A stretch of DNA of 63,757 bases, filler included. It is 6 parts of 6 records of this genome, joined end to end, with 100 filler letters (N's around TTAATTAATTAA, not from the genome) between each part and the next. Parts side by side here need not be neighbours in the genome. Positions count along the whole stretch, not along the records: positions 51,432 to 60,336 come from SRR20825010_1504; 5 more parts are not named here. One strand, given 5' to 3'. Positions 1 to 63,757 of this stretch are shown here, piece after piece. Under the pieces are notes generated by a model that saw only the letters and a program-made list of their open reading frames with translations, searched no databases and was not told the origin of the DNA. The position numbers were made by a program, and so were the translations under genes. How positions within the stretch are numbered: position 1 is the stretch's first letter; every line of letters begins with the position of its first letter.

Positions 1-522
1 CGAACACCCAAAGAAAACTCCCGCCAATAGTGCGTTTCGGTATTTGTGTTTTTCTTCAGTAAAAAATAAATAAAGTAAATAGATACAGACTATCATAAAT
101 CCGTGGGTGTAAATATCCCACTGACCATCGCGCGCAGAAGCAACAATATAAAATGAAGTCGCCATTATTAAGGCACTGATGAAGGCATATATTTTTTCTG
201 AAGTAAGTTTTTTGGCAAGTGTATATGAAATTAAAACGAGTAACAGCGTCATAATTGCAGCTGGTAGCCGAAGAGCCCATATGCTTTTTAATCCGAAGAC
301 AGCTGCTGAAAAAGCAGTTAACCATGTAGGTAAAGGTGGTTTTTGATATCGCGGTTCACCGTTGATGGTTGTAAGTAACCAATTGCCATCGTGAAGCATT
401 TCGCGCGCGGTAATAAAATTTCGCGCTTCCATAATATTTACGGGCAAAGAGTCTAAATTGACAAAGAAAATTGCGGCGCAGGTAATTAATAACAGCACTA
501 AATAATTATTTTCAATTTTCAT
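1..522 (-). CDS. ArnT/PMT-family (lipid-carrier-dependent) glycosyltransferase, 3' end runs off window
   Basis: Not in ORF track. Manual translation from ATG at 522: MKIENNYLVLLLITCAAIFFVNLDSLPVNIMEARNFITAREMLHDGNWLLTTINGEPRYQKPPLPTWLTA, with ArnT-like EAR...AREM...G.W...NG...KPPL..W motifs. Confidence 0.85.
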   Translation of the reverse strand, partial: MKIENNYLVLLLITCAAIFFVNLDSLPVNIMEARNFITAREMLHDGNWLLTTINGEPRYQKPPLPTWLTAFSAAVFGLKSIWALRLPAAIMTLLLVLISYTLAKKLTSEKIYAFISALIMATSFYIVASARDGQWDIYTHGFMIVCIYLLYLFFTEEKHKYRNALLAGVFFGCS

Positions 523-1144
523 GACCGACTTGTTTTTTCCAAATAAAAATATTGCGAACGTAAATAATAAGTCCGGCACCATGCCCAACTAAAAGTACAG
601 GATCTTGTCTAAAAATTCCGTAAGTTAAAATAAGTGATGCTCCTAGAACACTCATTCGCCAAAAACCAACAGGAAGTTGCGAGGTCTTCGTTTTTTCAGA
701 AACAATCCATTGATAAACAAACCGAAGCGTAAAAATTATTTGGGAAATAATTCCCAAAAGCAATAGCCACATTGGGATTGCGTCGTTTCTAAAAAGCTTA
801 TCTATATCGTATTCACCATTGTTGTAGGCATAAATAACAATGAAGATTGGGAAAATAAACAGAAATAATTGTAACCATTTAGGCGATTTTTGCCACTCAC
901 CTTGCAACTGTAAATTTCGGATGTAAATATAATAGGTTAAGGCTTGACCAAGCATAATTGCAAAATCGTCCCGTAAATGTCCATAAAGAAAAAGGAGAAA
1001 AGAGGCCAACAAACTTAATTTCCAAAATGCAGAAGGCGTTATAATCCGTTTGCTTTTTTCGGAAAGAATCCATTGTAAAATTAACCTTCCACTAAAAAGG
1101 ATTTGTGCCAAAAAACCAATGCTGTACACAATCCAATTGCTCAT
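512..1144 (-). CDS. Lipid-A-disaccharide synthase N-terminal (LAB_N) domain membrane protein, two repeats
   Basis: Two copies of Q..F..R...QWI.SEK......P..FW..S; hydrophobic; overlaps both neighbours. Confidence 0.85.
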   Translation of the reverse strand: MSNWIVYSIGFLAQILFSGRLILQWILSEKSKRIITPSAFWKLSLLASFLLFLYGHLRDDFAIMLGQALTYYIYIRNLQLQGEWQKSPKWLQLFLFIFPIFIVIYAYNNGEYDIDKLFRNDAIPMWLLLLGIISQIIFTLRFVYQWIVSEKTKTSQLPVGFWRMSVLGASLILTYGIFRQDPVLLVGHGAGLIIYVRNIFIWKKQVGHEN

Positions 1145-1851
1145 CCTTTGCTTTTAATCTCGTAGTTTATATATTTTTTCTTCATCCAAAGGTAAGCGAA
1201 ACAATCCATCAATGGGCCTAATAATCTGTTCCAAAGTCCAAATTTTGCGGTTCCAGCCATACGTGGAAAATGTTTTACAGGTACTTGCAGTACAGTGCCG
1301 TTTTGCAATAAAATCATTGCAGGTAAAAATCGATGAAGCCCTTTAAACATTGGTATTCGCTTGGCATAGTCTGTTTTAATTACTTTTAACGGACAACCAG
1401 TATCATCCATACCATCGTGTGTAAAAGTACGGCGTATTCCGTTTGCAATTTTCGAAGACATATTTTTCACAAACTTATCTTTTCTATCTGCGCGCACACC
1501 AGTAACTAAATCATAGTTGGAAATATGCTCCAATAATAAATTAAAATCCTCTGGTGCAGTTTGTAAATCACTATCAATATAGCCAACTAGCGGACTTTCA
1601 ACTGTGTCAAAACCAGCTTTTATTGCAGCACTTAAACCACGATTTTCTTTAAAAGCAATAAAGTGAAAAGCTTCATTTTTGTTGCAAATTTCTTCAATTA
1701 GCTTTTGGCTATTATCTTTAGAGCCATCATTAACAAAGAGAATAGAAGTAGTTTTTGCAGCAATCTTGGTATATGCTAAAAGCTCCTTTTCAACGCGCTG
1801 CAGGTTTTCTTCTTCGTTGTAAACGGGTACAATAATCGTGAATTCGTACAT
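1141..1851 (-). CDS. Family 2 glycosyltransferase (ArnC/polyprenyl-phosphate sugar synthase-like)
   Basis: IIVPVYNEEEN, VNDGSKD, DSDLQ, DTGCPLK, HRFLP motifs. Confidence 0.9.
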   Translation of the reverse strand: MYEFTIIVPVYNEEENLQRVEKELLAYTKIAAKTTSILFVNDGSKDNSQKLIEEICNKNEAFHFIAFKENRGLSAAIKAGFDTVESPLVGYIDSDLQTAPEDFNLLLEHISNYDLVTGVRADRKDKFVKNMSSKIANGIRRTFTHDGMDDTGCPLKVIKTDYAKRIPMFKGLHRFLPAMILLQNGTVLQVPVKHFPRMAGTAKFGLWNRLLGPLMDCFAYLWMKKKYINYEIKSKG

Positions 1852-1874
1852 TTATTTTTTTGAAAAGATTTCTA

Positions 1875-1882
1875 CAAAAGTA
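1875..1882 (-). promoter_or_regulatory. Bacteroidetes sigma70 -7 element (TACTTTTG) upstream of the GT2 operon
   Basis: Matches TAnnTTTG about 25 nt upstream of the GT2 start. Confidence 0.55.
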
Positions 1883-1947
1883 TTTCTTTTTTGAAGAATA
1901 CGGCAGACCGTTAAAAAAGATGTTATTTTGCAACTGAAATCAATTTT

Positions 1948-2886
1948 ATGAAAATACTTGTTACAGGTGCAGCTGGGTTTATTGGTTCGCACACTTCAGA
2001 AAGACTTAAGGAGCTGAAACACGAAGTTTTGGGGGTAGATAATTTTTCATCGTATTATGATGTTGCCCTAAAGAAACTAAACGTTAAAGCACTTTCAGAA
2101 AAAAATATTGAAGTGCTTCAAGTTGATCTTCGTAATGATGATTTAGCTGAAAAACTTCCAAACGACTTAGATTATATTTTTCATTTTGCTGCTCATCCTG
2201 GTATTTCCAATGCTTCAACGTTTGAGGATTATTTCAGTAATAATATTTTAGCAACACAGCGTTTGTTAGCGTATGCTGAAAATCTTTCAAAAAAACCATT
2301 CATTATAAACATTGCTACTTCTTCAATTTACGGATTGGAAGCCACTTTTCCAGAAACTGTTGCGCCGAAACCTGCTTCGTGGTATGGTGTTACCAAGCTA
2401 GCGGCAGAGCAATTGGTTTTAGCAAAAAGTCGCGAAAATAAACTAAATGGTACTTCAATGCGATTATTTTCCGTTTATGGGCCACGCGAAAGACCTGATA
2501 AATTATATACTCGTTTAATAGATTGTGGACTGAATAATAAACCATTTCCACTATTTGAAGGAAGCGAAAAACACCTTCGAAGCTTTACATATGTTCAGGA
2601 TATTGTGGATGGAATTGTAAGTGTAATTGGAAAAGAAACTATTTGTAATGGTGAAATTTTTAATCTAGGAACAGAAACGGAAAGTACTACTGCGCAAGGC
2701 ATAGCAACTGTTGAAGAGATTCTTCAAAAGAAAATTGGGACTGTTAAAAAACCACCTCGTGATGGTGACCAGTCGCGAACAAAAGCGAATATTGATAAGG
2801 CGCGAAAATTGCTTAATTACAATCCAACAACAACTTTAAAAGAAGGGCTTATTGCTCAAAAAGAATGGTTTGAAACTAATTTTTAA
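1948..2886 (+). CDS. NAD-dependent epimerase/dehydratase (UDP-glucuronate 4-epimerase-like)
   Basis: TGAAGFIG Rossmann motif, YGVTK catalytic motif, R.FSVYGP..RPD, RSFTYV.DIV. Confidence 0.85.
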   Translation: MKILVTGAAGFIGSHTSERLKELKHEVLGVDNFSSYYDVALKKLNVKALSEKNIEVLQVDLRNDDLAEKLPNDLDYIFHFAAHPGISNASTFEDYFSNNILATQRLLAYAENLSKKPFIINIATSSIYGLEATFPETVAPKPASWYGVTKLAAEQLVLAKSRENKLNGTSMRLFSVYGPRERPDKLYTRLIDCGLNNKPFPLFEGSEKHLRSFTYVQDIVDGIVSVIGKETICNGEIFNLGTETESTTAQGIATVEEILQKKIGTVKKPPRDGDQSRTKANIDKARKLLNYNPTTTLKEGLIAQKEWFETNF

Positions 2887-2909
2887 AAGTAAGTTTCCAA
2901 ACTTTCTTT

Positions 2910-3995
2910 TTATTCTCTTTTAATTAAAAGTAATTTTTCCGCAGCTTCAAAAGGTGTTGTTAAATTTTCATCCAAAGCTTTTAATTGTTTTTCAACTTCA
3001 ATTTTTATGAAAGGATTTGAATAAAAATCACTTTTTAGCCTACTTTCAATTGTTTGCATTAACCAAAATTTATTTTGCTCTTTTCTTTTATGTTGAAAGT
3101 AGCCATTACTTTCAACGGTTTTAAAATATGCTAAAACTAATTTCCAAATTTCAGTGATACCTTCATTATTTAAAGCACTGGATAGAAGCGTTTTTGGAGT
3201 CCAATCACTTTCTTTTGCAGGATAGAGATGAAGCGCGCGATTGAATTCGGTTTTGGCGAGTTTTGCAGCTTTTAGGTTTTCACCATCAGCTTTATTGATG
3301 ATTATTGCATCTGCCATTTCCATAATTCCGCGTTTTATACCTTGTAGCTCATCGCCAGCTCCAGCAAGTTTTAGCAATAAAAAGAAGTCTGTCATGGAAT
3401 GTACAGCAGTTTCACTTTGGCCAACACCTACGGTTTCAATTAGAATAACATTAAAACCTGCTGCTTCGCATAAAATAATTGTTTCTCGCGTTTTACGGGC
3501 AACACCTCCCAGCGTATCACCACTGGCTGATGGGCGGATAAAAGCATTTTTTTCCTTTACCAAATCTTCCATTCTGGTTTTGTCTCCAAGAATACTGCCT
3601 TTACTTATGCTACTGCTTGGATCTACGGTAAGTACAGCAACTTTTTTACCTTCAGAAACTAGGAGTTTACCAAAGCTTTCAATAAAAGTGCTTTTGCCTA
3701 CACCGGGAACTCCAGTAATTCCAATTCGGATAGATTTGTTTGCGTGAGGCAAACATTTTTCAATAATTTCTTTAGCTTGTTGTTGGTGTTTTTGCGCAGT
3801 ACTTTCAATAATAGTTATGGCTCGGCTAAGTGCAGTTTGATTTTTTTGAAGAATCCCTTCAACCAAAATTTTGGTGGAGGGTGTTTTCTTTAAATTTGTT
3901 TTAAGCTTTTTTGCAGCCTCTTTATTAAGGGTTTCTGGATATGAAACTCCTTTTATCTCTTGAAGTGCGCTTGTATTTCTTTTCTTTTCTGCCAC
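2910..3995 (-). CDS. meaB: Methylmalonyl-CoA mutase-associated GTPase MeaB
   Basis: GITGVPGVGKST, VDPSS...GSILGDKTRM, ETVGVGQSE, GDELQGIKRG, NKAD; GTG start. Confidence 0.93.
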   Translation of the reverse strand: MAEKKRNTSALQEIKGVSYPETLNKEAAKKLKTNLKKTPSTKILVEGILQKNQTALSRAITIIESTAQKHQQQAKEIIEKCLPHANKSIRIGITGVPGVGKSTFIESFGKLLVSEGKKVAVLTVDPSSSISKGSILGDKTRMEDLVKEKNAFIRPSASGDTLGGVARKTRETIILCEAAGFNVILIETVGVGQSETAVHSMTDFFLLLKLAGAGDELQGIKRGIMEMADAIIINKADGENLKAAKLAKTEFNRALHLYPAKESDWTPKTLLSSALNNEGITEIWKLVLAYFKTVESNGYFQHKRKEQNKFWLMQTIESRLKSDFYSNPFIKIEVEKQLKALDENLTTPFEAAEKLLLIKRE

Positions 3996-4010
3996 AGCGT
4001 GAATTTAGGA

Positions 4011-4018
4011 CAAATTTA
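4011..4018 (-). promoter_or_regulatory. Bacteroidetes -7 element (TAAATTTG) upstream of meaB
   Basis: Exact TAnnTTTG 15 nt upstream of the start. Confidence 0.5.
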
Positions 4019-4089
4019 TGAATTGGAACTTTTAAAAACGAGTTTAACTCAGTATCTTGAAATTTAATAATTTTAAAATTCAGAAAAAA

Positions 4090-4515
4090 ATGAAAACGTT
4101 ATACGAAGCAACAACGACTGTAAGTGGAGGCAGAAATGGCCATTTAACAACAGATGATAAAAAACTTGATTTAGAGTTGTCTGTACCTACTGAAATGGGT
4201 GGTGATGGTGGAAGTGGTACAAATCCAGAACAACTTTTTGGGGGTGCTTATGCTGCATGTTTTGGCGGTGCGGTACAAGTAATCGCTAAAAAGAAAAAGA
4301 TTGAACTTTCTGATGAGTTTAGTATTACTGCAACTATTGGTTTTTGCGAAGATGAAGACGGTGCATTTTTGGAAGCAACCTTAGATTGCTACCTGCCAGG
4401 TGTTGATGTTAAAACGGGTGAAAGTATTATTAAAAATGCTCACAAAATATGCCCATTTTCAAAAGCTGTTGAAGATAATATTACCGTAAACTTAAACTTA
4501 ATGGTTGATGAGTAA
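4090..4515 (+). CDS. ohr: Organic hydroperoxide resistance protein (Ohr/OsmC family)
   Basis: GGRNG, GTNPEQLF...YAACF, AH.ICPFSKA; ATG at 4090 preferred over the upstream TTG. Confidence 0.92.
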   Translation: MKTLYEATTTVSGGRNGHLTTDDKKLDLELSVPTEMGGDGGSGTNPEQLFGGAYAACFGGAVQVIAKKKKIELSDEFSITATIGFCEDEDGAFLEATLDCYLPGVDVKTGESIIKNAHKICPFSKAVEDNITVNLNLMVDE

Positions 4516-4540
4516 AATGAACTTATAAAAAATATAGCAT

Positions 4541-4574
4541 AATAAAAAGCCCTGAACTTTCAGGGCTTTTTATT
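4541..4574. terminator. Bidirectional intrinsic terminator between ohr and the convergent gene
   Basis: AATAAAAAGCCCTGAA-CT-TTCAGGGCTTTTTATT perfect inverted repeat with A/T tails. Confidence 0.85.
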
Positions 4575-5095
4575 TACATTGCTTTTAGGTTTATAACTTT
4601 TCCTTGGTCAGAATCTTTAGCAGCTTCCTCTTTTTTTTCTTCTTTAAATGGGGTTTTTTTGTGCTGTAAAGCAGCTTGTTTTATATACCATTCCAGTTGG
4701 TATTTTTGTTTTTCAAGAATTTCAAGAATACCGTCGGGGAGTTCTTTTCGTTCTAAAAGTTCTTCATATCTTTTTATGTTGTTTCTATCTCGGTTTATGC
4801 AAGACCTTACTATTGCTTCTGCATCAAAATACTCTATGGCTTCTTTTATTTCTTGCCAAGAACGATCTAAATTTCCTTTTTCAGAATCTTCTTTTAAAGG
4901 CTCAATGTCACGCGAGTGAAGTTCGTTAGAAATGTCATGACTCATTCTATTTCTTTCAACCGCCATATAATTTAAAAAGCGTTTTAAATCTGTAGTTTGC
5001 GCATCGAGCGCAGCATTGTAGTATAGTTTTTCCGCTTCAAAGCAAGCAACTAGCAAGCGGTTTAGTTTGTCAAAATCAGCGTATTTCTTTTTCAT
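4574..5095 (-). CDS. PA2169-family / DUF2383 ferritin-like four-helix bundle protein
   Basis: LN.LL....EAEK.Y..AA......LKRF....A.ER, G.L.R.W..IK, C...D......YE..L pattern. Confidence 0.65.
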   Translation of the reverse strand: MKKKYADFDKLNRLLVACFEAEKLYYNAALDAQTTDLKRFLNYMAVERNRMSHDISNELHSRDIEPLKEDSEKGNLDRSWQEIKEAIEYFDAEAIVRSCINRDRNNIKRYEELLERKELPDGILEILEKQKYQLEWYIKQAALQHKKTPFKEEKKEEAAKDSDQGKVINLKAM

Positions 5096-5183
5096 AAATG
5101 TACAATTTTACCAAAGTTAATATAAAAAGTGGGGTATTTAAAATTCTAATTATCAAATATTTCATAAAAAAAACAGTATATAT

Positions 5184-5210
5184 TGCAACATCTATTTTCT
5201 TTTGTCGTCT
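5184..5210 (+). promoter_or_regulatory. Putative ECF-sigma (autoregulatory) promoter TGCAAC-N16-CGTCT
   Basis: -35 AAC and -10 CGT motifs with a 16-nt spacer, about 35 nt upstream of the ECF sigma start. Confidence 0.65.
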
Positions 5211-5244
5211 TTTAATTGAACAGCAACCAAAAAAACCATCAAGT

Positions 5245-5790
5245 TTGTCTGATTTATTACTTATCGAGCAATGCAGACAGTGCAACCGAAAAGCGCAAAT
5301 GGCGCTTTATAAAAAATATTGCGGCGGCATGTTTATTATTGCCCAACGGTATTTAAAGGAAACCGCTGCAGCCGAAGATGCAATGCAGGAAGCCTTCATT
5401 AAAGCTTTTCAAAAACTGAGCCAATTTAAGGGAGACGTCACTTTTGGAGCTTGGTTAAAGCGAATAGTTATTAACACTTGCTTAGATACCATAAAGGCGA
5501 AAAAACTTGAGTTACAAACTTTAAACGATGAGGTTTTTACTGTTGTAGCTTCAGACGACGACTGGCAAATATCTGATGAAGCCACAGTATCAGAGATAAT
5601 GTATGCGATTGAAGAATTGCCTGATAAGTATAAATTGACAGTTAAATTATTTTTAGTGGAAGGATATGATCATCAAGAAATTTCAGAAATACTGCAGATT
5701 TCTGAAAATGCATCGCGAACTTATTTGCATCGCGGAAAAAGTAAATTAAAAGAAACATTAAAACATTTGCGTTATGGCACGGGATATTAA
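5245..5790 (+). CDS. ECF-type RNA polymerase sigma-70 factor
   Basis: AEDAMQEAFIKAF, FGAWLKRIVINT (region 2); LFLVEGYDHQEISEIL.ISENASRT.LHRGK (region 4). Start probably the TTG at 5245. Confidence 0.92.
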   Translation: MSDLLLIEQCRQCNRKAQMALYKKYCGGMFIIAQRYLKETAAAEDAMQEAFIKAFQKLSQFKGDVTFGAWLKRIVINTCLDTIKAKKLELQTLNDEVFTVVASDDDWQISDEATVSEIMYAIEELPDKYKLTVKLFLVEGYDHQEISEILQISENASRTYLHRGKSKLKETLKHLRYGTGY

Positions 5791-6382
5791 AGAAATGTTT
5801 GAAAATTATAGCCCAGAACCTTCGGAACTTTCAGAAGGACACGAAGCACGATTTGAAGCTAAGTTAGACAAAGCTTTTTCTGAAACAAATGCTTCAGAAA
5901 AAACAGCACCTATACCTTGGTTAAAAATAGCAGCAATGCTAGTTGTGCTTCTGTCTGTAGGTATTTTTGGATATCAGCAACTTTCTAAGTCAGACGTAGG
6001 TATTATAGATGACACTGCTGATTCAGTAGTTGAAACCACTACTGAAGATACGAACCCAAAACTTACTTTGGCAGATATTTCTCCAGATCTTAAAAAAGTG
6101 GAAGCATATTATATGACTGGAATCAACGTGCAATTGGCATCATTAAAAATAAATGATGAAAATAAAGACTTGGTTGATGGGTATATGTTACGACTTTCAG
6201 AGTTAGATAAAGAATACACCTTGCTTAACTCAGAACTTAGTAAAACAGGACCTTCAGAAGCTACTGTAACCGCTTTAATAGACAATTTGAAATTACGTTT
6301 GGAATTGCTGTTCAAACTTAAAAACAAATTAAAAGAACTTAAAAATCAAAATAATGAAGAATTTAAATCAATACAATCGTAG
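5774..6382 (+). CDS. Probable membrane-anchored anti-sigma factor
   Basis: Overlaps the ECF gene; GHEARFEAKL motif, single TM (WLKIAAMLVVLLSVGIFGY), C-terminal coiled coil. Confidence 0.6.
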   Translation: MARDIKEMFENYSPEPSELSEGHEARFEAKLDKAFSETNASEKTAPIPWLKIAAMLVVLLSVGIFGYQQLSKSDVGIIDDTADSVVETTTEDTNPKLTLADISPDLKKVEAYYMTGINVQLASLKINDENKDLVDGYMLRLSELDKEYTLLNSELSKTGPSEATVTALIDNLKLRLELLFKLKNKLKELKNQNNEEFKSIQS

Positions 6383-7751
6383 CGTACCATTTTTGTTGCT
6401 CTTGGTTACTTCAGTAGTTTTTTCACAAAAAAATTACGTAGAAAGTTTTAATGTAGCTGATAATGTAGAGGTTTCTGTGAGTACTTCTTATACAAATGTC
6501 GTTTTTGAAACTTGGAATAAAAATAAAGTTGAAGTAGAAGCATTCATTGAAGGTGAAAAACTTTCAGAAAAGGAAAAAGCGCAACTAATGAAAAACTGGA
6601 ACCTAAATATTACAGGAAACAGTAAGAATATTAGCATTAGTTCTAATTCAGAAAATCAATCTTTTGCAATTAATGGAATGCCTGAAATGGATTTTATTGG
6701 CCCTTTGCTAGACGGTTTGGTAATGCCAATGGTGCAAAATATAAAAGTGCCGCCATTTCCAGAAGGTGTTTTAGAGAACCTTGGTCATATTCAATTTGAT
6801 TATGAAGCATATCAAAAAGATGAAAAAGGGTATATGAAAAAGTTTGAAGCACAAATTGATAAAAAATTCGGAAAGGATTTTGAAGAAAAGATGGAAAAAT
6901 GGGCTGAAAGCTTTGAGCATTCTTTTGATGAGAACAAAGCAGATAGTATTAGTGAGGCTTACAGTGAAAAAATGGAAGCTTATGGCGATAAAATGGAAGC
7001 TTGGGGTGAAGCTTATGGAAGAAAGATGGAGGCCTGGGCAGAAAAGATTGAAAGAAAATTTGAAAACGGCAATCATTCCAAAACTGTAACTAAAACTCCT
7101 AATGGAACATCGATTGTAATTAAAGGTAACCGAAGTAGCACTAATTCGAGTAATGGCAAAAAAACCATTATTATTAGGTTGCCAAAAAATGCCAAAACCA
7201 ATGTTAACATTCGTCATGGTGAGTTAAAAATGGCAGATGCAAACAATATAAAGGCAAATTTAAATTACACGCCTTTTACAGCACAAAGTATTGATGGGGG
7301 ACAATCCCTCATCAATGCTTCCTATGCGCCTGTTGTTGTAAACACTTGGAAACAGGGCTCTTTAAACGTTAAATATGTAGATGAATGTACTATTGAAAAC
7401 GTTCAAAACATTAATCTTCAAGCAAATTCTAGTGATGTTAGGATTGGAAACATTACCAATCAAGCTTTTCTATCAGGTTCATTTGGGGATTTAAAGATTG
7501 ATAAAATTTCAGATGGTTTTGAAACTATTGATATAAGTTTAGAGAATACAGATGCTAAATTAAAAGTACCTACAGCTGCATTTTCGTTTTATTTCACAGG
7601 AAAAAAATCTACTTTAAAATATCCAAAATCACTTCAGTTGAAAGAATCTAAAAATGCAGATAGAGTATTGGTGAAGGGTTACAATCAAAGCAGTGGTACT
7701 ACAAAAACGATTAGCATTAGCTCTAATTATAGCAATGTTTCAATTCAATAA
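6354..7751 (+). CDS. Secreted DUF4097/adhesin-like beta-repeat protein with central KMEAW helical repeats
   Basis: Signal peptide, beta-rich N- and C-terminal regions, repeated EKMEKW/KMEAY/KMEAW; third gene of the ECF operon. Confidence 0.55.
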   Translation: MKNLNQYNRSVPFLLLLVTSVVFSQKNYVESFNVADNVEVSVSTSYTNVVFETWNKNKVEVEAFIEGEKLSEKEKAQLMKNWNLNITGNSKNISISSNSENQSFAINGMPEMDFIGPLLDGLVMPMVQNIKVPPFPEGVLENLGHIQFDYEAYQKDEKGYMKKFEAQIDKKFGKDFEEKMEKWAESFEHSFDENKADSISEAYSEKMEAYGDKMEAWGEAYGRKMEAWAEKIERKFENGNHSKTVTKTPNGTSIVIKGNRSSTNSSNGKKTIIIRLPKNAKTNVNIRHGELKMADANNIKANLNYTPFTAQSIDGGQSLINASYAPVVVNTWKQGSLNVKYVDECTIENVQNINLQANSSDVRIGNITNQAFLSGSFGDLKIDKISDGFETIDISLENTDAKLKVPTAAFSFYFTGKKSTLKYPKSLQLKESKNADRVLVKGYNQSSGTTKTISISSNYSNVSIQ

Positions 7752-7832
7752 ATAGTGTATGGTTTAAAAATTACATTACTTTTTTCAGTGGAATTCTTCA
7801 AGGTTAAAATAACTGCAAGCTAGATTTTTGTA

Positions 7833-10259
7833 TTAATAATTCACATACACCCATCCTATAAAAGCTTTAGGATATTTAGGGTCATTTAAAACTAAAACAT
7901 AATAATAGGTACCAACAGGAATAGTCTTTCCTTTAAAAATGAGTCCTTGTGTCGCCGTTCCATCCCAAAACCCATCTGAATTATGTGCTGTGTGAATTAA
8001 ATTTCCGTCGCGAGTGAAGATTTTAAGCTCAAAATTTTCATAAATATTAAGCAGGTTGCTAATTTCAAATTCATCATTTATTCCGTCGTTATTAGGTGAA
8101 AAACCTTGTGGAATAAAAGGCGCACAGTTTTCGGTAGTTAATAAAAACGAAGCTGTAGCAAAACAAATTTCATTTTCTAGTCGCACATAAATAGTTTGCG
8201 GGTCGCTTGTGTTTTTATAATCACTTGGGGTACTAATTGGATTGGTATTCTCCAAAGCATTTTCCATAGAAGTGTAATAATTGATAATGTCTTCTTGTCC
8301 GGTACGTATTAATTTATCTTGTGTTGTAATATCAAAAATGGCAGTATCAAAACCAGTATCGCATTCCAAAAGATTTGGTAAATCTGGAATGGGAGGGATG
8401 CTCTTAAAATTGATAGCTTGCGAAAAAGTATTATTATTTTCAAGTAATTCTTCAACCGCGCCATTACCATTTCCATCATCATCTACAACTGCGGTAATTG
8501 TAAAAATATCGGGTAGATTTTTGGGAAGTAGAAGTGTTATTGCACCATTTTCACTACTGCCAATCGCTATTGATTGCTGCGTATGCGCTATTCCTAATAA
8601 TTGGCCATCTGTATAAAATGCTATCGAAACATTTGCGGGCAATGGTGCTGTGGCATCTAAATTATATATAATGAATGGTAACATTAACTCACGATTTCTA
8701 CAAGCAGTAACCTCAGGAATTACAATTGTAGCATCGGGTAAAGGGCAAGTTATTACTTCCACAGTAAAAGAAGCAATAAGAAAACAATCTGGGTTTGCTA
8801 CGCGGATATGTATGGTCTGTGGATTTTCGGTATTTTGAAAATTTTCAGGGTTTAAAATAGGGTTTTGATTGTTTTGTGCATCCGTTTCAGATAGGTGAAA
8901 ACTTAGGCTGTAAATGGGATCTATTTCTGAAGTAGCTTCAGTGAGGTTAAAAAATTCTTCACCAATCACATCGCAGGTTTTTAGGTTTTTTAAACCTGAA
9001 ATTATTGGATTTATTAATAATTGAATCGGTGTTTCAGCTTCGTTGTTTTCTTCATTAGTTTCTTTAACGATGCCTGTACCGTCTCCAATGTCATCAACAG
9101 CGATTTTCAGAATAAAATTAGTGTTTATGGTATTGGGAACTGTAAATGTTATACTACCCGTTTCTTGTCCGTCAATAGGAATAATCGTCACGGTAGCGCT
9201 TTGTGCGATAAGGGTTTGGTCTGCATAAAAAGCAATAGGGGTGTTTGCAGGAAGCTCATCGGTTGAGTTTACATTATAAACCGTATAGTCTATTTTTAGC
9301 TCTCGGTTGCCGCATTCCATATTACCAATCACATTGTCTATGGTAATGGTAGCGTCTGGTAATTCAGTATTTAGAACAGTAATAATATTGTTTACCATCA
9401 CAAAATCCTGTTCGCTAGTAAGCTGTATAGTCGCCGAAGTATCGCCAGGATTTATATAATTTGAAATAGGATAAAAATCAATATCCATATTATAAAGCGC
9501 ATTGCTTCCTGTAAAGCTATTGGTGCCATTAAAAGCATTATCTGAAGGGTTTAGCGGCGGATTACTTAAAATATTTCCGTTAATACGAAGTGTTTCGTTT
9601 ATAGCCAAACCACTATCTCCTTCCCAAGCAAGGAAACCTATTTTTGCACCTTGAGTATCACGAACTAATAGATTGTTTAAAACAATTTCTAAGGTTGTAT
9701 TGGTTCTTGAAACACTCTCAAGGCCGTCAAAAACATTCACTTGGTTTAAGGGTAATGTGGCGTCTTCATAAACAACCGTAACCGCCCAACCACCAAAATT
9801 AGTGCCTGAACCTGGTGGATTACAATAGGTGGGAATTACTTGGGTTAAGTCTAATTCAGAAAGTGTGTAGGTGCCATTTCCAGTGGCTTTTATTTGCTCT
9901 GTAACTTCTGCAAATGCTGAAAAATAGATATAGTCAGTACCATTTGAAGTATATGTTTCATTAAAAATACGTGCTGCGGTAATGGGAACTTGATTGAATT
10001 CTACATTGAAATCTCCCGAGCCAGAACCAGCCCAATACAAATAGGCAGCAACTACTTCTTGATTTGGTTGCAGTTGAAAATTTGCACTACTGCTGGTAAG
10101 GATAAAACACTGTCCTCCTGAGCCATTTTCTTCCACATTTAGCGTGTTCCCAAATGCGGTATAATCATAATGACCATTAAGCTGCGTATACAGCGAAATA
10201 TCCTGTGAGTAGCCTACAGTGAAAAACAGTAAAAAAAGTATTGAAAAATATAGTTTCAA
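7833..10259 (-). CDS. T9SS type B (gliding motility-associated C-terminal domain) secreted protein with duplicated CARDB-like modules
   Basis: Signal peptide; C-terminal IPQGFSPNNDGIND.F.I...IF.R.G....WDG...GTYYY; two LPDATI...PAN..IAFY.D...VDD.G.G...E..E.NN repeats. Confidence 0.88.
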   Translation of the reverse strand: MKLYFSILFLLFFTVGYSQDISLYTQLNGHYDYTAFGNTLNVEENGSGGQCFILTSSSANFQLQPNQEVVAAYLYWAGSGSGDFNVEFNQVPITAARIFNETYTSNGTDYIYFSAFAEVTEQIKATGNGTYTLSELDLTQVIPTYCNPPGSGTNFGGWAVTVVYEDATLPLNQVNVFDGLESVSRTNTTLEIVLNNLLVRDTQGAKIGFLAWEGDSGLAINETLRINGNILSNPPLNPSDNAFNGTNSFTGSNALYNMDIDFYPISNYINPGDTSATIQLTSEQDFVMVNNIITVLNTELPDATITIDNVIGNMECGNRELKIDYTVYNVNSTDELPANTPIAFYADQTLIAQSATVTIIPIDGQETGSITFTVPNTINTNFILKIAVDDIGDGTGIVKETNEENNEAETPIQLLINPIISGLKNLKTCDVIGEEFFNLTEATSEIDPIYSLSFHLSETDAQNNQNPILNPENFQNTENPQTIHIRVANPDCFLIASFTVEVITCPLPDATIVIPEVTACRNRELMLPFIIYNLDATAPLPANVSIAFYTDGQLLGIAHTQQSIAIGSSENGAITLLLPKNLPDIFTITAVVDDDGNGNGAVEELLENNNTFSQAINFKSIPPIPDLPNLLECDTGFDTAIFDITTQDKLIRTGQEDIINYYTSMENALENTNPISTPSDYKNTSDPQTIYVRLENEICFATASFLLTTENCAPFIPQGFSPNNDGINDEFEISNLLNIYENFELKIFTRDGNLIHTAHNSDGFWDGTATQGLIFKGKTIPVGTYYYVLVLNDPKYPKAFIGWVYVNY

Positions 10260-10318
10260 GGAAATTACAATGATTTATTGCTAAATATAGACAAAAAATC
10301 GTGGGTAATTAGGGTTTT

Positions 10319-11155
10319 CTATAGGTCTCTTTTTTTCAAAATAGCATAAGACCAGTATACGAAAAGCGCTGTCCAAACAAGAACAATTATAATATTTAAG
10401 ATAGTAACATCATATTCTTTATTAAAGTTTTCTCCTAATTGATTAGCGGCAGATTGTATAGCCCCCAAACGACTTACAGGCTCTTTTATAAGGTTTGCCA
10501 TTGCATTAAGCGGGAAGAATTGCGCAACTGTATCTGAAATAGTAGTGTCTTTAAAAAACTGCCATTTCATTAAACCATAAAGCAACCATTCTACAATTTG
10601 CCAAACAATCAAAAAGCCAAGTGCGAAAGCAGAACGTTTAACCAAAACTCCTAGAAATAAACAAAAGGAGAAAAAAGCGACTAGCTTTATAAAATAGGCG
10701 CCTATGTATTCCATATCGCTGAAAATAATTCCTATCTCATTATAATCTGAAAAAGAAATTCCTAAAATTAAGGAAACCAAAAAGATGAATATAGTAGATA
10801 AACCTGCAAAAAGTAAGACAGTTAAAAACTTTGAAAGCACAAATTCCTTCTTGCTAAGACCATCAATTAAATTTTGCTTAAGCGTGCGATAACTGTATTC
10901 ATTACTCATCATTGAAACAATCACTATTGCCAGAAACAATTTTAAAATTGCCGCGAAATAAGTGTTGAAATGCCAAATAAATGGAAAGTTGAATATCCCT
11001 TGATCTGCTACACGAAAATGAAAATCACCGAAATTGAATTCAATAGAAGCTATTAATGCAATAAATGTGATAAGTACAAAATAAATAATTGAAATAACCT
11101 TAGCTGCACGGTTATATCGCAATTTTTGAAGTTCTATATTTAATAATCGAAGCAT
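10319..11155 (-). CDS. ABC transporter permease (ABC-2 type)
   Basis: Multiple TM helices, EYSYRTLKQNLIDG, C-terminal KKRDL; follows the ATPase gene. Confidence 0.88.
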   Translation of the reverse strand: MLRLLNIELQKLRYNRAAKVISIIYFVLITFIALIASIEFNFGDFHFRVADQGIFNFPFIWHFNTYFAAILKLFLAIVIVSMMSNEYSYRTLKQNLIDGLSKKEFVLSKFLTVLLFAGLSTIFIFLVSLILGISFSDYNEIGIIFSDMEYIGAYFIKLVAFFSFCLFLGVLVKRSAFALGFLIVWQIVEWLLYGLMKWQFFKDTTISDTVAQFFPLNAMANLIKEPVSRLGAIQSAANQLGENFNKEYDVTILNIIIVLVWTALFVYWSYAILKKRDL

Positions 11156-11160
11156 TGTGG

Positions 11161-12057
11161 TTAGTTTTGTTTGGTAAGTTCAAGAAATTGTTCTTCAAGG
11201 CTTTCCTTGCGTTTTACAAGGTGTGAAAGTGTAATGCCTTTTTCAAAAAGAAGTTTATTTACTTCAGAAGCGTCCAAAGGTTCGTTGAGGTAAGCGATTA
11301 AATAATCGCCTTCACGCTTTGTTTTGCCAAAAGCAGGATTTCCTTCCAAAGTATTCTGAAGGATTTCCATATTGTTGCTTTGCATGGTAAGAAACCCATG
11401 GCTGGCGTTCATTCCGTCCACACTGCCAGCATAGAGGCTTACTCCTTTCCGAAGAATAACCACGTGGCTACAAACTTTTTCAACTTCATCTAGTAAATGT
11501 GAAGCAAGTAAAATAGTGGTTCCTTGGGAGGCAATTTTCTTTATTATTTCACGAATTTGATGAATTCCTTGTGGGTCGAGACCGTTTGTAGGTTCATCAA
11601 GAATTAGTATTTCTGGATCATTTAACAGTGCTGAAGCAATAGCCAAGCGTTGTTTCATTCCCAATGAAAAAGTACTGAATTTGCTGTCTTTTCTATCTTC
11701 TAATCCTACAAGTTGTAATTTTTCAACAATCTTTTCATCCGAAACATCTTTGATTTTACATACAAGTTGTAGGTTTTGAGCAGCCGTCATATATGGGTAA
11801 AAATTTGGGCGTTCTATAATCGCTCCCACTTTTTTTAGTGCATCATGAGTAGATGTATAACCATCAAACCATTGAAATTCGCCAGAAGTTTTATTAACTA
11901 CGTTTAGAACGATGCCTAAAGTGGTGCTTTTACCGCTACCGTTGGGGCCAAGAATACCATAAACGTTGCCTTTTTCAATAGTAAATGAAAGATTGTTAAC
12001 GGCAGTTATAGCGCCAAAATTCTTGCTTAGGTTTTGTATGTTTAGAATAGTATTCAC
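11161..12057 (-). CDS. ABC transporter ATP-binding protein (BcrA-like)
   Basis: GPNGSGKST, FSLGMKQRL, ILDEPTNGLD, SHLL; GTG start at 12057. Confidence 0.93.
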   Translation of the reverse strand: MNTILNIQNLSKNFGAITAVNNLSFTIEKGNVYGILGPNGSGKSTTLGIVLNVVNKTSGEFQWFDGYTSTHDALKKVGAIIERPNFYPYMTAAQNLQLVCKIKDVSDEKIVEKLQLVGLEDRKDSKFSTFSLGMKQRLAIASALLNDPEILILDEPTNGLDPQGIHQIREIIKKIASQGTTILLASHLLDEVEKVCSHVVILRKGVSLYAGSVDGMNASHGFLTMQSNNMEILQNTLEGNPAFGKTKREGDYLIAYLNEPLDASEVNKLLFEKGITLSHLVKRKESLEEQFLELTKQN

Positions 12058-12084
12058 AGTTATTTTTTGGTGATTGTTTTTAAT

Positions 12085-12112
12085 ATGACGAACGGGTAGG
12101 GGAATTGTTACA
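12085..12112 (-). promoter_or_regulatory. Putative ECF-sigma promoter TGTAAC-N16-CGTCAT for the ABC operon
   Basis: Minus strand reads TGTAACAATTCCCCTACCCGTTCGTCAT; same geometry as the element at 5184. Confidence 0.6.
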
Positions 12113-12212
12113 ATAAATAGTAGTGAGTATTTAGAGGTGTGTCTGTAAAAAAAAAATAACAAAGTATTAATTCCTATGCTTTGTTATAGTAATATTTTGG
12201 TTTGTATTTTAT

Positions 12213-12220
12213 TACCTTTG
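12213..12220 (+). promoter_or_regulatory. Bacteroidetes -7 element (TACCTTTG) upstream of the PPIase gene
   Basis: Exact TAnnTTTG 22 nt upstream of the ATG. Confidence 0.6.
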
Positions 12221-12242
12221 CACCTCATTTAAAAAAAACACA

Positions 12243-13175
12243 ATGCAAGACGGAATTTACGCAAAAATAACAACCGAGCAAGGAGAGATTCTTATAAAAC
12301 TGACGTACGATAAAACGCCAGGAACAGTTGGGAATTTTGTAGCACTAGCTGAAGGAAATTTAGAAAATTCGGCAAAACCACAAGGAACTCCATATTATGA
12401 CGGGTTGAAATTTCACAGGGTAATCCCAGATTTTATGGTTCAAGGTGGAGATCCAAATGGAACAGGTTCTGGTGGTCCTGGATATGATTTTGAAGATGAA
12501 TTTCACAAAGATTTACGTCATGATTCTCCTGGAGTATTGTCTATGGCAAACTCAGGCCCTGCAAGTAATGGAAGTCAGTTTTTTATCACACATGTGGCAA
12601 CGCCATGGTTAGATGATAAGCATACTGTATTTGGAAATGTTGTTGAAGGACAGGAAGTTGTAGACAGTGTGGCGCAAGGACATACCATGCAAAAAGTTGA
12701 AATAATTCGAGTTGGTGAAGAAGCTAAAAAATGGAATGCTGTAGAAGCTTTTAGAAGTTTTACTGGCGAAAGAGAAGCTCGTATTGAAAAAATGAAGCAG
12801 CAGGAAGCTGATGCAATCAAAAAAGTTTCTGAGGGATTTGATAAAACAAATAGCGGACTTTTATATAAGATAATTCAGAAAGGAAGTGGTGCAAAAGCAG
12901 CAAAAGGAAAAACAGTTTCTGTGCATTATAAAGGTGCTTTAATTGATGGAACTGAATTTGACTCTTCCTATAAAAGAAAACAGCCAATTGATTTTCAATT
13001 AGGCGTTGGACAAGTAATTTCTGGTTGGGACGAAGGGATTCAATTATTACAAATAGGCGATAAGGCTCGTTTTGTAATTCCTTCACACCTTGCATACGGT
13101 GAGCGTGGTGCTGGCGGTGTAATTCCACCAAGTGCTACTCTTATTTTTGATGTAGAATTGATGGATGTAAAATAA
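12243..13175 (+). CDS. Peptidyl-prolyl isomerase, cyclophilin + FKBP fusion
   Basis: N-terminal [15 protein letters not shown]...SMANSG...[17 protein letters not shown] (cyclophilin); C-terminal VSVHYKG.L.DG.EFDSS...VISGWDEG...[17 protein letters not shown] (FKBP). Confidence 0.95.
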
Positions 13176-13196
13176 AATTAGAAAGTTTTAATAAAG

Positions 13197-13232
13197 AAAA
13201 ATGCGTCCAGTTTATGGACGCATTTTTTTTTT
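13197..13232. terminator. Bidirectional intrinsic terminator
   Basis: AAAAATGCGTCCA-GTTTA-TGGACGCATTTTTTTTTT between convergent genes. Confidence 0.85.
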
Positions 13233-13241
13233 GAATCAATA

Positions 13242-13711
13242 TTATTTTACAATCAGTTTTTGTGTAGCAAGTACTTTCCCGTTATCGTATATTTTAACGA
13301 AGTAAATTCCCGAAGGATAGTTATTCACATCAAAAATTAGTACGTTGTGTGGAGTTTTAATAGATCTTTTAATAATTTGTTTACCAGAGATATCCAGAAT
13401 TTCATAACCATTCATCATGCTTGAGGCACTTTTTATAGTTACTTCACCATTTGAAGGATTCGGGTAAATAGTAATCGTTTTATCAGTTTCTATATTTTGA
13501 ATCCCTAATGTAGCATTGTACTGATTTTGAAGTTCGTCGATGGGTTCAAAAATTGTATTGGAAATCCATACATTTATATCTAAAGAAAGGTTTCCGTGAG
13601 TGCTATTTGTATCGTCAGGTTGGGCAACTCTAATAAATGCTGATGCTGAACTAACGCCGTCACTAAGGCATCTAGCGTCTGCTCCTGGACGTTTAGCACC
13701 TTGTAATGCAG
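13242..13711 (-). CDS. C-terminal fragment of a T9SS type A sorting-domain protein (5' truncated by contig end)
   Basis: Manual translation: IYPNPSNGEVTIK...ILDISGKQI...YPSGIYFVKIYDNGKVLATQKLIVK*. Confidence 0.85.
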
Positions 13712-13811
13712 NNNNNNNNNNNNNNNNNNNNNNNNNNNNNNNNNNNNNNNNNNNNTTAATTAATTAANNNNNNNNNNNNNNNNNNNNNNNNNNNNNNNNN
13801 NNNNNNNNNNN
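13712..13811. other. Artificial contig spacer (N run with TTAATTAATTAA)
   Basis: 100-nt N block with a six-frame stop linker; sharp GC shift across it. Confidence 0.98.
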
Positions 13812-13812
13812 C

Positions 13813-14520
13813 AACGAAGAAACCGTCAACTACGAAATCTCACGTACGACCAAAACGGAAGTTCTGGAGCCTGGCCGCGTTAAGCGCCTGTCCGTTGCCG
13901 TTCTGGTTGATGGGAATTACTCAAAAGGTGCAGATGGCACAGTTGCCTACGCCCCGCGTTCAGCCGAGGAAATTTCAAAAATCGAGGCTCTTGTCAAATC
14001 GGCTATCGGTTTTGACGATAGCCGTGGCGACCAGTTGCAGGTTGTCAATCTACAGTTTGCTGCACCTATCGAAGTTGATATGGGCGAACCTGCGGCAGAA
14101 CCTTTTCTCGGCCTGACCAAGGCTGACTATATGCGCATCAGCGAATTCGCTGTGTTGGCCGTCCTCGCTTTGATTGCCATGTTCTTTGTCTTCCGCCCCA
14201 TGTTGTCGCGTCTGGCAACAGCTGGTCGCGGCGGCATTTCCATGGCCAGCGGTAACGGCAATGCACAGATATCAGGCGCACATGCTGGCGGCAGTGCCGG
14301 CGCTCTCCCTGCTCCCGAAGGACAGGAGGAACTTGACGAAGTCTCCGCTGCTCTTATCGGCAAAATGGACCAACGCGTCGGCGAAGACGGCATGATCGAC
14401 ATCGCCCAAGTTGCCGGCAAAGTGAAGGGTTCATCTGTCCGCAAGATTGGCGAACTCGTTGCTGTCCATCCCGACGAATCCATTTCCATTCTACGCAGCT
14501 GGCTGCACGAAGCCGTTTAA
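13813..14520 (+). CDS. fliF: Flagellar M-ring protein FliF, C-terminal part (5' truncated)
   Basis: Frame open from contig start: NEETVNYEISRTTKTEV.EPG.VKRLSVAVLVDG...SAIGFDDSRGDQ.QVVNLQF; ends HPDESISILRSWL. Confidence 0.93.
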   Translation, partial: NEETVNYEISRTTKTEVLEPGRVKRLSVAVLVDGNYSKGADGTVAYAPRSAEEISKIEALVKSAIGFDDSRGDQLQVVNLQFAAPIEVDMGEPAAEPFLGLTKADYMRISEFAVLAVLALIAMFFVFRPMLSRLATAGRGGISMASGNGNAQISGAHAGGSAGALPAPEGQEELDEVSAALIGKMDQRVGEDGMIDIAQVAGKVKGSSVRKIGELVAVHPDESISILRSWLHEAV

Positions 14521-14531
14521 GGAACTGAACC

Positions 14532-15557
14532 GTGGCAACCGCACCAAAGAAAATCGACGAAAAGAGCATTTCCGGGCCTCAAAAAGCGGCAATCTTCATG
14601 CTCGCGCTTGGCGCCGACGACGCATCTTCCCTTTGGGAAATGCTGGACGATGACGAGATCCGTGAAATGTCCCAGATCATGTCAACGCTTGGAACAGTGC
14701 ATGCGGGCACCGTTGAAAAACTTCTGGTCGAATTCGCATCCAAAATGTCGGGCACCGGCGCATTGGTCGGTTCCTATGAGTCCACAGAACGTCTCCTGTC
14801 GAAATTTCTTTCAGAAGATCGCGTCAATTCAGTCATGGACGAAATCCGTGGCCCGGCCGGTCGCACGATGTGGGAAAAGCTGGCCAATGTGAACGAGCAG
14901 GTGCTCGCGAGCTATCTGAAAAATGAATACCCCCAGACCGTCGCCGTGGTGTTGTCAAAAATTCGTCCCGACCATGCCGCACGTGTCCTGCCCTATCTAC
15001 CGGAAGACTTCGCTCTGGAAGTTGTCACCCGCATGCTGCGTATGGAAACTGTGCAGAAGGAAATCCTCGACAAGGTCGAGCAGACACTCCGCGCCGAATT
15101 CATGTCGAACCTCTCGCGCACCAACCGCCGCGACAGCCACGAACTCATGGCCGAGATTTTCAACAATTTCGACCGGCAGACCGAGGGGCGTTTCCTCGCT
15201 GCACTGGAAGAACGTTCCCGTGATAGCGCAGAAAAAATCAAGGCGCTGATGTTCACATTCGAAGACCTCGCCAAACTCGACCCCGGCTCAGTTCAAACCC
15301 TGCTGCGTGCCATTGATAAGAACAAGCTTGGCATCGCCCTCAAGGGTTCGTCAGACACAATGCGCGATCTCTTCTTTGCGAACATGTCCGAGCGCGCCGC
15401 AAAAATTCTCCGCGAAGACATGGAGCTTATGGGCCCAGTCCGTCTCAAAGATGTCGATGAGGCCCAGATGACAATGGTCAATATCGCCAAGGATCTGGCG
15501 CAGAAGGGCGAGATCATGATCTCCGCCAATAATGAAGAAGACGAACTTATCTACTAA
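14532..15557 (+). CDS. fliG: Flagellar motor switch protein FliG
   Basis: [47 protein letters not shown]. Confidence 0.96.
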
Positions 15558-15592
15558 TCCAACAAACCCGCATATTTGGGCAGCAAGTGTAA

Positions 15593-16282
15593 ATGACTAT
15601 GAAGCAGGCAGTTAAATTCACCTTCGATACGCGGTTCGACGATGGCATCGAGCCGTCGCAGACCAAGCGTACGCAGGCAAAGCCGAGCTTCACGGAAGAA
15701 GACTTGGCAAATGCTCGCGCGGAAGGGCATGCCGCCGGATTTACAGAAGGTCAGTCAGATGCCCGCGCCACCGCAGACGCTGAAATCGCCTCAGCAATGG
15801 AACATTTCGCCGCCAATGCCAGCAGCCTGCTCGCCGCCCTTCAGGCAGAGAGCGCTTCGATCCGCGCCGAGGCCGCATCACTTGCCATAGTTGCGGCACG
15901 CAAACTCGCACCGGCTCTCATCGCAACGCGTCCCCGTGTCGAAATTGAAGCAGTCCTTCGTGACTGCCTCACCCATCTGAACCGTGAACCGCATATTGTA
16001 TTGCGCGTATCCGAAAAGCTGGTTGATCAGCTGAAAGAAGTAGTTGATCGCATGGCAATGGAACGTGGCCTCAGCGGACGCATCATCCTTCTCGGTCAAC
16101 CCGACATTACAGAAGGTGATTGCACTGTCGAATGGGCCGACGGCGGCGTCATTCGCTCCCGCGAAGAAATCGAAACCGAATTGACCGAAATTGTTGAGCG
16201 CTACATTGCAACGCTCGATGCCCCCAAATCAGACACGAACCGCCTCGCCATGTCCGAGACGCGCCAGTCCAACACGAACTAG
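15593..16282 (+). CDS. fliH: Flagellar assembly protein FliH
   Basis: KFTFDTRF, ARAEG.AAGF.EG, GDC.VEWADGG; between fliG and fliN. Confidence 0.88.
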   Translation: MTMKQAVKFTFDTRFDDGIEPSQTKRTQAKPSFTEEDLANARAEGHAAGFTEGQSDARATADAEIASAMEHFAANASSLLAALQAESASIRAEAASLAIVAARKLAPALIATRPRVEIEAVLRDCLTHLNREPHIVLRVSEKLVDQLKEVVDRMAMERGLSGRIILLGQPDITEGDCTVEWADGGVIRSREEIETELTEIVERYIATLDAPKSDTNRLAMSETRQSNTN

Positions 16283-16292
16283 GAGTTGAGCC

Positions 16293-16652
16293 ATGTCAGA
16301 CCAGGACGACGAAATCAACCTGCCCGACCTTTCAAGCGCTGAACCGCTCGGAACCATTGAGAACGGAGTCGATGAACACGAGGACGACACCGAAAGCGTG
16401 CGCATGGCGCAGGATCTTGAAGCAGTCTTCGACGTGCCGGTGAATGTCTCCGCCGTCCTCGGCAAGACACATATCGAAGTGTCAAACCTGCTGAAGCTTG
16501 GTCGCGGTACGATTGTGGAACTGGACCGCAAGGTCGGCGAAGCCATCGACATCTATGTGAATGACCGCCTCGTCGCACGTGGCGAAGTCGTCGTGGTGGA
16601 CGAGCGCCTCGGCGTCACCATGACAGAAATCATTAAAGGCGGCATCAACTAA
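16293..16652 (+). CDS. fliN: Flagellar motor switch protein FliN
   Basis: DVPV.VSAVLG, LDRKVGEAIDIYVN.RLVARGEVVVV..RLGVTMTEII. Confidence 0.96.
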   Translation: MSDQDDEINLPDLSSAEPLGTIENGVDEHEDDTESVRMAQDLEAVFDVPVNVSAVLGKTHIEVSNLLKLGRGTIVELDRKVGEAIDIYVNDRLVARGEVVVVDERLGVTMTEIIKGGIN

Positions 16653-16727
16653 ACCTGCCGTCCAAACACTATGCCTTTGCATCTTTAGTATTGTCGCCAA
16701 GTTAGAAAAGAAAGAGGAGTGTCGCAT

Positions 16728-18098
16728 ATGCGCCTTCTGATCGTCGGAACCCTGAACGGCCAGCTCTCCACCGCCACAAAAATGGCAATGGCCAAAGGCG
16801 CCAAGGTCATCCACACCGAAACCGTGGAACAGGCTATCGAGACATTGCGTTCCGGTCGCGGTGCAGACCTTCTCATGGTCGATGTCCGTTGCGACATCGA
16901 GCTGATGATCGCCAGTCTGGCGGCTGAACATATTTGCGTGCCAGTTGTCGCATGCGGCGTAGAAACAGACGCCCGTGCCGCCGTCAATGCAATCCGCTCC
17001 GGCGCCAAGGAATATATCCCCCTGCCGCCCGATGCCGAGCTCATCGCCGCTGTCCTGGCAGCAGTTGCAGATGACGGACATTCCTTCATTTTCAAAGATC
17101 CGAAAATGTCGGAAATGATCCGCCTTGCAGATCAGGTTGCGCCATCCGACGCGTCGATCCTCATCACAGGCGAAAGCGGCTCAGGCAAAGAAGTCATGGC
17201 GCGCTACCTGCACCGCAAGTCATTGCGCAAAGACAAGCCCTTCATCTCGGTCAACTGTGCGGCCATTCCGGAAAATCTTCTCGAATCTGAACTTTTCGGT
17301 CACGAAAAAGGTGCGTTCACAGGCGCCGTTGCCCGCCGTATCGGCAAATTCGAAGAAGCCGATGGTGGCACGCTTCTACTCGACGAAATCAGCGAAATGG
17401 ATCTGCGTCTTCAGGCCAAATTGCTCCGCGCTATTCAGGAACGTGAGATCGATCGCGTCGGCGGCAAAGCCCCCGTCAAGGTCAATATCCGAATTCTTGC
17501 AACATCGAACCGTGATCTACAAGGCGATGCGCGCGCCGGACGTTTCCGTGAAGATCTCTATTACCGTCTGAACGTGGTCAATCTGAACTTGCCACCTCTG
17601 CGCGAACGTCCTGCCGACATTCTGGCTCTAGCCGATCATTTTGCCGAACGTTATGCCCGTGCAAACGGCATCGCGTCCAAGCCGATATCGGTCGATGCCC
17701 GCCGTTTCCTCGCCCGTCACCACTGGACAGGCAACGTGCGTGAACTGGAAAACACAATGCACCGTGCTGTGTTGCTAACAACTGGTGCAGAAATCGACGT
17801 GGAGGCCATTCGCCTTCCCGATGGCAGTCGCCATGAAGAATCCACAACACACGGTGTTGCACAGAAAGCGGCAGCAGCGGCAGATGCGGTCACGCGCAAC
17901 TTCGTTGGGCGCACTGTATCCGAGGTCGAGCAGGATCTCATCATTAAGACGCTCGACCATTGCCTCGGCAATCGCACCCATGCCGCAAATATCCTCGGCA
18001 TTTCCATTCGCACCTTGCGCAACAAACTCAAGGAATATGGCGAAGCCGGTGTGTCGGTTCCCATGCCTGGTGGCGAGCAGCGCGTTTCTTTCGGTTAA
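16728..18098 (+). CDS. flbD: Sigma54-dependent flagellar response regulator FlbD
   Basis: Receiver domain, GESGSGKE, GAFTGA, DEISEM, W.GNVRELEN, Fis-type HTH; Caulobacter-like position after fliN; GAGGAG RBS before ATG 16728. Confidence 0.9.
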   Translation: MRLLIVGTLNGQLSTATKMAMAKGAKVIHTETVEQAIETLRSGRGADLLMVDVRCDIELMIASLAAEHICVPVVACGVETDARAAVNAIRSGAKEYIPLPPDAELIAAVLAAVADDGHSFIFKDPKMSEMIRLADQVAPSDASILITGESGSGKEVMARYLHRKSLRKDKPFISVNCAAIPENLLESELFGHEKGAFTGAVARRIGKFEEADGGTLLLDEISEMDLRLQAKLLRAIQEREIDRVGGKAPVKVNIRILATSNRDLQGDARAGRFREDLYYRLNVVNLNLPPLRERPADILALADHFAERYARANGIASKPISVDARRFLARHHWTGNVRELENTMHRAVLLTTGAEIDVEAIRLPDGSRHEESTTHGVAQKAAAAADAVTRNFVGRTVSEVEQDLIIKTLDHCLGNRTHAANILGISIRTLRNKLKEYGEAGVSVPMPGGEQRVSFG

Positions 18099-18140
18099 TC
18101 GCACTAAAAACAACAAACACACGATCAGGGAACAGCGCGC

Positions 18141-20279
18141 ATGAGCGACGCGACAGCATCAAATAGCAAGACCGGCGGACTTCTGAGCGGCTTTGGCCTG
18201 CCCGGTCTCACACCTCTGGGCGTGTTGAACAATCTGTCCAAGCGCGGCGACCTTGCACTCGCCATCGGCATCATGACCATCATCGTGGTCTTGATCTTGC
18301 CGATGCCGGCCTTCCTGCTCGACTTCTCACTGGCCATCTCGATCACATTCTCCGTGCTCGTTCTGATGACCGCGCTCTTCATTCAGAAGCCTCTCGAATT
18401 CAGCGCTTTCCCGACCGTGCTGCTCATTGCCACCATGATGCGTCTAGCCCTCAATCTGGCGTCAACCCGTCTTATTCTGGCCCACGGTCACGATGGCACG
18501 GACGCCGCCGGTCAAGTTATTCAGGCCTTTGGCAGCTTCGTCATGCAGGGCAACTTCGTCATTGGCGTGATTGTCTTTGCCATTCTGGTCATCGTGAACT
18601 TCGTCGTCATTACCAAAGGTTCTGGCCGTATCGCCGAAGTCGGCGCCCGTTTCAGCTTGGATGCTATGCCCGGCAAGCAGATGGCGATCGACGCCGATCT
18701 TTCAGCAGGCCTCATTGACGAAAAAGTCGCCAAGCAACGCCGTAGCGACCTTGAAAATGAAAGCTCGTTCTTCGGTTCGATGGATGGTGCGTCTAAATTC
18801 GTGCGTGGTGACGCAGTCGCCGGCCTGCTCATCACCTTCATCAACGTCATCGGTGGCATCATTGTCGGTGTCGCCCAAAACGACCTTAGCTTCGCGCAAG
18901 CCGCTCAGACCTACACGATCCTCACAGTCGGCGACGGTCTTGTCAGCCAGATCCCTGCCCTGATCGTTTCGACAGCAGCGGGTCTTCTCGTATCTAAAGC
19001 CGGTGTTGAAGGTGCCGCCGATCAGGCCCTGTTTGATCAGCTCTCTGGCTATCCCCAGGCTTTGGGTCTGTCCTCGATCGTCATGGGAATCATGGCTTTC
19101 CTCCCCGGTCTGCCGATGATCCCGTTCCTCGCCCTTTCAGGTGCCACGGGTGCCATTGCCTATTACACAAAGAAATCTCATCGGGAGAAAGCCGAAGCCT
19201 TGGTGCAGGCCGAAGTCACTGAAGCCGCGGCTGTCCCCGTCGCAGAAGAGCCGATCAGCACAGCGCTGAAGATGGACGAACTACGCCTTGAAATCGGTTA
19301 TGCGCTACTACCACTCATCAATGGCAAGGATCATCAGAAGCTCACCGACCAGATCAAAGCACTGCGTCGTCAAATGGCAACCGATATGGGTTTTGTCATG
19401 CCGTCGGTGCGCATTCTCGACAATGTGCAGCTCGAAGCCAACGCCTATGCTATTCGCGTCAAGGAAGTGGAAGCCGGTCGTGGCGACGTCTATGTCAACC
19501 AGCTCCTCGTCATGGACCCCCATGGCAGCCAGATAGAATTGCCGGGACTTCACACAACCGAGCCCGCTTTCGGTCTGCCTGCGACATGGATCGACGAAAA
19601 TCTGCGCGAGGAAGCTTCCTTCCGTGGTTACACAGTGGTCGATCCGCCCACCGTGCTCACCACACATCTCACCGAGATCATTCGCGACAATATGGCTGAC
19701 CTGCTGTCCTATGCCGAAGTGCAGAAGCTCATCAACGAGCTGGGCACCGAGCACAAGAAACTGGTCGAGGATATCGTTCCCGCGCAGATCACGGTTACGG
19801 GCATTCAGCGCGTTCTCCAGACACTTCTCACCGAACGCATCTCAATCCGCGATCTTCCCACAATCATGGAAGGCATTGCAGAAGCAGTTGGCCACACACA
19901 GAGCCTCAACATGATCACAGAACATGTCCGCGCTCGCCTTGCCCGCCAGATTTGTGCTTCGCATGTCGATCAGGACAATGCCTTGCCGCTCGTCACTCTT
20001 TCTCCGCGTTGGGAACAGTCTTTCGCAGAATCCATTGTCGGTCAGGGCGAAGACCGTCAGCTCGCCATGCAGCCCTCCAAACTTCAGGAATTTATCGGCG
20101 CATTGCGTGATACCTATGAAGAAGCTGGCCGTCAGGGCGAGAGCCCCGTTCTGCTGACCAGCCCGGGCGTACGTCCTTTCGTTCGCTCAATCGTCGAGCG
20201 CTTCCGCCCTCAGACATTCGTTATGTCGCAGAGCGAAATTCATCCCCGCGCACGCCTGCGCACGATCGGCGCGGTCTAG
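18141..20279 (+). CDS. flhA: Flagellar export protein FlhA
   Basis: FSAFPTVLL, RIAEVGARFSLDAMPGKQMAIDADL, FFGSMDGASKFVRGDA, EPAFGLPA.WI. Confidence 0.97.
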   Translation: MSDATASNSKTGGLLSGFGLPGLTPLGVLNNLSKRGDLALAIGIMTIIVVLILPMPAFLLDFSLAISITFSVLVLMTALFIQKPLEFSAFPTVLLIATMMRLALNLASTRLILAHGHDGTDAAGQVIQAFGSFVMQGNFVIGVIVFAILVIVNFVVITKGSGRIAEVGARFSLDAMPGKQMAIDADLSAGLIDEKVAKQRRSDLENESSFFGSMDGASKFVRGDAVAGLLITFINVIGGIIVGVAQNDLSFAQAAQTYTILTVGDGLVSQIPALIVSTAAGLLVSKAGVEGAADQALFDQLSGYPQALGLSSIVMGIMAFLPGLPMIPFLALSGATGAIAYYTKKSHREKAEALVQAEVTEAAAVPVAEEPISTALKMDELRLEIGYALLPLINGKDHQKLTDQIKALRRQMATDMGFVMPSVRILDNVQLEANAYAIRVKEVEAGRGDVYVNQLLVMDPHGSQIELPGLHTTEPAFGLPATWIDENLREEASFRGYTVVDPPTVLTTHLTEIIRDNMADLLSYAEVQKLINELGTEHKKLVEDIVPAQITVTGIQRVLQTLLTERISIRDLPTIMEGIAEAVGHTQSLNMITEHVRARLARQICASHVDQDNALPLVTLSPRWEQSFAESIVGQGEDRQLAMQPSKLQEFIGALRDTYEEAGRQGESPVLLTSPGVRPFVRSIVERFRPQTFVMSQSEIHPRARLRTIGAV

Positions 20280-20295
20280 CCGCAGGAGTAATTGA

Positions 20296-21432
20296 GTGCG
20301 TCTAAGAACCTTCATCGCGGCGAACATGGCCGATGCGATCGACGAAGTTCGCCGCGAGATGGGTTCTGACGCCATTATCATCTCCAATTTTGTCAATGAC
20401 AGCGGTCAGACAGAAGTCACAGCGGCGGTAGAGACATCCCAGACCTCTCGCAATGCGCCCGCGCCGACCGATTCCGAACCGGCTCTTTCCGCCATTCCCG
20501 ATTTCGAAGCCGCGTTAGAAAAACGCTTGCGCGACAAATTACGCCGCGCGCCAAGCCTCATTGCAGAAACAAATGTACCGCTTGCGCATTCCGGCATTCA
20601 GTTTGATCGCGACCAATTGGCAAAGGCGCTCGACCGACAATTCATACCGCGCGAATTGCGTGATGCCTTAGTCGATGCCGCTATTGCCTTCGATGATGAC
20701 GACGCGGTTATTGCTCTGTCGCATGCACTTGATCTGCGCCTGAATTTTGAGCCTCTGCCTCTCGCCCCGCGCGCGCCCGTCATGTTGGTCGGAATGCCAG
20801 GCGCAGGAAAAACCGTGACGCTAGCAAAACTTGCCGCAAACGCAATCATGGACGGGAAAACACCCGACCTTATCACCACTGATACGCAACGCGCCGGCGC
20901 TGCCGCACAAGGTCAGGCCTATAGCCAGCTTCTCGATCAAACCCTGCACATGGCCGACAGCATCGATACGCTGTCACTGCTACTGGAGGAAAATGCTGCC
21001 AGTGGCAACCACTTGCCCGATCTGACACAGCATCCCTGTTTTATCGATACAGCAAGCGTTAATCCCTTTGATCGCGTGGAATGGACCGCCTTGAAACGCA
21101 TGGTGGATGGTGCGCGCATCGTCGCCGACGCTGAGCCTGTGCTGATACTGGCGGCAACAGGCGATGCAGATCTCATGGGTGAGGTTGCCACACAATTTGC
21201 GAGCCTCGGGGTCCGCCGCCTGATTACGACACAGGTGGATATTTCCAGACGTATCGGCTCCGTGCTTACAGCGGCAGACACCTCGCGCCTGTCATTGGCA
21301 CAACTCAGTGTCACCCCCTATCTCGCCCGCGGCCTATCGCCAATGCACCCCCATGTTTGCGCGCGTCTAATTCTTGCGCCCCTTGATGCACAGGCTACGC
21401 CACTGGCCACAGCTTCGTCTGACAGAAAGTAA
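20296..21432 (+). CDS. flhF: FlhF-like SRP-family GTPase (degenerate G motifs)
   Basis: MRLRTF.A..M.DA...VR.EMG.DAIIIS N-terminus, GMPGAGKT P-loop; sits between flhA and flhG. Confidence 0.8.
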   Translation: MRLRTFIAANMADAIDEVRREMGSDAIIISNFVNDSGQTEVTAAVETSQTSRNAPAPTDSEPALSAIPDFEAALEKRLRDKLRRAPSLIAETNVPLAHSGIQFDRDQLAKALDRQFIPRELRDALVDAAIAFDDDDAVIALSHALDLRLNFEPLPLAPRAPVMLVGMPGAGKTVTLAKLAANAIMDGKTPDLITTDTQRAGAAAQGQAYSQLLDQTLHMADSIDTLSLLLEENAASGNHLPDLTQHPCFIDTASVNPFDRVEWTALKRMVDGARIVADAEPVLILAATGDADLMGEVATQFASLGVRRLITTQVDISRRIGSVLTAADTSRLSLAQLSVTPYLARGLSPMHPHVCARLILAPLDAQATPLATASSDRK

Positions 21433-21438
21433 AACACC

Positions 21439-21942
21439 ATGACAATGCCCCATCTCGTTCAGATTGCATCCGGCAAAGGCGGCGTCGGCAAAACATGGTT
21501 TTCGATCACACTTGCAGACGCGCTGGCAAGCGAGGCCCGCAAGGTGCTTCTCTTCGACGGCGATTTCGGTCTGGCTAATGTGGATGTACAGCTTGGTCTC
21601 AGCCCGCGCCACGATCTCGGATCAGTTATTTCCGGGCGCGCTTCGCTTGAAGAGGCCATCACCACATTCAGACTTCCCTCGCTCGGCGGCGCCTTTACCG
21701 AATCTCGTTTCGATATATTGGCGGGCAAATCAGGATCCGGCGCTCTGTCTGGGCTGAGTGCCAAAGAAGCTTCCAATATCGCGCTTGGCCTAGCAACGCT
21801 TTCAGACCGCTATGCACATGTCATCTGCGATCTTGCAAGTAGCCTTGACCCGGCAACTCTGTCGCTTTGCACAGCCGGCAGCACAACACTCGTCATTGTG
21901 ACCGACGAGCCAACATCGCTGACCGATGCCTATGCCTTTATC
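21439..21942 (+). CDS. flhG: FlhG/MinD-family ATPase, 3' truncated
   Basis: SGKGGVGKT deviant Walker A, DGDFGLANVD, EPTSLTDAYA. Confidence 0.85.
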
Positions 21943-22042
21943 NNNNNNNNNNNNNNNNNNNNNNNNNNNNNNNNNNNNNNNNNNNNTTAATTAATTAANN
22001 NNNNNNNNNNNNNNNNNNNNNNNNNNNNNNNNNNNNNNNNNN
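21943..22042. other. Artificial contig spacer
   Basis: N block with TTAATTAATTAA. Confidence 0.98.
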
Positions 22043-23239
22043 ATAGGTGCTTAAATGGTTTTCTATGGATTGATTATCGCCAATATCGGTTAGAACATTG
22101 TCGAATAAACACATTTCACTCCGTTCATGTACAGGTACTAAAAGTCCACTTTGGAGCATAACCTGTAATAAACCAACGGTTTTAAGAGTAATACTTTTCC
22201 CACCCGCATTCGGTCCAGAAATAACAATAATTCGGTTTTCCTGATGCAGTTCTATAGTTTGCGGATATGTTTTTTCTCGCTTAGCTTTATTGGTTAAATA
22301 GAGGAGTGGGTGGTAAGCATCTATAATGTTAAATTGCCTTCCTTCTGTAATTTTAGGTAAAAGCGCATTCATCTTGTCTGCATACTTTGCTTTTGCAGCT
22401 ACTACATCAATGCGTGTTAAAAATGCTTGATAATCTATTAATAAGTCTCTATAATCTCGGATGAAATTGGTAAGAGATTTTAATATTTTCTGAACTTCTT
22501 CCTTTTCTTCATACTCCAAATTATTAAGTTCTCGGTTATAGTGGCGCGTAGCTTCTGGCTCAATATAAACAATACTTCCTGTTTTGGAATTTCCCATAAT
22601 AGCGCCTTTTACACGCTTTCGATACATAGCTTTTACAGCAAGTACACGACGGTTATCAATTACCGTTTCTCTAATGTCGTCTAATAAACCTGCCGAAGCA
22701 TAACTACTCAGCGCACCAGCAAAACTTTGATTGATTTTACCACGAACTAAATTCATATCCTTACGAATATTGAATAGCGAAGGAGAAGCATCATCTTTTA
22801 TTTCTCCAAAACGATCTATTACCTGTTCTATTTGTTGCTGAATTTCTTTTGTAAATTCAATCTCCTGCGCAAGTAGATGAAGCGTAGGATAATACTCATG
22901 AAATTTTTTATAAAAGAGAATATGATTATTTACTGTTACAGAAATAGAAGCAATCTTTTTGAATCCTTCAACTTCAATAACCGTATTTTCAATTTTTAAT
23001 AGCTGAATCTCTTTAGAAATAGCATCAAAATAATGAGGTGGGATGCTATTATTATTTTCAAAAGAAGCCAGGTATTCATTCGTTAAATGCAAAGAAGTAA
23101 AAAGTTCCTCTTTTTTTCGAAATGGTTTTATTTGTAAAGCACTTTCTTTTCCTAGTTCGGTATTACAGATTTCGGAAACCTGTGTAAGGACTTTAGAAAA
23201 TTCAAGGTCTTGTAATGTTTTATCGTGTATTTTATTCAT
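22043..23239 (-). CDS. mutS2: MutS2 endonuclease/ATPase, 3' truncated
   Basis: KTL.DLEF.KV, D.AS..L..IR, SKTGSIVYIEP, ISGPNAGGKS..LK, DIGDNQSIENHLSTY. Confidence 0.93.
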
Positions 23240-23270
23240 ATAAATTAGATCCGAATGCTTTGGATTCCTG

Positions 23271-23278
23271 CAAATTTA
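23271..23278 (-). promoter_or_regulatory. Bacteroidetes -7 element (TAAATTTG) upstream of mutS2
   Basis: Exact TAnnTTTG about 30 nt upstream of the ATG. Confidence 0.55.
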
Positions 23279-23418
23279 CATACTAATTTGGATTTATAGT
23301 TACTCGTATAAGAGTTTTAAAAACTAGCTCCTTTATTTTAAATTACTAAATGAAAATAGTATAATTTTCTATTTATAAAATCCTAAACTTTTATATTTAC
23401 CATTCTAAATTATTAATA

Positions 23419-24084
23419 ATGAATATTGCTATTGAATCTAGTTGGAAAACGGTTTTACATAATGAGTTTGAGAAGGAATATTTTAAAGAATTAACTTCTT
23501 ATGTAAAAGAAGAATATGCTCACCACACTTGTTTTCCTCCAGAAAATGAAATATTCAATGCTTTTAGTTACTGTCCATTTGATGATGTAAAGGTTGTTAT
23601 TATTGGTCAAGATCCATACCATGGGGTTGATCAAGCAAATGGCTTGTGCTTTTCTGTTAAGGAGGGGATTAAACATCCACCCTCCCTAGTAAATATTTTT
23701 AAAGAACTACAAACCAATGTAGGTAAAGAATACCCAGACAGTGGTAATTTAGAAGCTTGGGCAAAGCAAGGGGTACTTCTTTTAAATGCTACCTTAACTG
23801 TTAGAGCCCACGAAGCTGGAAGTCACCAAAAAAAGGGCTGGGAAACTTTTACAGATGTGGTTATTAAAACTATTTCTGATAAAAAAGAAAACGTTGTTTT
23901 TTTACTTTGGGGAGGCTATGCCAAAAGAAAAGTAAAATTAATAGACACCAACAAACATGATATATTAACTTCTGGACACCCATCTCCACTTAGTGCAAAT
24001 AGAGGATTTTGGTTTGGAAATAATCATTTTAGTAAGTGTAATGAGATTTTACTAAAAAACAATAAAGAGCCTATACTTTGGTAA
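23419..24084 (+). CDS. ung: Uracil-DNA glycosylase (family 1)
   Basis: GQDPYH, PPSL.NIFKEL, GVLLLNATLTV, HPSPLS. Confidence 0.97.
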   Translation: MNIAIESSWKTVLHNEFEKEYFKELTSYVKEEYAHHTCFPPENEIFNAFSYCPFDDVKVVIIGQDPYHGVDQANGLCFSVKEGIKHPPSLVNIFKELQTNVGKEYPDSGNLEAWAKQGVLLLNATLTVRAHEAGSHQKKGWETFTDVVIKTISDKKENVVFLLWGGYAKRKVKLIDTNKHDILTSGHPSPLSANRGFWFGNNHFSKCNEILLKNNKEPILW

Positions 24085-24922
24085 CAATTTTAGAATAAGG
24101 TAGTGTTTTTTCAATAATTGCCAATCTTTCTAGTTGTTCTTGAATGTTTTTAACCATAATAGGAGTGATGTTTTCCTGACTCCATCGGGTAATAGAAAGC
24201 CACTCTTGGATGTCTTCAACTTTTTGTTCATATCTATTAGCTAACATTCTGTCAATGCTTGGAATGTCTTTAAAATCTTCCGTATAAGTATTAATTACTT
24301 CAAGAATATGATTTACTAGAGAAGGACTTTTCTCCAGCAATTTATCTGTAACCGCAATTACAAAGCAAGGCCATGGAGTAGGGCAGTCGTCAACTCTACG
24401 GAAAACGCCTTTATCTACCAAAGGTTTTGTTGTAAAGTGCTCCCACATAAAATAATCGGCAGTACCATTGTTTAAGGCTTCAATAGCGCCATCTACATTG
24501 TTTACAACCTCAAATTCTAGATTTTTATAACTCCAACCATTATTATTGGCATTTACAACAGCCATTAAATGACTTCCGCTTCCGTATCTAGAAATAGCAG
24601 CCTTTTTATCTTTTAAATCAGCTACTTTTTTATTAGATGAATTAGCGGCAACATGAATTCCCCAATATAAAGGCGATTGTACAAAAACCTGAACTATCTT
24701 TGAAGGATTTCCTGCAACAATATCTTTAACAATTCCTTCAGTAAGAATAATTGCAATATCGGTTTCACCTTCGCGAAGCATAGTACACATTCTTCCAGTA
24801 CCTTCAGGAACTTCTGTCCACTCTAAATCGATTCCTCGGTTTTCGAATGCACCGTCTTCTATAGCTAAATGCCAAGGTAAATTGAAATGCTCAGGAACAC
24901 CAGCAATTTTAATTTTCTTCAT
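24071..24922 (-). CDS. NMT1/SsuA-like substrate-binding-domain protein (no signal peptide)
   Basis: GVPEHFNLPW, GTGRM, ISRYGSGSHLMA, FMWEHFTTKP, TPWPCF. Confidence 0.75.
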   Translation of the reverse strand: MKKIKIAGVPEHFNLPWHLAIEDGAFENRGIDLEWTEVPEGTGRMCTMLREGETDIAIILTEGIVKDIVAGNPSKIVQVFVQSPLYWGIHVAANSSNKKVADLKDKKAAISRYGSGSHLMAVVNANNNGWSYKNLEFEVVNNVDGAIEALNNGTADYFMWEHFTTKPLVDKGVFRRVDDCPTPWPCFVIAVTDKLLEKSPSLVNHILEVINTYTEDFKDIPSIDRMLANRYEQKVEDIQEWLSITRWSQENITPIMVKNIQEQLERLAIIEKTLPYSKIVTKV

Positions 24923-24988
24923 CTTTATACAGCTTTTATGTAGGGGTTTTTAGCAATTTTATCTTAGGTCAAAGCTAAATAAAAGAGT

Positions 24989-25864
24989 TTAAATGTGCGT
25001 AATTTTTTCTAGTGTATATTGAATAAGTTTTTCGGTAGCTTTTAGTGGATCTTTAGAAAAATTTCCGTTAGGTCGATTTGCAAGAATACAATTCATAGAT
25101 ACCGCTTTATGTCCTAGTAATTTTGCCAAGCCATAAATTCCAGCGGTTTCCATTTCTAAATTAGTAATCTTTAGTCCGTTGTAATCAAAGGATGCTAATT
25201 TATCGTTTAAAGAGGGATCTTGAACTTCTAAACGTAATTTTCTAGATTGCGGACCATAAAATCCAACATTGGTTGCTGTAAATCCTAAATGTACATTTTC
25301 AGATAGTAATTTACTTGCTAAACTTTCATCATAAGCAACAACATAAGGCATTGATTTTTTCTGAAACCAATTGGTATGTTTTACTATTTTTTGCTGAATG
25401 TCTGTATATTGAATCTCTTCACTTTGGTAAAAATGAAGCAAACTATCAAACCCCACCGCATATTCACTCATTAAAAAGTCGTCTACCTTAATTTCTGGCT
25501 GAAGAGAGCCTGTTGTTCCAATTCTAATAATATTAAGAGAGGTGAGTTTCTTTTTTATAGTGCGGGTAGCAAAATCTATATTTACTAAAGCATCGAGTTC
25601 ATTTAAAACAATATCAATATTATCCGTTCCAATTCCTGTAGAAATTACAGAAATTCGCTTATTATTTAAGGTTCCGGTATGTGTTACAAACTCTCGTTTT
25701 CCTTTTTTCAACTCAATAGTGTCAAAATACTTAGAAACCGTAGCCACTCTGTCTGGATCTCCAACAGTTATTATGGTGTCTGCAATGTCTTCTGGAAGAA
25801 GATTTAAATGATAAATACTGCCGTCGTCATTCAGTATCAATTCAGATTCAGCAATTTTTGCCAT
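24989..25864 (-). CDS. Nucleoside (uridine-type) phosphorylase
   Basis: YHL.L, VGDPDRV, KREF.THTG, STGIG.DN, IRIGT.G, FYGPQ, NLEMET. Confidence 0.88.
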   Translation of the reverse strand: MAKIAESELILNDDGSIYHLNLLPEDIADTIITVGDPDRVATVSKYFDTIELKKGKREFVTHTGTLNNKRISVISTGIGTDNIDIVLNELDALVNIDFATRTIKKKLTSLNIIRIGTTGSLQPEIKVDDFLMSEYAVGFDSLLHFYQSEEIQYTDIQQKIVKHTNWFQKKSMPYVVAYDESLASKLLSENVHLGFTATNVGFYGPQSRKLRLEVQDPSLNDKLASFDYNGLKITNLEMETAGIYGLAKLLGHKAVSMNCILANRPNGNFSKDPLKATEKLIQYTLEKITHI

Positions 25865-25865
25865 T

Positions 25866-26798
25866 TTATAGTTTTAGGAGTTGTTCACTATCTTCCATAA
25901 ATAAAAAAGAATATTTTGGAGTCCCTCCTAAATATTCCTTGTCGCTACGTATGTTTGGATAGTAATTTTCTAATTTCTCGGCTACTTTAGCACCTGTTTT
26001 GGTAAGTTTTACAGGATTAAAAGATTTAAATAAAGGTCTTAAATTATTCGCCATTTTTACAAATTGAATGTCTCCAAAACCATAGATTCCTTGATCTAGA
26101 AGCATTTCTTGTATAATGTCGTCTTTTGACTTTAGTTGTTTATTAAGACTTTTTTCCAACATTTTATTTTCCAACTCATTCAATCCATTTTTTAAGCTCG
26201 GAAACCTATGAATATGAGATTCCATAGCTTTGGATAAATAGGTAAGCTGACTCGTGTTTTGTTTGATTGCATTTTGAAGTCTTATAGGATTGTTCTCACA
26301 ATACAATTGCCAGATATAATCTCCATATTCAATATCATCTTTAGTTAGTAAAACTCTATTTTCGTAAAGTTTTTCTAATTTCTCTTTGCTGAGTTCTGTA
26401 AGTGCATATAGTTTATCTGTAGCATCTTCTTTTCCAGAACAAGCTAAAAATATATCTGCATCACTACGGTTTTTCTTTAACCAACTCAATACAGCAATCA
26501 TATTAACTTGACAAAAAAGATCGTATTCAAACCAGAGAACAATTTCCTCTTGACTCTTTTGATTACATAAGTTCCTATATTCTTTTAAAGTCCTATTTAT
26601 AAAGGTGTCTTTTGTAATTTTATAGGCTCTGTTGAGGAATTCGTAGCGTTGACGCCAAAAGGATTCACTACCAACTTCATTAATAGTTTTTCCTTCACAT
26701 AGCATTTCTCGCCACGTAATTATATCACCAGAAATATTGAGTTCGTTTAAGACAGTAGTAAAGCTGTCTCCGTTTGTAATATGAAGTGTCTTAGCCAT
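25866..26798 (-). CDS. DUF1835-domain protein
   Basis: LHITNGD, WREMLCEG, LWFEYDLFCQ.N, RFP...NGL..LE, GFGD.Q. Confidence 0.75.
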   Translation of the reverse strand: MAKTLHITNGDSFTTVLNELNISGDIITWREMLCEGKTINEVGSESFWRQRYEFLNRAYKITKDTFINRTLKEYRNLCNQKSQEEIVLWFEYDLFCQVNMIAVLSWLKKNRSDADIFLACSGKEDATDKLYALTELSKEKLEKLYENRVLLTKDDIEYGDYIWQLYCENNPIRLQNAIKQNTSQLTYLSKAMESHIHRFPSLKNGLNELENKMLEKSLNKQLKSKDDIIQEMLLDQGIYGFGDIQFVKMANNLRPLFKSFNPVKLTKTGAKVAEKLENYYPNIRSDKEYLGGTPKYSFLFMEDSEQLLKL

Positions 26799-26951
26799 TT
26801 AATATAGGGTTGAGGACTGTAAATGTATTAAATACGATTTAATAAACAAGAAAAAGTACGTTAATTCTATAACGATTCTAATTAATATTTATTGAATAAA
26901 AACTAGAATAATCCGAGAGTGCCTGCTATGGTTTATCTTCCAACTAATTCG

Positions 26952-27281
26952 TTAACCTCCAACACGTTTCACTTTAAAACCTTTTTCTTTTAATAGCTCC
27001 ATTATAGTATCCCTAAAATCTCCTTGAAGGATTATTTTGTCATCTTTAAAAGAACCTCCAACACTAAGTTTTGTTTTTAATTCTTTGGCTAATTTTTTAA
27101 AATCTTCTGTAGCGCCAGTATATCCGTCAATTATAGTAATAGGTTTTCCTTTGCGCTTTTCATATTTACATAAAAGCGGGTCTTCTTGCATCCAGATGGC
27201 GTTTGGATCTGCTTTTTGCGTTGGTTCTTCTTTAAATTCGTGTTCCGGAAATAAATTTTTTAATTGGTCTTGTAAGTCCAT
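26952..27281 (-). CDS. Translation initiation factor SUI1/YciH-family protein
   Basis: EKRKGKP.TII.G, LK..L.VGGS.KD..IILQGD.R, ends KRVGG. Confidence 0.9.
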   Translation of the reverse strand: MDLQDQLKNLFPEHEFKEEPTQKADPNAIWMQEDPLLCKYEKRKGKPITIIDGYTGATEDFKKLAKELKTKLSVGGSFKDDKIILQGDFRDTIMELLKEKGFKVKRVGG

Positions 27282-27310
27282 TTTTACGATTCGTAATTTT
27301 TAGAAAGAAA

Positions 27311-28261
27311 TTATACTTTAATTAATCCAAGTTCAATTAAACGCTCATAAAGAAACTCTCCAGAGGTAATATCATCATAAAGTTTAGGATGCTCATCATC
27401 AATACAATTTTCTAGTACATCTAATGGCATGTCACTTACAGGATGCATAAAAAACGGTACCGAATAGCGAGAAGTTCCCCAAAGTTCTTTTGGCGGATTA
27501 ATAACTTGATGGATAGTAGATTTTAGTCTGTTATTAGTATGTCTAGAAAGCATATCTCCAACATTAATCATTAATTCGTCGGGTTCTGCAATAGCATCAA
27601 TCCATTCTCCCTCATGATTTTGTACTTGAAGTCCTCTTCCTTGAGCTCCCATTAATAAGGTAATCAAGTTAATATCTCCATGTGCGGCAGCTCTTACAGC
27701 ATTTTTTGGTTCTTCTTTAATTGGAGGGTAGTGAATAGGGCGTAAAATAGAATTCCCATTTTTAATGTACTTATCAAAATAGGTTTCTTCTAAATCTAAA
27801 TGTAAAGCTAAAGCTCTTAAAACATATTTGGCAGTTTTTTCAAGCTGTTTATAGGTTTCTTTTCCTACTTCATTAAAATTTGGAAGCTCTGCTACTTGTA
27901 CATTTTCTGGATATTCTTTTTCTAATTTAGGATTGTCTTCCACATATTGTCCGAAATGCCAAAACTCTTTTAAATCGCCTTCTTTGCGACCTTTAGCATG
28001 TTCTTTTCCGAAGGAAGTATACCCTCTTTGGCCTCCAATTCCTTCAATTTCATATTTGTCTTTTACCTCCTGCGGAAGGTCAAAAAACTTCTTAATTTCA
28101 CTATATAAACCTTCTATTAATTGATCTGATAAAAAATGACCTTTTAAAGCTACAAAACCAATATCTTCATACGCTTTACCAATTTCATTAATAAATTTCT
28201 GCTTTCGAGCAGGGTCTTCAGAAAGAAAATCACTTAAATCAACGCTGGGTACTTTATTCAT
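27311..28261 (-). CDS. 2OG-Fe(II) dioxygenase, isopenicillin N synthase family
   Basis: HGD...H iron triad (AAHGDINLITLL; STIHQV), NVGDML, RYS.PFF. Confidence 0.9.
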   Translation of the reverse strand: MNKVPSVDLSDFLSEDPARKQKFINEIGKAYEDIGFVALKGHFLSDQLIEGLYSEIKKFFDLPQEVKDKYEIEGIGGQRGYTSFGKEHAKGRKEGDLKEFWHFGQYVEDNPKLEKEYPENVQVAELPNFNEVGKETYKQLEKTAKYVLRALALHLDLEETYFDKYIKNGNSILRPIHYPPIKEEPKNAVRAAAHGDINLITLLMGAQGRGLQVQNHEGEWIDAIAEPDELMINVGDMLSRHTNNRLKSTIHQVINPPKELWGTSRYSVPFFMHPVSDMPLDVLENCIDDEHPKLYDDITSGEFLYERLIELGLIKV

Positions 28262-28414
28262 TTTTATAACATTTTTAGAAGCCTAAGCCTCATATATATA
28301 ACAAATGTAGCGATTTATTATGCGATTCTATAATTTCAAAAAGAACATTTTTCAACACATAAAAACTACTTATATGATACTATTTTTTTCTAAATTTGAT
28401 TTAAAGCTCTAGTT

Positions 28415-30418
28415 ATGAATCATACTACTACGCCTTATTCTTTTGAATTTGATAATCGATTTGTTAGCAATCCTATACTTTTAGAATTGTTTCGAAACAT
28501 GTTGAAATCTAGAATGATAGAAGAAAAAATGCTAATCTTATTGCGTCAAGGAAAGATTTCAAAATGGTTTAGTGGAATAGGGCAAGAGGCTATTTCTGTA
28601 GGCGTTACAATGGCGCTTCAACCGGATGAATATATTTTACCGATGCATCGTAACTTAGGGGTTTTTACTACAAGAAAAATTCCCTTAAACCGACTTTTCT
28701 CACAATGGCAAGGGAAAGCTAGTGGTTTTACCAAGGGAAGAGATCGGAGTTTTCATTTTGGAACACAAGAATATAAAATTGTAGGAATGATTTCTCATTT
28801 GGGACCTCAATTGGGGGTAGCAGATGGGATTGCATTGGCACATAAACTTAGAAAGGAGGCAAAGGTAACTGCTGTATTTACAGGAGAAGGAGGAACTAGC
28901 GAAGGAGATTTTCATGAAGCTCTTAATATTGCTTCGGTGTGGGATTTGCCTGTACTTTTTTGTGTTGAAAATAATGGTTATGGACTTTCAACCCCTACAA
29001 ATGAACAGTTTAATTGTAAAAATATTGCAGATAAAGGGATTGGTTACGGTATGGAAGCTCATATTATTGAAGGGAATAATGTTTTAGAAGTGTATACCAA
29101 AGTAAATGAGATTGCTAAAAGTGTAAGAGAAAACCCGAGACCTGTTTTATTGGAGTTTAAAACCTTTAGAATGCGCGGCCATGAAGAGGCTAGTGGCACT
29201 AAATATGTTCCAGATGAATTGCTTAATGAATGGGCTACTAAAGATCCAATTAGTAACTATAATAAGTTTTTAAATGATGAAGGAATCCTTACTAAGGATA
29301 TAGAAACGTATTATAAAGATAGTATTCAAGCAGAAATTGATGAGAATTTACAAATTTCTTATGCTGAAAATTCTATTGTTTCTGATCAAACTAATGAATT
29401 AAATGATGTTTATTATGATGCTGTTAATAAGTTATTTAAGAATTCGGAATCAAAAAATAACATTCGGTATATTGATGCTGTTTCAGAAGGTTTAAAACAG
29501 AGCTTAGAAAAGCATGATAATCTTATTGTTATGGGGCAAGACATAGCAGAATATGGAGGTGTTTTTAAAATAACAGAAGGCTTTGTTGAACAATTTGGAA
29601 AAGATAGAATTAGAAATACGCCCATTTGTGAATCTGGAATTGTAGCTACAGCAATGGGACTTTCTATAAATAAAATGAAGGCTGTGGTAGAAATGCAATT
29701 TTCAGATTTTGTTTCTAGCGGTTTTAATCCAATTGTAAATTATTTAGCAAAATCGTATTATAGATGGGAGCAAAATGCCGATGTTGTTATTAGGTTGCCT
29801 TGCGGGGGTGGAGTAGGCGCAGGCCCTTTTCATTCACAAACTAATGAGGCTTGGTTTACAAAAGTGCCTGGGTTAAAAGTAGTGTACCCTGCATTTCCAC
29901 AAGATGCAAAAGGATTACTTATTGCAGCTATTAACGACCCTAATCCTGTTATGTTTTTTGAACATAAAGCTTTGTACAGAAATGTCTATCAAGATGTGTC
30001 AGATAATTACTTCGATATAGAATTAGGAATAGCCTCTGTTATAAAAGAAGGAAAAGACGTTAGTATTATTACCTACGGTATGGGGGTGCATTGGGCATTA
30101 GAAGTATTAGAAGCACATAAAGATATTTCTGTAGAGCTAATAGATTTGAGGACACTTTCTCCGTTAGATACGAAAATGATTTATTCTTCAGTAAAGAAAA
30201 CAGGAAAAGCCCTTATTTTACAGGAAGACACTCTTTTTGGAGGTATTTCAAGTGATATTTCTGCCTTAATTATGGAGAATTGTTTTGAGTATTTAGATGC
30301 TCCTGTTAAGCGTGTAGCTAGTTTAGAAACCCCAATTCCTTTTGCTAAAAGTCTTGAAAACCAGTTTTTAGCCAAGTCTAGATTGGAAAAAGAATTGTTG
30401 AATTTACTCTCATATTAG
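28415..30418 (+). CDS. 2-oxoacid dehydrogenase E1 alpha/beta fusion (branched-chain type)
   Basis: GEGGTSEGDFHEALN...ENN TPP motif, RMRGHEE, NTPICESG, EMQFSDF, GPFHSQ, IDLRTL.PLD; TAAATTTG -7 element at 28391. Confidence 0.93.
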   Translation: MNHTTTPYSFEFDNRFVSNPILLELFRNMLKSRMIEEKMLILLRQGKISKWFSGIGQEAISVGVTMALQPDEYILPMHRNLGVFTTRKIPLNRLFSQWQGKASGFTKGRDRSFHFGTQEYKIVGMISHLGPQLGVADGIALAHKLRKEAKVTAVFTGEGGTSEGDFHEALNIASVWDLPVLFCVENNGYGLSTPTNEQFNCKNIADKGIGYGMEAHIIEGNNVLEVYTKVNEIAKSVRENPRPVLLEFKTFRMRGHEEASGTKYVPDELLNEWATKDPISNYNKFLNDEGILTKDIETYYKDSIQAEIDENLQISYAENSIVSDQTNELNDVYYDAVNKLFKNSESKNNIRYIDAVSEGLKQSLEKHDNLIVMGQDIAEYGGVFKITEGFVEQFGKDRIRNTPICESGIVATAMGLSINKMKAVVEMQFSDFVSSGFNPIVNYLAKSYYRWEQNADVVIRLPCGGGVGAGPFHSQTNEAWFTKVPGLKVVYPAFPQDAKGLLIAAINDPNPVMFFEHKALYRNVYQDVSDNYFDIELGIASVIKEGKDVSIITYGMGVHWALEVLEAHKDISVELIDLRTLSPLDTKMIYSSVKKTGKALILQEDTLFGGISSDISALIMENCFEYLDAPVKRVASLETPIPFAKSLENQFLAKSRLEKELLNLLSY

Positions 30419-30528
30419 CATTTTTACGGAATTAAATAAATGTTAATTTAACAAGCAAATACTTATTTTAAGGCGGATTTTTATTATCTTAGATGTTACA
30501 TCAACAATAATTATTAAACTAAACAATC

Positions 30529-31026
30529 ATGAAAAATAAGGCGTATATTCTTATACTTATGGTGTCTTTGGTATTAACTTCCTGCGGACTTAGCAAGGAG
30601 AATAAAGACAACCGAAAAACCTTAGATGGAACTTGGAAACTCACAAATATTGATTATCAAAATAACGAAGGTTATTTTAAGTCAATTTTATTTAATGATG
30701 TTTCTGCAAAGTGCTTTAGAGGTAGCGAATGGTTTTTCCGCTCAAACAACAGTACAGGGTATTACAACATTTTAGATGGGGGAGAGTGTTCTCCAGGACA
30801 ACGTAATATCCGTTGGTCTATTCAAGACGATGCAAATGGTACTCCAAACCGTTTTCAATTTAAATTTATAGACGAAAAGAAAAATGATATTAGTGGAGGA
30901 TATGGGTACGTATTCCAAATCAATTCTTTATCTCCACAACAAATGGTAATTTCTGCGGATGCTAGCGTAGGCGCAGAAACTGTAACTGTAGTGTATCAGT
31001 TTACCAAAATTGCATCACTTAGATAA
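30529..31026 (+). CDS. Lipocalin-like lipoprotein
   Basis: Lipobox LTSC, GTWKL motif, beta-rich; upstream of the OmpA-family gene. Confidence 0.7.
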   Translation: MKNKAYILILMVSLVLTSCGLSKENKDNRKTLDGTWKLTNIDYQNNEGYFKSILFNDVSAKCFRGSEWFFRSNNSTGYYNILDGGECSPGQRNIRWSIQDDANGTPNRFQFKFIDEKKNDISGGYGYVFQINSLSPQQMVISADASVGAETVTVVYQFTKIASLR

Positions 31027-31072
31027 AAATAAAACCCATAAATTGGGGATTAAATAAAAATAACTATACAAC

Positions 31073-31759
31073 ATGAAAAAAATAATTTTAAAAAGCGGTA
31101 TTGTATTAACTTCAGTGTTAATGCTTATAAGCTGTGAAGCTATTAAAAACTCTAATAACACACAGCGTGGAACAGCTATTGGAGCTGGTTCTGGAGCGGC
31201 TATTGGTGGAATTATAGGAAATAATGTAGGAGACGGAAATAATTCTGTTTTAGGAGCTATTATTGGTGCAGCCGTTGGTGGTGCCGTTGGTAATAGAATT
31301 GGTAATAAAATGGATAGAAATGCAGAGGCTATTGAAGAGGCAATTCCTGGTGCAGAAGTTACTAGAATTGGAGAAGGTATTAATGTTACTTTTGATGAAA
31401 ATAGTGGTGTTAAATTTGCATTGAATTCTGCTGATATATCTCCTGAAGGTCAGGAAACGCTTAGAAAAATGGCCGAAGTTTTTGTAGAGTATGACGATAC
31501 AAATATTTTAATTGAAGGACATACAGATAGTTCTGGAGCAGATTCATATAATATGTCGCTTTCAGAAAAAAGAGCTAAGTCGGTTAGAGATTTTTTATCT
31601 GCTAATGGAGTAGCTTCTTCTAGAATGACTACAAAATGGTATGGAGAAACACAGCCTAAATTTGATAATAATACTGAGGATGGACGTGTTAAAAATAGAC
31701 GTGTAGAGCTTGGTATTGTTGCAAGTCAAGAAATGATTCAAGAGGCTAAATCTGAGTAA
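31073..31759 (+). CDS. OmpA-family lipoprotein with glycine zipper
   Basis: Lipobox LISC, GAAIGG glycine zipper, EGHTDSSG...YN..LSEKRA, NRRVE. Confidence 0.93.
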   Translation: MKKIILKSGIVLTSVLMLISCEAIKNSNNTQRGTAIGAGSGAAIGGIIGNNVGDGNNSVLGAIIGAAVGGAVGNRIGNKMDRNAEAIEEAIPGAEVTRIGEGINVTFDENSGVKFALNSADISPEGQETLRKMAEVFVEYDDTNILIEGHTDSSGADSYNMSLSEKRAKSVRDFLSANGVASSRMTTKWYGETQPKFDNNTEDGRVKNRRVELGIVASQEMIQEAKSE

Positions 31760-31778
31760 TTTCAGAAACCAATAAATT

Positions 31779-31809
31779 AAAGTCCGATTTTAAGTAATCG
31801 GACTTTTTT
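31779..31809 (+). terminator. Intrinsic terminator
   Basis: AAAGTCCGATT-TTAAGT-AATCGGACTTTTTT. Confidence 0.8.
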
Positions 31810-31838
31810 GTTTTAAACCTATTTTAAAAGTAAATATT

Positions 31839-32702
31839 ATGAAAATTAATAACATTAAATTTTTATTGCTAATAGGAGTGATATCCTTTTCCATAAGTTG
31901 TAAAAGTGATAAAAAAAACAAAGAGGAAGTAATTAAGGAACCTGAAGTAGAAACCCCTCATGGCGGTCCTGAAATGACCATGATTAAAGGGGAAGAAATA
32001 AGCTATAAAGCAGATTCCACAACCATGAAAGGTTATATAGCATACAATCCCGAACTAAAAGAAAAAAGACCTGGGATATTGGTTGTTCACGAATGGTGGG
32101 GACATAATGAATATAGCAGACAACGAGCAGACATGCTTGCAGAATTAGGCTATGTGGCTTTGGCTGTAGATATGTATGGAGATGGAAAACAAGCAAAGCA
32201 TCCTAATGACGCTGGAAAATTCTCTGGGATGGTTATGAAAAATATTGAGGTAGCTAAAGCTAGATTTGATGCAGCTCTTAAAGCATTAAAAAGTAACCCA
32301 CATGTAGATGTTAATGAGATTGCAGCTATAGGCTATTGCTTTGGAGGAAGTGTTGTTCTAACAATGGCAAATATGGGAGAAGACTTGGATGCAGTTGCAG
32401 CTTTCCATAGTGGAGTACAGCTTCCTGTAATGCCTACAGATGCTATAAAAGCTAAAATTTTAGTGTGTAATGGAGCTGCAGATCCATTTGTTTCTGAAGA
32501 ATCTATTGTTAATTATACAAAAGCAATGGATAGCGTAAATGCAGATTATGAGTACATAGCTTATGAAGATGCTGTGCATGCATATACCAGTAAAGATGCA
32601 GACTCTTTAGGTAAGAAATTTGATTTGCCATTAGCATATAATAAAGAAGCGGATGAAAAATCATGGGAGGAGCTTAAAAAGCTATTAGATGAAGTTTTCT
32701 AA
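31839..32702 (+). CDS. Dienelactone hydrolase-family lipoprotein
   Basis: Lipobox SISC, VVHEWWG, GYCFGG nucleophile elbow, AVHAYT. Confidence 0.9.
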   Translation: MKINNIKFLLLIGVISFSISCKSDKKNKEEVIKEPEVETPHGGPEMTMIKGEEISYKADSTTMKGYIAYNPELKEKRPGILVVHEWWGHNEYSRQRADMLAELGYVALAVDMYGDGKQAKHPNDAGKFSGMVMKNIEVAKARFDAALKALKSNPHVDVNEIAAIGYCFGGSVVLTMANMGEDLDAVAAFHSGVQLPVMPTDAIKAKILVCNGAADPFVSEESIVNYTKAMDSVNADYEYIAYEDAVHAYTSKDADSLGKKFDLPLAYNKEADEKSWEELKKLLDEVF

Positions 32703-32725
32703 AATAGAATTCTTCCTAACTATTT

Positions 32726-32753
32726 AAATCCAAGTGAAAGCTTGGATTTTTTT
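32726..32753 (+). terminator. Intrinsic terminator
   Basis: AAATCCAAG-TGAAAG-CTTGGATTTTTTT. Confidence 0.8.
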
Positions 32754-32881
32754 ATTCCTACAAATAAGGTATTGTTAAACAATCCTTAAACCTCCGTTAA
32801 AGTGCATTAAAACACATGGTTAGCTGTTAAAACTATTGTATCTTAAAGGGAATAATTAATTATCAACTCAAAAAATTAATA

Positions 32882-34858
32882 ATGAACAAACCCTTAAACG
32901 TAGCTCAAAAACTTATAAAATCACATTTACTTCAAGGGGAAATGACTCCTGGAAGCGAAATTGGAATTAAAATTGACCAAGCGTTACTTCAAGATGCAAC
33001 AGGTACTTTGGTACAATTGGAATTAGAGGCAATGGGTTTAGATACTGCAAAAACCGAAGTTGCTGTTCAATATGTGGATCATAATTTATTGCAAACAGAT
33101 TTTAAAAATGCAGACGATCATCTTTTCCTACATTCTGCCGCACAAAAATTTGGACTTTGGTATAGCCGACCTGGAAATGGAGTGAGCCATCCCGTCCATA
33201 TGGAGCGATTTGGAAAGCCAGGAAAAACATTGGTAGGATCAGATAGTCATACGCCTGCAGCTGGATCTTTAGGGATGCTAGCAATAGGAACAGGAGGACT
33301 GGATGTTGCAGCGGCAATTGCAGGGCAACCATATTTTGTGAAAATGCCACAAGTTATGGGAGTTAAATTAACAGGAAAACTTCCAGACTGGGTAAGTGCC
33401 AAAGATGTTATTTTGGAAATGTTAAGACGTTATGATGTAAAGGGTGGTGTAGGAAAGATTATTGAATATTATGGTGACGGATTAAAACATTTAAGCGCAA
33501 TGGACAGGCATGTTATTGCTAATATGGGAGCAGAATTGGGCGCTACTACAACTGTATTTCCTAGTGATGAAGAAACCAAGCGCTTTTTGAAATCGCAACA
33601 AAGAGAAGATGATTGGGTGGAATTAATAGCCGATGAAGGGTGTGAATATGATCTAGAGGATGAAATTATTTTAGATGAATTGATTCCGCTTATAGCTTTG
33701 CCTACCAGTCCTGGTAATGTAGTTCCGGTTAGAGAAGTAGAAGGAAAAAGTATAAGTCAGGTTGTAATTGGTTCTTCTGCAAATCCTGGATTACGCGATT
33801 TTTGGATGGCAGGGGCTATTGTAAAAGATAAATCGATAAGTCCAGATGTTTCCTTTGATATTAATCCTACTTCCAGACAAATTATCCAGAATATGATTGA
33901 TAATCGTGCTTTTGCTAATTTAATAAAGGCAGGAGGAAGATTCCATCAATCGGGGTGCATGGGATGTATAGGAATGGGACAAGCGCCAGCTAGTGGAACT
34001 ATTAGTTTGCGTACAATGCCGAGAAACTTCCCTGATCGTTCTGGAACCAAAGACGACCAAGTGCATCTTTGTAGTCCAGAAACCGCAGCAGCTTCAGCAT
34101 TAACAGGTAAAATTACCGATCCAAGGGATATGGAAAAGCTTTTTAATATGAAGTATCCTGAATTTGAAGCTCCAGAAATAGATATTATTAATACAGATAT
34201 GTTGGTTGCTCCTCCAGAAAACGGACAAGAATTGGCTTTAAAGAAAGGACCTAATATAAAAGCATTGCCTCATATAGAACCTTTAAATGATACTTATGAG
34301 ATTCCTGTGGTTTTAAAAATGGGAGACAATATTTCTACAGACGAAATTTTAAAAGCAGGAGCAGAAGTGCTCCCTTTTAGAAGTAATATTCCCGAAATTA
34401 GTAAATATTCTTATACGGTTATAGATGAGACTTTTTATGACAGAGCCATGGAGGCTAAAAACCAATATGGAGGTCATATTGTAGTTGCAGGCGATAATTA
34501 TGCGCAGGGGAGTAGTAGGGAACATGCTGCTATTGCACCTAAATATTTAGGGCAAATAGCTGTTGTAGCCAAAAGTTATGCCCGTATTGCATGGCAGAAC
34601 TTGGTTAATTTTGGAATTCTTCCTCTTGAATTTGTAGCTACTTCAGATTATGACAAAATCCATCAAGGAGCAATGGTTTCATTTAAAAATCTGTTAGAAG
34701 ACGTAAAAAATAATAATCCAATTCGGTTGGTTGTTTCTTATGAAAATAAGGTAGAAGAAATTCTTACTAAACATTCTATGAGCGAGCGTCAAATTAATCT
34801 TATTTTAAAAGGAGGAATAATCAACGATTTTAAACAAAAACTAGCATCAAAAAAATAA
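32882..34858 (+). CDS. Aconitate hydratase (short, about 650-aa type)
   Basis: QDATGT, DHN, GSDSHT, GSSAN, CMGCIG, RNF, DNISTDEI, GSSREHAA. Confidence 0.9.
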   Translation: MNKPLNVAQKLIKSHLLQGEMTPGSEIGIKIDQALLQDATGTLVQLELEAMGLDTAKTEVAVQYVDHNLLQTDFKNADDHLFLHSAAQKFGLWYSRPGNGVSHPVHMERFGKPGKTLVGSDSHTPAAGSLGMLAIGTGGLDVAAAIAGQPYFVKMPQVMGVKLTGKLPDWVSAKDVILEMLRRYDVKGGVGKIIEYYGDGLKHLSAMDRHVIANMGAELGATTTVFPSDEETKRFLKSQQREDDWVELIADEGCEYDLEDEIILDELIPLIALPTSPGNVVPVREVEGKSISQVVIGSSANPGLRDFWMAGAIVKDKSISPDVSFDINPTSRQIIQNMIDNRAFANLIKAGGRFHQSGCMGCIGMGQAPASGTISLRTMPRNFPDRSGTKDDQVHLCSPETAAASALTGKITDPRDMEKLFNMKYPEFEAPEIDIINTDMLVAPPENGQELALKKGPNIKALPHIEPLNDTYEIPVVLKMGDNISTDEILKAGAEVLPFRSNIPEISKYSYTVIDETFYDRAMEAKNQYGGHIVVAGDNYAQGSSREHAAIAPKYLGQIAVVAKSYARIAWQNLVNFGILPLEFVATSDYDKIHQGAMVSFKNLLEDVKNNNPIRLVVSYENKVEEILTKHSMSERQINLILKGGIINDFKQKLASKK

Positions 34859-34864
34859 AAAATT

Positions 34865-35467
34865 ATGACAGCATTAGAACAATTACATTTAGATAAAATA
34901 GCAAAAACTAACCATGAGATTTATGCACTTTTAAAAATGCGTTGGAGTCCAAGAGTTTTTAAAGAAGATAAACTTCCGGAGAATGAAATAAAACAGCTTT
35001 TTGAAGCTGCTAGGTGGGCACCAAGCTCTTTTAATAGGCAGCCATGGAGATTTATGTATGCTGAAAAAGGAAGCGACACCTATGATAAAATTTTAGACTG
35101 TTTAAGCGATTTTAATAAGAGTTGGGTTACCAATGCTCCTTTATTGATGATTACCGCGTACAAAGAAAATACAGAAGAGGGTGATGTAAATTTCCATGCT
35201 TTACACGATTTGGGCTTAGCCGTTGGAAATATGAGTGTGCAAGCTCAATATATGAAAATAGGAATGCATCAAATGGCTGGAATCGATTGGGAAAAAGCCC
35301 AAAAAGTATTTAAAATTCCAAAGGGATTTCATGTAGCTACTGCTATTGCTTTAGGATATTATGGAGGCGATTTTGAGAAATTAAATAGTGAACTTCTAGA
35401 AATGGAAAAAAGTGAAAGAGACCGGATTCCTCAGGAGGATTTTGCTTTTAAAGATTCTTGGAAGTAA
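34865..35467 (+). CDS. Nitroreductase family protein
   Basis: RWSPRVF, EAARWAPSSFNRQPWRF, HQMAG, IALGY. Confidence 0.9.
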   Translation: MTALEQLHLDKIAKTNHEIYALLKMRWSPRVFKEDKLPENEIKQLFEAARWAPSSFNRQPWRFMYAEKGSDTYDKILDCLSDFNKSWVTNAPLLMITAYKENTEEGDVNFHALHDLGLAVGNMSVQAQYMKIGMHQMAGIDWEKAQKVFKIPKGFHVATAIALGYYGGDFEKLNSELLEMEKSERDRIPQEDFAFKDSWK

Positions 35468-35475
35468 TTATTACC

Positions 35476-35518
35476 AAAAAGCAGTTATTTTGAGTAGAAT
35501 CTATATAACTGCTTTTTT
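35476..35518. terminator. Bidirectional terminator
   Basis: AAAAAGCAGTTAT...ATAACTGCTTTTTT between convergent genes. Confidence 0.7.
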
Positions 35519-35580
35519 ATTCCTTAAGGAATATTTTAAAATATCACCATTGTTAAACTTCAAGTCTATAAATTAAATTT

Positions 35581-35991
35581 TTATGGTATTTTAACGTCAG
35601 AAGAATCTGGTTTTATAAGCTTTAAGATATCTGAAAATGTATGCGCCATTACTGCTTTGTCTCCACGTATTGCAATTGGATATACTAGTGTTTCTGGATT
35701 TTTATTTAAAACTTTTAGAGCATCTGTATTGTCCAATTCAATTCCTTCCCCATAAAGATTTGTAAATGCAGGATGGTCTTTTGCAATCAATTCTGGAACA
35801 GTTTTACCTATTCTCTCCGCTATTTCTACCCATTCGGTATCTGCAATTTTTGTTTTCGTTAAATCGATTGCCAAAATTCTAGCCTCAGAAGATAGGGCAT
35901 AAGCTTGGCATTCTCGTCCTAATTTAGTGCTAGGATCAAAAATAAAAGTTATTTGTCGGTCGTTTGTTGATATAATGCTCATTTTTTCCAC
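35581..35991 (-). CDS. ArsC/Spx-like thioredoxin-fold protein
   Basis: W.EIA..IG..V.ELI...HP.F, L..NP..L.YPIAIRG pattern; no CxxC. Confidence 0.6.
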   Translation of the reverse strand: MEKMSIISTNDRQITFIFDPSTKLGRECQAYALSSEARILAIDLTKTKIADTEWVEIAERIGKTVPELIAKDHPAFTNLYGEGIELDNTDALKVLNKNPETLVYPIAIRGDKAVMAHTFSDILKLIKPDSSDVKIP

Positions 35992-36106
35992 GTATAAATG
36001 TTTTTTAATACCTCATAGAGGATTTAATTTTCTAATGCCTGCCTTGAGGTAGGATTTAATTAATATCTATATACTTAGCGTAGAATTTTTTAGGGGATTT
36101 GCCTTA

Positions 36107-36409
36107 TTACTTAGCTTTCATTTTTTCTTTTTTCTTTCTCAATTGTTTATCTAGATCGTCTCCAGCTTCAGCAATAGAGATTTCAAATTTTTCATGAGAA
36201 GCCTCTGCAAATAATCTCGGGCCAGGAACGCTTAATCTGATATTACAGATTTTTCCAGTTTCTTTAGAAGAAGTATTTTCAGTTTTAAAAAAAACATCAG
36301 CTCTTACAATAAAATCGTATTTATCTGCTAATTTATTAAGCTTTTTAGTAGCTAGTTCTTCCAAACGGTTGCTAGCAGCAACATTGTCGTACTCAAAATT
36401 TATTTGCAT
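36107..36409 (-). CDS. hpf: Ribosome hibernation factor (RaiA/HPF family)
   Basis: KL.KL..KY.FI..ADVF.K, IRLSVPGPRLFAE, F...I....D.L.KQLRK.KEK. Confidence 0.85.
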   Translation of the reverse strand: MQINFEYDNVAASNRLEELATKKLNKLADKYDFIVRADVFFKTENTSSKETGKICNIRLSVPGPRLFAEASHEKFEISIAEAGDDLDKQLRKKKEKMKAK

Positions 36410-36614
36410 AGTTATAGTTAATTAGTGTTATCAATTAAGTACTTCTTTTTCTTTATTGAAGTAACTCTCTTAAAAATACTAAAATTAACAATGCTGATGA
36501 AGTAAACCTTAGGTTTTAATATGAATTTATGAAATACTCTTTTATGATTTGAAGATTTGAAAATGTGGAAATGAAAAGAAGTCGGAAGTCGGGAGGCTTT
36601 ATGCTTTAAGCTAT

Positions 36615-36714
36615 NNNNNNNNNNNNNNNNNNNNNNNNNNNNNNNNNNNNNNNNNNNNTTAATTAATTAANNNNNNNNNNNNNNNNNNNNNNNNNNNNNN
36701 NNNNNNNNNNNNNN
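36615..36714. other. Artificial contig spacer
   Basis: N block with TTAATTAATTAA. Confidence 0.98.
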
Positions 36715-37512
36715 GTCATTGTCGATTTCTGGGCGCCTTGGTGCGGTCCCTGCAAACAACTCACGCCGGTCATCGAAAAAGTTGTTCTGGCGGCCAAGGG
36801 TGCCGTGCGGCTTGTTAAAATGAATATCGAGGATTATCCCGAAGTCGCGCAGCAATTGCGTGTGCAATCGATCCCTGCCGTCTTTGCTTTCAAAAACGGT
36901 CAGCCGGTGGACGGCTTCATGGGCGCATTGCCCGAAGGTCAGGTCCGCGCCTTTGTCGAACGACTGGCCGGCAGCGTTGGCCCCACACCTGCCGAAGAAC
37001 TAATCGAAGCAGGCCGTGCTGCAATGGCGGAAAAAGACTTGAACACAGCTGCACAGGCATTCGGACGCGCCATCCAGATAGAGCCTGGTATTCCTGCAGC
37101 TGTGGCAGGTCTGGCGCAATGCTACATCGCCAGTGGTGATCTGGAACGTGCCGGTCAGACGCTAGGCCTTGTGCGTCCCGACGGGCGCAACGATCCCGAA
37201 ATCAAGGCGGCAGAAGCCGCCCTGTCTCTGGCTGACAAGACATCCGATCTGGGTGATACATCCGAGCTTTTAGCGCGTATAGAAGCCGACAAGAAAGACC
37301 ATCAGGCTCGTTTTGATCTCGCATTGGTGCTCAATGCACAAGGAGACCGGGAAGGAGCTATCGATCAATTGCTGATCAGCATGGAATATGACCGCAACTG
37401 GAACGAACAGGCTGCCCGCAAGCAATTAGTCGAATTCTTCGACGCTTATGGCCCGAAAGACGAAATCACGATTTCAGGACGCCGTCGTCTCTCTTCCATC
37501 CTGTTCAGTTAA
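36715..37512 (+). CDS. cnoX: Chaperedoxin CnoX/YbbN (thioredoxin + TPR), 5' truncated
   Basis: In frame from contig start VIVDFWAPWCGPCK; VQSIPAV.AF..GQPVDGFMGA.PE; C-terminal RRRLSSILFS. Confidence 0.9.
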   Translation, partial: VIVDFWAPWCGPCKQLTPVIEKVVLAAKGAVRLVKMNIEDYPEVAQQLRVQSIPAVFAFKNGQPVDGFMGALPEGQVRAFVERLAGSVGPTPAEELIEAGRAAMAEKDLNTAAQAFGRAIQIEPGIPAAVAGLAQCYIASGDLERAGQTLGLVRPDGRNDPEIKAAEAALSLADKTSDLGDTSELLARIEADKKDHQARFDLALVLNAQGDREGAIDQLLISMEYDRNWNEQAARKQLVEFFDAYGPKDEITISGRRRLSSILFS

Positions 37513-37535
37513 ACCGCGGAGAAAGGTCAAACATT

Positions 37536-38210
37536 ATGGGATCGACGGATCGCTATCAAAGCGTCGCGGACCTTCCCGCAACACTTCCTGTATTTCCGTT
37601 ATCAGGAGTATTGCTACTCCCGCGCACTCAGTTGCCGTTCAACATTTTCGAACCGCGTTATCTACAGATGGTGGATGACGCATTGCGCGGCACACGCATT
37701 ATTGGCCTCATTCAACCCGACGAGCATGAAACCTCCGCCACGCGAGCCGATCGTCCTGCTTTGATGAAAATAGGATGTGCCGGTCGGTTGACGTCCTATA
37801 CAGAGACCGATGACGGGCGCGTCCTCATCACATTGACAGGCATAAGCCGCTTCCGGTTACGCGGAGAGTTGGAAAGCATGACCCCCTATCGTCAATGCAC
37901 TGTCGACTATGATGAGTTTGTTGACGATCTGACACCCGAGCTTGGAACTGAGCAAGTGAGCCGAGACGATCTTCTGGGCGTGCTGAAGACCTATCTGGAA
38001 ACCAACGGCCTTCAAGCCGACTGGAAAACAATCAAGCTTTCGACAAACGAGACGCTAGTCAATTCACTCTCACTCATCAGCCCCTATGGGCCGCGCGAAA
38101 AACAGGCCCTTCTTGAGGCAAAGACACTGGAAGACCGCAATCAGATGCTGATTGCGCTAACAGAAGTTGCCTTACAGCAGGGCACCACCAGCGAAACAAC
38201 TGTACAATAA
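37536..38210 (+). CDS. LON peptidase substrate-binding (N-terminal) domain protein
   Basis: LPVFPL.G.LLLP...LPFNIFEPRYL.MV, GC.GR, DGR..ITL.G..RF, EKQALLEA. Confidence 0.9.
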   Translation: MGSTDRYQSVADLPATLPVFPLSGVLLLPRTQLPFNIFEPRYLQMVDDALRGTRIIGLIQPDEHETSATRADRPALMKIGCAGRLTSYTETDDGRVLITLTGISRFRLRGELESMTPYRQCTVDYDEFVDDLTPELGTEQVSRDDLLGVLKTYLETNGLQADWKTIKLSTNETLVNSLSLISPYGPREKQALLEAKTLEDRNQMLIALTEVALQQGTTSETTVQ

Positions 38211-38240
38211 ATTTCACGACCTAATTTCAGGATCAGATCC

Positions 38241-38444
38241 ATGACCGATACCACCGCTGTCGCTCGCAATGAAGTCGACCCAAAACTTCTAGAGATCCTT
38301 GTATGCCCCGTCACCAAATCCACCTTGCGCTATGACCGCGACCGTCAGGAGCTAATTTCCGACAAAGCACGGCTTGCCTTCCCGATCCGTGACGGCATTC
38401 CGATCATGCTGACAGACGAGGCGCGCAATCTCGATGACGAGTGA
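38241..38444 (+). CDS. Trm112-family (UPF0434) protein
   Basis: [27 protein letters not shown]. Confidence 0.92.
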
Positions 38445-38814
38445 TCCGGCAAAGACAGATAACCGTCCTTGGCCAATCGAGCTGAGACTTAAAAAATCAG
38501 AACGCCGCCTGATCGTATCCTTCGAAAATGGCGAGCACTACGCCTTACCTGCCGAACTGCTTCGAGTTGAAAGCCCGTCTGCGGAAGTACAGGGTCATGG
38601 CAGCGGACAAAAAACAACAGTTCCGGGCAAACGCAACGTAACCATTGAGGCGCTGGAGCCAGTCGGCAACTATGCTGTACGGATCATCTTCGGTGACGGC
38701 CATGACAGCGGCCTGTTCACTTGGGATACGCTTCACCATCTGGGCAATGAACAGGATCAGATCTTTGCCGACTATATCGCCGCACTGGCTGACAAAGGTC
38801 TGTCGCGCGACTGA
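38434..38814 (+). CDS. DUF971 (GBBH-like N-terminal) domain protein
   Basis: [36 protein letters not shown]. Confidence 0.9.
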
Positions 38815-38829
38815 AGATATGAATGCTTG

Positions 38830-40062
38830 TTAGATCGGCTCACCGCGAAGCAAGCGCGGCAGATCACCGACCGACCCACCCGCATGCCGCATAAACAGAC
38901 GACGCGCCGGGCCTGTCAGATTGACGAGCCCCATGCCGATATCGCGCACCAGACGCAAGGGAGTAATGTCGTTGGAGAAAAGACGGTTCATCCCGTCCAT
39001 CAGCAACGACAAAGAAACATTGTCGAACCGGCGCCATTGCTGATAGCGCTCCAGGACATCTAGTGCACCTATATCCTGCCCAAGACGCGCCGCCTCGATT
39101 ATGACTTGTGCGGCAGCCGCCACATCCCGCCAACCGAGATTAAGCCCCTGACCTGCGATCGGATGGATTGCATGTGCCGCGTCACCCACAAGGGCAAGAC
39201 GCGGACGTACATAATCACGCGCAAGTTGCAGTGACAATGGATAGGACCAACGCGGCCCCACCGGCTTACATTCTCCAAGATAGTCGCCAAAGCGAGCCCG
39301 CATCTCGTCGGCAAAGGCAGCATCATCAAGAGCCAGTATCGTGCGAGCACTTTCATGACGCTCAGTCCACACAAGCGATGCCCGATTACCAACCATAGGT
39401 AAAATGGCGAAGGGTCCGCCGGGCAGAAAATACTCTTGCGCCACACCTTCATGTGGTCGTTCATGCTCGACCGTTGTCACGATACCTGTCTGACCATAGT
39501 CCCAGCCAATGGTCTTGAGGCCAGCCGCCTGACGGGTCGGTGAATTGCGACCGTCTGCAGCAAAAGCCACACGCGCCTTAACGCGTGTCCCATCCTTCAA
39601 TGTTGCAAGAACGTGTGCGCCATACTCCATTTTGATGACAGCATTGGGAGCAATCATGCGAATGCCTGCGGCCTCGCTAACAGCCTTTTGCAAAGCAATG
39701 CGCAAATGCCGATTTTCGATCAGATGGCCCAGCGGCTCATCGCCGATTTCAGTGTGATCGAAATGCAGAAAGAAAGAGGAACTCGGCCCCCGTACACGAC
39801 CATCGGAAACCACAATATCGTTGATGGGCTGCATCTGCCCCGCCAAATGCTCAATCACGCCGAGCTGACGCAACATACGGCAGGAGGAAAAAGCCACCGC
39901 CGAAACACGTCCGTCAAATCCAGCGCCCGTGGCAGTGGCAGGATCAAGCGCATCAACCAAGGTGACGCTGAGGCCGCCCTGTGACAAAGCCAATGCCAAT
40001 GGCATGCCCGCGAGCCCGCCACCGACAATCAGAATATCGCTTTCGTAATCCACCGGTTCCAT
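38830..40062 (-). CDS. UbiH/UbiL-family FAD-dependent hydroxylase
   Basis: IVGGGLAG, AADG.NS..R, PGGPFAILP, GDAAH.IHPIAGQGLNLG.RD; ATG at 40062 with GGGGA RBS. Confidence 0.9.
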   Translation of the reverse strand: MEPVDYESDILIVGGGLAGMPLALALSQGGLSVTLVDALDPATATGAGFDGRVSAVAFSSCRMLRQLGVIEHLAGQMQPINDIVVSDGRVRGPSSSFFLHFDHTEIGDEPLGHLIENRHLRIALQKAVSEAAGIRMIAPNAVIKMEYGAHVLATLKDGTRVKARVAFAADGRNSPTRQAAGLKTIGWDYGQTGIVTTVEHERPHEGVAQEYFLPGGPFAILPMVGNRASLVWTERHESARTILALDDAAFADEMRARFGDYLGECKPVGPRWSYPLSLQLARDYVRPRLALVGDAAHAIHPIAGQGLNLGWRDVAAAAQVIIEAARLGQDIGALDVLERYQQWRRFDNVSLSLLMDGMNRLFSNDITPLRLVRDIGMGLVNLTGPARRLFMRHAGGSVGDLPRLLRGEPI

Positions 40063-40172
40063 AAGTTGAAGTTCCCCTGTATGGCCGAAATTGTCCAGCA
40101 TTCCGGCCTGTCCATATGGACGCAGGCGGATGACGTGCCTAGTCTCGCGGGAAAGAATGAGGCGACTATCCC

Positions 40173-41537
40173 ATGAGTAAACTGAACTCCCAGACATCCG
40201 CACTTGCACTTGGACAACTAATCGAAACAGGCGCAATCACACCGCGAGACGCGACCGAGTTTTATCTGGACCAGATCGCGCAAACCGACAGCGGCCATCG
40301 CATCTATTTGCGGCTGACTGAGACGCGGGCACGGGCGGAGGCCGACGACGCCGGAAAACGCGCCAAAAGCGGACTACGCCGCCATCCGCTCGACGGTGTA
40401 CCTCTTTCCTGGAAAGACCTGTTCGACACCAAGGGGACAGTAACGGCAGGCGGCTCACGTGCCATGAGCAACCGTGTACCTGATAGCGATGCCGCAGTGC
40501 TAATCCAAGCGACAGCAAATGGCAGCATTTGCCTTGGCAAAACCGCCATGACAGAAATTGCCTTTTCCGGCCTTGGCATCAACCCCACCTGTGGAACACC
40601 GCCCAACGCTTTTGACGAGGTGACGGAACGGGCACCTGGCGGATCATCGTCGGGCGCGGCTGTCGCCCTGGCGCGCGGACTTTGCGCGGGCTCGATCGGC
40701 ACGGATACAGGCGGCTCTGTGCGCATTCCCGCAGCTTGGAACGGACTAGTCGGCCTCAAGACCACAGCGGGGCGGCTATCACTCAAAGGAACTTTGCCAC
40801 TCTCACCGACTTTCGACACGGTAGGCCCATTGGCGCGGGATGTCGCCGATGCCAATGCACTCCTCTCCCTGCTGTCTGGAGATATGCCTTTCAACTTAGC
40901 AGGAACCGATTTGCGACAAATATCTATTTGCTTGCCCGGGGGTGTCGGCTGGTCGGAGCTGGACGAGGGGATCGGTGATGTTGTCGACGACGCATTATGC
41001 CGACTGCTAAAAGCGGGTGTCCGGATCGTAGAACAATCTCTGCCAGAACTTGACACCATTGACGCGCTCGCATGGGGTGGCGGGGCCAGTCGTCTGGTCG
41101 CAGAGGCCTATTCCCGCTGGGCTCCAATGCTGGAGGCCCACAAGTTGGACATTTTTCCACCTGTCTATGAGCGCGTCATGGCAGGCGCCGCGATTGCGCC
41201 AGCTGATCTAGAAAATGCTGACAAAGAACGCGCGGCAATCAAGGCACGCTACCTTGAGCAGACGCGCCACGTTGATGTTGTCGCCCTTCCCTGTGTCGCC
41301 ATCACACCACCCCCTATTTCATCACTTGAAAAAGGTGGTCCGGATTATTTCAAGGCGAACCGGATGGCGTTACGCAATACAACATTGGGCAACCAACTTG
41401 GTCTCTGCGCCATTACTCTACCTGTCGGTTACGACACCTCTGGAATACCGGTTGGGCTGATGCTGCAAGCTGCTCCGAATGCAGAAGAACGTCTACTACA
41501 AATAGCTTCGGCTATAGAGACTGCTCTAAATCACTGA
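40173..41537 (+). CDS. Amidase signature family protein
   Basis: LDGVP.SWKDLFD, GGSSSG, GTDTGGSVRIPAAW.G.VGLKT. Confidence 0.92.
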   Translation: MSKLNSQTSALALGQLIETGAITPRDATEFYLDQIAQTDSGHRIYLRLTETRARAEADDAGKRAKSGLRRHPLDGVPLSWKDLFDTKGTVTAGGSRAMSNRVPDSDAAVLIQATANGSICLGKTAMTEIAFSGLGINPTCGTPPNAFDEVTERAPGGSSSGAAVALARGLCAGSIGTDTGGSVRIPAAWNGLVGLKTTAGRLSLKGTLPLSPTFDTVGPLARDVADANALLSLLSGDMPFNLAGTDLRQISICLPGGVGWSELDEGIGDVVDDALCRLLKAGVRIVEQSLPELDTIDALAWGGGASRLVAEAYSRWAPMLEAHKLDIFPPVYERVMAGAAIAPADLENADKERAAIKARYLEQTRHVDVVALPCVAITPPPISSLEKGGPDYFKANRMALRNTTLGNQLGLCAITLPVGYDTSGIPVGLMLQAAPNAEERLLQIASAIETALNH

Positions 41538-41542
41538 ACAAC

Positions 41543-41572
41543 AAAAAGGGCGGGTCAAACGGCCCGCCCTCT
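41543..41572. terminator. Terminator hairpin between convergent amidase and ADH genes
   Basis: AAAAAGGGCGGG-TCAAACGG-CCCGCCCT; U-tract on the minus strand. Confidence 0.75.
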
Positions 41573-41593
41573 CTATTTTAAAAACAATAATCC

Positions 41594-43840
41594 TTAACGC
41601 ACAGGTGCCTGACGGGCACGGTCTTCAATTGCACGCTTCTGGATATAGGACTTGATAGCCTCTGCTTCTTCTTCAGAAAGAAGATCGGCAAAACTTGCCA
41701 TGCCACGGTCCTTCAACATACCTCCACGCACGATGTCTTGAAAATGCGACCGGATATTTTCATCCATGCGACGCAGATCAGGTGTCACGCCGGGGCTGAT
41801 CGCAGCGTTCCCGTGACAGAATCCGCAATGACGGGCGTAAGAGACTTCACCTTTATAAACGGTGTCTGCATCCGCCGTCAGAGCAGGCCACTCAGGAATG
41901 GACTGATCACGTAGGGCAAGACGCTCCAACTCGGCATCACCGCCAATTTTATAAACCAGCAATTTACCGTCATTGCCATATTTGGCAGCAGCAGAAGTGC
42001 GTGCATCGCCTGAAGTGATATTCACACCACCCCAGCCAGCCAGCACCGCCACATATTGAACACCGTCAACTGTATAGGTTACAGGCGGTGCAACAACGCC
42101 AGTCTGGATATCTTTCTCCCAAACCTTTTCGCCCGTATCCGCCTTATACCCATAAAGATGCCCGTCGGCTGTGCCCTGGAACACCAAATTACCGGCCGTG
42201 GTCAACACGCCACCATTAAGAGCGGCGGGATAGGCTATCTGCCACTTCACTTCGCCCGTGACCGGATCCCACGCCTTCAGGAAACCTTCCGCAGGCGGAA
42301 TTTCTCCCAGGCTATTCATCGTATCAACAAGGTCTTCATACGAGATGCCAAGATTCCACCAATTAGCTTCCGGCGAGTAGTGATTTTTCTCTTTCCATTC
42401 CTTATCAAGCGAATAAGGGAAGGCAATATCTTGACCGGGAATATAGACAAGACCCGCATTTGGATTATAGGCCCAAGGATGCCAGTTATGCGCACCATTC
42501 GCCGACGGCATAACAAGCTGCGTGTCTTTGGCATAATTAAGCGCAGGATCCTCGATAGGACGCCCGGTCTTCAGATCGACCCCTTTTGCCCATGTGACAA
42601 TGGCGTAATTCTTGGCCGAGATCAGTTCCCCAGTTCCGGCATCAAGCACATAAAAGAAACCGTTTTTAGGTGCATGCATCAGGACATGACGATCCTGACC
42701 ATCGAGCTTCAAATCCGCAATCATCAGCGGCTGTGTGGACGTATAGTCCCAGTTATCGCCCGGCGTTTCCTGATAATACCATTTCATTTTGCCGGTATCT
42801 GGATCAAGCGCGAGGATCGACGAGAGATATAGATTATCGCCGCCACCGGGTGACCGGATTTCCCGCGTCCATGGCGAACCATTGCCAGTGCCGACAAAAA
42901 CTGTATTGGTTTTCACGTCATAAACCATTGAGTCCCATGCCGTACCGCCGCCACCAAGCTTCCACCATTCGCCACCCTTCCAAGTGGGAATGGCTTTCTC
43001 AAGTTCCGGGTTTTCTACCGGCAAAGAGGGGTCACCCGGCACTGTATAGAAGCGCCATACCTGATCACCCGTATCTGCGTCATAAGCGGTTATATAACCG
43101 CGAACGCCATACTCAGCGCCGCCGTTACCAATCAGTACCTTGCCATTAATGATACGTGGTGCGCCGGTGGATGTGTAAGGCGCACCGGGAACGGTTTTCA
43201 CTTTCCAGACAACGGAACCATCTTTTGCATCCAGCGCAAAAAGATTGCCGTCGAAGCTCGCGACATAAACACGCCCCTTCCAGACGGCGACACCGCGATT
43301 AACCACATCACAGCAACCATAGCGCCCCCATTCACCGGGCACTTCTGGATCGAAACGCCAGAGCTCCTCACCCTTCCGCGCGTCGACTGCGATCACCTGG
43401 CCCCAAGTGAGCGAGATATACATCACGCCATCAACCACGATAGGCGACGCCTCAAGACCGCGTGTCGTCTCCGTGTCGAGTGACCACGCCAATCCAAGCT
43501 GCCCCACATTTTTGTCATTGATCTGTGTCAGTGGCGAAAAACGCTGCTCGCCATACGTGCGTCCATGGGCCAGCCAATTGCCCGGCTCGCTATCTGCATT
43601 TGCAATACGATCACCATCAATATCGGCAAGAGGTCGCGCCGCAGCTTCCTCTGTAGGCTGATCAATGGCGCTTGTTTCAGCTTCCGTATTTTCGGATGAT
43701 GCCCGACCTTCAGCCGTCACGGCCGGTGCATCTGAATGATCTTCGGACTTGATCGCGGCCAGTCCGACTCCGATGACCAGAAGCGCACAAGCCGCCAAGC
43801 TGACCGCACGCGGCCAACTGCTATCTGTTGATTGAGCCAT
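41594..43840 (-). CDS. PQQ-dependent quinohemoprotein alcohol dehydrogenase (type II, C-terminal cytochrome c)
   Basis: Vicinal CC (GCCDVVNRG), GAEYGVRG, GTGNGSPW, DNWDYTSTQ, GAHNW, C-terminal heme motif CGFCH. Confidence 0.93.
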   Translation of the reverse strand: MAQSTDSSWPRAVSLAACALLVIGVGLAAIKSEDHSDAPAVTAEGRASSENTEAETSAIDQPTEEAAARPLADIDGDRIANADSEPGNWLAHGRTYGEQRFSPLTQINDKNVGQLGLAWSLDTETTRGLEASPIVVDGVMYISLTWGQVIAVDARKGEELWRFDPEVPGEWGRYGCCDVVNRGVAVWKGRVYVASFDGNLFALDAKDGSVVWKVKTVPGAPYTSTGAPRIINGKVLIGNGGAEYGVRGYITAYDADTGDQVWRFYTVPGDPSLPVENPELEKAIPTWKGGEWWKLGGGGTAWDSMVYDVKTNTVFVGTGNGSPWTREIRSPGGGDNLYLSSILALDPDTGKMKWYYQETPGDNWDYTSTQPLMIADLKLDGQDRHVLMHAPKNGFFYVLDAGTGELISAKNYAIVTWAKGVDLKTGRPIEDPALNYAKDTQLVMPSANGAHNWHPWAYNPNAGLVYIPGQDIAFPYSLDKEWKEKNHYSPEANWWNLGISYEDLVDTMNSLGEIPPAEGFLKAWDPVTGEVKWQIAYPAALNGGVLTTAGNLVFQGTADGHLYGYKADTGEKVWEKDIQTGVVAPPVTYTVDGVQYVAVLAGWGGVNITSGDARTSAAAKYGNDGKLLVYKIGGDAELERLALRDQSIPEWPALTADADTVYKGEVSYARHCGFCHGNAAISPGVTPDLRRMDENIRSHFQDIVRGGMLKDRGMASFADLLSEEEAEAIKSYIQKRAIEDRARQAPVR

Positions 43841-44001
43841 GAAATTCCCTGTTCCTCTTCCCTCAGGACCGCAGTGTCCGCGGTCCCCTCACAGAGGGTC
43901 TTTTGCCCTCTTGCCTGCTTCCCAGCTTATCGGATGCTTTTTGACCTTGAAAGGCAGCTGGATGTAGGAAATTTGCCAAAGCCAGCACGGAGCCAAAGAC
44001 T

Positions 44002-44047
44002 TGCCTAAATTTTGAGCAATGGTAATATTGAGCCTAAATTTTGATCA
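44002..44047 (+). promoter_or_regulatory. Tandem putative NtrC enhancer sites upstream of amtB
   Basis: TGCCTAAATTTTGAGCA (44002-44018) and AGCCTAAATTTTGATCA (44031-44047), TGC-N11-GCA-like, 90-130 nt upstream of the sigma54 site. Confidence 0.6.
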
Positions 44048-44133
44048 TTTTTGATCATTCCAATCTGGACGCGCTTAGCGAGACTTCTGGAAAGTATAAG
44101 TAGAATCAAATCACTAGATAAAATTCTTCCATT

Positions 44134-44148
44134 CGGCACGGTTCTTGA
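44134..44148 (+). promoter_or_regulatory. Sigma54-type promoter CGGCACGGTTCTTGA (amtB)
   Basis: GG-N10-GA; IHF-like AATCAAATCACTA at 44104-44116. Confidence 0.65.
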
Positions 44149-44255
44149 GAACGTCTGCAACCAAGTGCCGGTATGCGCCTGGTCAGGCGTGTGTAGGAAA
44201 AGGCACTAACGCTTCAAGCCGGGGGGCAATGACCCGGCAGTCAATGGAGAGACGG

Positions 44256-45596
44256 ATGACTGAGAAAGGAAATGGAACGGGAGCTTGGTCCAAGCTTTCG
44301 TTGGGGGCCACAGCGGCAACGCTGGGCCTGCTCGCTACAATGGGCAGCGCTTTTGCCGATGAAGCGCCCACGCTGAATTCGGGCGATACAGCCTGGATGC
44401 TTACATCGACAGCCCTAGTGCTGCTGATGACGATCCCGGGCCTCGCCCTGTTTTACGGCGGCATGGTCCGCAAAAAGAACGTTGTGGCCATTAGTGCCCA
44501 GAACTTTGCCATTGTTGGCGTGATGACAGTCCTCTGGATGGTTATCGGCTATTCTCTGGCATTCACATCAAATGGCAGCGAAGCCATCAACGCCTATGTG
44601 GGCGGCTTCGACCGCGTGTTCCTCTCAGGACTGGGCGTGGATGCGATTTCGGGCACTATCCCCGAAAGCCTCTTCATGGTCTTCCAGATGACCTTCGCGA
44701 TCATCACACCGGCCCTGATCACAGGTGCCTTTGCTGACCGTATGAAGTTTTCTTCCCTTCTGGTCTTCATGTCCCTCTGGCTCGTCTTCATTTACGCGCC
44801 GGTTTGCCATTGGGTCTGGGGCGGCGGCTTCCTTTCGGCCGACGGCGTGCTCGACTTTGCCGGTGGTACGGTTGTTCACATCAATGCCGGTATTGCCGGT
44901 CTGGTTGCCTGCCTCGTTCTTGGCCCGCGTAAGGGTTACGGCACGGAAAACATGGCTCCCCACAATGTCGTCCTGACAATGGTCGGTGCTGCCCTTCTGT
45001 GGGTGGGCTGGTTCGGCTTCAACGCCGGTTCGGAACTTGCCGCTGACGGCCGCGCCGCAATGGCCATGGTCGTCACGCAGATCGCCACGGGTACGGCTGT
45101 TCTGGGCTGGATGTTCGCCGAATGGATCGTTCACAAGAAGCCCACACTGCTCGGCATGTGCTCGGGTGCCGTTGCTGGCCTCGTCGCCATCACACCGGCT
45201 TCGGGTTTTGTTGACCCCATGGGTGCGCTCTGGATCGGTCTGGCCGCTGGCGTGATCTGCTTCATCGCCTCGACAAGCGTCAAGCGCGCCATTGGCTATG
45301 ACGATGCTCTCGACGTCTTCGGCGTTCACTGCATCGGCGGCATCGTCGGCGCCGTACTCACAGGTGTCTTCGCCACGATGGCAATCACAGGTGCAGACGG
45401 TCCTGTGGGTGGCATTGACGGCAACTGGGGCCAGGTCACGGTCCAGATCAAGGGCATCATCTGGACACTCGTTTACTCGGGCATCGGCACATTCGTTCTG
45501 CTGATGGTCACGAAGATCTTCTTCGGTCTACGTGTCACACCTCAGGAAGAAGTCGAAGGTCTCGACATCAACCTGCACGGCGAGGTCATTCAGTAA
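44256..45596 (+). CDS. amtB: Ammonium transporter AmtB
   Basis: GLALFYGG, FQMTFAIIT, DFAGGTVVH, WVGWFGFN.GS, DD.LDVFGVH; GGAGAG RBS before ATG 44256. Confidence 0.96.
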   Translation: MTEKGNGTGAWSKLSLGATAATLGLLATMGSAFADEAPTLNSGDTAWMLTSTALVLLMTIPGLALFYGGMVRKKNVVAISAQNFAIVGVMTVLWMVIGYSLAFTSNGSEAINAYVGGFDRVFLSGLGVDAISGTIPESLFMVFQMTFAIITPALITGAFADRMKFSSLLVFMSLWLVFIYAPVCHWVWGGGFLSADGVLDFAGGTVVHINAGIAGLVACLVLGPRKGYGTENMAPHNVVLTMVGAALLWVGWFGFNAGSELAADGRAAMAMVVTQIATGTAVLGWMFAEWIVHKKPTLLGMCSGAVAGLVAITPASGFVDPMGALWIGLAAGVICFIASTSVKRAIGYDDALDVFGVHCIGGIVGAVLTGVFATMAITGADGPVGGIDGNWGQVTVQIKGIIWTLVYSGIGTFVLLMVTKIFFGLRVTPQEEVEGLDINLHGEVIQ

Positions 45597-45615
45597 TCGC
45601 CGCTGAAATGTAATC

Positions 45616-45656
45616 AAAGGGCGCTCAATTCCTCCTCGAATGAGCGCCCTTTTTTT
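45616..45656 (+). terminator. Intrinsic terminator after amtB
   Basis: AAAGGGCGCTCA...TGAGCGCCCTTTTTTT. Confidence 0.85.
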
Positions 45657-45800
45657 GTGCTATGCGTCATGCACAACAAACAAGCAAATGCCTTTATATT
45701 CACAGTTAGACTTGATGAGTGCCCGTGCATTGCTTGATCTGAACTTCGCTACACATCGAAACAAGCCGTAAAAACAAAGAGTTATAGATTATTTCTTTTA

Positions 45801-45815
45801 CGGCATGGTTCTTGA
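45801..45815 (+). promoter_or_regulatory. Sigma54-type promoter CGGCATGGTTCTTGA (glnK)
   Basis: 14 of 15 nt identical to the amtB element; IHF-like AAACAAAGAGTTA at 45772; TGC-N11-GCA at 45670-45686. Confidence 0.65.
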
Positions 45816-45823
45816 TTACCTGA

Positions 45824-46273
<450 letters not shown>

Positions 46274-46672
46274 GCATCCCGGGCATCCGGCTGGTGGATG
46301 CCCGAGGGCTTCCGCCATCCGGCCTGCCGGACAATCACACGAGTAACCTGTTATTACGTATTTTTGCGTTCCTGATTTTGCAGTCCTCCTAACGACCGAT
46401 CCCAATTGCGGACGGCACGGGAAGATTTGCCAGCCGGACTTTGCACTTCCCCTGTGAAGTCCGGCTTCCCTCTTTAAGCGCGCCACAGACCTGCGGGACA
46501 TCAAAACCAGCGAGTTACATCTCGCTAATTTTTGCCTATGAATTGACCTATTGCCTAAGAAATGGGTCCGAAAAATAGGCGGGCATTCGACAATCAGCTC
46601 TATGGCAATTTCACATCCTACGAAACCCGCGGAAATCAGCCAGATTTTCTGATGACAAATTAGGCAGTTTTC

Positions 46673-46687
46673 TGGCATGGCGCTTGA
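46673..46687 (+). promoter_or_regulatory. Sigma54-type promoter TGGCATGGCGCTTGA (second amt)
   Basis: GG-N10-GA; TGCCTA half-sites at 46533 and 46552 upstream. Confidence 0.6.
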
Positions 46688-46773
46688 TTGTGCAATAGCC
46701 AATCAAAATGGCAGCATGTCGCCTGACTTGACGGCCTGACATAAAGCAACTGCCGAAATTAGGGGAAACATAA

Positions 46774-48012
46774 ATGGACGCGACAACAGCCGGCTCCACC
46801 AATGGTGCCGACGTATTCTTTCTGCTTATGGGCGGCATTCTCGTCTTTGCAATGCATTCGGGTTTTGCCTTTTTGGAGGTCGGTACGGTCCGCCACAAGA
46901 ACCAGGTCAATGCACTGGTCAAAATTCTGGTCGATTTTGCCGTATCCACCATCGCCTATTTTTTCGTCGGCTATGGTGTCGCTTATGGTGTCCATTTTCT
47001 CGTCAATGCTGCGACCCTCAACGGCAATGAAGGCGACCTTTTCGCGCCCCAAGGACGTGACCTTGTAAAGTTCTTCTTTCTGCTCACCTTTGCAGCCGCT
47101 ATCCCGGCCATCATTTCCGGCGGTATAGCAGAACGCGCACGCTTCTGGCCGCAAGCCATGGCCACCGCGATCATTGTCGGCATCGTCTACCCCTTCTTTG
47201 AAGGCATTGTCTGGAATGGCAATTTCGGGATTCAGGACTGGATGACAGCAACCTTCGGGGCAGCCTTTCATGATTTCGCGGGCTCGATCGTCGTCCATGC
47301 CGTGGGCGGCTGGCTGGCACTGGGCGCTATCATCATGCTCGGACGCCGCACGGGCCGCTATGCCAGAGACGGTCGCCTCATGGCCTTCCCGCCTTCGTCC
47401 ATTCCATGGCTAGCATTGGGCTCCTGGCTCCTCTGCATCGGCTGGTTTGGCTTCAATGTCATGTCGGCGCAATCGCTTGATGCCATATCCGGCCTCGTCG
47501 CACTGAACTCCTTGATGGCAATGGTCGGCGGCATCATTTCGGCGCTCGTTATCGGTCGCAATGACCCGGGCTTCACCCATAACGGAGCGCTAGCAGGACT
47601 GGTCGCCGTTTGTGCCGGATCGGACCTGATGCATCCTTTGGGCGCGCTGATCACCGGCGCGGTAGCAGGCGGCCTTTTCGTCATCATGTTCGACTGGAGC
47701 CAGTCCAAAGCCAAGATCGATGACGTGCTCGGCGTCTGGGCGCTGCATGGCCTGTGCGGCCTTTGGGGCGGAATCGCCTGCGGCATATTCGGCCTCACCA
47801 GTCTTGGCGGGATCGGCGGCGTCACATTCCTCAGCCAGCTCATCGGCTCGCTAGGTGGCGCTACATTCGCTCTAATTGCAGGCTTCGCGATCTATGCCAC
47901 ATTGAAAAAGACCGTCGGCATCCGCCTCACACCCGAGGAAGAGCACCGTGGGGCCGACCTCTCGATCCACATGATCGGCGCCAACCCGGAATCCGACATT
48001 CCAGCGCGGTAA
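46774..48012 (+). CDS. Second, divergent ammonium transporter (Amt family)
   Basis: MHSGFAFLEVG.VR.KN, ISGGIAER, DFAGSIVVH, GWFGFN, DDVLGVWALHG. Confidence 0.92.
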   Translation: MDATTAGSTNGADVFFLLMGGILVFAMHSGFAFLEVGTVRHKNQVNALVKILVDFAVSTIAYFFVGYGVAYGVHFLVNAATLNGNEGDLFAPQGRDLVKFFFLLTFAAAIPAIISGGIAERARFWPQAMATAIIVGIVYPFFEGIVWNGNFGIQDWMTATFGAAFHDFAGSIVVHAVGGWLALGAIIMLGRRTGRYARDGRLMAFPPSSIPWLALGSWLLCIGWFGFNVMSAQSLDAISGLVALNSLMAMVGGIISALVIGRNDPGFTHNGALAGLVAVCAGSDLMHPLGALITGAVAGGLFVIMFDWSQSKAKIDDVLGVWALHGLCGLWGGIACGIFGLTSLGGIGGVTFLSQLIGSLGGATFALIAGFAIYATLKKTVGIRLTPEEEHRGADLSIHMIGANPESDIPAR

Positions 48013-48221
48013 GGCGCTTTCAGACACAGGGCAGGGCATGGTTAACCACAGATTAACGAATTACTTCCAATTTTGTGGATAAGACGCGGAGACTCCACAG
48101 GTTTTTCCACCGATGGGATCCCTGATCCCAACTGGACCCATTAGAAACCTGTCGATAATATCGCGCCAACATAACCATGCCCGCCTGCTTCGTAGGCGCG
48201 GCAACATAGAAAGTCCGCGTC

Positions 48222-49469
48222 TTGTCTGCGCCCCAACCGACGCATAACCGCCTTGACGCCCTGCCCGACAGCCCCTTTCCGCGCCTTAATGCGCTGATCG
48301 AAGGGATCGCGCCGGGCATGTCTCCGCTCATCATGTCGCTGGGCGAACCCCAGCATGCATTTCCCGAGTTCGTGACCCAAACAATCGTCAAACACGCTTC
48401 AGAATTCGGCAAATACCCCCCCATCATCGGCACGCCCGAGTTCCGTGCCTCTGTCGCTGGCTGGTTGGGGCGACGCTACGATTTGGCCGACGCCATCGGA
48501 CCCGGCAAGCCACTTGACCCCGACCATCAGATATTGCCGGTCAATGGTACACGCGAAGCGCTCTTTAATGCGGCTCTCGTCGCCACACCGACCTCAAAGG
48601 CCGGACAGCGCCCCGCCATTCTGATGCCAAACCCATTCTACCAATGCTATGCCGCCGCCGCCCTAGCCGCAGGTGCCGAACCAGTTTACGTCCCGGCCAC
48701 CGTAGAAAATGGCTTCATGCCGGATTTTGCTGGCGTGCCAGAGGCTCTGCTCGTCCGGACATCAATGATCTATGTTTGCAGCCCTGCCAATCCGCAGGGC
48801 GCGGTCGCAAGCCTCGACTATCTCAAAACCCTCCTGCGTATTGCTCGCACCCACAACATCCTCTTGGCCATAGATGAATGCTATGCGGACATTTACGACC
48901 GTGAGAAGCCCGCTGGCGCTTTGCAAGCCGCGTTGGAACTTGACGGCACACTCAATAATCTCATCGTCTTCCACTCGCTCTCTAAACGCTCCAGTCTGCC
49001 CGGATTACGCTCCGGTTTCTGTGCGGGCGAGAGACGCTTCATGGCGCGCTTCCGCAGCTTCCGCAATATTGCCGCGCCGCAAGTACCGCTCCCGCTCATG
49101 GCGGCTTCAGCGGCCGCATGGAACGAAGACACTCATGCCGCCGAAAATCGGGACCGCTATCGTCGCAAGATCGACAGCGCCGAACGTGTCTTTGGCAACC
49201 GTCTGGGCTTCTATCGTCCTGCTGGCGGCTTTTTCCTTTGGCTCGATGTTGGCGATGGCGAAAAGGCAGCTAGAGATCTATGGGCCAAAGGCGGGGTGAA
49301 AGTCTTGCCCGGCAGCTATCTCTCGCGCGAAGATTCAGGACTGGAAAATGATTTGGGTTGCAAAGCTCTTGTCAGCGGCAATCCTGGCCACGCCTTCATC
49401 CGCGTAGCCCTTGTCGAAGATGAAACCAAGACCGAGGAAGCACTGAAGCGTATGGCGGAAATCCTGTGA
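48222..49469 (+). CDS. Class I/II PLP aminotransferase (DapC-like)
   Basis: [44 protein letters not shown]. Confidence 0.88.
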
Positions 49470-51331
49470 TCGGCAAGGCCGCAAAACGCGGACCCGCCAG
49501 AACAAAGCCAAAGCCCAAGGCAACGCGATCCAAGTCGATACGCAACACGCCGCCACCAAGGGCCCGTTGGAGGTTCCCTGTGAGGATACCCAATCCACTT
49601 GACTGGCTGCCTGCAAGCGTACGGGACTTCGTTGCGCGGCGCATCGAAGAAGCTTTCGGTGCGGGCCTGATCGCATTGGGGCTCTTTGCGCTTGTGGCAT
49701 TGATAAGCTGGCATCGCACAGACCCGAGTTGGAACAATTCAACCAGCACAAACTTCGTAGAAAACTGGGCGGGAATTCCCGGCGCCTTTGTTTCCGATAT
49801 TCTGTTCCAGACACTCGGTCTGGCAAGTCTCGTGCTCATTCTGACACCTGTGGTTTGGGGTGCCCGCCTATTCATGCACCAGCCGCCAAATTGGCTTGTG
49901 CGCCGCGTTGCAGCCTGGCTCATGGCGACACTTGTGGCAGCTGCACTGTTCGCTACATTTCCGATCGCAAAATTCTGGGCACTCGCGCCCCGAGTGGGCT
50001 TTGGCGGTGTGCTGGGCGACATATTAGCGGGTTTCGGACAAAGCTTGCTCGCCAACCTAACCGGACGCGGATTTGCCTTTGCTTTAACGGCACTCATCAC
50101 TGCTCCCTTAGCAGGGTGGCTCACTCTTTTTGCCGCCGACCTTACCCTTGGCGATATTCGTCAATCAGCCCAGCGTCTACGGGATTGGCGGCAGGGCGAT
50201 GAAGACGACGAACTTGATGCTGACGCACTCAGCTATCCACTACGCCGCCGCCGCCGCAACGCCGAAGAAGATGAAGAAAACGAAACGCCTACACCTGCAG
50301 TTCGTCGCAGGAAAAACAGATCTACACCGGAGCGCCCGCATCGCCCCGATGTGGAACCGAGCCGTTTGCGCGTCGCGCTTTGGACTGTTGGCGACAGCCT
50401 GACGGACTTACGCGACCGCGCTCTGCGTCGCGGCGATTATGCAGCACTGTCACCTGAAGAGATCGCCGCCGCCCGTTTCGGCGACGGCTTCGGCAAACGC
50501 GGTGCAACAAACGATTACGAGGAAGATTGGGACGAGGATAGCGACGATAATTATGATGATGAAGACGTCGCGGAAGACGATGACGATCTGTTGGAAGCAA
50601 TGCGCGACGCGCGACGCGAACCCCGCATTGACGGTCGCTCCGGTCCACGTATTTCACGTCCTGCTCCCAAGTCAAAAGCATCCAAACGGGCTGCTAGCGA
50701 AGCACAACCACGCCTAGCGCTGGAACCAGCAGCAGACTACCAATTGCCGCCACTCAACCTTCTGGCCAAACCCAAAGCCCCAGCCGTCGAAGCAATAGAC
50801 GACGAAAGTTTCGAACAGAACGCGCGACTGCTGGAAAGTGTGCTTGATGATTTCGGCATTCGCGGCGAGATCATCAATGTGCGACCGGGTCCCGTCGTCA
50901 CGCTTTATGAGCTCGAACCTGCAGCCGGTATCAAATCATCCCGCGTCATCGCCCTTGCTGACGACATCGCGCGCTCTATGAGTGCTGTCTCCGCTCGCGT
51001 CGCCGTGGTTCCCGGTCGCAATGTAATCGGCATTGAACTTCCCAATGCACGCCGGGAAATGGTCTATCTACGCGAACTACTGGAAACCGGAGAATATGAA
51101 AGCTCCTCCCAGAAACTGGCGCTCGCGCTTGGCAAGAATATCGGTGGCGATCCGGTAATTTCCGATCTAGCACGCATGCCCCATCTGCTGATTGCCGGCA
51201 CAACCGGCTCTGGTAAGTCGGTCGGCATCAACACAATGATCCTCTCGATCCTCTACCGACTCTCGCCCGAGCAATGCAAGCTCATCATGATCGACCCCAA
51301 AATGCTGGAACTCTCCGTCTATGACGGCATC
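49466..51331 (+). CDS. ftsK: DNA translocase FtsK, 3' truncated
   Basis: N-terminal TM domain, linker, [41 protein letters not shown]. Confidence 0.95.
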
Positions 51332-51431
51332 NNNNNNNNNNNNNNNNNNNNNNNNNNNNNNNNNNNNNNNNNNNNTTAATTAATTAANNNNNNNNNNNNN
51401 NNNNNNNNNNNNNNNNNNNNNNNNNNNNNNN
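51332..51431. other. Artificial contig spacer
   Basis: N block with TTAATTAATTAA. Confidence 0.98.
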
Positions 51432-52745
51432 GACCTCCCCCCGGCCCCCTCCCAAGGAGGGGGAGTTTAGTACCGTCTCAATTTTTGAAATTACCTCATC
51501 AATATTGTTGAGTACTTCATCATTGGTAAACCTTATTACGGTATAGCCTTTTTTCTGCTCCAACAACAATTGTCTTTCCGCATCCTCGTTCAATTGATAT
51601 TGGTGAATTTCTCCATCAACCTCCACGATCAATTCCTTTTCAAGGCAAACGAAATCAACTATATACCTAGAAATTGGATGCTGTCTCCTAAATTTCGAAT
51701 TCAAATTTCTATTTCTTAGAGCTTCCCATAGCAGAGCTTCAGCCTTTGTGGGATTCTTACGCATTTCTTGAGCCCTTTCCAATAAAACTCCGTAAATGTC
51801 AGAATCGGCCGTATGAAATTTTGGTGAAGACGAATCCGCCCCCCCTCCTTGGGAGGGGGCCGGGGGGAGGACCCTAAACGTAACTTCTGCCCCTTCGGAC
51901 CTGCCTATCCAATTGGTTTGGGAGTCCTTTAAGGGCTGTGGCCAATCTACCATAGCCAAATCGTCCAACAACCTCTGGGCATAGGCGGAGATACGCATAC
52001 TCCACTGGGTCATTTTTTTACGTATAACAGGATGGCCCCCTCGCTCGGAAACTCCATTGACAATCTCGTCGTTTGCCAAAACCGTACCCAAGGCCGGACA
52101 CCAATTCACTTCGGTCTCCGCCAAATACGTTAACCTATATTGCAATAAAACTTCCTGTTGTTCCTTTATTGTAAAGGCTTTCCAATCGGCTGCCGAAAAT
52201 AGGGTTACATCTTCATCACAAACAGCATTTACACTTTGGTTGCCCTCTTTTTCAAAAATAGCGATCAGACTGGAAATATCTTCGGCCTTATCGTTGTCCT
52301 TATTGTACCAGGAATTAAAAAGTTGGATAAATATCCACTGTGTCCATTTGTAATAATTGGGATCGGAGGTACGTACTTCCCGGCTCCAATCAAAAGAAAA
52401 GCCAATTTTATCCAACTGCTCCCTATATCTGTTGATATTGGCCTCTGTGGTAATGGCAGGATGCTGTCCTGTCTGAATGGCATATTGCTCCGCAGGAAGT
52501 CCAAAAGAATCGTACCCCATAGGGTGCAGTACATTAAATCCTTTGTGCCTCTTATAACGAGCATAAATATCGCTGGCTATATAGCCCAAGGGATGCCCTA
52601 CATGCAAACCGGCACCTGAAGGATAGGGAAACATATCCAGTACATAAAACTTTTCCTTTTGGGAATCATTTTCTGCTTTAAAAGTTTGGTTTTCAGCCCA
52701 AAATTTCTGCCACTTTTCTTCAATCTTCCTGAAATCGTAAGTCAT
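51432..52745 (-). CDS. leuS: Leucine--tRNA ligase (N-terminal part) carrying an in-frame DUF559 endonuclease insertion; 3' truncated
   Basis: [14 protein letters not shown] (HIGH), [42 protein letters not shown], then about 146 foreign residues. Confidence 0.96.
51434..51463 (+). repeat. REP-like palindromic repeat, copy 1 (CCTCCCCCCGGCCCCCTCCCAAGGAGGGGG)
   Basis: Exact reverse complement of 51841-51870; internal hairpin CCCCCTCC-CAA-GGAGGGGG. Confidence 0.92.
51841..51870 (-). repeat. REP-like palindromic repeat, copy 2 (inverted)
   Basis: CCCCCTCCTTGGGAGGGGGCCGGGGGGAGG, a 30/30 match to the reverse complement of copy 1. Confidence 0.92.
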
Positions 52746-52809
52746 CCTATATTGTTTGTCTTTAAATCCGGCGCACTAAGGGTACACACTCCATTTATTT
52801 AATGCAGGG

Positions 52810-52838
52810 CAAAAATAAGTTTAATCTATGAAAGCAAA
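52810..52838 (-). promoter_or_regulatory. Bacteroidetes sigma70 promoter for leuS (TTTG-N17-TATTTTTG)
   Basis: -7 TATTTTTG at 52817-52810 and TTTG at 52838-52835. Confidence 0.55.
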
Positions 52839-53098
52839 AAGATATTATCTACTTACCTACCAAAGCAAAAGTGATACATTGATCGTATCATATAAACCAC
52901 CCCTAAAGACAGCAGCATTAAACTTTTGTACATGGAATTTTCATTGCCCTACTATTGGCAAGGACAAAAATTGCAATTGAATTTCCCAAACACTGAAATT
53001 TCGTTGGACAACACTTTATATTGAAATTGATTATGAAACAAGCCTCAACCATTTCTAATTCAATTTACTTTCCTATTTTTACATATTGATTTTCAACT

Positions 53099-53977
53099 AT
53101 GAGTACATCTTTTGAACGTTTTCAAAAAAGAAAGCTTATCTCCTCTTATTTTTCAGTGGTCCTAAGTATTGGCTTGGTACTTTTTCTATTGGGTATATTG
53201 GGACTTTTAGTGCTGAATACCAAGAAACTGGCCGATCATTTTAAAGAACAGATCACTATATCCGTATTTCTTAAGGACAATGCCAAAGAAGTAGAGGTTG
53301 ACCAATTGCAAAAAAGCTTGGCCATGGCAGAATATACCAAAAAAGCCACCTATGTTTCCAAGGAACAGGCAGCAGAACAGCACAGTGAGGAAATTGGAGA
53401 GAATTTTTTGGATTTCTTGGGGTATAACCCACTTAAGAACTCCATAGATGTGCAACTTAAGGCCGATTATGTTTCTACAGAGAAGATTGCCGAAATAGCA
53501 GAGGAGATTTCCAGTAGGGACTATATTGAAGAAGTAAGCTACGACAAACCTTTGATTACACTGTTAAACGATAATGTAAAAAAAATTAGTTTCTGGATAC
53601 TGGTCGCCAGTGGTGTTTTTACTTTTATCGCGGTCTTATTGATCAACAGTTCCATCCGACTTTCCATTTACTCCAAGCGCTTTATCATAAAAACCATGCA
53701 AATGGTTGGGGCCACTAAGACTTTTATACGCAGACCCTTTATTTGGACCAACATTAAACTGGGGGTTCTTGGAGCGGTCATAGCCTTAATTGCACTAGGC
53801 TTTGTAATATATTATGTAGATATAAATTTTCCGGAGCTCAACCTTTTTCAAGACCCGACAATTTTGGTATTTCTTTTTGCAAGTGTCTTCTTTTTAGGGG
53901 TCTTGATTTCCTTTATTAGCACATTTTTTGCAACACAACGTTTCTTAAATCTTAGAACAGACGATTTATATTATTAA
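53099..53977 (+). CDS. ftsX: Cell division permease FtsX
   Basis: YVSKE.A, NPL..S, INSSIRLSIYSKRFIIKTMQMVGAT..FIRRPF; four TM helices. Confidence 0.92.
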   Translation: MSTSFERFQKRKLISSYFSVVLSIGLVLFLLGILGLLVLNTKKLADHFKEQITISVFLKDNAKEVEVDQLQKSLAMAEYTKKATYVSKEQAAEQHSEEIGENFLDFLGYNPLKNSIDVQLKADYVSTEKIAEIAEEISSRDYIEEVSYDKPLITLLNDNVKKISFWILVASGVFTFIAVLLINSSIRLSIYSKRFIIKTMQMVGATKTFIRRPFIWTNIKLGVLGAVIALIALGFVIYYVDINFPELNLFQDPTILVFLFASVFFLGVLISFISTFFATQRFLNLRTDDLYY

Positions 53978-53986
53978 CTTTGCGGC

Positions 53987-54253
53987 ATGAGTAAAAAACA
54001 AAATAATAATCAACCACAAAAGCCTAGACAGGAATTTATTTTTCAGAAGAAAAATTACCTTTTTATGTTTATTGGTTTGGCATTGATTAGCCTAGGATTT
54101 ATCCTTATGAGCGGTGGCGGAAGTGACGATCCCAATGTTTTTAATCCTGAGATTTATAATTTCAGAAGAATACGCTTGGCCCCTACATTGGTGTTGATAG
54201 GCCTGGGAATAGAAGTTTACGCCATTCTGTTGAATCCGCATAAGAAGAAATAA
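53987..54253 (+). CDS. DUF3098-family small membrane protein
   Basis: F.KKNY..M.IG...I.LGF.LM.GGGS.DP..FN..I..FRRI.LAP; between ftsX and uppP. Confidence 0.85.
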   Translation: MSKKQNNNQPQKPRQEFIFQKKNYLFMFIGLALISLGFILMSGGGSDDPNVFNPEIYNFRRIRLAPTLVLIGLGIEVYAILLNPHKKK

Positions 54254-54256
54254 ATT

Positions 54257-55042
54257 TTGGACATATTTGAGGCTATTTTACTTGCCATTATTGAAGGCAT
54301 AACCGAGTATTTACCGGTTTCTTCAACTGGACACATGATTATTACATCTTCCTTTTTTGGTATTGCACAGGAAGATTTCACCAAATTATTTACTATCGTT
54401 ATCCAATTGGGCACCATACTTTCTGTTGTGGTACTGTACTTTAAGCGATTCTTCCAAAGCATCGATTTTTATTATAAGCTATTGGTCGCTTTTATTCCTG
54501 CGGTGGTCTTGGGCCTGCTCTTGAGTGACGTAATCGATGCCTTACTGGAAAGTCCGCTTGTAGTGGCCATTTCCTTGGTAATAGGAGGTTTTATTCTCCT
54601 AAAGGTGGATGACTGGTTTGGAAATTCTGAGAACACCGATATTTCATATGCTACGGCTTTTAAAATTGGACTCTTCCAGTGTTTGGCAATGATTCCGGGT
54701 GTTTCCAGAAGTGGTGCCAGTATTGTTGGAGGTATGACCCAAAAACTATCCAGGACTGCAGCGGCAGAATTTTCATTCTTTCTGGCCTTGCCCACCATGT
54801 TTGGGGCTACCCTTAAAAAGAGTTATGACTATTACGATGCCGGCTTTACCCTTACCTCCGAACAAATAAACCTATTGATTATAGGAAACGTAGTTGGTTT
54901 TATAGTGGCCCTTTTCGCAATTAAGACCTTTATTGGGTATTTGAGCAAACACGGCTTTAAGATATTTGGCTACTACAGAATAGTAGTAGGCATCGCAATC
55001 ATTGTCATACATTATTTTATAAGTCCGTTAACGGTAATGTAA
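54257..55042 (+). CDS. uppP: Undecaprenyl-diphosphate phosphatase
   Basis: [44 protein letters not shown]. Confidence 0.96.
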
Positions 55043-55737
55043 TGACAAAGGAAGACTTTTTAGAGGGGCAGGTATTATTGATAGACAAACCGCTTGGTTG
55101 GTCATCTTTCCAAGCTGTCAATTCCTTAAAATGGAAAATCAGAAAGAAATTTCAACTTAAAAAAATTAAGATAGGCCATGCCGGGACCTTGGATCCGTTG
55201 GCGACCGGATTATTACTCATCTGTACAGGAAAAGCCACTAAAACCATAAACGAACTACAAGGTCAGGAAAAAGAATACACGGGAACTATTACCCTTGGCG
55301 GCACAACCCCGTCCTATGATCTGGAAACGGAAATAAACGAAAACTTTCCCATAGATCATATTACCAATGAACTGATCCACAGTACTACTGCCCAATTTAT
55401 TGGGAACATAGAACAAATTCCACCCGTTTTCTCGGCTCTAAAAAAAGACGGCAAAAGACTTTACGAGTACGCCAGGGAAGGTAAGGAAGTAGAGATAAAA
55501 AAAAGAGGGGTCACCATCACAGAATTTGAAATTACCTATATAGAACTGCCAATGGTACAGTTTAGGGTGGCCTGCAGTAAAGGCACCTATATTAGATCTT
55601 TGGCGCATGATTTTGGAAAAGCACTACAATCCGGAGCGCATTTATCCTCGTTGAAAAGAACCAAAATAGGGGATTACAACGTAAATAAAGCCATAACCCC
55701 CGAGGAATTTGGTAAATTACTGCAAATCGACAGTTAA
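55042..55737 (+). CDS. truB: tRNA pseudouridine(55) synthase
   Basis: IDKP.GWSSF, GHAGTLDPLATGLL, PP.FSALK.DGKRLYE.AR, CSKGTYIRSLA.D. Confidence 0.97.
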   Translation: MTKEDFLEGQVLLIDKPLGWSSFQAVNSLKWKIRKKFQLKKIKIGHAGTLDPLATGLLLICTGKATKTINELQGQEKEYTGTITLGGTTPSYDLETEINENFPIDHITNELIHSTTAQFIGNIEQIPPVFSALKKDGKRLYEYAREGKEVEIKKRGVTITEFEITYIELPMVQFRVACSKGTYIRSLAHDFGKALQSGAHLSSLKRTKIGDYNVNKAITPEEFGKLLQIDS

Positions 55738-55814
55738 ACTTCGATATAACAAGTGGTAACCTAACCGTTCGTCGATAATTTGAAATATTTTTGATAAAAC
55801 GTGGTTATATCACT

Positions 55815-56552
55815 ATGAATTTAAACCGTAAACAACTTTCTTTCTTAATAACATTCTTTTCCATGGCCTTGGTGGTGTTGGGTTTATACAACATCCATTT
55901 GGGACAGGAAGAAAAAGAAGAGTATGTTATTGAATTAAGTTTGTTGGAAGAGGAGGAGCTGGAAAAGCCAATTGAAGAAGAATTAAAGGAAATGGAAGAA
56001 ATGGCCAAGGCAGATCCCGTTAAAAGTCATATGGCCTATAATGAGGCCAATAAACCAAGTTTCGGCAATCCTGAACCACTCAAAACATTGGAGGAAATAT
56101 TGGAAGAACAAGAGCTGTCCTCCGATAGTGATGATCCTACGGACTATCTTAGCTCCGACTCAGAATATGCCGCAAGAGTAAAGGAATTGGCCAAGAGAAG
56201 AAGGGAAAAACAAGAACTATTGGGAGAAAAGGAAGCTAGTAAGGAAGTAATGACCAACAATTTGGCCAAAAGAAGAACTTCTATTTCCTACTCCTTGGTG
56301 GACAGAAGGCATACCAGTCTTCCCATACCCATTTACACCTGTATAGAAGGGGGTAAAGTAGTCATTAATATTAAGGTCGACCCATTAGGAAAGGTCATTG
56401 AGGCCGATGTAAACAAAAAAAGTTCCAGTACCCTGAATGGCTGTCTTGTGGATAACGCCATTGAATACGCCTTAAAATCCAAATTTAATACTGGAGAAAA
56501 GGCTGAACAAATGGGCACCATTACCTATCTATTCCAAGAAAAGCAAAGATAA
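55815..56552 (+). CDS. TonB-like energy transducer family protein
   Basis: N-terminal TM, acidic linker, C-terminal P.Y.C..GGKVV.NI.V...G.V..A...A...A.K.KF...Q.GTITY.F. Confidence 0.7.
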   Translation: MNLNRKQLSFLITFFSMALVVLGLYNIHLGQEEKEEYVIELSLLEEEELEKPIEEELKEMEEMAKADPVKSHMAYNEANKPSFGNPEPLKTLEEILEEQELSSDSDDPTDYLSSDSEYAARVKELAKRRREKQELLGEKEASKEVMTNNLAKRRTSISYSLVDRRHTSLPIPIYTCIEGGKVVINIKVDPLGKVIEADVNKKSSSTLNGCLVDNAIEYALKSKFNTGEKAEQMGTITYLFQEKQR

Positions 56553-57152
56553 AAGGTCGCTCACGGTATTTTGTCCCTTATCCTTATTATACCAGAGCTG
56601 TAGATCCTGTTTAAATTCTGCCGTCAACTTCCCGTGCTTACTTTTGTAGTCCTGCACCATTTTGGCAGCAATGGAGGGCCGGGAACCCCATTCCCCAATA
56701 ACCTTGCCCGTAGTATCATCAATGGAAATCAGTTTTGGAATGGCCATAGCCCCATTGGACAAAAACTGCTCCATTAGGTCCAGATTTTCATCGCGCAATA
56801 CAAGTCGTAACGAAATATTCTTATTTAAATCCGTAATCTTATTCATTACAGGTAGTGTCTGGGCAGCATCGCCACACCAACTCTCAGTAAGCACCAACCA
56901 GGTGGTTTTTTTAACTATCCCTTTTATTTTGGCCTCGGAATCAGCATCAATCTTAATGGTTTTGTCCAAACGTTTCATTCGTTGATCGTTGAGACGTGTA
57001 AAATCATTATGTTCCTGACTTTCTATTGATCCAGTGGATTTTCCCTCCAAAGCCAAATTGGACACCATTAACCTGTAATCTAAATAAGCCATGGAAGAGT
57101 TTATACCCTCCCGAACCAATTGTTGTTTTGTTTTCCGTATTGTTTCTTCCAT
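56529..57152 (-). CDS. Thioredoxin family protein (WCGD type)
   Basis: TESWCGDA, RDEN..LM..FL.NG..AIPKLI, WG.RP; TAATTTTG -7 element at 57182-57175. Confidence 0.85.
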   Translation of the reverse strand: MEETIRKTKQQLVREGINSSMAYLDYRLMVSNLALEGKSTGSIESQEHNDFTRLNDQRMKRLDKTIKIDADSEAKIKGIVKKTTWLVLTESWCGDAAQTLPVMNKITDLNKNISLRLVLRDENLDLMEQFLSNGAMAIPKLISIDDTTGKVIGEWGSRPSIAAKMVQDYKSKHGKLTAEFKQDLQLWYNKDKGQNTVSDLLSLLFLE

Positions 57153-57271
57153 AAAATGTAAAAACTATTTGCTCCAAAATTAGCCCTTCCCAAGGCAGCA
57201 TTTGGTAACAATAGTTACATTGGTAGTATTACCCAAGCAATACTTACATATACAAATGGTAAAGGGAAATA

Positions 57272-58207
57272 TTAGTGGTTCAAAGCCCGTTTTTTGATCA
57301 TCCCACCTTTAGTGTCATTTATACTATTCATGACAACAAAAGCGTTTGGGTCTATCTTTTCCAGTTCGGTGTTTAATTTACTAATCTCCAATCTGGTAAT
57401 TACGGCATAAATAATGTCGTACTCATTGTGGACACCACTCTTGCCGTAACCGCCATGACCCTTATAAATTGTAAGGCCCCTTCCCAGTTTTTCCGTAATC
57501 ATTAGTCTAATCTCCTCACTACGGGCAGAAATGATTGTGACCCCAGTGTACTCCTCGATCCCATCCACCACGAAATCCAAAGTTTTCGAAGCCGATAAAT
57601 AGGTCAACATGGAATAAAGGGCTGTCTCCAAAGAAAGGAAATAGGCAGCCGCCAAGAATATTATAATATTTATTACAATAATATTATCCCCAATTTTGGT
57701 CCTTAATTTCCTGCTCAGATAAATGGCCAGTACTTCAGTGCCATCCAAGACACCACCTCCCCTAATAGAAAGACCTATTCCGGCCCCCAGGAAGAAACCT
57801 CCAAAAACCGCTACCAACAGTTTGTCCTCTGTCACTTCCGGGAAGTGTACCGTGGCCAATACTATGGCCAGACCAATAATTGCCAAAGAGGCCTTGATGG
57901 CAAATTGTTTGCCTATCACCTTAAAACCAAGAAATATAAATGGAATATTAACAAGAATAATCAATATGTATAAGGGTATTGACGAGATTTCGGAGATCAA
58001 AAGTGAAATTCCCGTTGCCCCACCATCAATAAAGCTATTGGGCAATAGAAAACTCTCCAAACCAAAGGCTGCAGAAAAAATCCCCGCAATTATAAACAGG
58101 GCATCATGTATGTCCGCAAAAATCCCAACCCTAAACCTCCGGGATTTCTTCCAATAGGAATAGAGGTTGGATCTAAAGTCATGACTCTTTTTCTTTTTAT
58201 CGGGCAT
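57272..58207 (-). CDS. YitT-family membrane protein (with DUF2179 C-terminus)
   Basis: FLLPN.FIDGG.TGIS, NIPF, GG.LDGTE.LA, RG.T...G.GGY, IDP.AF. Confidence 0.9.
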   Translation of the reverse strand: MPDKKKKSHDFRSNLYSYWKKSRRFRVGIFADIHDALFIIAGIFSAAFGLESFLLPNSFIDGGATGISLLISEISSIPLYILIILVNIPFIFLGFKVIGKQFAIKASLAIIGLAIVLATVHFPEVTEDKLLVAVFGGFFLGAGIGLSIRGGGVLDGTEVLAIYLSRKLRTKIGDNIIVINIIIFLAAAYFLSLETALYSMLTYLSASKTLDFVVDGIEEYTGVTIISARSEEIRLMITEKLGRGLTIYKGHGGYGKSGVHNEYDIIYAVITRLEISKLNTELEKIDPNAFVVMNSINDTKGGMIKKRALNH

Positions 58208-58447
58208 ATTCTAAAATTAAAATAAGATTTATTAAAAACAAAGACAGATTATCAAGCTGCCTTCCATAAAAAATTCAATGTTTTAAAAGAAAACAAACTG
58301 CGTAATTACTGCGCTGTGAAATTAGAAAATCAAATTTTAATAATGGAGATCCCTTGGGTCATAAATGAATTTAATTTGCACCCCACTGATTCTCCCACAT
58401 GGTTATGCTACCAATATACTATCTTTACCAAGCGATTATAACTTCCC

Positions 58448-58960
58448 ATGAAAAATCTGTTCCAAATACTTATAAGCCTTTTTTGCCTTTGCGCAATGCG
58501 CGGTCAAAGTGAGATAGACCAAGCTTTAAGGAAGTTCAACAATAAGAGCGTGCCTTATATAACAGCGGAAAACTTAAGGGGAAATACCCCGTTTCTGCTC
58601 TTGGACACCAGAGAAAAAGAGGAATTTGAGGTAAGCCATTTGGCAAAGGCCGTATGGGTGGGCAATAGGAATCCTGATGTGGACAAAATAACATCGATTG
58701 TTCCCAACAAAAATAAGCCTATCGTTGTCTATTGTTCCATAGGGGTTCGATCTGAAAAAGTTGGGGAAAAGCTTTTAAAAAAAGGCTATACCGAAGTCTA
58801 CAACCTTTATGGCGGTATTTTTGAATGGAAAAATAAGGGTTTTCCCGTTTATGATTCCATAGGACATGAAACGGATAGGGTGCATGCCTATAACAGGCAT
58901 TGGGGCAAAATGTTGAACAATGCCACTAAAGTTTATGGACACAGAAAACACAACAACTAA
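58448..58960 (+). CDS. Rhodanese-like domain protein (secreted)
   Basis: LLDTRE.EEF.VSHL..A, VVYCSIGVRS, NLYGGIFEW. Confidence 0.9.
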   Translation: MKNLFQILISLFCLCAMRGQSEIDQALRKFNNKSVPYITAENLRGNTPFLLLDTREKEEFEVSHLAKAVWVGNRNPDVDKITSIVPNKNKPIVVYCSIGVRSEKVGEKLLKKGYTEVYNLYGGIFEWKNKGFPVYDSIGHETDRVHAYNRHWGKMLNNATKVYGHRKHNN

Positions 58961-59121
58961 AAACCGATAATGACTAAAGGCATTAATCGGGCCTAGAGGG
59001 TAGGAAAAGGGCATATCCCATCAAATTCTCAATTTCCAACCTATAATTAAGTAATGAACACCAACCCATAACGACCATTAAGTTCAAGTCCATTATATTA
59101 AAGAGATATTCGATAGTCAAA

Positions 59122-59733
59122 ATGAACCACCGCAAAGATTTGCTTATCATATTTACACGCAATCCCGAACTGGGCAAGTGCAAAACCAGATTAGCGGCAA
59201 CAGTGGGCCATGAAAGTGCCCTAAACATATATAAATTTTTACTTGATCACACCAAGAATATTACCCAGGGTTTAAATTTCAGGAAATGGGTTTGCTATTC
59301 CGATGATATATGGGAAAATGATATTTGGGATAAATCCGTTTATGAAAAAAAAGTACAATCCGGCAATGACTTGGGAGAGCGCATGTACAATGCCTTTAAA
59401 GAGGGATTTAATGCAGGCTATAAAAGAATAATTATCATTGGAAGTGATATGTACGATTTGAACGAAAATGATTTGTTGGAAGCCTTTCAATTATTGGATC
59501 AGCATGATTATGTAATAGGTCCTGCCATTGATGGCGGCTATTATTTATTGGGGATGAAAGTCTTGAGCCCCAATCTGTTTAAAGATAAAACCTGGGGCAC
59601 TGATACTGTATTGAAGGCTACCTTAGAGGATTTGAAAAATAAAAACTACAGCCTGTTAGCTCCTAAAAACGATATTGACTATTTTGAAGATATCAAGGAT
59701 ATTGAAATCTTCCGAACCTTTTTAAAAAATTGA
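59122..59733 (+). CDS. TIGR04282/DUF2064 glycosyltransferase-like protein
   Basis: IFTRNP.LG.CKTRL, Q.G.DLGERM..AF, IIGSD, GPA.DGGYYL.G, W.T..V, DID..ED. Confidence 0.88.
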   Translation: MNHRKDLLIIFTRNPELGKCKTRLAATVGHESALNIYKFLLDHTKNITQGLNFRKWVCYSDDIWENDIWDKSVYEKKVQSGNDLGERMYNAFKEGFNAGYKRIIIIGSDMYDLNENDLLEAFQLLDQHDYVIGPAIDGGYYLLGMKVLSPNLFKDKTWGTDTVLKATLEDLKNKNYSLLAPKNDIDYFEDIKDIEIFRTFLKN

Positions 59734-59739
59734 AATTAT

Positions 59740-60336
59740 ATGACGGGTAAACTACTTAAGGAATCTACTGATTATCTAATAGGAAAAGGCTTTGAAGCTC
59801 CTGAAATTGGCATTGTACTGGGAACAGGTTTGGGCAAACTGGCAGATGAAATTGAAAATCCTATAGAAGCACATTACAACCATATTCCCTATTTTCCCTT
59901 GGCTACCGTAGAATTCCATTCCGGTAAATTAATCTATGGAATCTTGGAGGGCAAAAAAGTTGTAGTAATGCAGGGAAGGTTCCACTTTTACGAAGGATAT
60001 GACCTTTTGGACGTTACCTACCCTATTAGGGTAATGGAAATGCTGGGAATAAAAAAACTATTTATATCCAATGCTGCCGGGGCCATAAACCAAGATTTTA
60101 AGAAAGGTGACCTTATGCTCATCGAAGATCACATTAACCTTCAAGGTGGATCTCCCTTAGCATTTAAAAACGTGAGCCAATTTGGAGATCGTTTTACCGA
60201 TATGAGCGAACCATATGACCTTCCTATGCGCAAAAGTTTGGAAAAAATAGCCGAAAAGGAAAACATAAGCCTGCAGAAGGGGGTTTACGCTTCTGTTGTT
60301 GGACCTCAACTGGAAACCAAGGCAGAATACCGAATG
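59740..60336 (+). CDS. Purine-nucleoside phosphorylase (PNP I type), 3' truncated
   Basis: IVLGTGLG, IP.FP..TV.FH.G.L, QGRFHFYEG, SNAAG, DHIN, GPQLET.AEY. Confidence 0.92.
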
Positions 60337-60436
60337 NNNNNNNNNNNNNNNNNNNNNNNNNNNNNNNNNNNNNNNNNNNNTTAATTAATTAANNNNNNNN
60401 NNNNNNNNNNNNNNNNNNNNNNNNNNNNNNNNNNNN
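60337..60436. other. Artificial contig spacer
   Basis: N block with TTAATTAATTAA. Confidence 0.98.
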
Positions 60437-60817
60437 CAACAGGTGGTGCCGCACCGGGCAGAGCCGCTGGCCAAGGCCATCGGCGAAACGCAGGCGGATA
60501 TCGTGTTGATCCTGACCGGCTCTGCCACCTCTGATCTGTTTGATGTCGCGCCCGAAGCCGTGCGGCAGGCGGGTGGCAGCGTGACCCATTTCGGGATGCC
60601 GGTCGATCCGGGCAACCTGTTGTTTTTCGGCACGCTTCAGGGCCGTCCCGTGATCGGTCTGCCGGGGTGCGCGCGTGCGCCTGCCTTGAACGGGGCCGAT
60701 TTTGTGCTGGAACGGCTGCTGTGCGGCGTGCCGGTCACGTCGCAGGACATCGCGGGTATGGGCGTGGGCGGCCTGCTCAAGGAAATTCCGGCGCGCGGAC
60801 GCCTTCGCGAGGCATAG
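60437..60817 (+). CDS. Molybdopterin-binding (MoeA/MogA-like) protein, 5' truncated
   Basis: GSATSD..DV.P, FGMPVDPGNLL, IGLPGCAR.P.LNG.D.VL.R, GMGVGGLLKEI..R. Confidence 0.85.
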   Translation, partial: QQVVPHRAEPLAKAIGETQADIVLILTGSATSDLFDVAPEAVRQAGGSVTHFGMPVDPGNLLFFGTLQGRPVIGLPGCARAPALNGADFVLERLLCGVPVTSQDIAGMGVGGLLKEIPARGRLREA

Positions 60818-60823
60818 ACCGGA

Positions 60824-61423
60824 TCAGGCGGGCGCGTCGGCGATCAGGTCGATCAGGGCAGAGCGGCCGCTGTGGCCTGCGCCCTCGTCCAGATCCTTTT
60901 CGTAGCTGTCGAGCCGCAGAATGGTCAGATCCGGGAACGCATCACGCAACAGCGTTTCGGTATACATAAAATCCGGGTTGCCCGGACCGCCGGTGCCATA
61001 GTCCACCTGCTTTGGCGTATAGCCGTGCAACATCAGCCGTCCGCCGGGGGCCACGGCACGGAGTAGGCCGTCAAAGACGGTTGCGCGCTCTGCCGGGTTG
61101 AGAAACTGAATAAAGACAGCAACGACGAGGTCATAGGGGGCCGCGTCCCACGGCCAATCCTTGATGGTCGAGACCTTGAAATCTGGTGCGACGTCCGCGT
61201 CCCTGGCCAGTTTTGCGGCCTTGGCGATGGCATTGGGCGACAGATCAAAGGCCGTCACATCGCAGCCTTGCTGCGCCAGCCAGACGCTGTTGCGTCCTTC
61301 GCCGTCTGCGACACACAGCGTGCGCGCGCAATGTGGAATCAGGCCGGCATGGGCGGTCAGAAAACCTGAAGGTGCGGTGCCAAAGACATAGGTGTCTGTC
61401 GCGTAACGCTGATCCCAAGTCAT
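60824..61423 (-). CDS. Class I SAM-dependent methyltransferase
   Basis: WDQRY...Y.FGT.P, LCVADGEGRNSVWLA..G..VTAFD.S, Q....TGGP, EG.GH.G.SA; ATG at 61423. Confidence 0.88.
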   Translation of the reverse strand: MTWDQRYATDTYVFGTAPSGFLTAHAGLIPHCARTLCVADGEGRNSVWLAQQGCDVTAFDLSPNAIAKAAKLARDADVAPDFKVSTIKDWPWDAAPYDLVVAVFIQFLNPAERATVFDGLLRAVAPGGRLMLHGYTPKQVDYGTGGPGNPDFMYTETLLRDAFPDLTILRLDSYEKDLDEGAGHSGRSALIDLIADAPA

Positions 61424-61450
61424 CGAAGGGGGCCATCCCAAGCTGTTCGG

Positions 61451-61482
61451 AAAAGAAAAAGCCCGCCTGAACCGGCGGGCTT
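61451..61482 (-). terminator. Intrinsic terminator after infC
   Basis: AAGCCCGCC-loop-GGCGGGCTT followed by a U-tract on the minus strand. Confidence 0.8.
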
Positions 61483-61514
61483 GGACTGAATCACTGCAAG
61501 GATCGCAGACAAGG

Positions 61515-62060
61515 TCACTTGGCCGAGGGGCCAATCATCATGACCATCTGGCGACCTTCCATTCTTGGCATGTTCTCGACCTTGCCAATTTCCTTGACGT
61601 CCTCGGCGACGCGTTCCAGCAACTCACGGCCCAGATTCTGGTGAGCCATCTCGCGGCCACGGAACCGCAGGGTGATCTTCACCTTGTCGCCATTCTCGAG
61701 AAATTTGAAGACGTTGCGCATCTTGACCCCGTAGTCATGGATATCCGTATTGGGACGGAATTTCACTTCCTTGACTTCGATGATCTTCTGTTTCTTGCGC
61801 GCTTCGGCCTCGCGTTTCTGGGTTTCATACTTGAACTTGCCGAAGTCCATGATCTTGCAGACCGGCGGCGCGGCGTTTGGAGAAATCTCCACAAGATCGA
61901 GTCCGGCCTGTTCGGCCATCTCCATCGCGCGTGCGGGTGTGACAACGCCGACGTTTTCGCCTTCGGCGCCGATCAGACGGATTTCAGGGGCCCGAATGCG
62001 ATCATTGACGCGGGGGCCTGTGTCGCGCGTTGGCGGCGCGTTGTGCGGTCTGCGGGCTAT
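61515..62060 (-). CDS. infC: Translation initiation factor IF-3 with non-canonical AUA start
   Basis: [37 protein letters not shown]. Frame extends 45 codons upstream of the called ATG to an ATA at 62060, 7 nt after a GGAG RBS, adding [16 protein letters not shown]. Confidence 0.95.
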
Positions 62061-62251
62061 TGGAATGCTCCATTTGCGGTTTTTTCAAGTCGGCAAGGTA
62101 AACTTGCCTTCATTGGCTTTCAAGCGGCAAATCTGTGCTTGTGCGTGCTCATTCAAGTGTTTCCCCCTTGCGATCACCGTTTGGCGGGCGCAAACCGACT
62201 GCAGGAGGCCCCGCGCACGTTCGCATGGGGCGAAATGCGATGGAGGTTCCC

Positions 62252-63181
62252 ATGCGAAACCTGATCCTCGTGATCGTGGCGGCCGCGGCCGCAGTGGGCG
62301 GTTATTTGTGGTATACGGGCCAAACGCCCGAAGAGGCGGCCCCGGTCGCAAGCGAAACCGTGGACAAGGCCAAGGACGCGGTCAAGGACGCTGCTGAAAC
62401 CACGACCGATGTGGCCAAGGACGCGGTCGATGCCACGGTCGATGCGGCCAAAGACGCCGGTGAAATCGCAGTGGACGCCGCCAAAGACGCAGTCGACGCT
62501 ACGGTTGATGCGGCCAAGGACGCCGCAGACGCAACTGTCGACGCGGCAGAAACCGCGCTGGCGGATGCTGCCAAGGATGTGGCCGAGGGGCAGGCCAAGC
62601 TGGGCGATGCGCTGTCTGACGTTGTCGATGCCACGGTGGATACGGCCAAGGATGCGGTCGATGCGACTGTGGACACCGCCAAGGATGCCATGGATGGCAC
62701 CGTGGATGCCGCAAAAGACGCGACGGACGCGGTGGACACCGCATTGACCGCGGATCCGGCTGCCGATGTTGCCGATGCGGTAGACCCGGTGGTTGAACCC
62801 GTCGAAACCGCAGAGCCGGTTCTGGAGCCCGCCGAGGTGGCGGACCCCGTGGTCGAGCCTGTTGAGACAGCTGAACCTGCGGCGGACCCTGTTGAGGCTG
62901 TGGAGCCTGCGGCAGAGCCTGTCGAGACAGCCGAGCCTGCGGCAGAGCCGGTGGAAACGGCTGAGCCCGCCGCTGCGCCTGCGGATGCCGCCGAGCCGAA
63001 GATCGAAGAACTGTTGACGGTTGAAGGCTTCGACTACGACAAGGTCGCCGAGTACATCGACGATTCCGAATTGAACACGATTGCCAAGACCGGCGCCAAG
63101 GCGTTGCTGGAGCAGGCCAAGAACAACCCGGACGCATTGCAGGGTATTCTGGACAGCCTGAAAGAGACACTGGGCCTCTAA
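62252..63181 (+). CDS. Membrane-anchored acidic repeat protein of unknown function
   Basis: GGAGG RBS; N-terminal TM (LILVIVAAAAAVGGYLWY), 11-aa and 10-aa tandem repeats, C-terminal LLTVEGFDYDKV domain. Confidence 0.8.
   Translation: MRNLILVIVAAAAAVGGYLWYTGQTPEEAAPVASETVDKAKDAVKDAAETTTDVAKDAVDATVDAAKDAGEIAVDAAKDAVDATVDAAKDAADATVDAAETALADAAKDVAEGQAKLGDALSDVVDATVDTAKDAVDATVDTAKDAMDGTVDAAKDATDAVDTALTADPAADVADAVDPVVEPVETAEPVLEPAEVADPVVEPVETAEPAADPVEAVEPAAEPVETAEPAAEPVETAEPAAAPADAAEPKIEELLTVEGFDYDKVAEYIDDSELNTIAKTGAKALLEQAKNNPDALQGILDSLKETLGL
62360..62740 (+). repeat. Degenerate 33-bp coding tandem repeats (VDAAKDAVDAT)
   Basis: Recurrent GCCAAGGAYGC...GTCGATGC units with an 11-codon period. Confidence 0.8.
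62783..62998 (+). repeat. Degenerate 30-bp coding tandem repeats (EPVETAEPAA)
   Basis: GAGCCTGCGGCAGAGCC...GAGACAG units. Confidence 0.8.
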
Positions 63182-63205
63182 GCCCCGATCTTCTGACCGA
63201 AAAAG

Positions 63206-63236
63206 AAAGCCCCCGCCGATCCGGCGGGGGCTTTTT
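63206..63236. terminator. Bidirectional intrinsic terminator
   Basis: AAAGCCCCCGCCG-ATC-CGGCGGGGGCTTTTT between convergent genes. Confidence 0.88.
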
Positions 63237-63273
63237 CATGCCGCATCGACAGCGCGCATATGGATGGGGTCGC

Positions 63274-63757
63274 TCAGTCGAGGAAGGCTTTTTCGACGAC
63301 ATAATGCTGGGGATCGGAATTGGCCCCTTCGACAAGGCCATAGCCTTCGAGCATCTCTTTCAATTCCAGATTGAAGGCGAGGTTGCCGCAGATCATGGCG
63401 CGATCCGTTTCGGGTGTCAGGACCGGCACGCCCAGATCCGAGAATGCCTCACCAGAGCGCATCAGGTCGGTGATGCGGCCCATCTTGGGGCTCTCTTCGC
63501 GGGTGGTGGTCGGGTAATATTTGATCTTGTTCCAGAACCCGTCACCGATCACCTCAGACAGCAGTTCATCGGTCTTCAGAGATTCGATGATGTCACGGCC
63601 ATAGGTCAGCTCGCCGACCTCGCGGCAGGTGTGGGTGATGATGATCTCATCGTAATCCTCATAGGTCTGCGGTTCGCGCAGCAGCGAGGAGAAGGGGGCA
63701 AAACCGGTGCCGGTGGCGAACAGCCACAGCCGTTTGCCGGGCAGCAGCGCGTCATGC
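63274..63757 (-). CDS. fpr: Ferredoxin--NADP+ reductase, 5' end runs off window
   Basis: Manual translation: LLPGKRLWLFATGTGFAPFSSLLREP...YYPTTTRE...GRIT...AMICG...YVVEKAFLD. Confidence 0.92.
   Translation of the reverse strand, partial: HDALLPGKRLWLFATGTGFAPFSSLLREPQTYEDYDEIIITHTCREVGELTYGRDIIESLKTDELLSEVIGDGFWNKIKYYPTTTREESPKMGRITDLMRSGEAFSDLGVPVLTPETDRAMICGNLAFNLELKEMLEGYGLVEGANSDPQHYVVEKAFLD

Follow-up and report, generated by a model that had tools for sequence, protein, structure and literature searches.

A DUF559 nuclease cassette with inverted triplex-motif ends in the leucyl-tRNA synthetase gene of a marine flavobacterium

The homing cycle is a concept of invasion, decay and loss. 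In REP/REPIN systems with RAYT enzymes, a nuclease gene lies between inverted structured repeats, and gene-less inverted doublets of such repeats are found elsewhere in the genome. RAYTs are HUH/Y1 enzymes and occupy intergenic ORFs of their own. A Vsr-like family of homing endonucleases, 'EDxHD', was predicted by Dassa et al. (2009, PMC2677866), and parts of that paper place its known members in group I introns, between split-intein halves, or at positions where they split the host gene into two ORFs. Passages of another article (PMC10969869) describe Rickettsia palindromic elements (RPEs) and other MITEs as in-frame fusions in unrelated genes with the protein function kept, RPEs being ~150 bp long and encoding no enzyme. 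Intrastrand triplex motifs, reported in bacteria by Hoyne et al. 2000 (as cited in PMC4666352), are outlined in sections of Holder et al. 2015 (PMC4666352) as a Watson-Crick hairpin of purines and pyrimidines to which a third, mirrored block is added; the stems measure 6–7 nt or more and the loops 1–6 nt. The same sections report the TMECO motifs of E. coli as always intergenic, and without an associated mobility gene at the sites analysed.

The cassette described here differs from homing endonuclease genes in that it is neither in an intron or intein nor free-standing, and shares one continuous frame with its host gene, leuS. The window, i.e. the whole stretch of 63,757 nt that was analysed, is a patchwork of six contigs with N spacers between them, and its source organisms fall into two or more GC classes. 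The leuS contig covers positions 51432–60336, and its host is a marine flavobacterium. The artificial N/TTAATTAATTAA spacer at 51332–51431 separates two unrelated contigs and is not biology. On the minus strand, a single frame is open from an ATG at 52745 to the contig end at 51432. Its 5' part (51870–52745, minus strand) encodes LeuRS residues 1–292, from the same start as in the full-length homologue P0004, through the catalytic Rossmann fold, as far as the first linker strand leading to the CP1 editing domain. These residues matched PF00133 (E 2.2e-20) and PF09334 and were 79% identical to the LeuRS of the nearest genome, G001. They are followed by a cassette of 146 codons in frame with leuS (51432–51869, minus strand), and the contig stops at the last cassette codon. 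The stop-free passage through about 146 foreign codons, and the end of the contig inside the element before LeuRS resumes, had both been described in an earlier note on this DNA and were confirmed. As the window consists of six joined contigs, leuS is cut by the contig end; a tblastn search with the G001 LeuRS found no remainder elsewhere in the window, the sole match being 51870–52766.

Empty alleles defined the insertion. The loop from NWIGxSxG to FTTRPDT had 16 residues in 6 of the 78 rows of our LeuRS tree and in G001, in line with the short native loop named in the earlier note. In the window-type allele the same stretch has 162 residues, that is, the empty loop plus 146 residues. The empty allele of Arenibacter hampyeongensis (AAG GTG|AAC), with its native 16-residue loop, placed the insertion cleanly between Val and Asn. 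LPPAPS stands at the start of the insert and GRGEV|N at its end. The cassette brings neither a start nor a stop codon, and its length is divisible by three. GTC is present at both cassette ends, 3 nt that may belong to the inverted repeat instead of being a target-site duplication.

The core of the cassette (51468–51779, minus strand; residues 323–426) encodes a DUF559 nuclease domain of the Vsr-like, PD-(D/E)xK fold. It matched PF04480 with 120.9 bits (cut-off 20.6; E 2.9e-35) over profile positions 5–108 of 109, so that the full domain proposed at the CP1 entry is indeed there, and every DUF559 motif quoted earlier was found in the translation. The AlphaFold2 (AF2) model of the core had a pLDDT of ~90. 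Its Foldseek match to PDB 3HRL (E 4.5e-6, TMt 0.82; sequence match E 1e-18) bears out the assignment to a Vsr-like restriction-endonuclease fold. The catalytic domain of the homing endonuclease I-Bth0305I (PDB 3R3P) was also matched (TMt 0.74–0.78, 30–31% identity; phmmer E 0.009), which fits the suggested resemblance to a homing endonuclease that has neither intein nor intron. 1VSR gave a weak Foldseek match (E 0.088). The full-length AF2 model was poor (mean pLDDT 66, pTM 0.50) and was used solely for the strands (283–293 and 444–449) and low-confidence linkers (296–309 and 428–441) around the confident core. Among 35 sequences, D87, E98, D100 and G101 were invariant and H104 was at least 90% conserved; across 94 LeuRS inserts, conservation of the same D/E/D/G/H columns was 90% or higher. 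These D...E-x-D-G-x-x-H columns are candidate catalytic residues.

Like EDxHD nucleases and I-Bth0305I, the LeuRS nuclease has a Vsr-type catalytic fold, sits in a conserved site of an essential or DNA-metabolism gene, and is sporadically distributed. Unlike EDxHD members, it has no ORF of its own and is translated as a domain inside a host protein that remains unbroken, and the cassette has structured inverted-repeat ends. What links it to them is the fold, together with a weak similarity in sequence; Pfam classes the domain as DUF559. Between the window and locus L038, dN/dS was 0.057 in the core, 0.055 in the N-terminal part of LeuRS (dS 0.43 and 0.48, respectively) and 0.35 in the left linker. 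The nuclease core is thus under purifying selection as strong as that on LeuRS, which fits a selfish nuclease, but also a domain needed by the host or one that merely has to fold properly if it is not to poison an essential enzyme.

The LeuRS-DUF559 fusion is intact in near-identical relatives. P0004, a protein of 1143 aa, was 100% identical over residues 270–437 and then continues in frame into FTTRPDT, the motif expected beyond the insert; it has PF04480 together with the anticodon and editing domains. Among the 120 top-ranking long homologues listed, 110 were LeuRS with PF04480, and each of these kept the frame open and in register. The frame was also open in each cassette-bearing locus with junctions read (sets of 14 and 34). 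In all five insert-bearing genomes examined (at least 99% complete), the insert-bearing gene was the only leuS, and the leuS matches above cut-off all lay within one open frame.

An assembly artefact, or a disrupted leuS pseudogene within a mixed assembly, might be suspected from the contig patchwork with its two or more GC classes, from the contig end inside the element, and from the contigs of three of the four public runs compared, which also break at the arms of the cassette. However, a 9148-nt contig from the independent run X7 spans 51438–52800 unbroken and bridges the upstream junction near 51870, for which the earlier note had asked for spanning reads. Near-identical full-length proteins (P0004–P0007) are encoded on contigs of 25–727 kb, and both junctions are present in genome G042 and locus L038. 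The break itself probably stems from the same arms being repeated elsewhere, as they are in gene-less elements of G042. An artefact therefore seems extremely improbable to us.

The arms are two 30-nt inverted repeats (51434–51463 and 51841–51870), 100% complementary and 377 nt apart. The gene-proximal arm (51841–51870) encodes PPAPSQGGG and reads CCTCCCCCC-GG-CCCCCTCC-CAA-GGAGGGGG on the coding strand, in the order mirror pyrimidine block, pyrimidine stem, loop and purine stem. The gene-distal arm (51434–51463) is its inverted copy, with the contig end 2 nt beyond. Each arm is a three-block intrastrand-triplex motif, and the hairpin pattern occurred twice in the window as compared with zero expected from 100 shuffles. 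As in the described triplex motifs, both arms combine a pyrimidine and a purine stem with a third, mirrored block of purines and have loops of 2–6 nt; they are class II on one strand and class IV on the other, and the repeats are GC-rich, multi-copy and sometimes arranged as palindromic pairs. Unlike TMECO, they are intragenic and translated and stand on either side of a nuclease gene; the triplex itself is predicted. The arm hairpins were not significantly more stable than shuffled sequences (z −1.05 and −1.57), and the signal of the arms is their three-block symmetry, not folding energy. In translation they give Gly/Pro/Ser-rich linkers, which were predicted to be disordered.

Exact-match inverted repeats were almost absent from relatives, because their arms differ in spacer and loop. 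Arms in relatives were therefore scanned as a hairpin plus a third block. Among 34 DUF559-bearing leuS loci, 23 left and 15 right junctions had a purine/pyrimidine hairpin paired perfectly over 7 bp or more, and a third block mirrored the stem in 22 of the 23 left and 14 of the 15 right hairpins. The third block covaries with the stem: CCCCCTCC, CCCTCTCC, CCTCCCC, TCCTCCCC, CTTCCCC and others were each matched.

The arms also occur without the nuclease gene. The related genome G042 contained nine exact motif matches, compared with none for the reversed control; three are inverted pairs ~150 nt apart without DUF559, which make up gene-less elements of ~180 bp. One arm of such an element is an identical 30-mer to the window arm, and loose public contig ends at the window arms run on into the core of the gene-less G042 element. 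In four runs, the summed k-mer depth at the proximal arm was 4–17× that of the adjoining bins; this is a sum over all contigs and not a copy number. A joint 51467→51840, which skips 372 nt and was seen in single contigs of X1 and X7, was not taken as an excision or empty allele, since its shorter side has only 30 letters and the arms are repeated. Against the Rfam family whalefall-1 (RF01762), scores were 20 and 18.2 bits for the window arms and 26.5 bits for a G042 arm, all below the gathering score of 37, and the resemblance is a lead only.

This arrangement is like REP/RAYT, in which a nuclease gene between inverted structured repeats is likewise accompanied by gene-less doublets of these repeats. 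Unlike RAYTs, the LeuRS enzyme has a DUF559/Vsr-like fold and not an HUH/Y1 one, and it lies in frame within a host protein. The terminal inverted repeats, the in-frame position and the ~180 bp gene-less siblings are shared with RPEs and other MITEs, from which the LeuRS cassette differs by encoding its own candidate mobilising nuclease.

Inteins with a homing-endonuclease domain are also found in frame in a conserved site of an essential enzyme, with the nuclease inside the insert. Unlike them, the LeuRS insert lacks a Hint or splicing domain as well as the junction residues. No Hint/intein Pfam family was detected in the window protein (E ≤ 0.01) or in P0004 (E ≤ 1e-5), and the translation showed no His-Asn and no Cys/Ser/Thr at the insert ends; the reported lack of intein splicing motifs holds. 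The insert apparently stays in the mature protein. It could instead be removed beforehand, by RNA excision, ribosome skipping or unrecognised protein splicing, leaving a normal LeuRS: in the mRNA, a 30-bp pairing of the two arms could leave the 377-nt core as a loop, and the arms have the weak, sub-threshold resemblance to whalefall-1. However, an excised segment needs no frame, and yet the frame was open throughout the 110 LeuRS-type proteins among the 120 best listed. The constraint on the core acts at the protein level (dN/dS 0.057), there is no stop codon at the nuclease end, and the stability of the arm hairpins is unremarkable next to that of shuffles. Removal before the mature protein is thus very unlikely, in addition to there being no intein or Hint domain or junction residue to perform it.

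To follow the LeuRS site across Flavobacteriaceae, a LeuRS tree of 78 rows was calculated with the insert left out. The 80 leuS loci had been taken as the top 80 among 595 relatives of a query with the insert, and the frequencies of the loop states are therefore biased. The loop held either of two distinct DUF559 lineages (A and B), a catalytically dead fossil (lineage C), short remnants, or nothing. These states were interleaved on the tree, within genera too: Cellulophaga had A, B, short and empty states, and Arenibacter had A and empty ones. Lineages A and B join LeuRS at different residues. At least 10 changes were needed for the 14 rows of lineage A and at least 15 for the 18 rows of lineage B. 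Sister rows with unlike states were L040 (A) and L042 (B) with support 100, L043 (A) and L096 (B) with support 99, and P0048 (A) and L111 (a lone B-type arm) with support 100. Gain, replacement, decay and loss have thus taken place repeatedly at one LeuRS site, which suggests a likeness to the invasion, decay and loss cycle of inteins. The empty alleles and patchy distribution that the earlier note proposed to look for are present in close relatives. Its view of a permanent domain stood in part only, because the site turns over, with two lineages, fossils, remnants and empties.

Lineage C, in which EVDGxxH has become EFSGKEDE, comprised 20 rows with three changes and was retained throughout the Polaribacter/Tenacibaculum clade. 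An arm hairpin was found at none of the 20 lineage C loci, as compared with 28 of the 34 loci with A, B or other inserts; since lineage C is one clade, its hairpin loss counts as about one event. From this roughly single event, the arms would seem to decay together with the nuclease.

Movement of the insert was also addressed by phylogenetic tests. On the host side, an AU test gave a strong rejection (p 4.9e-19), for a group named after the trees had been seen, and transfer of leuS itself could explain it; with the insert alignment the result was borderline (p 0.050). In the insert tree (87 rows), copies clustered by host site. Identities of lineage A inserts and of their hosts were correlated (Pearson 0.75; 4371 pairs, 94 proteins), and in Arenibacter the dS of the insert equalled that of the host. 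The recent history is therefore vertical, and any mobility rare. Judged by eye, the LeuRS residues beside the insert track the host phylogeny and not the insert type, and hence no co-conversion signal by insert type was seen in the LeuRS flanks.

Several of these observations would suit a domesticated accessory domain, i.e. an ancient DUF559 insertion that is now beneficial to the host (for example in nucleic-acid binding, in regulation or as a moonlighting nuclease), is inherited vertically and occasionally lost, and has repeats that are relics coding for linkers. The equal dN/dS of core and LeuRS, the correlated divergence of insert and host, and the single leuS copy in the genomes examined all agree with it. 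So does lineage C, which was kept without its catalytic residues, so that a DUF559 domain can persist without a nuclease site. This explanation does not, however, account for two DUF559 lineages with different junctions in one loop of sister taxa, beside empty alleles. Linker coding also does not need perfect inverted arms identical to those of gene-less repeats, and lineage C has its linkers without inverted-repeat arms. Furthermore, related cassettes of the same architecture are present in frame in IleRS, RecG and MetH, and also beside free-standing copies. On balance, domestication appears unlikely.

We consider it likely that the insert is a selfish, nuclease-driven cassette which, because it is translated as a tolerated domain, survives in essential genes without an intein or intron. 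The DUF559 nuclease gene and the two inverted GC-rich triplex-motif repeats would together form a small selfish DNA cassette. It would have gone in precisely at the turn of a beta-hairpin, the one joining the catalytic core of LeuRS to its CP1 editing domain. Having no start or stop codon, a length that is a multiple of three, and arms that translate to linkers, the cassette would be read through by the ribosome, giving a working LeuRS of ~1143 aa that carries the nuclease on a surface loop. Read-through would provide constitutive expression and would shield the element from disruption, since frameshift or nonsense mutations inside it would kill an essential gene.

We infer that the nuclease drives the spread of this cassette, and two compatible modes of movement can be envisaged. 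In homing, the nuclease would cut or nick empty leuS alleles, and the cassette would be copied by recombinational repair after DNA exchange. For homing-type copying at the LeuRS site, we see a little under an even chance. The fold and the patchy distribution agree with the homing picture of the earlier note, but pure homing does not need structured inverted-repeat ends, which are also carried by non-coding copies. Alternatively or additionally, the nuclease would cut or nick DNA at the structured arms, with REP/RAYT-like copying that moves the gene-less doublets too; we regard such arm-directed mobilisation as possible, though doubtful.

On a broader scale, we put forward only tentatively that DUF559 cassettes ending in triplex motifs make up a widespread, hitherto undescribed class of autonomous mobile elements, and that they produce their nuclease solely as a passenger domain within essential host proteins (LeuRS, IleRS, RecG, MetH and others). 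The activity of this nuclease might also mobilise TMECO-type repeats, and perhaps the whalefall-1 RNA motif, with the folded arm recognised rather than the linear sequence. The DUF559 nuclease would be a candidate enzyme for triplex-motif repeats. No description of an in-frame DUF559 cassette was found in the titles and abstract openings of the DUF559 papers listed, and none in the literature on Bacteroidetes LeuRS endonuclease insertions or Vsr homing endonucleases. If the selfish reading is true, there is a third way of living inside an essential gene, without protein or RNA splicing and with just tolerated linkers, and the large 'insertion domains' of aminoacyl-tRNA synthetases and repair enzymes would need rereading. 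The cassette is also a natural example of a domain insertion with self-encoded flexible linkers.

In practice, assemblies break at the arms, and annotation pipelines name the cassette-bearing genes inconsistently, either as 'class I tRNA ligase family protein' or as 'DUF559 domain-containing protein'.

The window's six contigs, joined through spacers of N/TTAATTAATTAA, had GC contents of ~34%, 39% and 55-61%; by these GC classes, DNA of two or more organisms is mixed in the assembly. The gene for leucyl-tRNA synthetase (leuS, LeuRS) was found on the 39% GC contig (51432-60336). Its ORF starts at 52745 on the (-) strand and reached no stop by the contig end at 51432. Residues 1-292 formed the LeuRS N-terminal part (PF00133 and PF09334), with 79% identity to the LeuRS of G001, the nearest genome compared (family Flavobacteriaceae). 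They were followed in frame by a foreign stretch (residues 293-438), in which residues 323-426 matched nearly the whole DUF559 profile (PF04480, E 2.9e-35). The profile search confirmed the in-frame DUF559 domain that the earlier note had described, and all the peptide motifs quoted there were present in the translation. The remaining part of leuS was sought within the window and was absent. The window had 21% of its k-mers in common with G001, yet LeuRS identity was only 79%. The neighbouring 55.6% GC contig ends in a truncated FtsK/SpoIIIE-like ORF (49466-51331 (+), motif ...GTTGSGKS...), unrelated to the cassette.

The resumption of LeuRS in frame after the insert, which the earlier note had left to be checked, was seen in near-identical relatives. 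Residues 270-437 were used to search long proteins, and 1076 of 2427 candidates reached E <= 1e-5; among the best 120 of these 1076 matches, 110 combined LeuRS families with PF04480 and 10 combined methionine synthase with PF04480. One LeuRS protein of 1143 aa (P0004), on a 54.9-kb contig with the source label Arenibacter algicola MAG, was 100% identical to the query region and then had the domains for editing, catalysis and anticodon binding. Four public runs were compared by mapping their Logan contigs onto 51432-52800. In one run (X7), a single 9148-nt contig spanned 51438-52800, independently bridging the LeuRS-insert junction near 51870; contigs of the remaining three ended at the repeat arms. 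In five insert-bearing genomes (99-100% complete), the above-cut-off matches of the leuS_bact model all fell within one open frame, 1062-1158 aa long (5/5), and the remaining matches were far under cut-off, in frames of ~890 aa. Because one frame takes all the above-cut-off matches, the DUF559-LeuRS fusion must, as read from these sequences, be the working LeuRS in the five genomes checked.

The nuclease domain matched DUF559 protein 3HRL (phmmer E 1e-18; Foldseek on the predicted model, TMt 0.82) and 3R3P (E 0.009; TMt 0.74-0.78), titled 'Homing Endonuclease I-Bth0305I Catalytic Domain' in the PDB. E. coli Vsr was matched weakly by Foldseek. Across 35 sequences from lineages A (the window's insert type), B and others, Asp87, Glu98, Asp100 and Gly101 were invariant and His104 was conserved to 90% or more; the five columns were also at least 90% conserved across 94 LeuRS inserts. 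Between the window and an Arenibacter copy (L038, identical to L008), dN/dS was 0.057 for the DUF559 core (104 codons, dS 0.43) and 0.055 for the N-terminal portion of LeuRS (259 codons, dS 0.48), whereas the left linker (30 codons) had 0.35.

A perfect inverted repeat of 30 nt enclosed the nuclease, with its arms at 51434-51463 and 51841-51870 and 377 nt between them. The gene-proximal arm, on the coding strand, reads CCTCCCCCC-GG-CCCCCTCC-CAA-GGAGGGGG, an 8-bp pyrimidine/purine hairpin stem preceded by a pyrimidine block that mirrors it; the distal arm is its reverse complement. By its base order, this is the layout that PMC4666352 defines for intrastrand triplex motifs, with one strand falling into class II and the opposite strand into class IV. 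At the junctions of 34 DUF559-bearing leuS loci, perfect purine/pyrimidine hairpins of at least 7 bp were present in 23 left and 15 right cases, with a third block mirroring the stem (<=1 difference) in 22/23 and 14/15. Third blocks varied in step with their stems, so that differing stems had correspondingly differing third blocks. Several single 'mismatches' were a T in place of the expected A, and T-A-A and T-A-T triplets are both class II in PMC4666352. The rest of the same loci (136,689 nt) held 17 such hairpins, 15 with a third block, as solo copies.

Set against the empty Arenibacter hampyeongensis allele (...ACA TTT AAG GTG | AAC GGG...), the occupied allele has the native loop of 16 residues and exactly 146 more, placed between Val and Asn. 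GTC is present at both cassette ends and may reflect a duplication of 3 nt or belong to the repeat. One arm is translated as PPAPSQGGG and the other as a 10-residue peptide. When the insert was modelled with AF2 from an alignment of 35 sequences, pLDDT was ~90 in the core and below 50 in the arm-encoded segments. The full-length model was poor (mean pLDDT 66); in it, beta strands 283-293 and 444-449 flank low-confidence linkers and the confident core, which faintly suggests a position at a beta-hairpin tip.

The arms also occur apart from the nuclease. In an Arenibacter MAG genome (G042), the three-block pattern had 9 exact matches and the reversed control 0. Two were leuS arms and six formed three inverted pairs, ~150 nt apart; one arm equalled the window's 30-mer letter for letter. 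The sequence of the C18 pair contained neither DUF559 nor a covering ORF of at least 100 aa, and no ORF of that length overlapped the C27 pair. Public-run contig ends at the window's arms ran on into the core of the 180-bp G042 element. Summed k-mer depth over the arms was 4-17x that of adjoining bins in the public runs, which is suggestive of repeated arms. Taken together, the G042 copies, the run contig ends and the k-mer depth indicate that the contig stops at 51432 because the arms are repeated. Sixteen DUF559 loci, either free-standing or N-terminally fused, were scored by reading for purine/pyrimidine stems of at least 7 bp with <=1 mismatch; nine had hairpins on both sides, two on one side and five none.

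In an even sample of the family (one genome per genus, 121 genomes, E <= 1e-8), the insert was matched in 50/121. Nineteen matches lay in open frames that were 849 aa or longer and all others in frames of 82-444 aa. For 14 of the 19 long frames the flanks were read, placing the insert at the LeuRS site in nine genomes, in RecG in three and in IleRS in two. P0004 had 595 relatives, and the best 80 of them were taken as the leuS loci, a choice biased towards carriers; seven were dropped (frame <900 aa or no anchor motifs), and P0004 and four other proteins brought the set to 78 rows. Lineage A (VLPxxPSxGGG...LLLEQKKG...) accounted for 14 rows. Lineage B (PILSFPKGE..GYMTGGNNSH..DFIVDFVCLSKK..PPSGARGI; 18 rows) joins LeuRS at a different residue from A. 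Lineage C, a Polaribacter/Tenacibaculum clade of 20 rows, has EFSGKEDE in place of EVDGxxH. Seven rows held further DUF559 variants, 13 had short inserts of 20-50 aa (L111 is a lone B-type arm) and six were empty, with the native 16 aa. Empty alleles and a patchy distribution, which the earlier note had proposed to look for, were thus both found, with Cellulophaga (A, B, short and empty) and Arenibacter (A and empty) mixed. With a double-strength score and 342 residues at the site, the LeuRS of P0002 probably holds two tandem cassettes; that of a Leeuwenhoekiella MAG (L075) has 218, and additional solo arms are nested to either side of its nuclease. In three empty sites (L105, L117, L108) the loop EFRVQSSEFR is encoded by about four tandem 7-nt units (GAGTTCA), an unusual make-up for a loop encoded in an essential gene. 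Upstream of one Flavobacterium leuS, a Flavo-1 RNA (RF01705; L069, 407-526) scored above threshold at 51 bits.

On a LeuRS tree computed with the insert removed, at least 10 changes were needed for A, at least 15 for B and 3 for C. Clustering of B was no greater than in 101/500 shuffles, and well-supported sister rows differed in state (L040/L042, L043/L096, P0048/L111). The insert tree (87 rows, moderate support) clustered by host site into LeuRS-A, LeuRS-B, MetH, and RecG with IleRS; C was nested in LeuRS-B on a long branch, and free-standing copies stood apart from the host-site groups. Grouping L040 with the Arenibacter A copies, as in the insert tree, was rejected by the LeuRS data (p-AU 4.9e-19; group named post hoc, after the trees were seen), and the host-like grouping was marginally rejected by the insert data (p 0.050). 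Insert and host identity were correlated within lineage A (Pearson 0.75; 4371 pairs, 94 proteins), and its descent has been mostly vertical, replacement being rare. Purine/pyrimidine GC hairpins were present in the site region of 0/20 C rows versus 28/34 of A, B and other rows. In C the arms have thus decayed along with the active site, in essentially one evolutionary event. Overall, this shows that invasion, replacement, decay and loss were all repeated at one LeuRS loop.

In-frame DUF559 insertions, which the earlier note had proposed to look for in other essential Bacteroidota genes, were also seen in IleRS, RecG and MetH. The near-complete genome G001 has one in IleRS (L002/L007, G001:C1:549800-555700; 1269-aa frame) between WHYPFE and FFPADYIAEGVDQTRGWF, with arm-encoded linkers similar to the window's (APSNSPQGGEK...KSPLLGRGLGGG). 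Its leuS (L001/L006) is empty at the CP1 site and carries a solo three-block arm just upstream of KMSKS (G001:C1:848932-848961), translated TPSSGGGKGE. A similar peptide, SLPLGEGRGG, is at the same place in Maribacter algicola LeuRS (P0026). Three RecG helicases (L018, L019, L022; ~850 aa) have the cassette between motif II (DEQHRFGV) and motif III (TATPIPRTL), giving the Pfam order DEAD, DUF559, Helicase_C. DUF559 was in frame in four Flavobacterium MetH proteins (P0104, P0011, P0070, P0092; one source-named F. columnare), with two stretches in P0104. In four loci (L024, L025, L034, L036), DUF559 shared the stop-to-stop frame with what follows it immediately downstream, HemD in two cases and a PLP-dependent enzyme or the RNase P protein in one each; such cases could be N-terminal fusions, or just neighbouring genes with no stop codon between them.

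Vsr-like homing endonucleases, as described in the abstract and passages considered from PMC2677866, reside in group I introns, lie between the halves of split inteins or interrupt their host gene; the LeuRS cassette differs as a read-through domain, a state not so described there. In-frame palindromic MITEs are known from Rickettsia and encode no enzyme (PMC10969869). Triplex-motif repeats have been catalogued across prokaryotes, and the E. coli family TMECO is reported to be intergenic in every case, with no associated mobility genes (PMC4666352). No published in-frame DUF559 element was found in the literature searched, supplementary files excepted. The observation of a nuclease in a LeuRS loop stands, and the results support the earlier note's reading of it. 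The insert is best explained as a selfish DUF559 cassette whose ends are triplex-motif inverted repeats and which is tolerated, and expressed, as a domain inside LeuRS. It would move by homing on empty alleles, by arm-directed copying, or by both.

Two further observations concern the arms. To our knowledge, whalefall-1 (RF01762) is an orphan 'sRNA' reported from whale-fall metagenomes only. Its consensus (hairpin UCUCUCC/GGAGAGA ... AGGGUGAGGAC) resembles one arm of the cassette's repeat family, and arms scored 18-26.5 bits, short of the gathering score of 37, at window positions 51432-51465 and 51839-51872 and in locus L123 (1647-1680). In E. coli K-12, the DUF559 gene ycjD (L118, 1351000-1351800) has an imperfect purine/pyrimidine hairpin at its end, across the stop codon. 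A duplicated piece of the ycjD 3' end follows within ~200 nt downstream, as does a complete TMECO triplex motif, a layout that links DUF559 to triplex repeats outside Bacteroidota.

Follow-up and report, generated by a model that had tools for sequence, protein, structure and literature searches.

A candidate mobile cassette with three-block GC-rich arms around a DUF559 nuclease gene, in frame within leuS of an Arenibacter-like bacterium

The window analysed here, the whole stretch of 63,757 nt, consists of six contigs with artificial joiners between them (N44-TTAATTAATTAA-N44), and the locus of interest lies at the left end of the contig at 51432-60336. There, in an Arenibacter-like bacterium, the essential gene leuS (leucyl-tRNA synthetase, LeuRS) is interrupted by an in-frame cassette and is then truncated by the contig end. 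The features, in window coordinates, are as follows.

51332..51431, no strand: artificial spacer (N44, TTAATTAATTAA, N44); its leftward neighbour is an unrelated contig of 56% G+C
51432..52745, minus strand: open frame of 438 codons, truncated by the contig end; LeuRS N-terminal part (1-292) plus in-frame cassette (293-438)
51871..52745, minus strand: 5' part of leuS, ending at the entry to the CP1 editing domain
51841..51870, minus strand: N-side arm, part of the in-frame cassette, translated as (V)LPPAPSQGG; block A 51870-51863, loop 51862-51860, block B 51859-51852, loop 51851-51849, block C 51848-51841
51464..51840, minus strand: interior of 377 nt, DUF559 module (residues 303-428)
51468..51779, minus strand: DUF559/Vsr-like PD-(D/E)XK domain (PF04480, residues 323-426)
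51434..51463, plus strand: C-side arm, contig bases 3-32, translated on the minus strand as PSLGGGRGE(V); block A 51434-51441, loop 51442-51444, block B 51445-51452, loop 51453-51455, block C 51456-51463

Directly behind the F-x-V codon, where the LeuRS editing domain is entered, the cassette lengthens the gene by 438 nt (146 codons); the filled site reads ...agg GTC [CTC CCC...GAG] GTC aat against ...agg gtt aag at the empty site of the congener A. echinorum. Where the insert is 100% identical (P0004), the gene runs on as ...GEV|NSKEMEISVFTTRPDT. The cassette is shown to be co-transcribed with leuS and translated as an additional domain without a splicing module: an RNA-library contig (X16, 51667-52114) joins DUF559 core, arm and leuS, the arms are open in all six frames and give linkers rich in Pro and Gly on translation, and a Pfam search of the 146-aa insert found no family besides DUF559, with no Hint or splicing domain and no intein.

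The left arm lies only 2 nt from the contig end, which the earlier note overlooked. A terminal arm in that position could be a fold-back or chimeric contig end, an explanation that is effectively refuted and to which we attach next to no probability: both arms occur in full-length leuS genes of independent assemblies (P0004-P0011; L043/L147), in which leuS resumes beyond the arm, and a 432-nt contig running from arm to arm had single-copy depth in two public DNA runs (X1 and X2), while the arm words reached 8-12 times the flank depth. Given this depth difference between arms and single-copy interior, a repeat-type contig break is to be expected, and leuS is broken at the contig end because assemblies break at multi-copy arms. 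One contig joint in a single run (side 30) skipped 372 nt, from 51467 to 51840, and most likely reflects another copy of the arm and not excision.

The arm CCTCCCCCCGGCCCCCTCCCAAGGAGGGGG at 51434-51463 (+) and its exact reverse complement at 51841-51870 agree at 30/30 positions across a spacing of 377 nt; 0/100 shuffles gave a match, and the window has no further arm copy even when 3 mismatches are allowed. Each arm has 25/30 G+C in a contig of 39% G+C, and the earlier note's description of perfect, GC-rich 30-bp inverted repeats bounding a DUF559 insert in AT-rich surroundings was thus accurate. It had also described an 8-bp stem with a 3-nt loop, which does fold (-9 kcal/mol in ViennaRNA, which models hairpins only); its stability does not exceed that of shuffles, and a third block had been missed. 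Each arm holds three blocks (CCTCCCCC / CCCCCTCC / GGAGGGGG) and is more than a simple hairpin, its order CCCCCTCC-TTG-GGAGGGGG-CCG-GGGGGAGG being the three-block order of TM/BoxC repeats as given in Table 1 of PMC4666352. The 9-nt TM consensus blocks GGGNGAGGG were not matched, the blocks here being 8 nt long (GGAGGGGG / GGGGGAGG), and remoter arms (L012, L059, L098) carry the block GGAGAGGG. By sequence, then, the arms are of the TM/BoxC three-block "intrastrand triplex" design and are not classical REPs.

Local hairpins did not exceed composition-matched shuffles in stability (z -1.26 and +0.39), and arm structure is therefore argued from conservation and covariation and not from energy. 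In the mRNA, the two arms are predicted to pair with each other perfectly over 30 bp. Over 40 variant arms, mismatches fell at 97/240 loop positions and 55/960 block positions (odds ratio 11), and coordinated changes among blocks were seen in L098, L068 and L052. Against Rfam, the arms scored 20 and 18 bits on whalefall-1 (RF01762), whose gathering score is 37; two snoRNA matches were put down to chance.

A perfect repeat of this length might instead drive programmed inversion of the 377-nt interior. We rejected this as highly improbable: although the inverted repeat is indeed perfect over 30 bp, in-silico inversion introduces 6 in-frame stops into leuS, of which the first, at residue 304, would already cut the essential enzyme short, and no strand-changing joint was seen among the assembled contigs of the runs. 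The published enrichment of DUF559 among predicted programmed inversions is explained more simply by the arms being inverted repeats.

The 377 nt between the arms encode a nuclease domain, as had been proposed: Pfam places PF04480 at residues 323-426 of the 438-aa frame (E = 3e-35; score 120.8 bits, curated cut-off 20.6; 104/109 profile positions). The acidic/His core vDF ... ExDGxxH ... D..R is present, and D364, E375, D377, H381, D388, R391 and R405 are each retained in 103-105 of 105 related inserts. Among PDB entries the domain matches 3hrl at 1e-18 and, weakly, 3r3p ('mobile intron protein') at 0.009, and we regard the DUF559 fold as settled since 3hrl is a solved homologue. In the accessible text of PMC3424549, 3hrl and 3r3p share a clade with Vsr that includes a group I intron homing endonuclease, and the available part of PMC12907096 describes a DUF559 protein that damages DNA in vivo and elicits the SOS response in Caulobacter. 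The insert is classed as a putative nuclease of the Vsr-like family.

Substitution patterns show the nuclease to be under strong purifying selection, with a dN/dS of 0.057 for the DUF559 core (21 synonymous and 6 non-synonymous changes) against 0.054 for the host. Selection as strong as this, in an insert passed on vertically, is not predicted for a homing gene that is fixed and purely selfish; it could reflect a role for the host or a constraint on folding. Phage records gave 3 weak protein matches at 35-36% identity, which were uninformative.

We then turned to other genomes for the relation between arms and DUF559. In an unbiased sample of 30 DUF559 loci drawn from 151 genomes, GC-rich pyrimidine/purine hairpins had a density of 11.8 per kb up to 130 nt from DUF559 and of 0.56 per kb elsewhere in the same loci, an enrichment of about 21-fold at DUF559 borders that bears out the co-occurrence suspected by the earlier note. 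At least one hairpin was found at 28/30 loci and hairpins on both sides at 16/30, with none inside the domain. A regular-expression scan for the third block near DUF559 loci returned 5 rows under a criterion that was too strict. Among 78 leuS loci, classed as 13 intact-motif inserts, 8 decayed inserts and 57 empty or short sites, hairpins accompanied all 13 intact inserts (at both edges in 11/13), none of the 8 decayed ones and none of the 57 empty or short sites; no intact leuS insert thus lacked such ends. Nor is the repeat confined to this locus, the exact 30-mer being present in the genomes of 21 other species as singlets, inverted doublets and arrays, in 2 of them beside DUF559. One DUF559 locus (L009) has arms in direct and not inverted repetition.

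The window-type arm core was found in 13/151 genomes, with 32 cores in all. PF04480 matches were present in 12/13 core-bearing genomes against 67/138 others (Fisher p 0.003) and strong matches in 11/13 against 46/138 (p 0.0004), both p values overstating the association because the genomes are kin; the core-bearing genome without a DUF559 match (G061) is 86% complete. Only 5/32 cores lay within 150 nt of a DUF559 match. From these associations we infer that DUF559 may recognise or move the arms.

The same counts bear on an unlikely, though still sizeable, alternative, namely that three-block repeats move by other means (a RAYT/IS200-type Y1 enzyme in trans, slippage or structure-induced breaks), that DUF559 is often captured between two of them, and that the leuS insert is a tolerated extra domain that is by now host-constrained. 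That 27/32 cores do not adjoin DUF559 agrees with such capture, as does the frequency of the Y1 transposase family PF01797 in 8/13 core-bearing genomes against 45/138 others (odds ratio 3.3, p 0.06); TM repeats are moreover tied to local instability without any enzyme in the accessible part of Holder et al. (PMC4666352), and vertical inheritance with host-like dN/dS would suit a passenger. However, 5/13 core-bearing genomes lack PF01797, no PF01797 match adjoins any core, and DUF559 co-occurs with cores more strongly than the Y1 transposase does. Chance capture also leaves unexplained why hairpins of the same polarity stand at 28/30 DUF559 loci and why arms are lost exactly where the catalytic motif is lost (0/8).

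Arm copy number, approached through a related genome (G042) and the two public runs, revealed that the bracketing repeat is dispersed within single genomes. G042 has 13 cores and four intergenic copies of an element of about 179 bp with the same arms as the cassette and homologous interiors, such that terminal inverted repeats are common to the coding cassette and to short multi-copy elements. In 8/8 Arenibacter-type copies the flanks read GA|...|AC, allowing a 1-nt duplication (437+1 = 438, 179+1 = 180); other genera differ, and divergence or misalignment kept the filled/empty pairs L059/L065, L033/L034, L108/L095 and L090/L105 from narrowing down the insertion point or a target duplication. 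The cassette contains no DDE-type transposase, its sole ORF being DUF559. The REP-like ends proposed earlier stand as a dispersed bracketing repeat, with the repeat class being TM/BoxC in place of classical REP.

On a host tree (FastTree, SH-like supports), the intact cassette required 12 changes for 12 rows, the maximal scatter, with at least 9 forced by starred branches. The same leuS site is empty in A. echinorum and filled in other Arenibacter-type alleles, and P0024 and P0059 have hosts that are 97% identical, inserts that are 67% identical and different arms, the P0024 insert grouping with those of P0033/P0040. Cassettes elsewhere lie in IleRS (in G001), at a second leuS site and in MetH. 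That close relatives differ in having the cassette, and that one cassette has taken the place of another among them, points to mobility, and together with the short element that shares its ends this favours the candidate mobile system put forward in the earlier note. The scatter on the host tree could instead arise from repeated precise loss or exchange of leuS alleles, without nuclease-driven gain.

In the lineage of the window, judged by identity and dS, the cassette is old and vertically inherited. Insert identity at this site follows host identity (Pearson 0.78, 5460 pairs), and dS against another Arenibacter-type allele is 0.43 for the insert and 0.48 for the host, values we regard as equal; on both counts, nothing points to a recent move within the lineage. 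Of the two causes offered earlier for the identity of the arms, selection on the nucleic acid agrees with the conserved blocks, whereas a very recent insertion does not agree with these dS values, and the 30/30 identity is better explained by block constraint with conversion between arms. In one clade, nuclease motif and arms have decayed together.

These patterns also weigh on the idea, which we hold to be improbable, that DUF559, as a Vsr-like nuclease for repair or for the processing of DNA structures, resolves the hairpins or triplexes of the repeats, and is kept near them and in housekeeping genes for genome protection and not for spreading the repeats. Its Vsr-family membership and the strong purifying selection on a vertically inherited copy would fit, as would the proposal of the Caulobacter DUF559 protein as a mismatch-repair nuclease (PMC12907096, available part) and the destabilising effect reported for TM repeats (PMC4666352, accessible part). 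Such a protective role, though, leaves unexplained the scattered presence and absence at one exact site, the cassette replacement in near-identical hosts, the multiple cassettes within one protein and the joint decay of nuclease motif and arms in one clade.

What we favour, and give somewhat better than an even chance, is a selfish cassette-type element in the leuS frame, composed of a three-block GC-rich arm, a DUF559 ORF and the same arm inverted. The DUF559 nuclease would recognise the arm by its fold or its three blocks, in the form of a hairpin, a cruciform or triplex-like DNA, and nick or cut at it, and this cutting would drive copying of the cassette into new sites or empty alleles, with short elements copied in trans by the same activity. 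In essential genes, the survivors would be only those insertions that are in frame, on the same strand and in surface loops. The survey suggests that such cassettes are widespread, and they are apparently undescribed, our literature search having found no paper describing one. As a whole, the interpretation of the earlier note is partly supported.

Several known systems resemble this cassette in part. In REPtrons, a RAYT (Y1/HUH) gene lies between inverted REP or REPIN sequences and the hairpin repeat is also dispersed as solos and doublets; the cassette likewise has a single nuclease-type gene between inverted hairpin repeats that are also dispersed, but its enzyme is PD-(D/E)XK Vsr-like and not a HUH tyrosine transposase, the same 30-mer spans families of one phylum, and the cassette stands in frame in essential genes. 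Rickettsia palindromic elements, to our knowledge, carry no enzyme gene and are restricted to Rickettsia, and they differ in this from a cassette that encodes DUF559. In the whalefall-1 consensus (CuCuCC-loop-GGaGaG ... GgGuGAGG) the blocks are laid out in the same way, with 24 more model positions between them, and the arms score far under its gathering score. Homing endonuclease genes, above all the Vsr-like family of I-Bth0305I (PDB 3r3p; PMC3424549), share with the cassette a Vsr-fold nuclease at one set position of a conserved essential gene. Presence/absence among close relatives, host/insert incongruence and nuclease decay in an old fixed lineage are also homing-like; unlike homing genes, the cassette has no intron or intein and stays in the protein, it has terminal inverted repeats and short non-autonomous relatives, and its match to 3r3p is weak (E 0.009). 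The ShiLan-type actinophage methylase insertion, as far as the available part of PMC11855218 describes it, is also homing-like and unspliced, leaving the host frame open without a splicing domain, but there an HNH gene lies in another frame and in phages, while DUF559 here lies in the host frame with hairpin ends and in bacterial chromosomes.

The closest likeness of the arms is to TM(ECO)/BoxC repeats (Holder et al. 2015, PMC4666352), which in the accessible part of that paper share with them a C-rich stem, a 3-nt loop, a G-rich stem, a second 3-nt loop and a mirrored G-rich block. The second loop, CCG in the arms here, corresponds to 'type B' of PMC4666352, and the TAA/TTA of relatives' arms to 'type A'. 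In both, loops are less conserved than stems and multi-copy repeats occur as singlets and inverted pairs, while the blocks are 9 nt long in TM (GGGNGAGGG) and 8 nt here (GGAGGGGG), and the hosts given in that part are Proteobacteria or Cyanobacteria against Bacteroidota here, where the arms are translated inside genes. The same accessible part reports no associated mobility gene and mentions neither ycjD nor DUF559.

A broader and more tentative proposal, for which we would offer slightly less than an even chance, is that DUF559 proteins may be the missing partner enzymes of TM/BoxC repeats across phyla and may define with them a new class of mobile elements, in which a structure-recognising Vsr-fold nuclease with three-block folded ends would multiply itself along with short non-autonomous copies and would persist in essential genes as an unspliced, translated extra domain, comparable to an intein that does not splice out. 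The DUF559 family is large and has no assigned function, and despite decades of cataloguing of TM/BoxC repeats we know of no enzyme or mechanism for them, such that a firm link would account for both. It would also add a third route, besides introns and inteins, by which a selfish nuclease can reside inside essential genes, and would explain where many annotated housekeeping proteins got odd extra domains and stretches rich in Pro and Gly, why assemblies break at such sites and, probably, why DUF559 is enriched among predicted 'programmed inversions'. Arms and nuclease together might serve as a structure-specific DNA tool. E. coli K-12 has TM no. 9 of PMC4666352 roughly 170 nt away from ycjD, a DUF559 gene whose 3' end is overlapped by a degenerate copy.

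The earlier note had read the DUF559 nuclease and its flanking hairpins as a candidate mobile system, and the core of that reading, a nuclease-plus-repeat selfish cassette with DUF559 as a candidate mover of the arms by association, was supported by our sequence comparisons, whereas its timing, a recent insertion, was not. The perfect inverted repeat around the insert proved real, with exact arms at 51434-51463 and 51841-51870 enclosing 377 nt, and no further arm copies were found in the window at ≤3 mismatches, where chance expectation was also zero. Added here are block-versus-loop statistics for the arms, their coupling to an intact catalytic motif, decayed relics, short elements with shared ends, dN/dS and dating, host-tree scatter and an explanation of the contig end. 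A search of openly accessible literature found no paper linking DUF559 to these repeats or describing such in-frame cassettes, and as a homing element inserted in frame and left unspliced, the ShiLan insertion (PMC11855218) is the closest parallel. The window comprises six contigs connected by five artificial linkers, with the following features.

13712-13811, 21943-22042, 36615-36714, 51332-51431 and 60337-60436: artificial linkers, N44-TTAATTAATTAA-N44
51432-60336: cassette-bearing contig, 8905 nt, 39% G+C
51434-51463, plus strand: left arm, CCTCCCCCCGGCCCCCTCCCAAGGAGGGGG, bases 3-32 of its contig
51841-51870, minus strand: right arm, exact reverse complement of CCTCCCCCCGGCCCCCTCCCAAGGAGGGGG, 377 nt from the left arm
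52745 to contig end, minus strand: open frame of 438 codons, LeuRS N-terminus plus cassette

Along this frame the LeuRS N-terminus is followed by a translated arm, a complete DUF559 domain (profile match to PF04480, 3e-35, residues 323-426 of 438) and the other arm as reverse complement, where the contig ends. An artefactual contig end was ruled out in favor of a repeat break, as P0004, a 1143-aa LeuRS from a separate assembly with 100% identity over the insert, runs on (...GEV|NSKEMEISVFTTRPDT...) into the editing domain, and contigs of two public DNA runs also stop precisely at the arms. A 432-nt contig from these runs covers 51438-51869 with a depth similar to that of the leuS contig beside it, and arm word depth is 8-12x higher in both runs, which means that the genomes in those runs hold several copies of the arms. 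The six contigs fall into two G+C classes (33-39% and 56-61%), as if the window came from a bin in which a flavobacterium is mixed with an organism of higher G+C, and the contig left of the cassette-bearing one carries an FtsK-like gene.

Evaluating the insertion site, we found that the nearest comparison genome, G001, reads uninterrupted through it (...GAEVQFKIQNSEFRIDVFTTRPDT), and that 78 of the 80 leuS loci retrieved with their N-terminal part could be classed by NWIG-TTRPDT spacing.

25 residues, the basic spacing: 33 loci
26-59 residues: 24 loci
150 residues or more: 21 loci

The site is a length-variable loop, spanning 25-59 residues in cassette-free leuS genes. It is empty in Arenibacter echinorum (LeuRS N-terminus 97% identical; ...acgtttagggtt|aagggg...) and filled in L043, another Arenibacter-type allele, with filled-allele DNA reading ...agg GTC [CTC CCC ... 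GAG] GTC aat... and the cassette starting at the same codon position in other genera (...GTC|CTCCCC or ...ATC|CTCCCC). The 24 nt directly downstream of the insert diverge strongly between filled and empty Arenibacter alleles, with flanks ~93% alike, and could be a co-conversion tract. All eight Arenibacter-type units, short elements and leuS cassettes together, have GA|...|AC flanks (those of other genera are different), which would be compatible with 1 nt being duplicated at GAC/GTC and with the units adding 438 and 180 nt. Short in-frame inserts at the same leuS site (L051, L069, L076, L084, L092, L096, L105 and others) share the peptide ...S(S/A)AVE(K/G)S..., which L042 also has where its decayed insert ends downstream, and are possibly another translated repeat family using this loop.

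The co-occurrence of DUF559 with such hairpins, which the note had proposed checking, was borne out. In an unbiased sample of the family to which G001 belongs, 151 genomes from 150 genera, PF04480 matched in 79, and the best 30 loci, which include free-standing ORFs (121-176 codons) and inserts in frames of 346-1300 codons, held 11.8 GC-rich pyrimidine/purine hairpins per kb within 130 nt of DUF559 versus 0.56 per kb elsewhere in the same loci, counts that take both strands of near-palindromes and in which the ratio is meaningful and the absolute figures are not. Hairpins occurred at 28 of these 30 loci, on both sides at 16 and never inside a domain. Within leuS, edge hairpins accompanied all 13 inserts that keep ExDGxxH (both edges in 11), and GC-rich edge hairpins were found at 0/8 decayed inserts and 0/57 empty or short sites. 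The decayed inserts (L042, L049, L050, L056, L058, L061, L071 and L086) sit at the cassette site, span ~156 residues, form a Polaribacter-centred clade in which IVEVDGEIH has become IVEF(S/A/V)GKE(D/E)E, and resemble a cassette that was inactivated long ago. One of them, L058, comes from a MAG labelled Arenicella (Pseudomonadota), with a Polaribacter-like leuS nested in Flavobacteriaceae on the tree, a placement that is probably bin contamination.

Across the same 151 genomes, the window-type core (≤1 mismatch) occurred in 13, of which 12 had PF04480 versus 67 of 138 others (p 0.003), and 11 had strong matches versus 46 of 138 (p 0.0004), p-values that overstate the significance because the genomes are kin rather than independent. 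For five of the 32 cores, a DUF559 match is no more than 150 nt away. The classical candidate for moving such repeats, the Y1 transposase PF01797, showed a weaker link than DUF559, being present in 8 of the 13 core-bearing genomes versus 45 of 138 others (p 0.06), absent from the remaining five and adjacent to a core in none of the 13.

The search for the 30-mer in relatives, also suggested earlier, recovered exact copies in 21 other species' genomes (Flavobacteriaceae, Saprospiraceae, Cytophagales, Bacteroidales and Prevotellaceae), with a second, imperfect arm at 8 of the 21 loci, always in plus-then-minus order around unrelated spacers of 9-120 nt, and an adjoining DUF559 ORF at two (L006 and L009, the latter with arms in direct rather than inverted orientation). 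Another of the 21, L012, is a tandem array of 68-bp units (2900-3170), each of which holds a three-block arm variant (CCTCACCCC..CCCCTCTCC..GGAGAGGGG). The core-rich relative G042 possesses 13 cores, two bracketing its leuS DUF559 and eight making up four intergenic ~179-bp elements with the same arms as the cassette and homologous interiors; two copies (L140 and L142) are nearly identical, and a fifth row, L017, identical to L141, was left out of the count. A loose end in public run X2 matches the interior of this element.

In the TM(ECO)/BoxC motif described by Holder et al. 2015, a C-rich stem is followed across a loop by a G-rich one and then, across 3 nt (TTA in 'type A', CCG in 'type B'), by a second G-rich stem in mirrored form (PMC4666352). 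The window arm, CCCCCTCC-TTG-GGAGGGGG-CCG-GGGGGAGG on its G-rich strand, shares this block design and the type B loop, with blocks of 8 nt, and by sequence we assign the arms to this repeat class, itself known but unexplained. Collection at ≤7 mismatches gave 61 arms, and after setting aside 21 chosen by exact match, the 40 variants showed mismatches at 97/240 loop versus 55/960 block positions (odds ratio 11). Window and L043 arms differ in loops only (CGG to TAA or CTG; CAA to CAG), hairpin stems in L068 and L052 carry compensatory changes, and distant arms vary in coordinated fashion, all three blocks of L098 being altered jointly (CCTCTCCC / CCCTCTCC / GGAGAGGG). Local arm hairpin energy was no better than that of same-composition shuffles. 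The Rfam motif whalefall-1 (RF01762), which shares this block layout in its consensus, matched 51839-51872 (plus strand) and 51432-51465 (minus strand) below threshold, and what is listed as an 'RNA motif' may belong to this class of DNA repeats. TM no. 9 of Holder et al., in the E. coli K-12 fabI-ycjD spacer (PMC4666352), is separated by ~170 nt from ycjD, the E. coli DUF559 gene, whose 3' end is overlapped by a degenerate TM-like hairpin (L152 5205-5240 and 5393-5425); ycjD goes unmentioned in that paper (PMC4666352).

The arms contain no stop codons in any of six frames and translate as flexible Pro/Gly linkers. An RNA-library contig, X16 (51667-52114), joins the DUF559 core, an arm and leuS, consistent with co-transcription without RNA-level removal, DNA being possible in such libraries. 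In the predicted minimum-energy RNA fold of 51432-51890 (minus strand; -162 kcal/mol, z -6.7), the arms would pair as a 32-bp stem with the DUF559 ORF looped out. A switch by inversion is implausible because the inverted interior brings six in-frame stops into leuS. The best solved relatives of the nuclease are 3hrl (1e-18) and, weakly, 3r3p, a 'mobile intron protein' (0.009), and Steczkiewicz et al. 2012 place Vsr, DUF559, 3hrl and 3r3p in one clade, for which a group I intron homing endonuclease is cited (PMC3424549). Matthey et al. 2026 showed in Caulobacter that a DUF559-containing protein provokes a DNA-damage response (PMC12907096), and Milman et al. 2023 include DUF559 proteins in their list of families for which predicted programmed inversions are enriched (PMC9881135), an enrichment that the arms would explain.

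Identical arms had been taken to suggest selection or a very recent insertion; arms in other units examined differ at 2-7 positions. A very recent insertion is refuted, as between window and L043 the DUF559 core (dS 0.43, dN/dS 0.057; 21 synonymous and 6 non-synonymous changes) has diverged about as far as the host N-terminus (dS 0.48, dN/dS 0.054), and the cassette is therefore older than the split of these lineages, with the nuclease under strong purifying selection. Insert identity tracks host identity across 105 LeuRS (Pearson 0.78). On a FastTree host tree of 76 genes (two loci with short flanks were left out), 12 changes are required to account for the 12 intact cassettes, well-supported branches forcing at least nine of them, and three for the eight decayed ones. 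In one clade, where hosts share 90-97% identity, two lineages of cassette alternate that are 66-70% identical and differ in their C-side arms; the host gene of P0024 is closest to that of P0059 (97%), but the P0024 insert groups with P0033/P0040. Taken together, these comparisons show turnover via gain, precise loss or allele exchange.

The insert also matched 675 long proteins at E ≤ 0.001, of which the 120 listed comprise 115 LeuRS, 2 IleRS and 3 MetH-like proteins, 19 of them with two DUF559 domains, and several types of Pro/Gly-rich arm translation flank the inserts, as judged by eye. The sole DUF559 of G001 lies in frame in IleRS, abutting that genome's only perfect core, and the same IleRS site is occupied by a cassette in P0060. 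Immediately before KMSKS, P0003 holds a second cassette; at this position G001 and P0041 carry a solo arm only, translated in leuS as TPSSGGGKGED in G001 (G001:C1:848943-848961; L001 189-218) and as LPLGEGRGGV in P0041.
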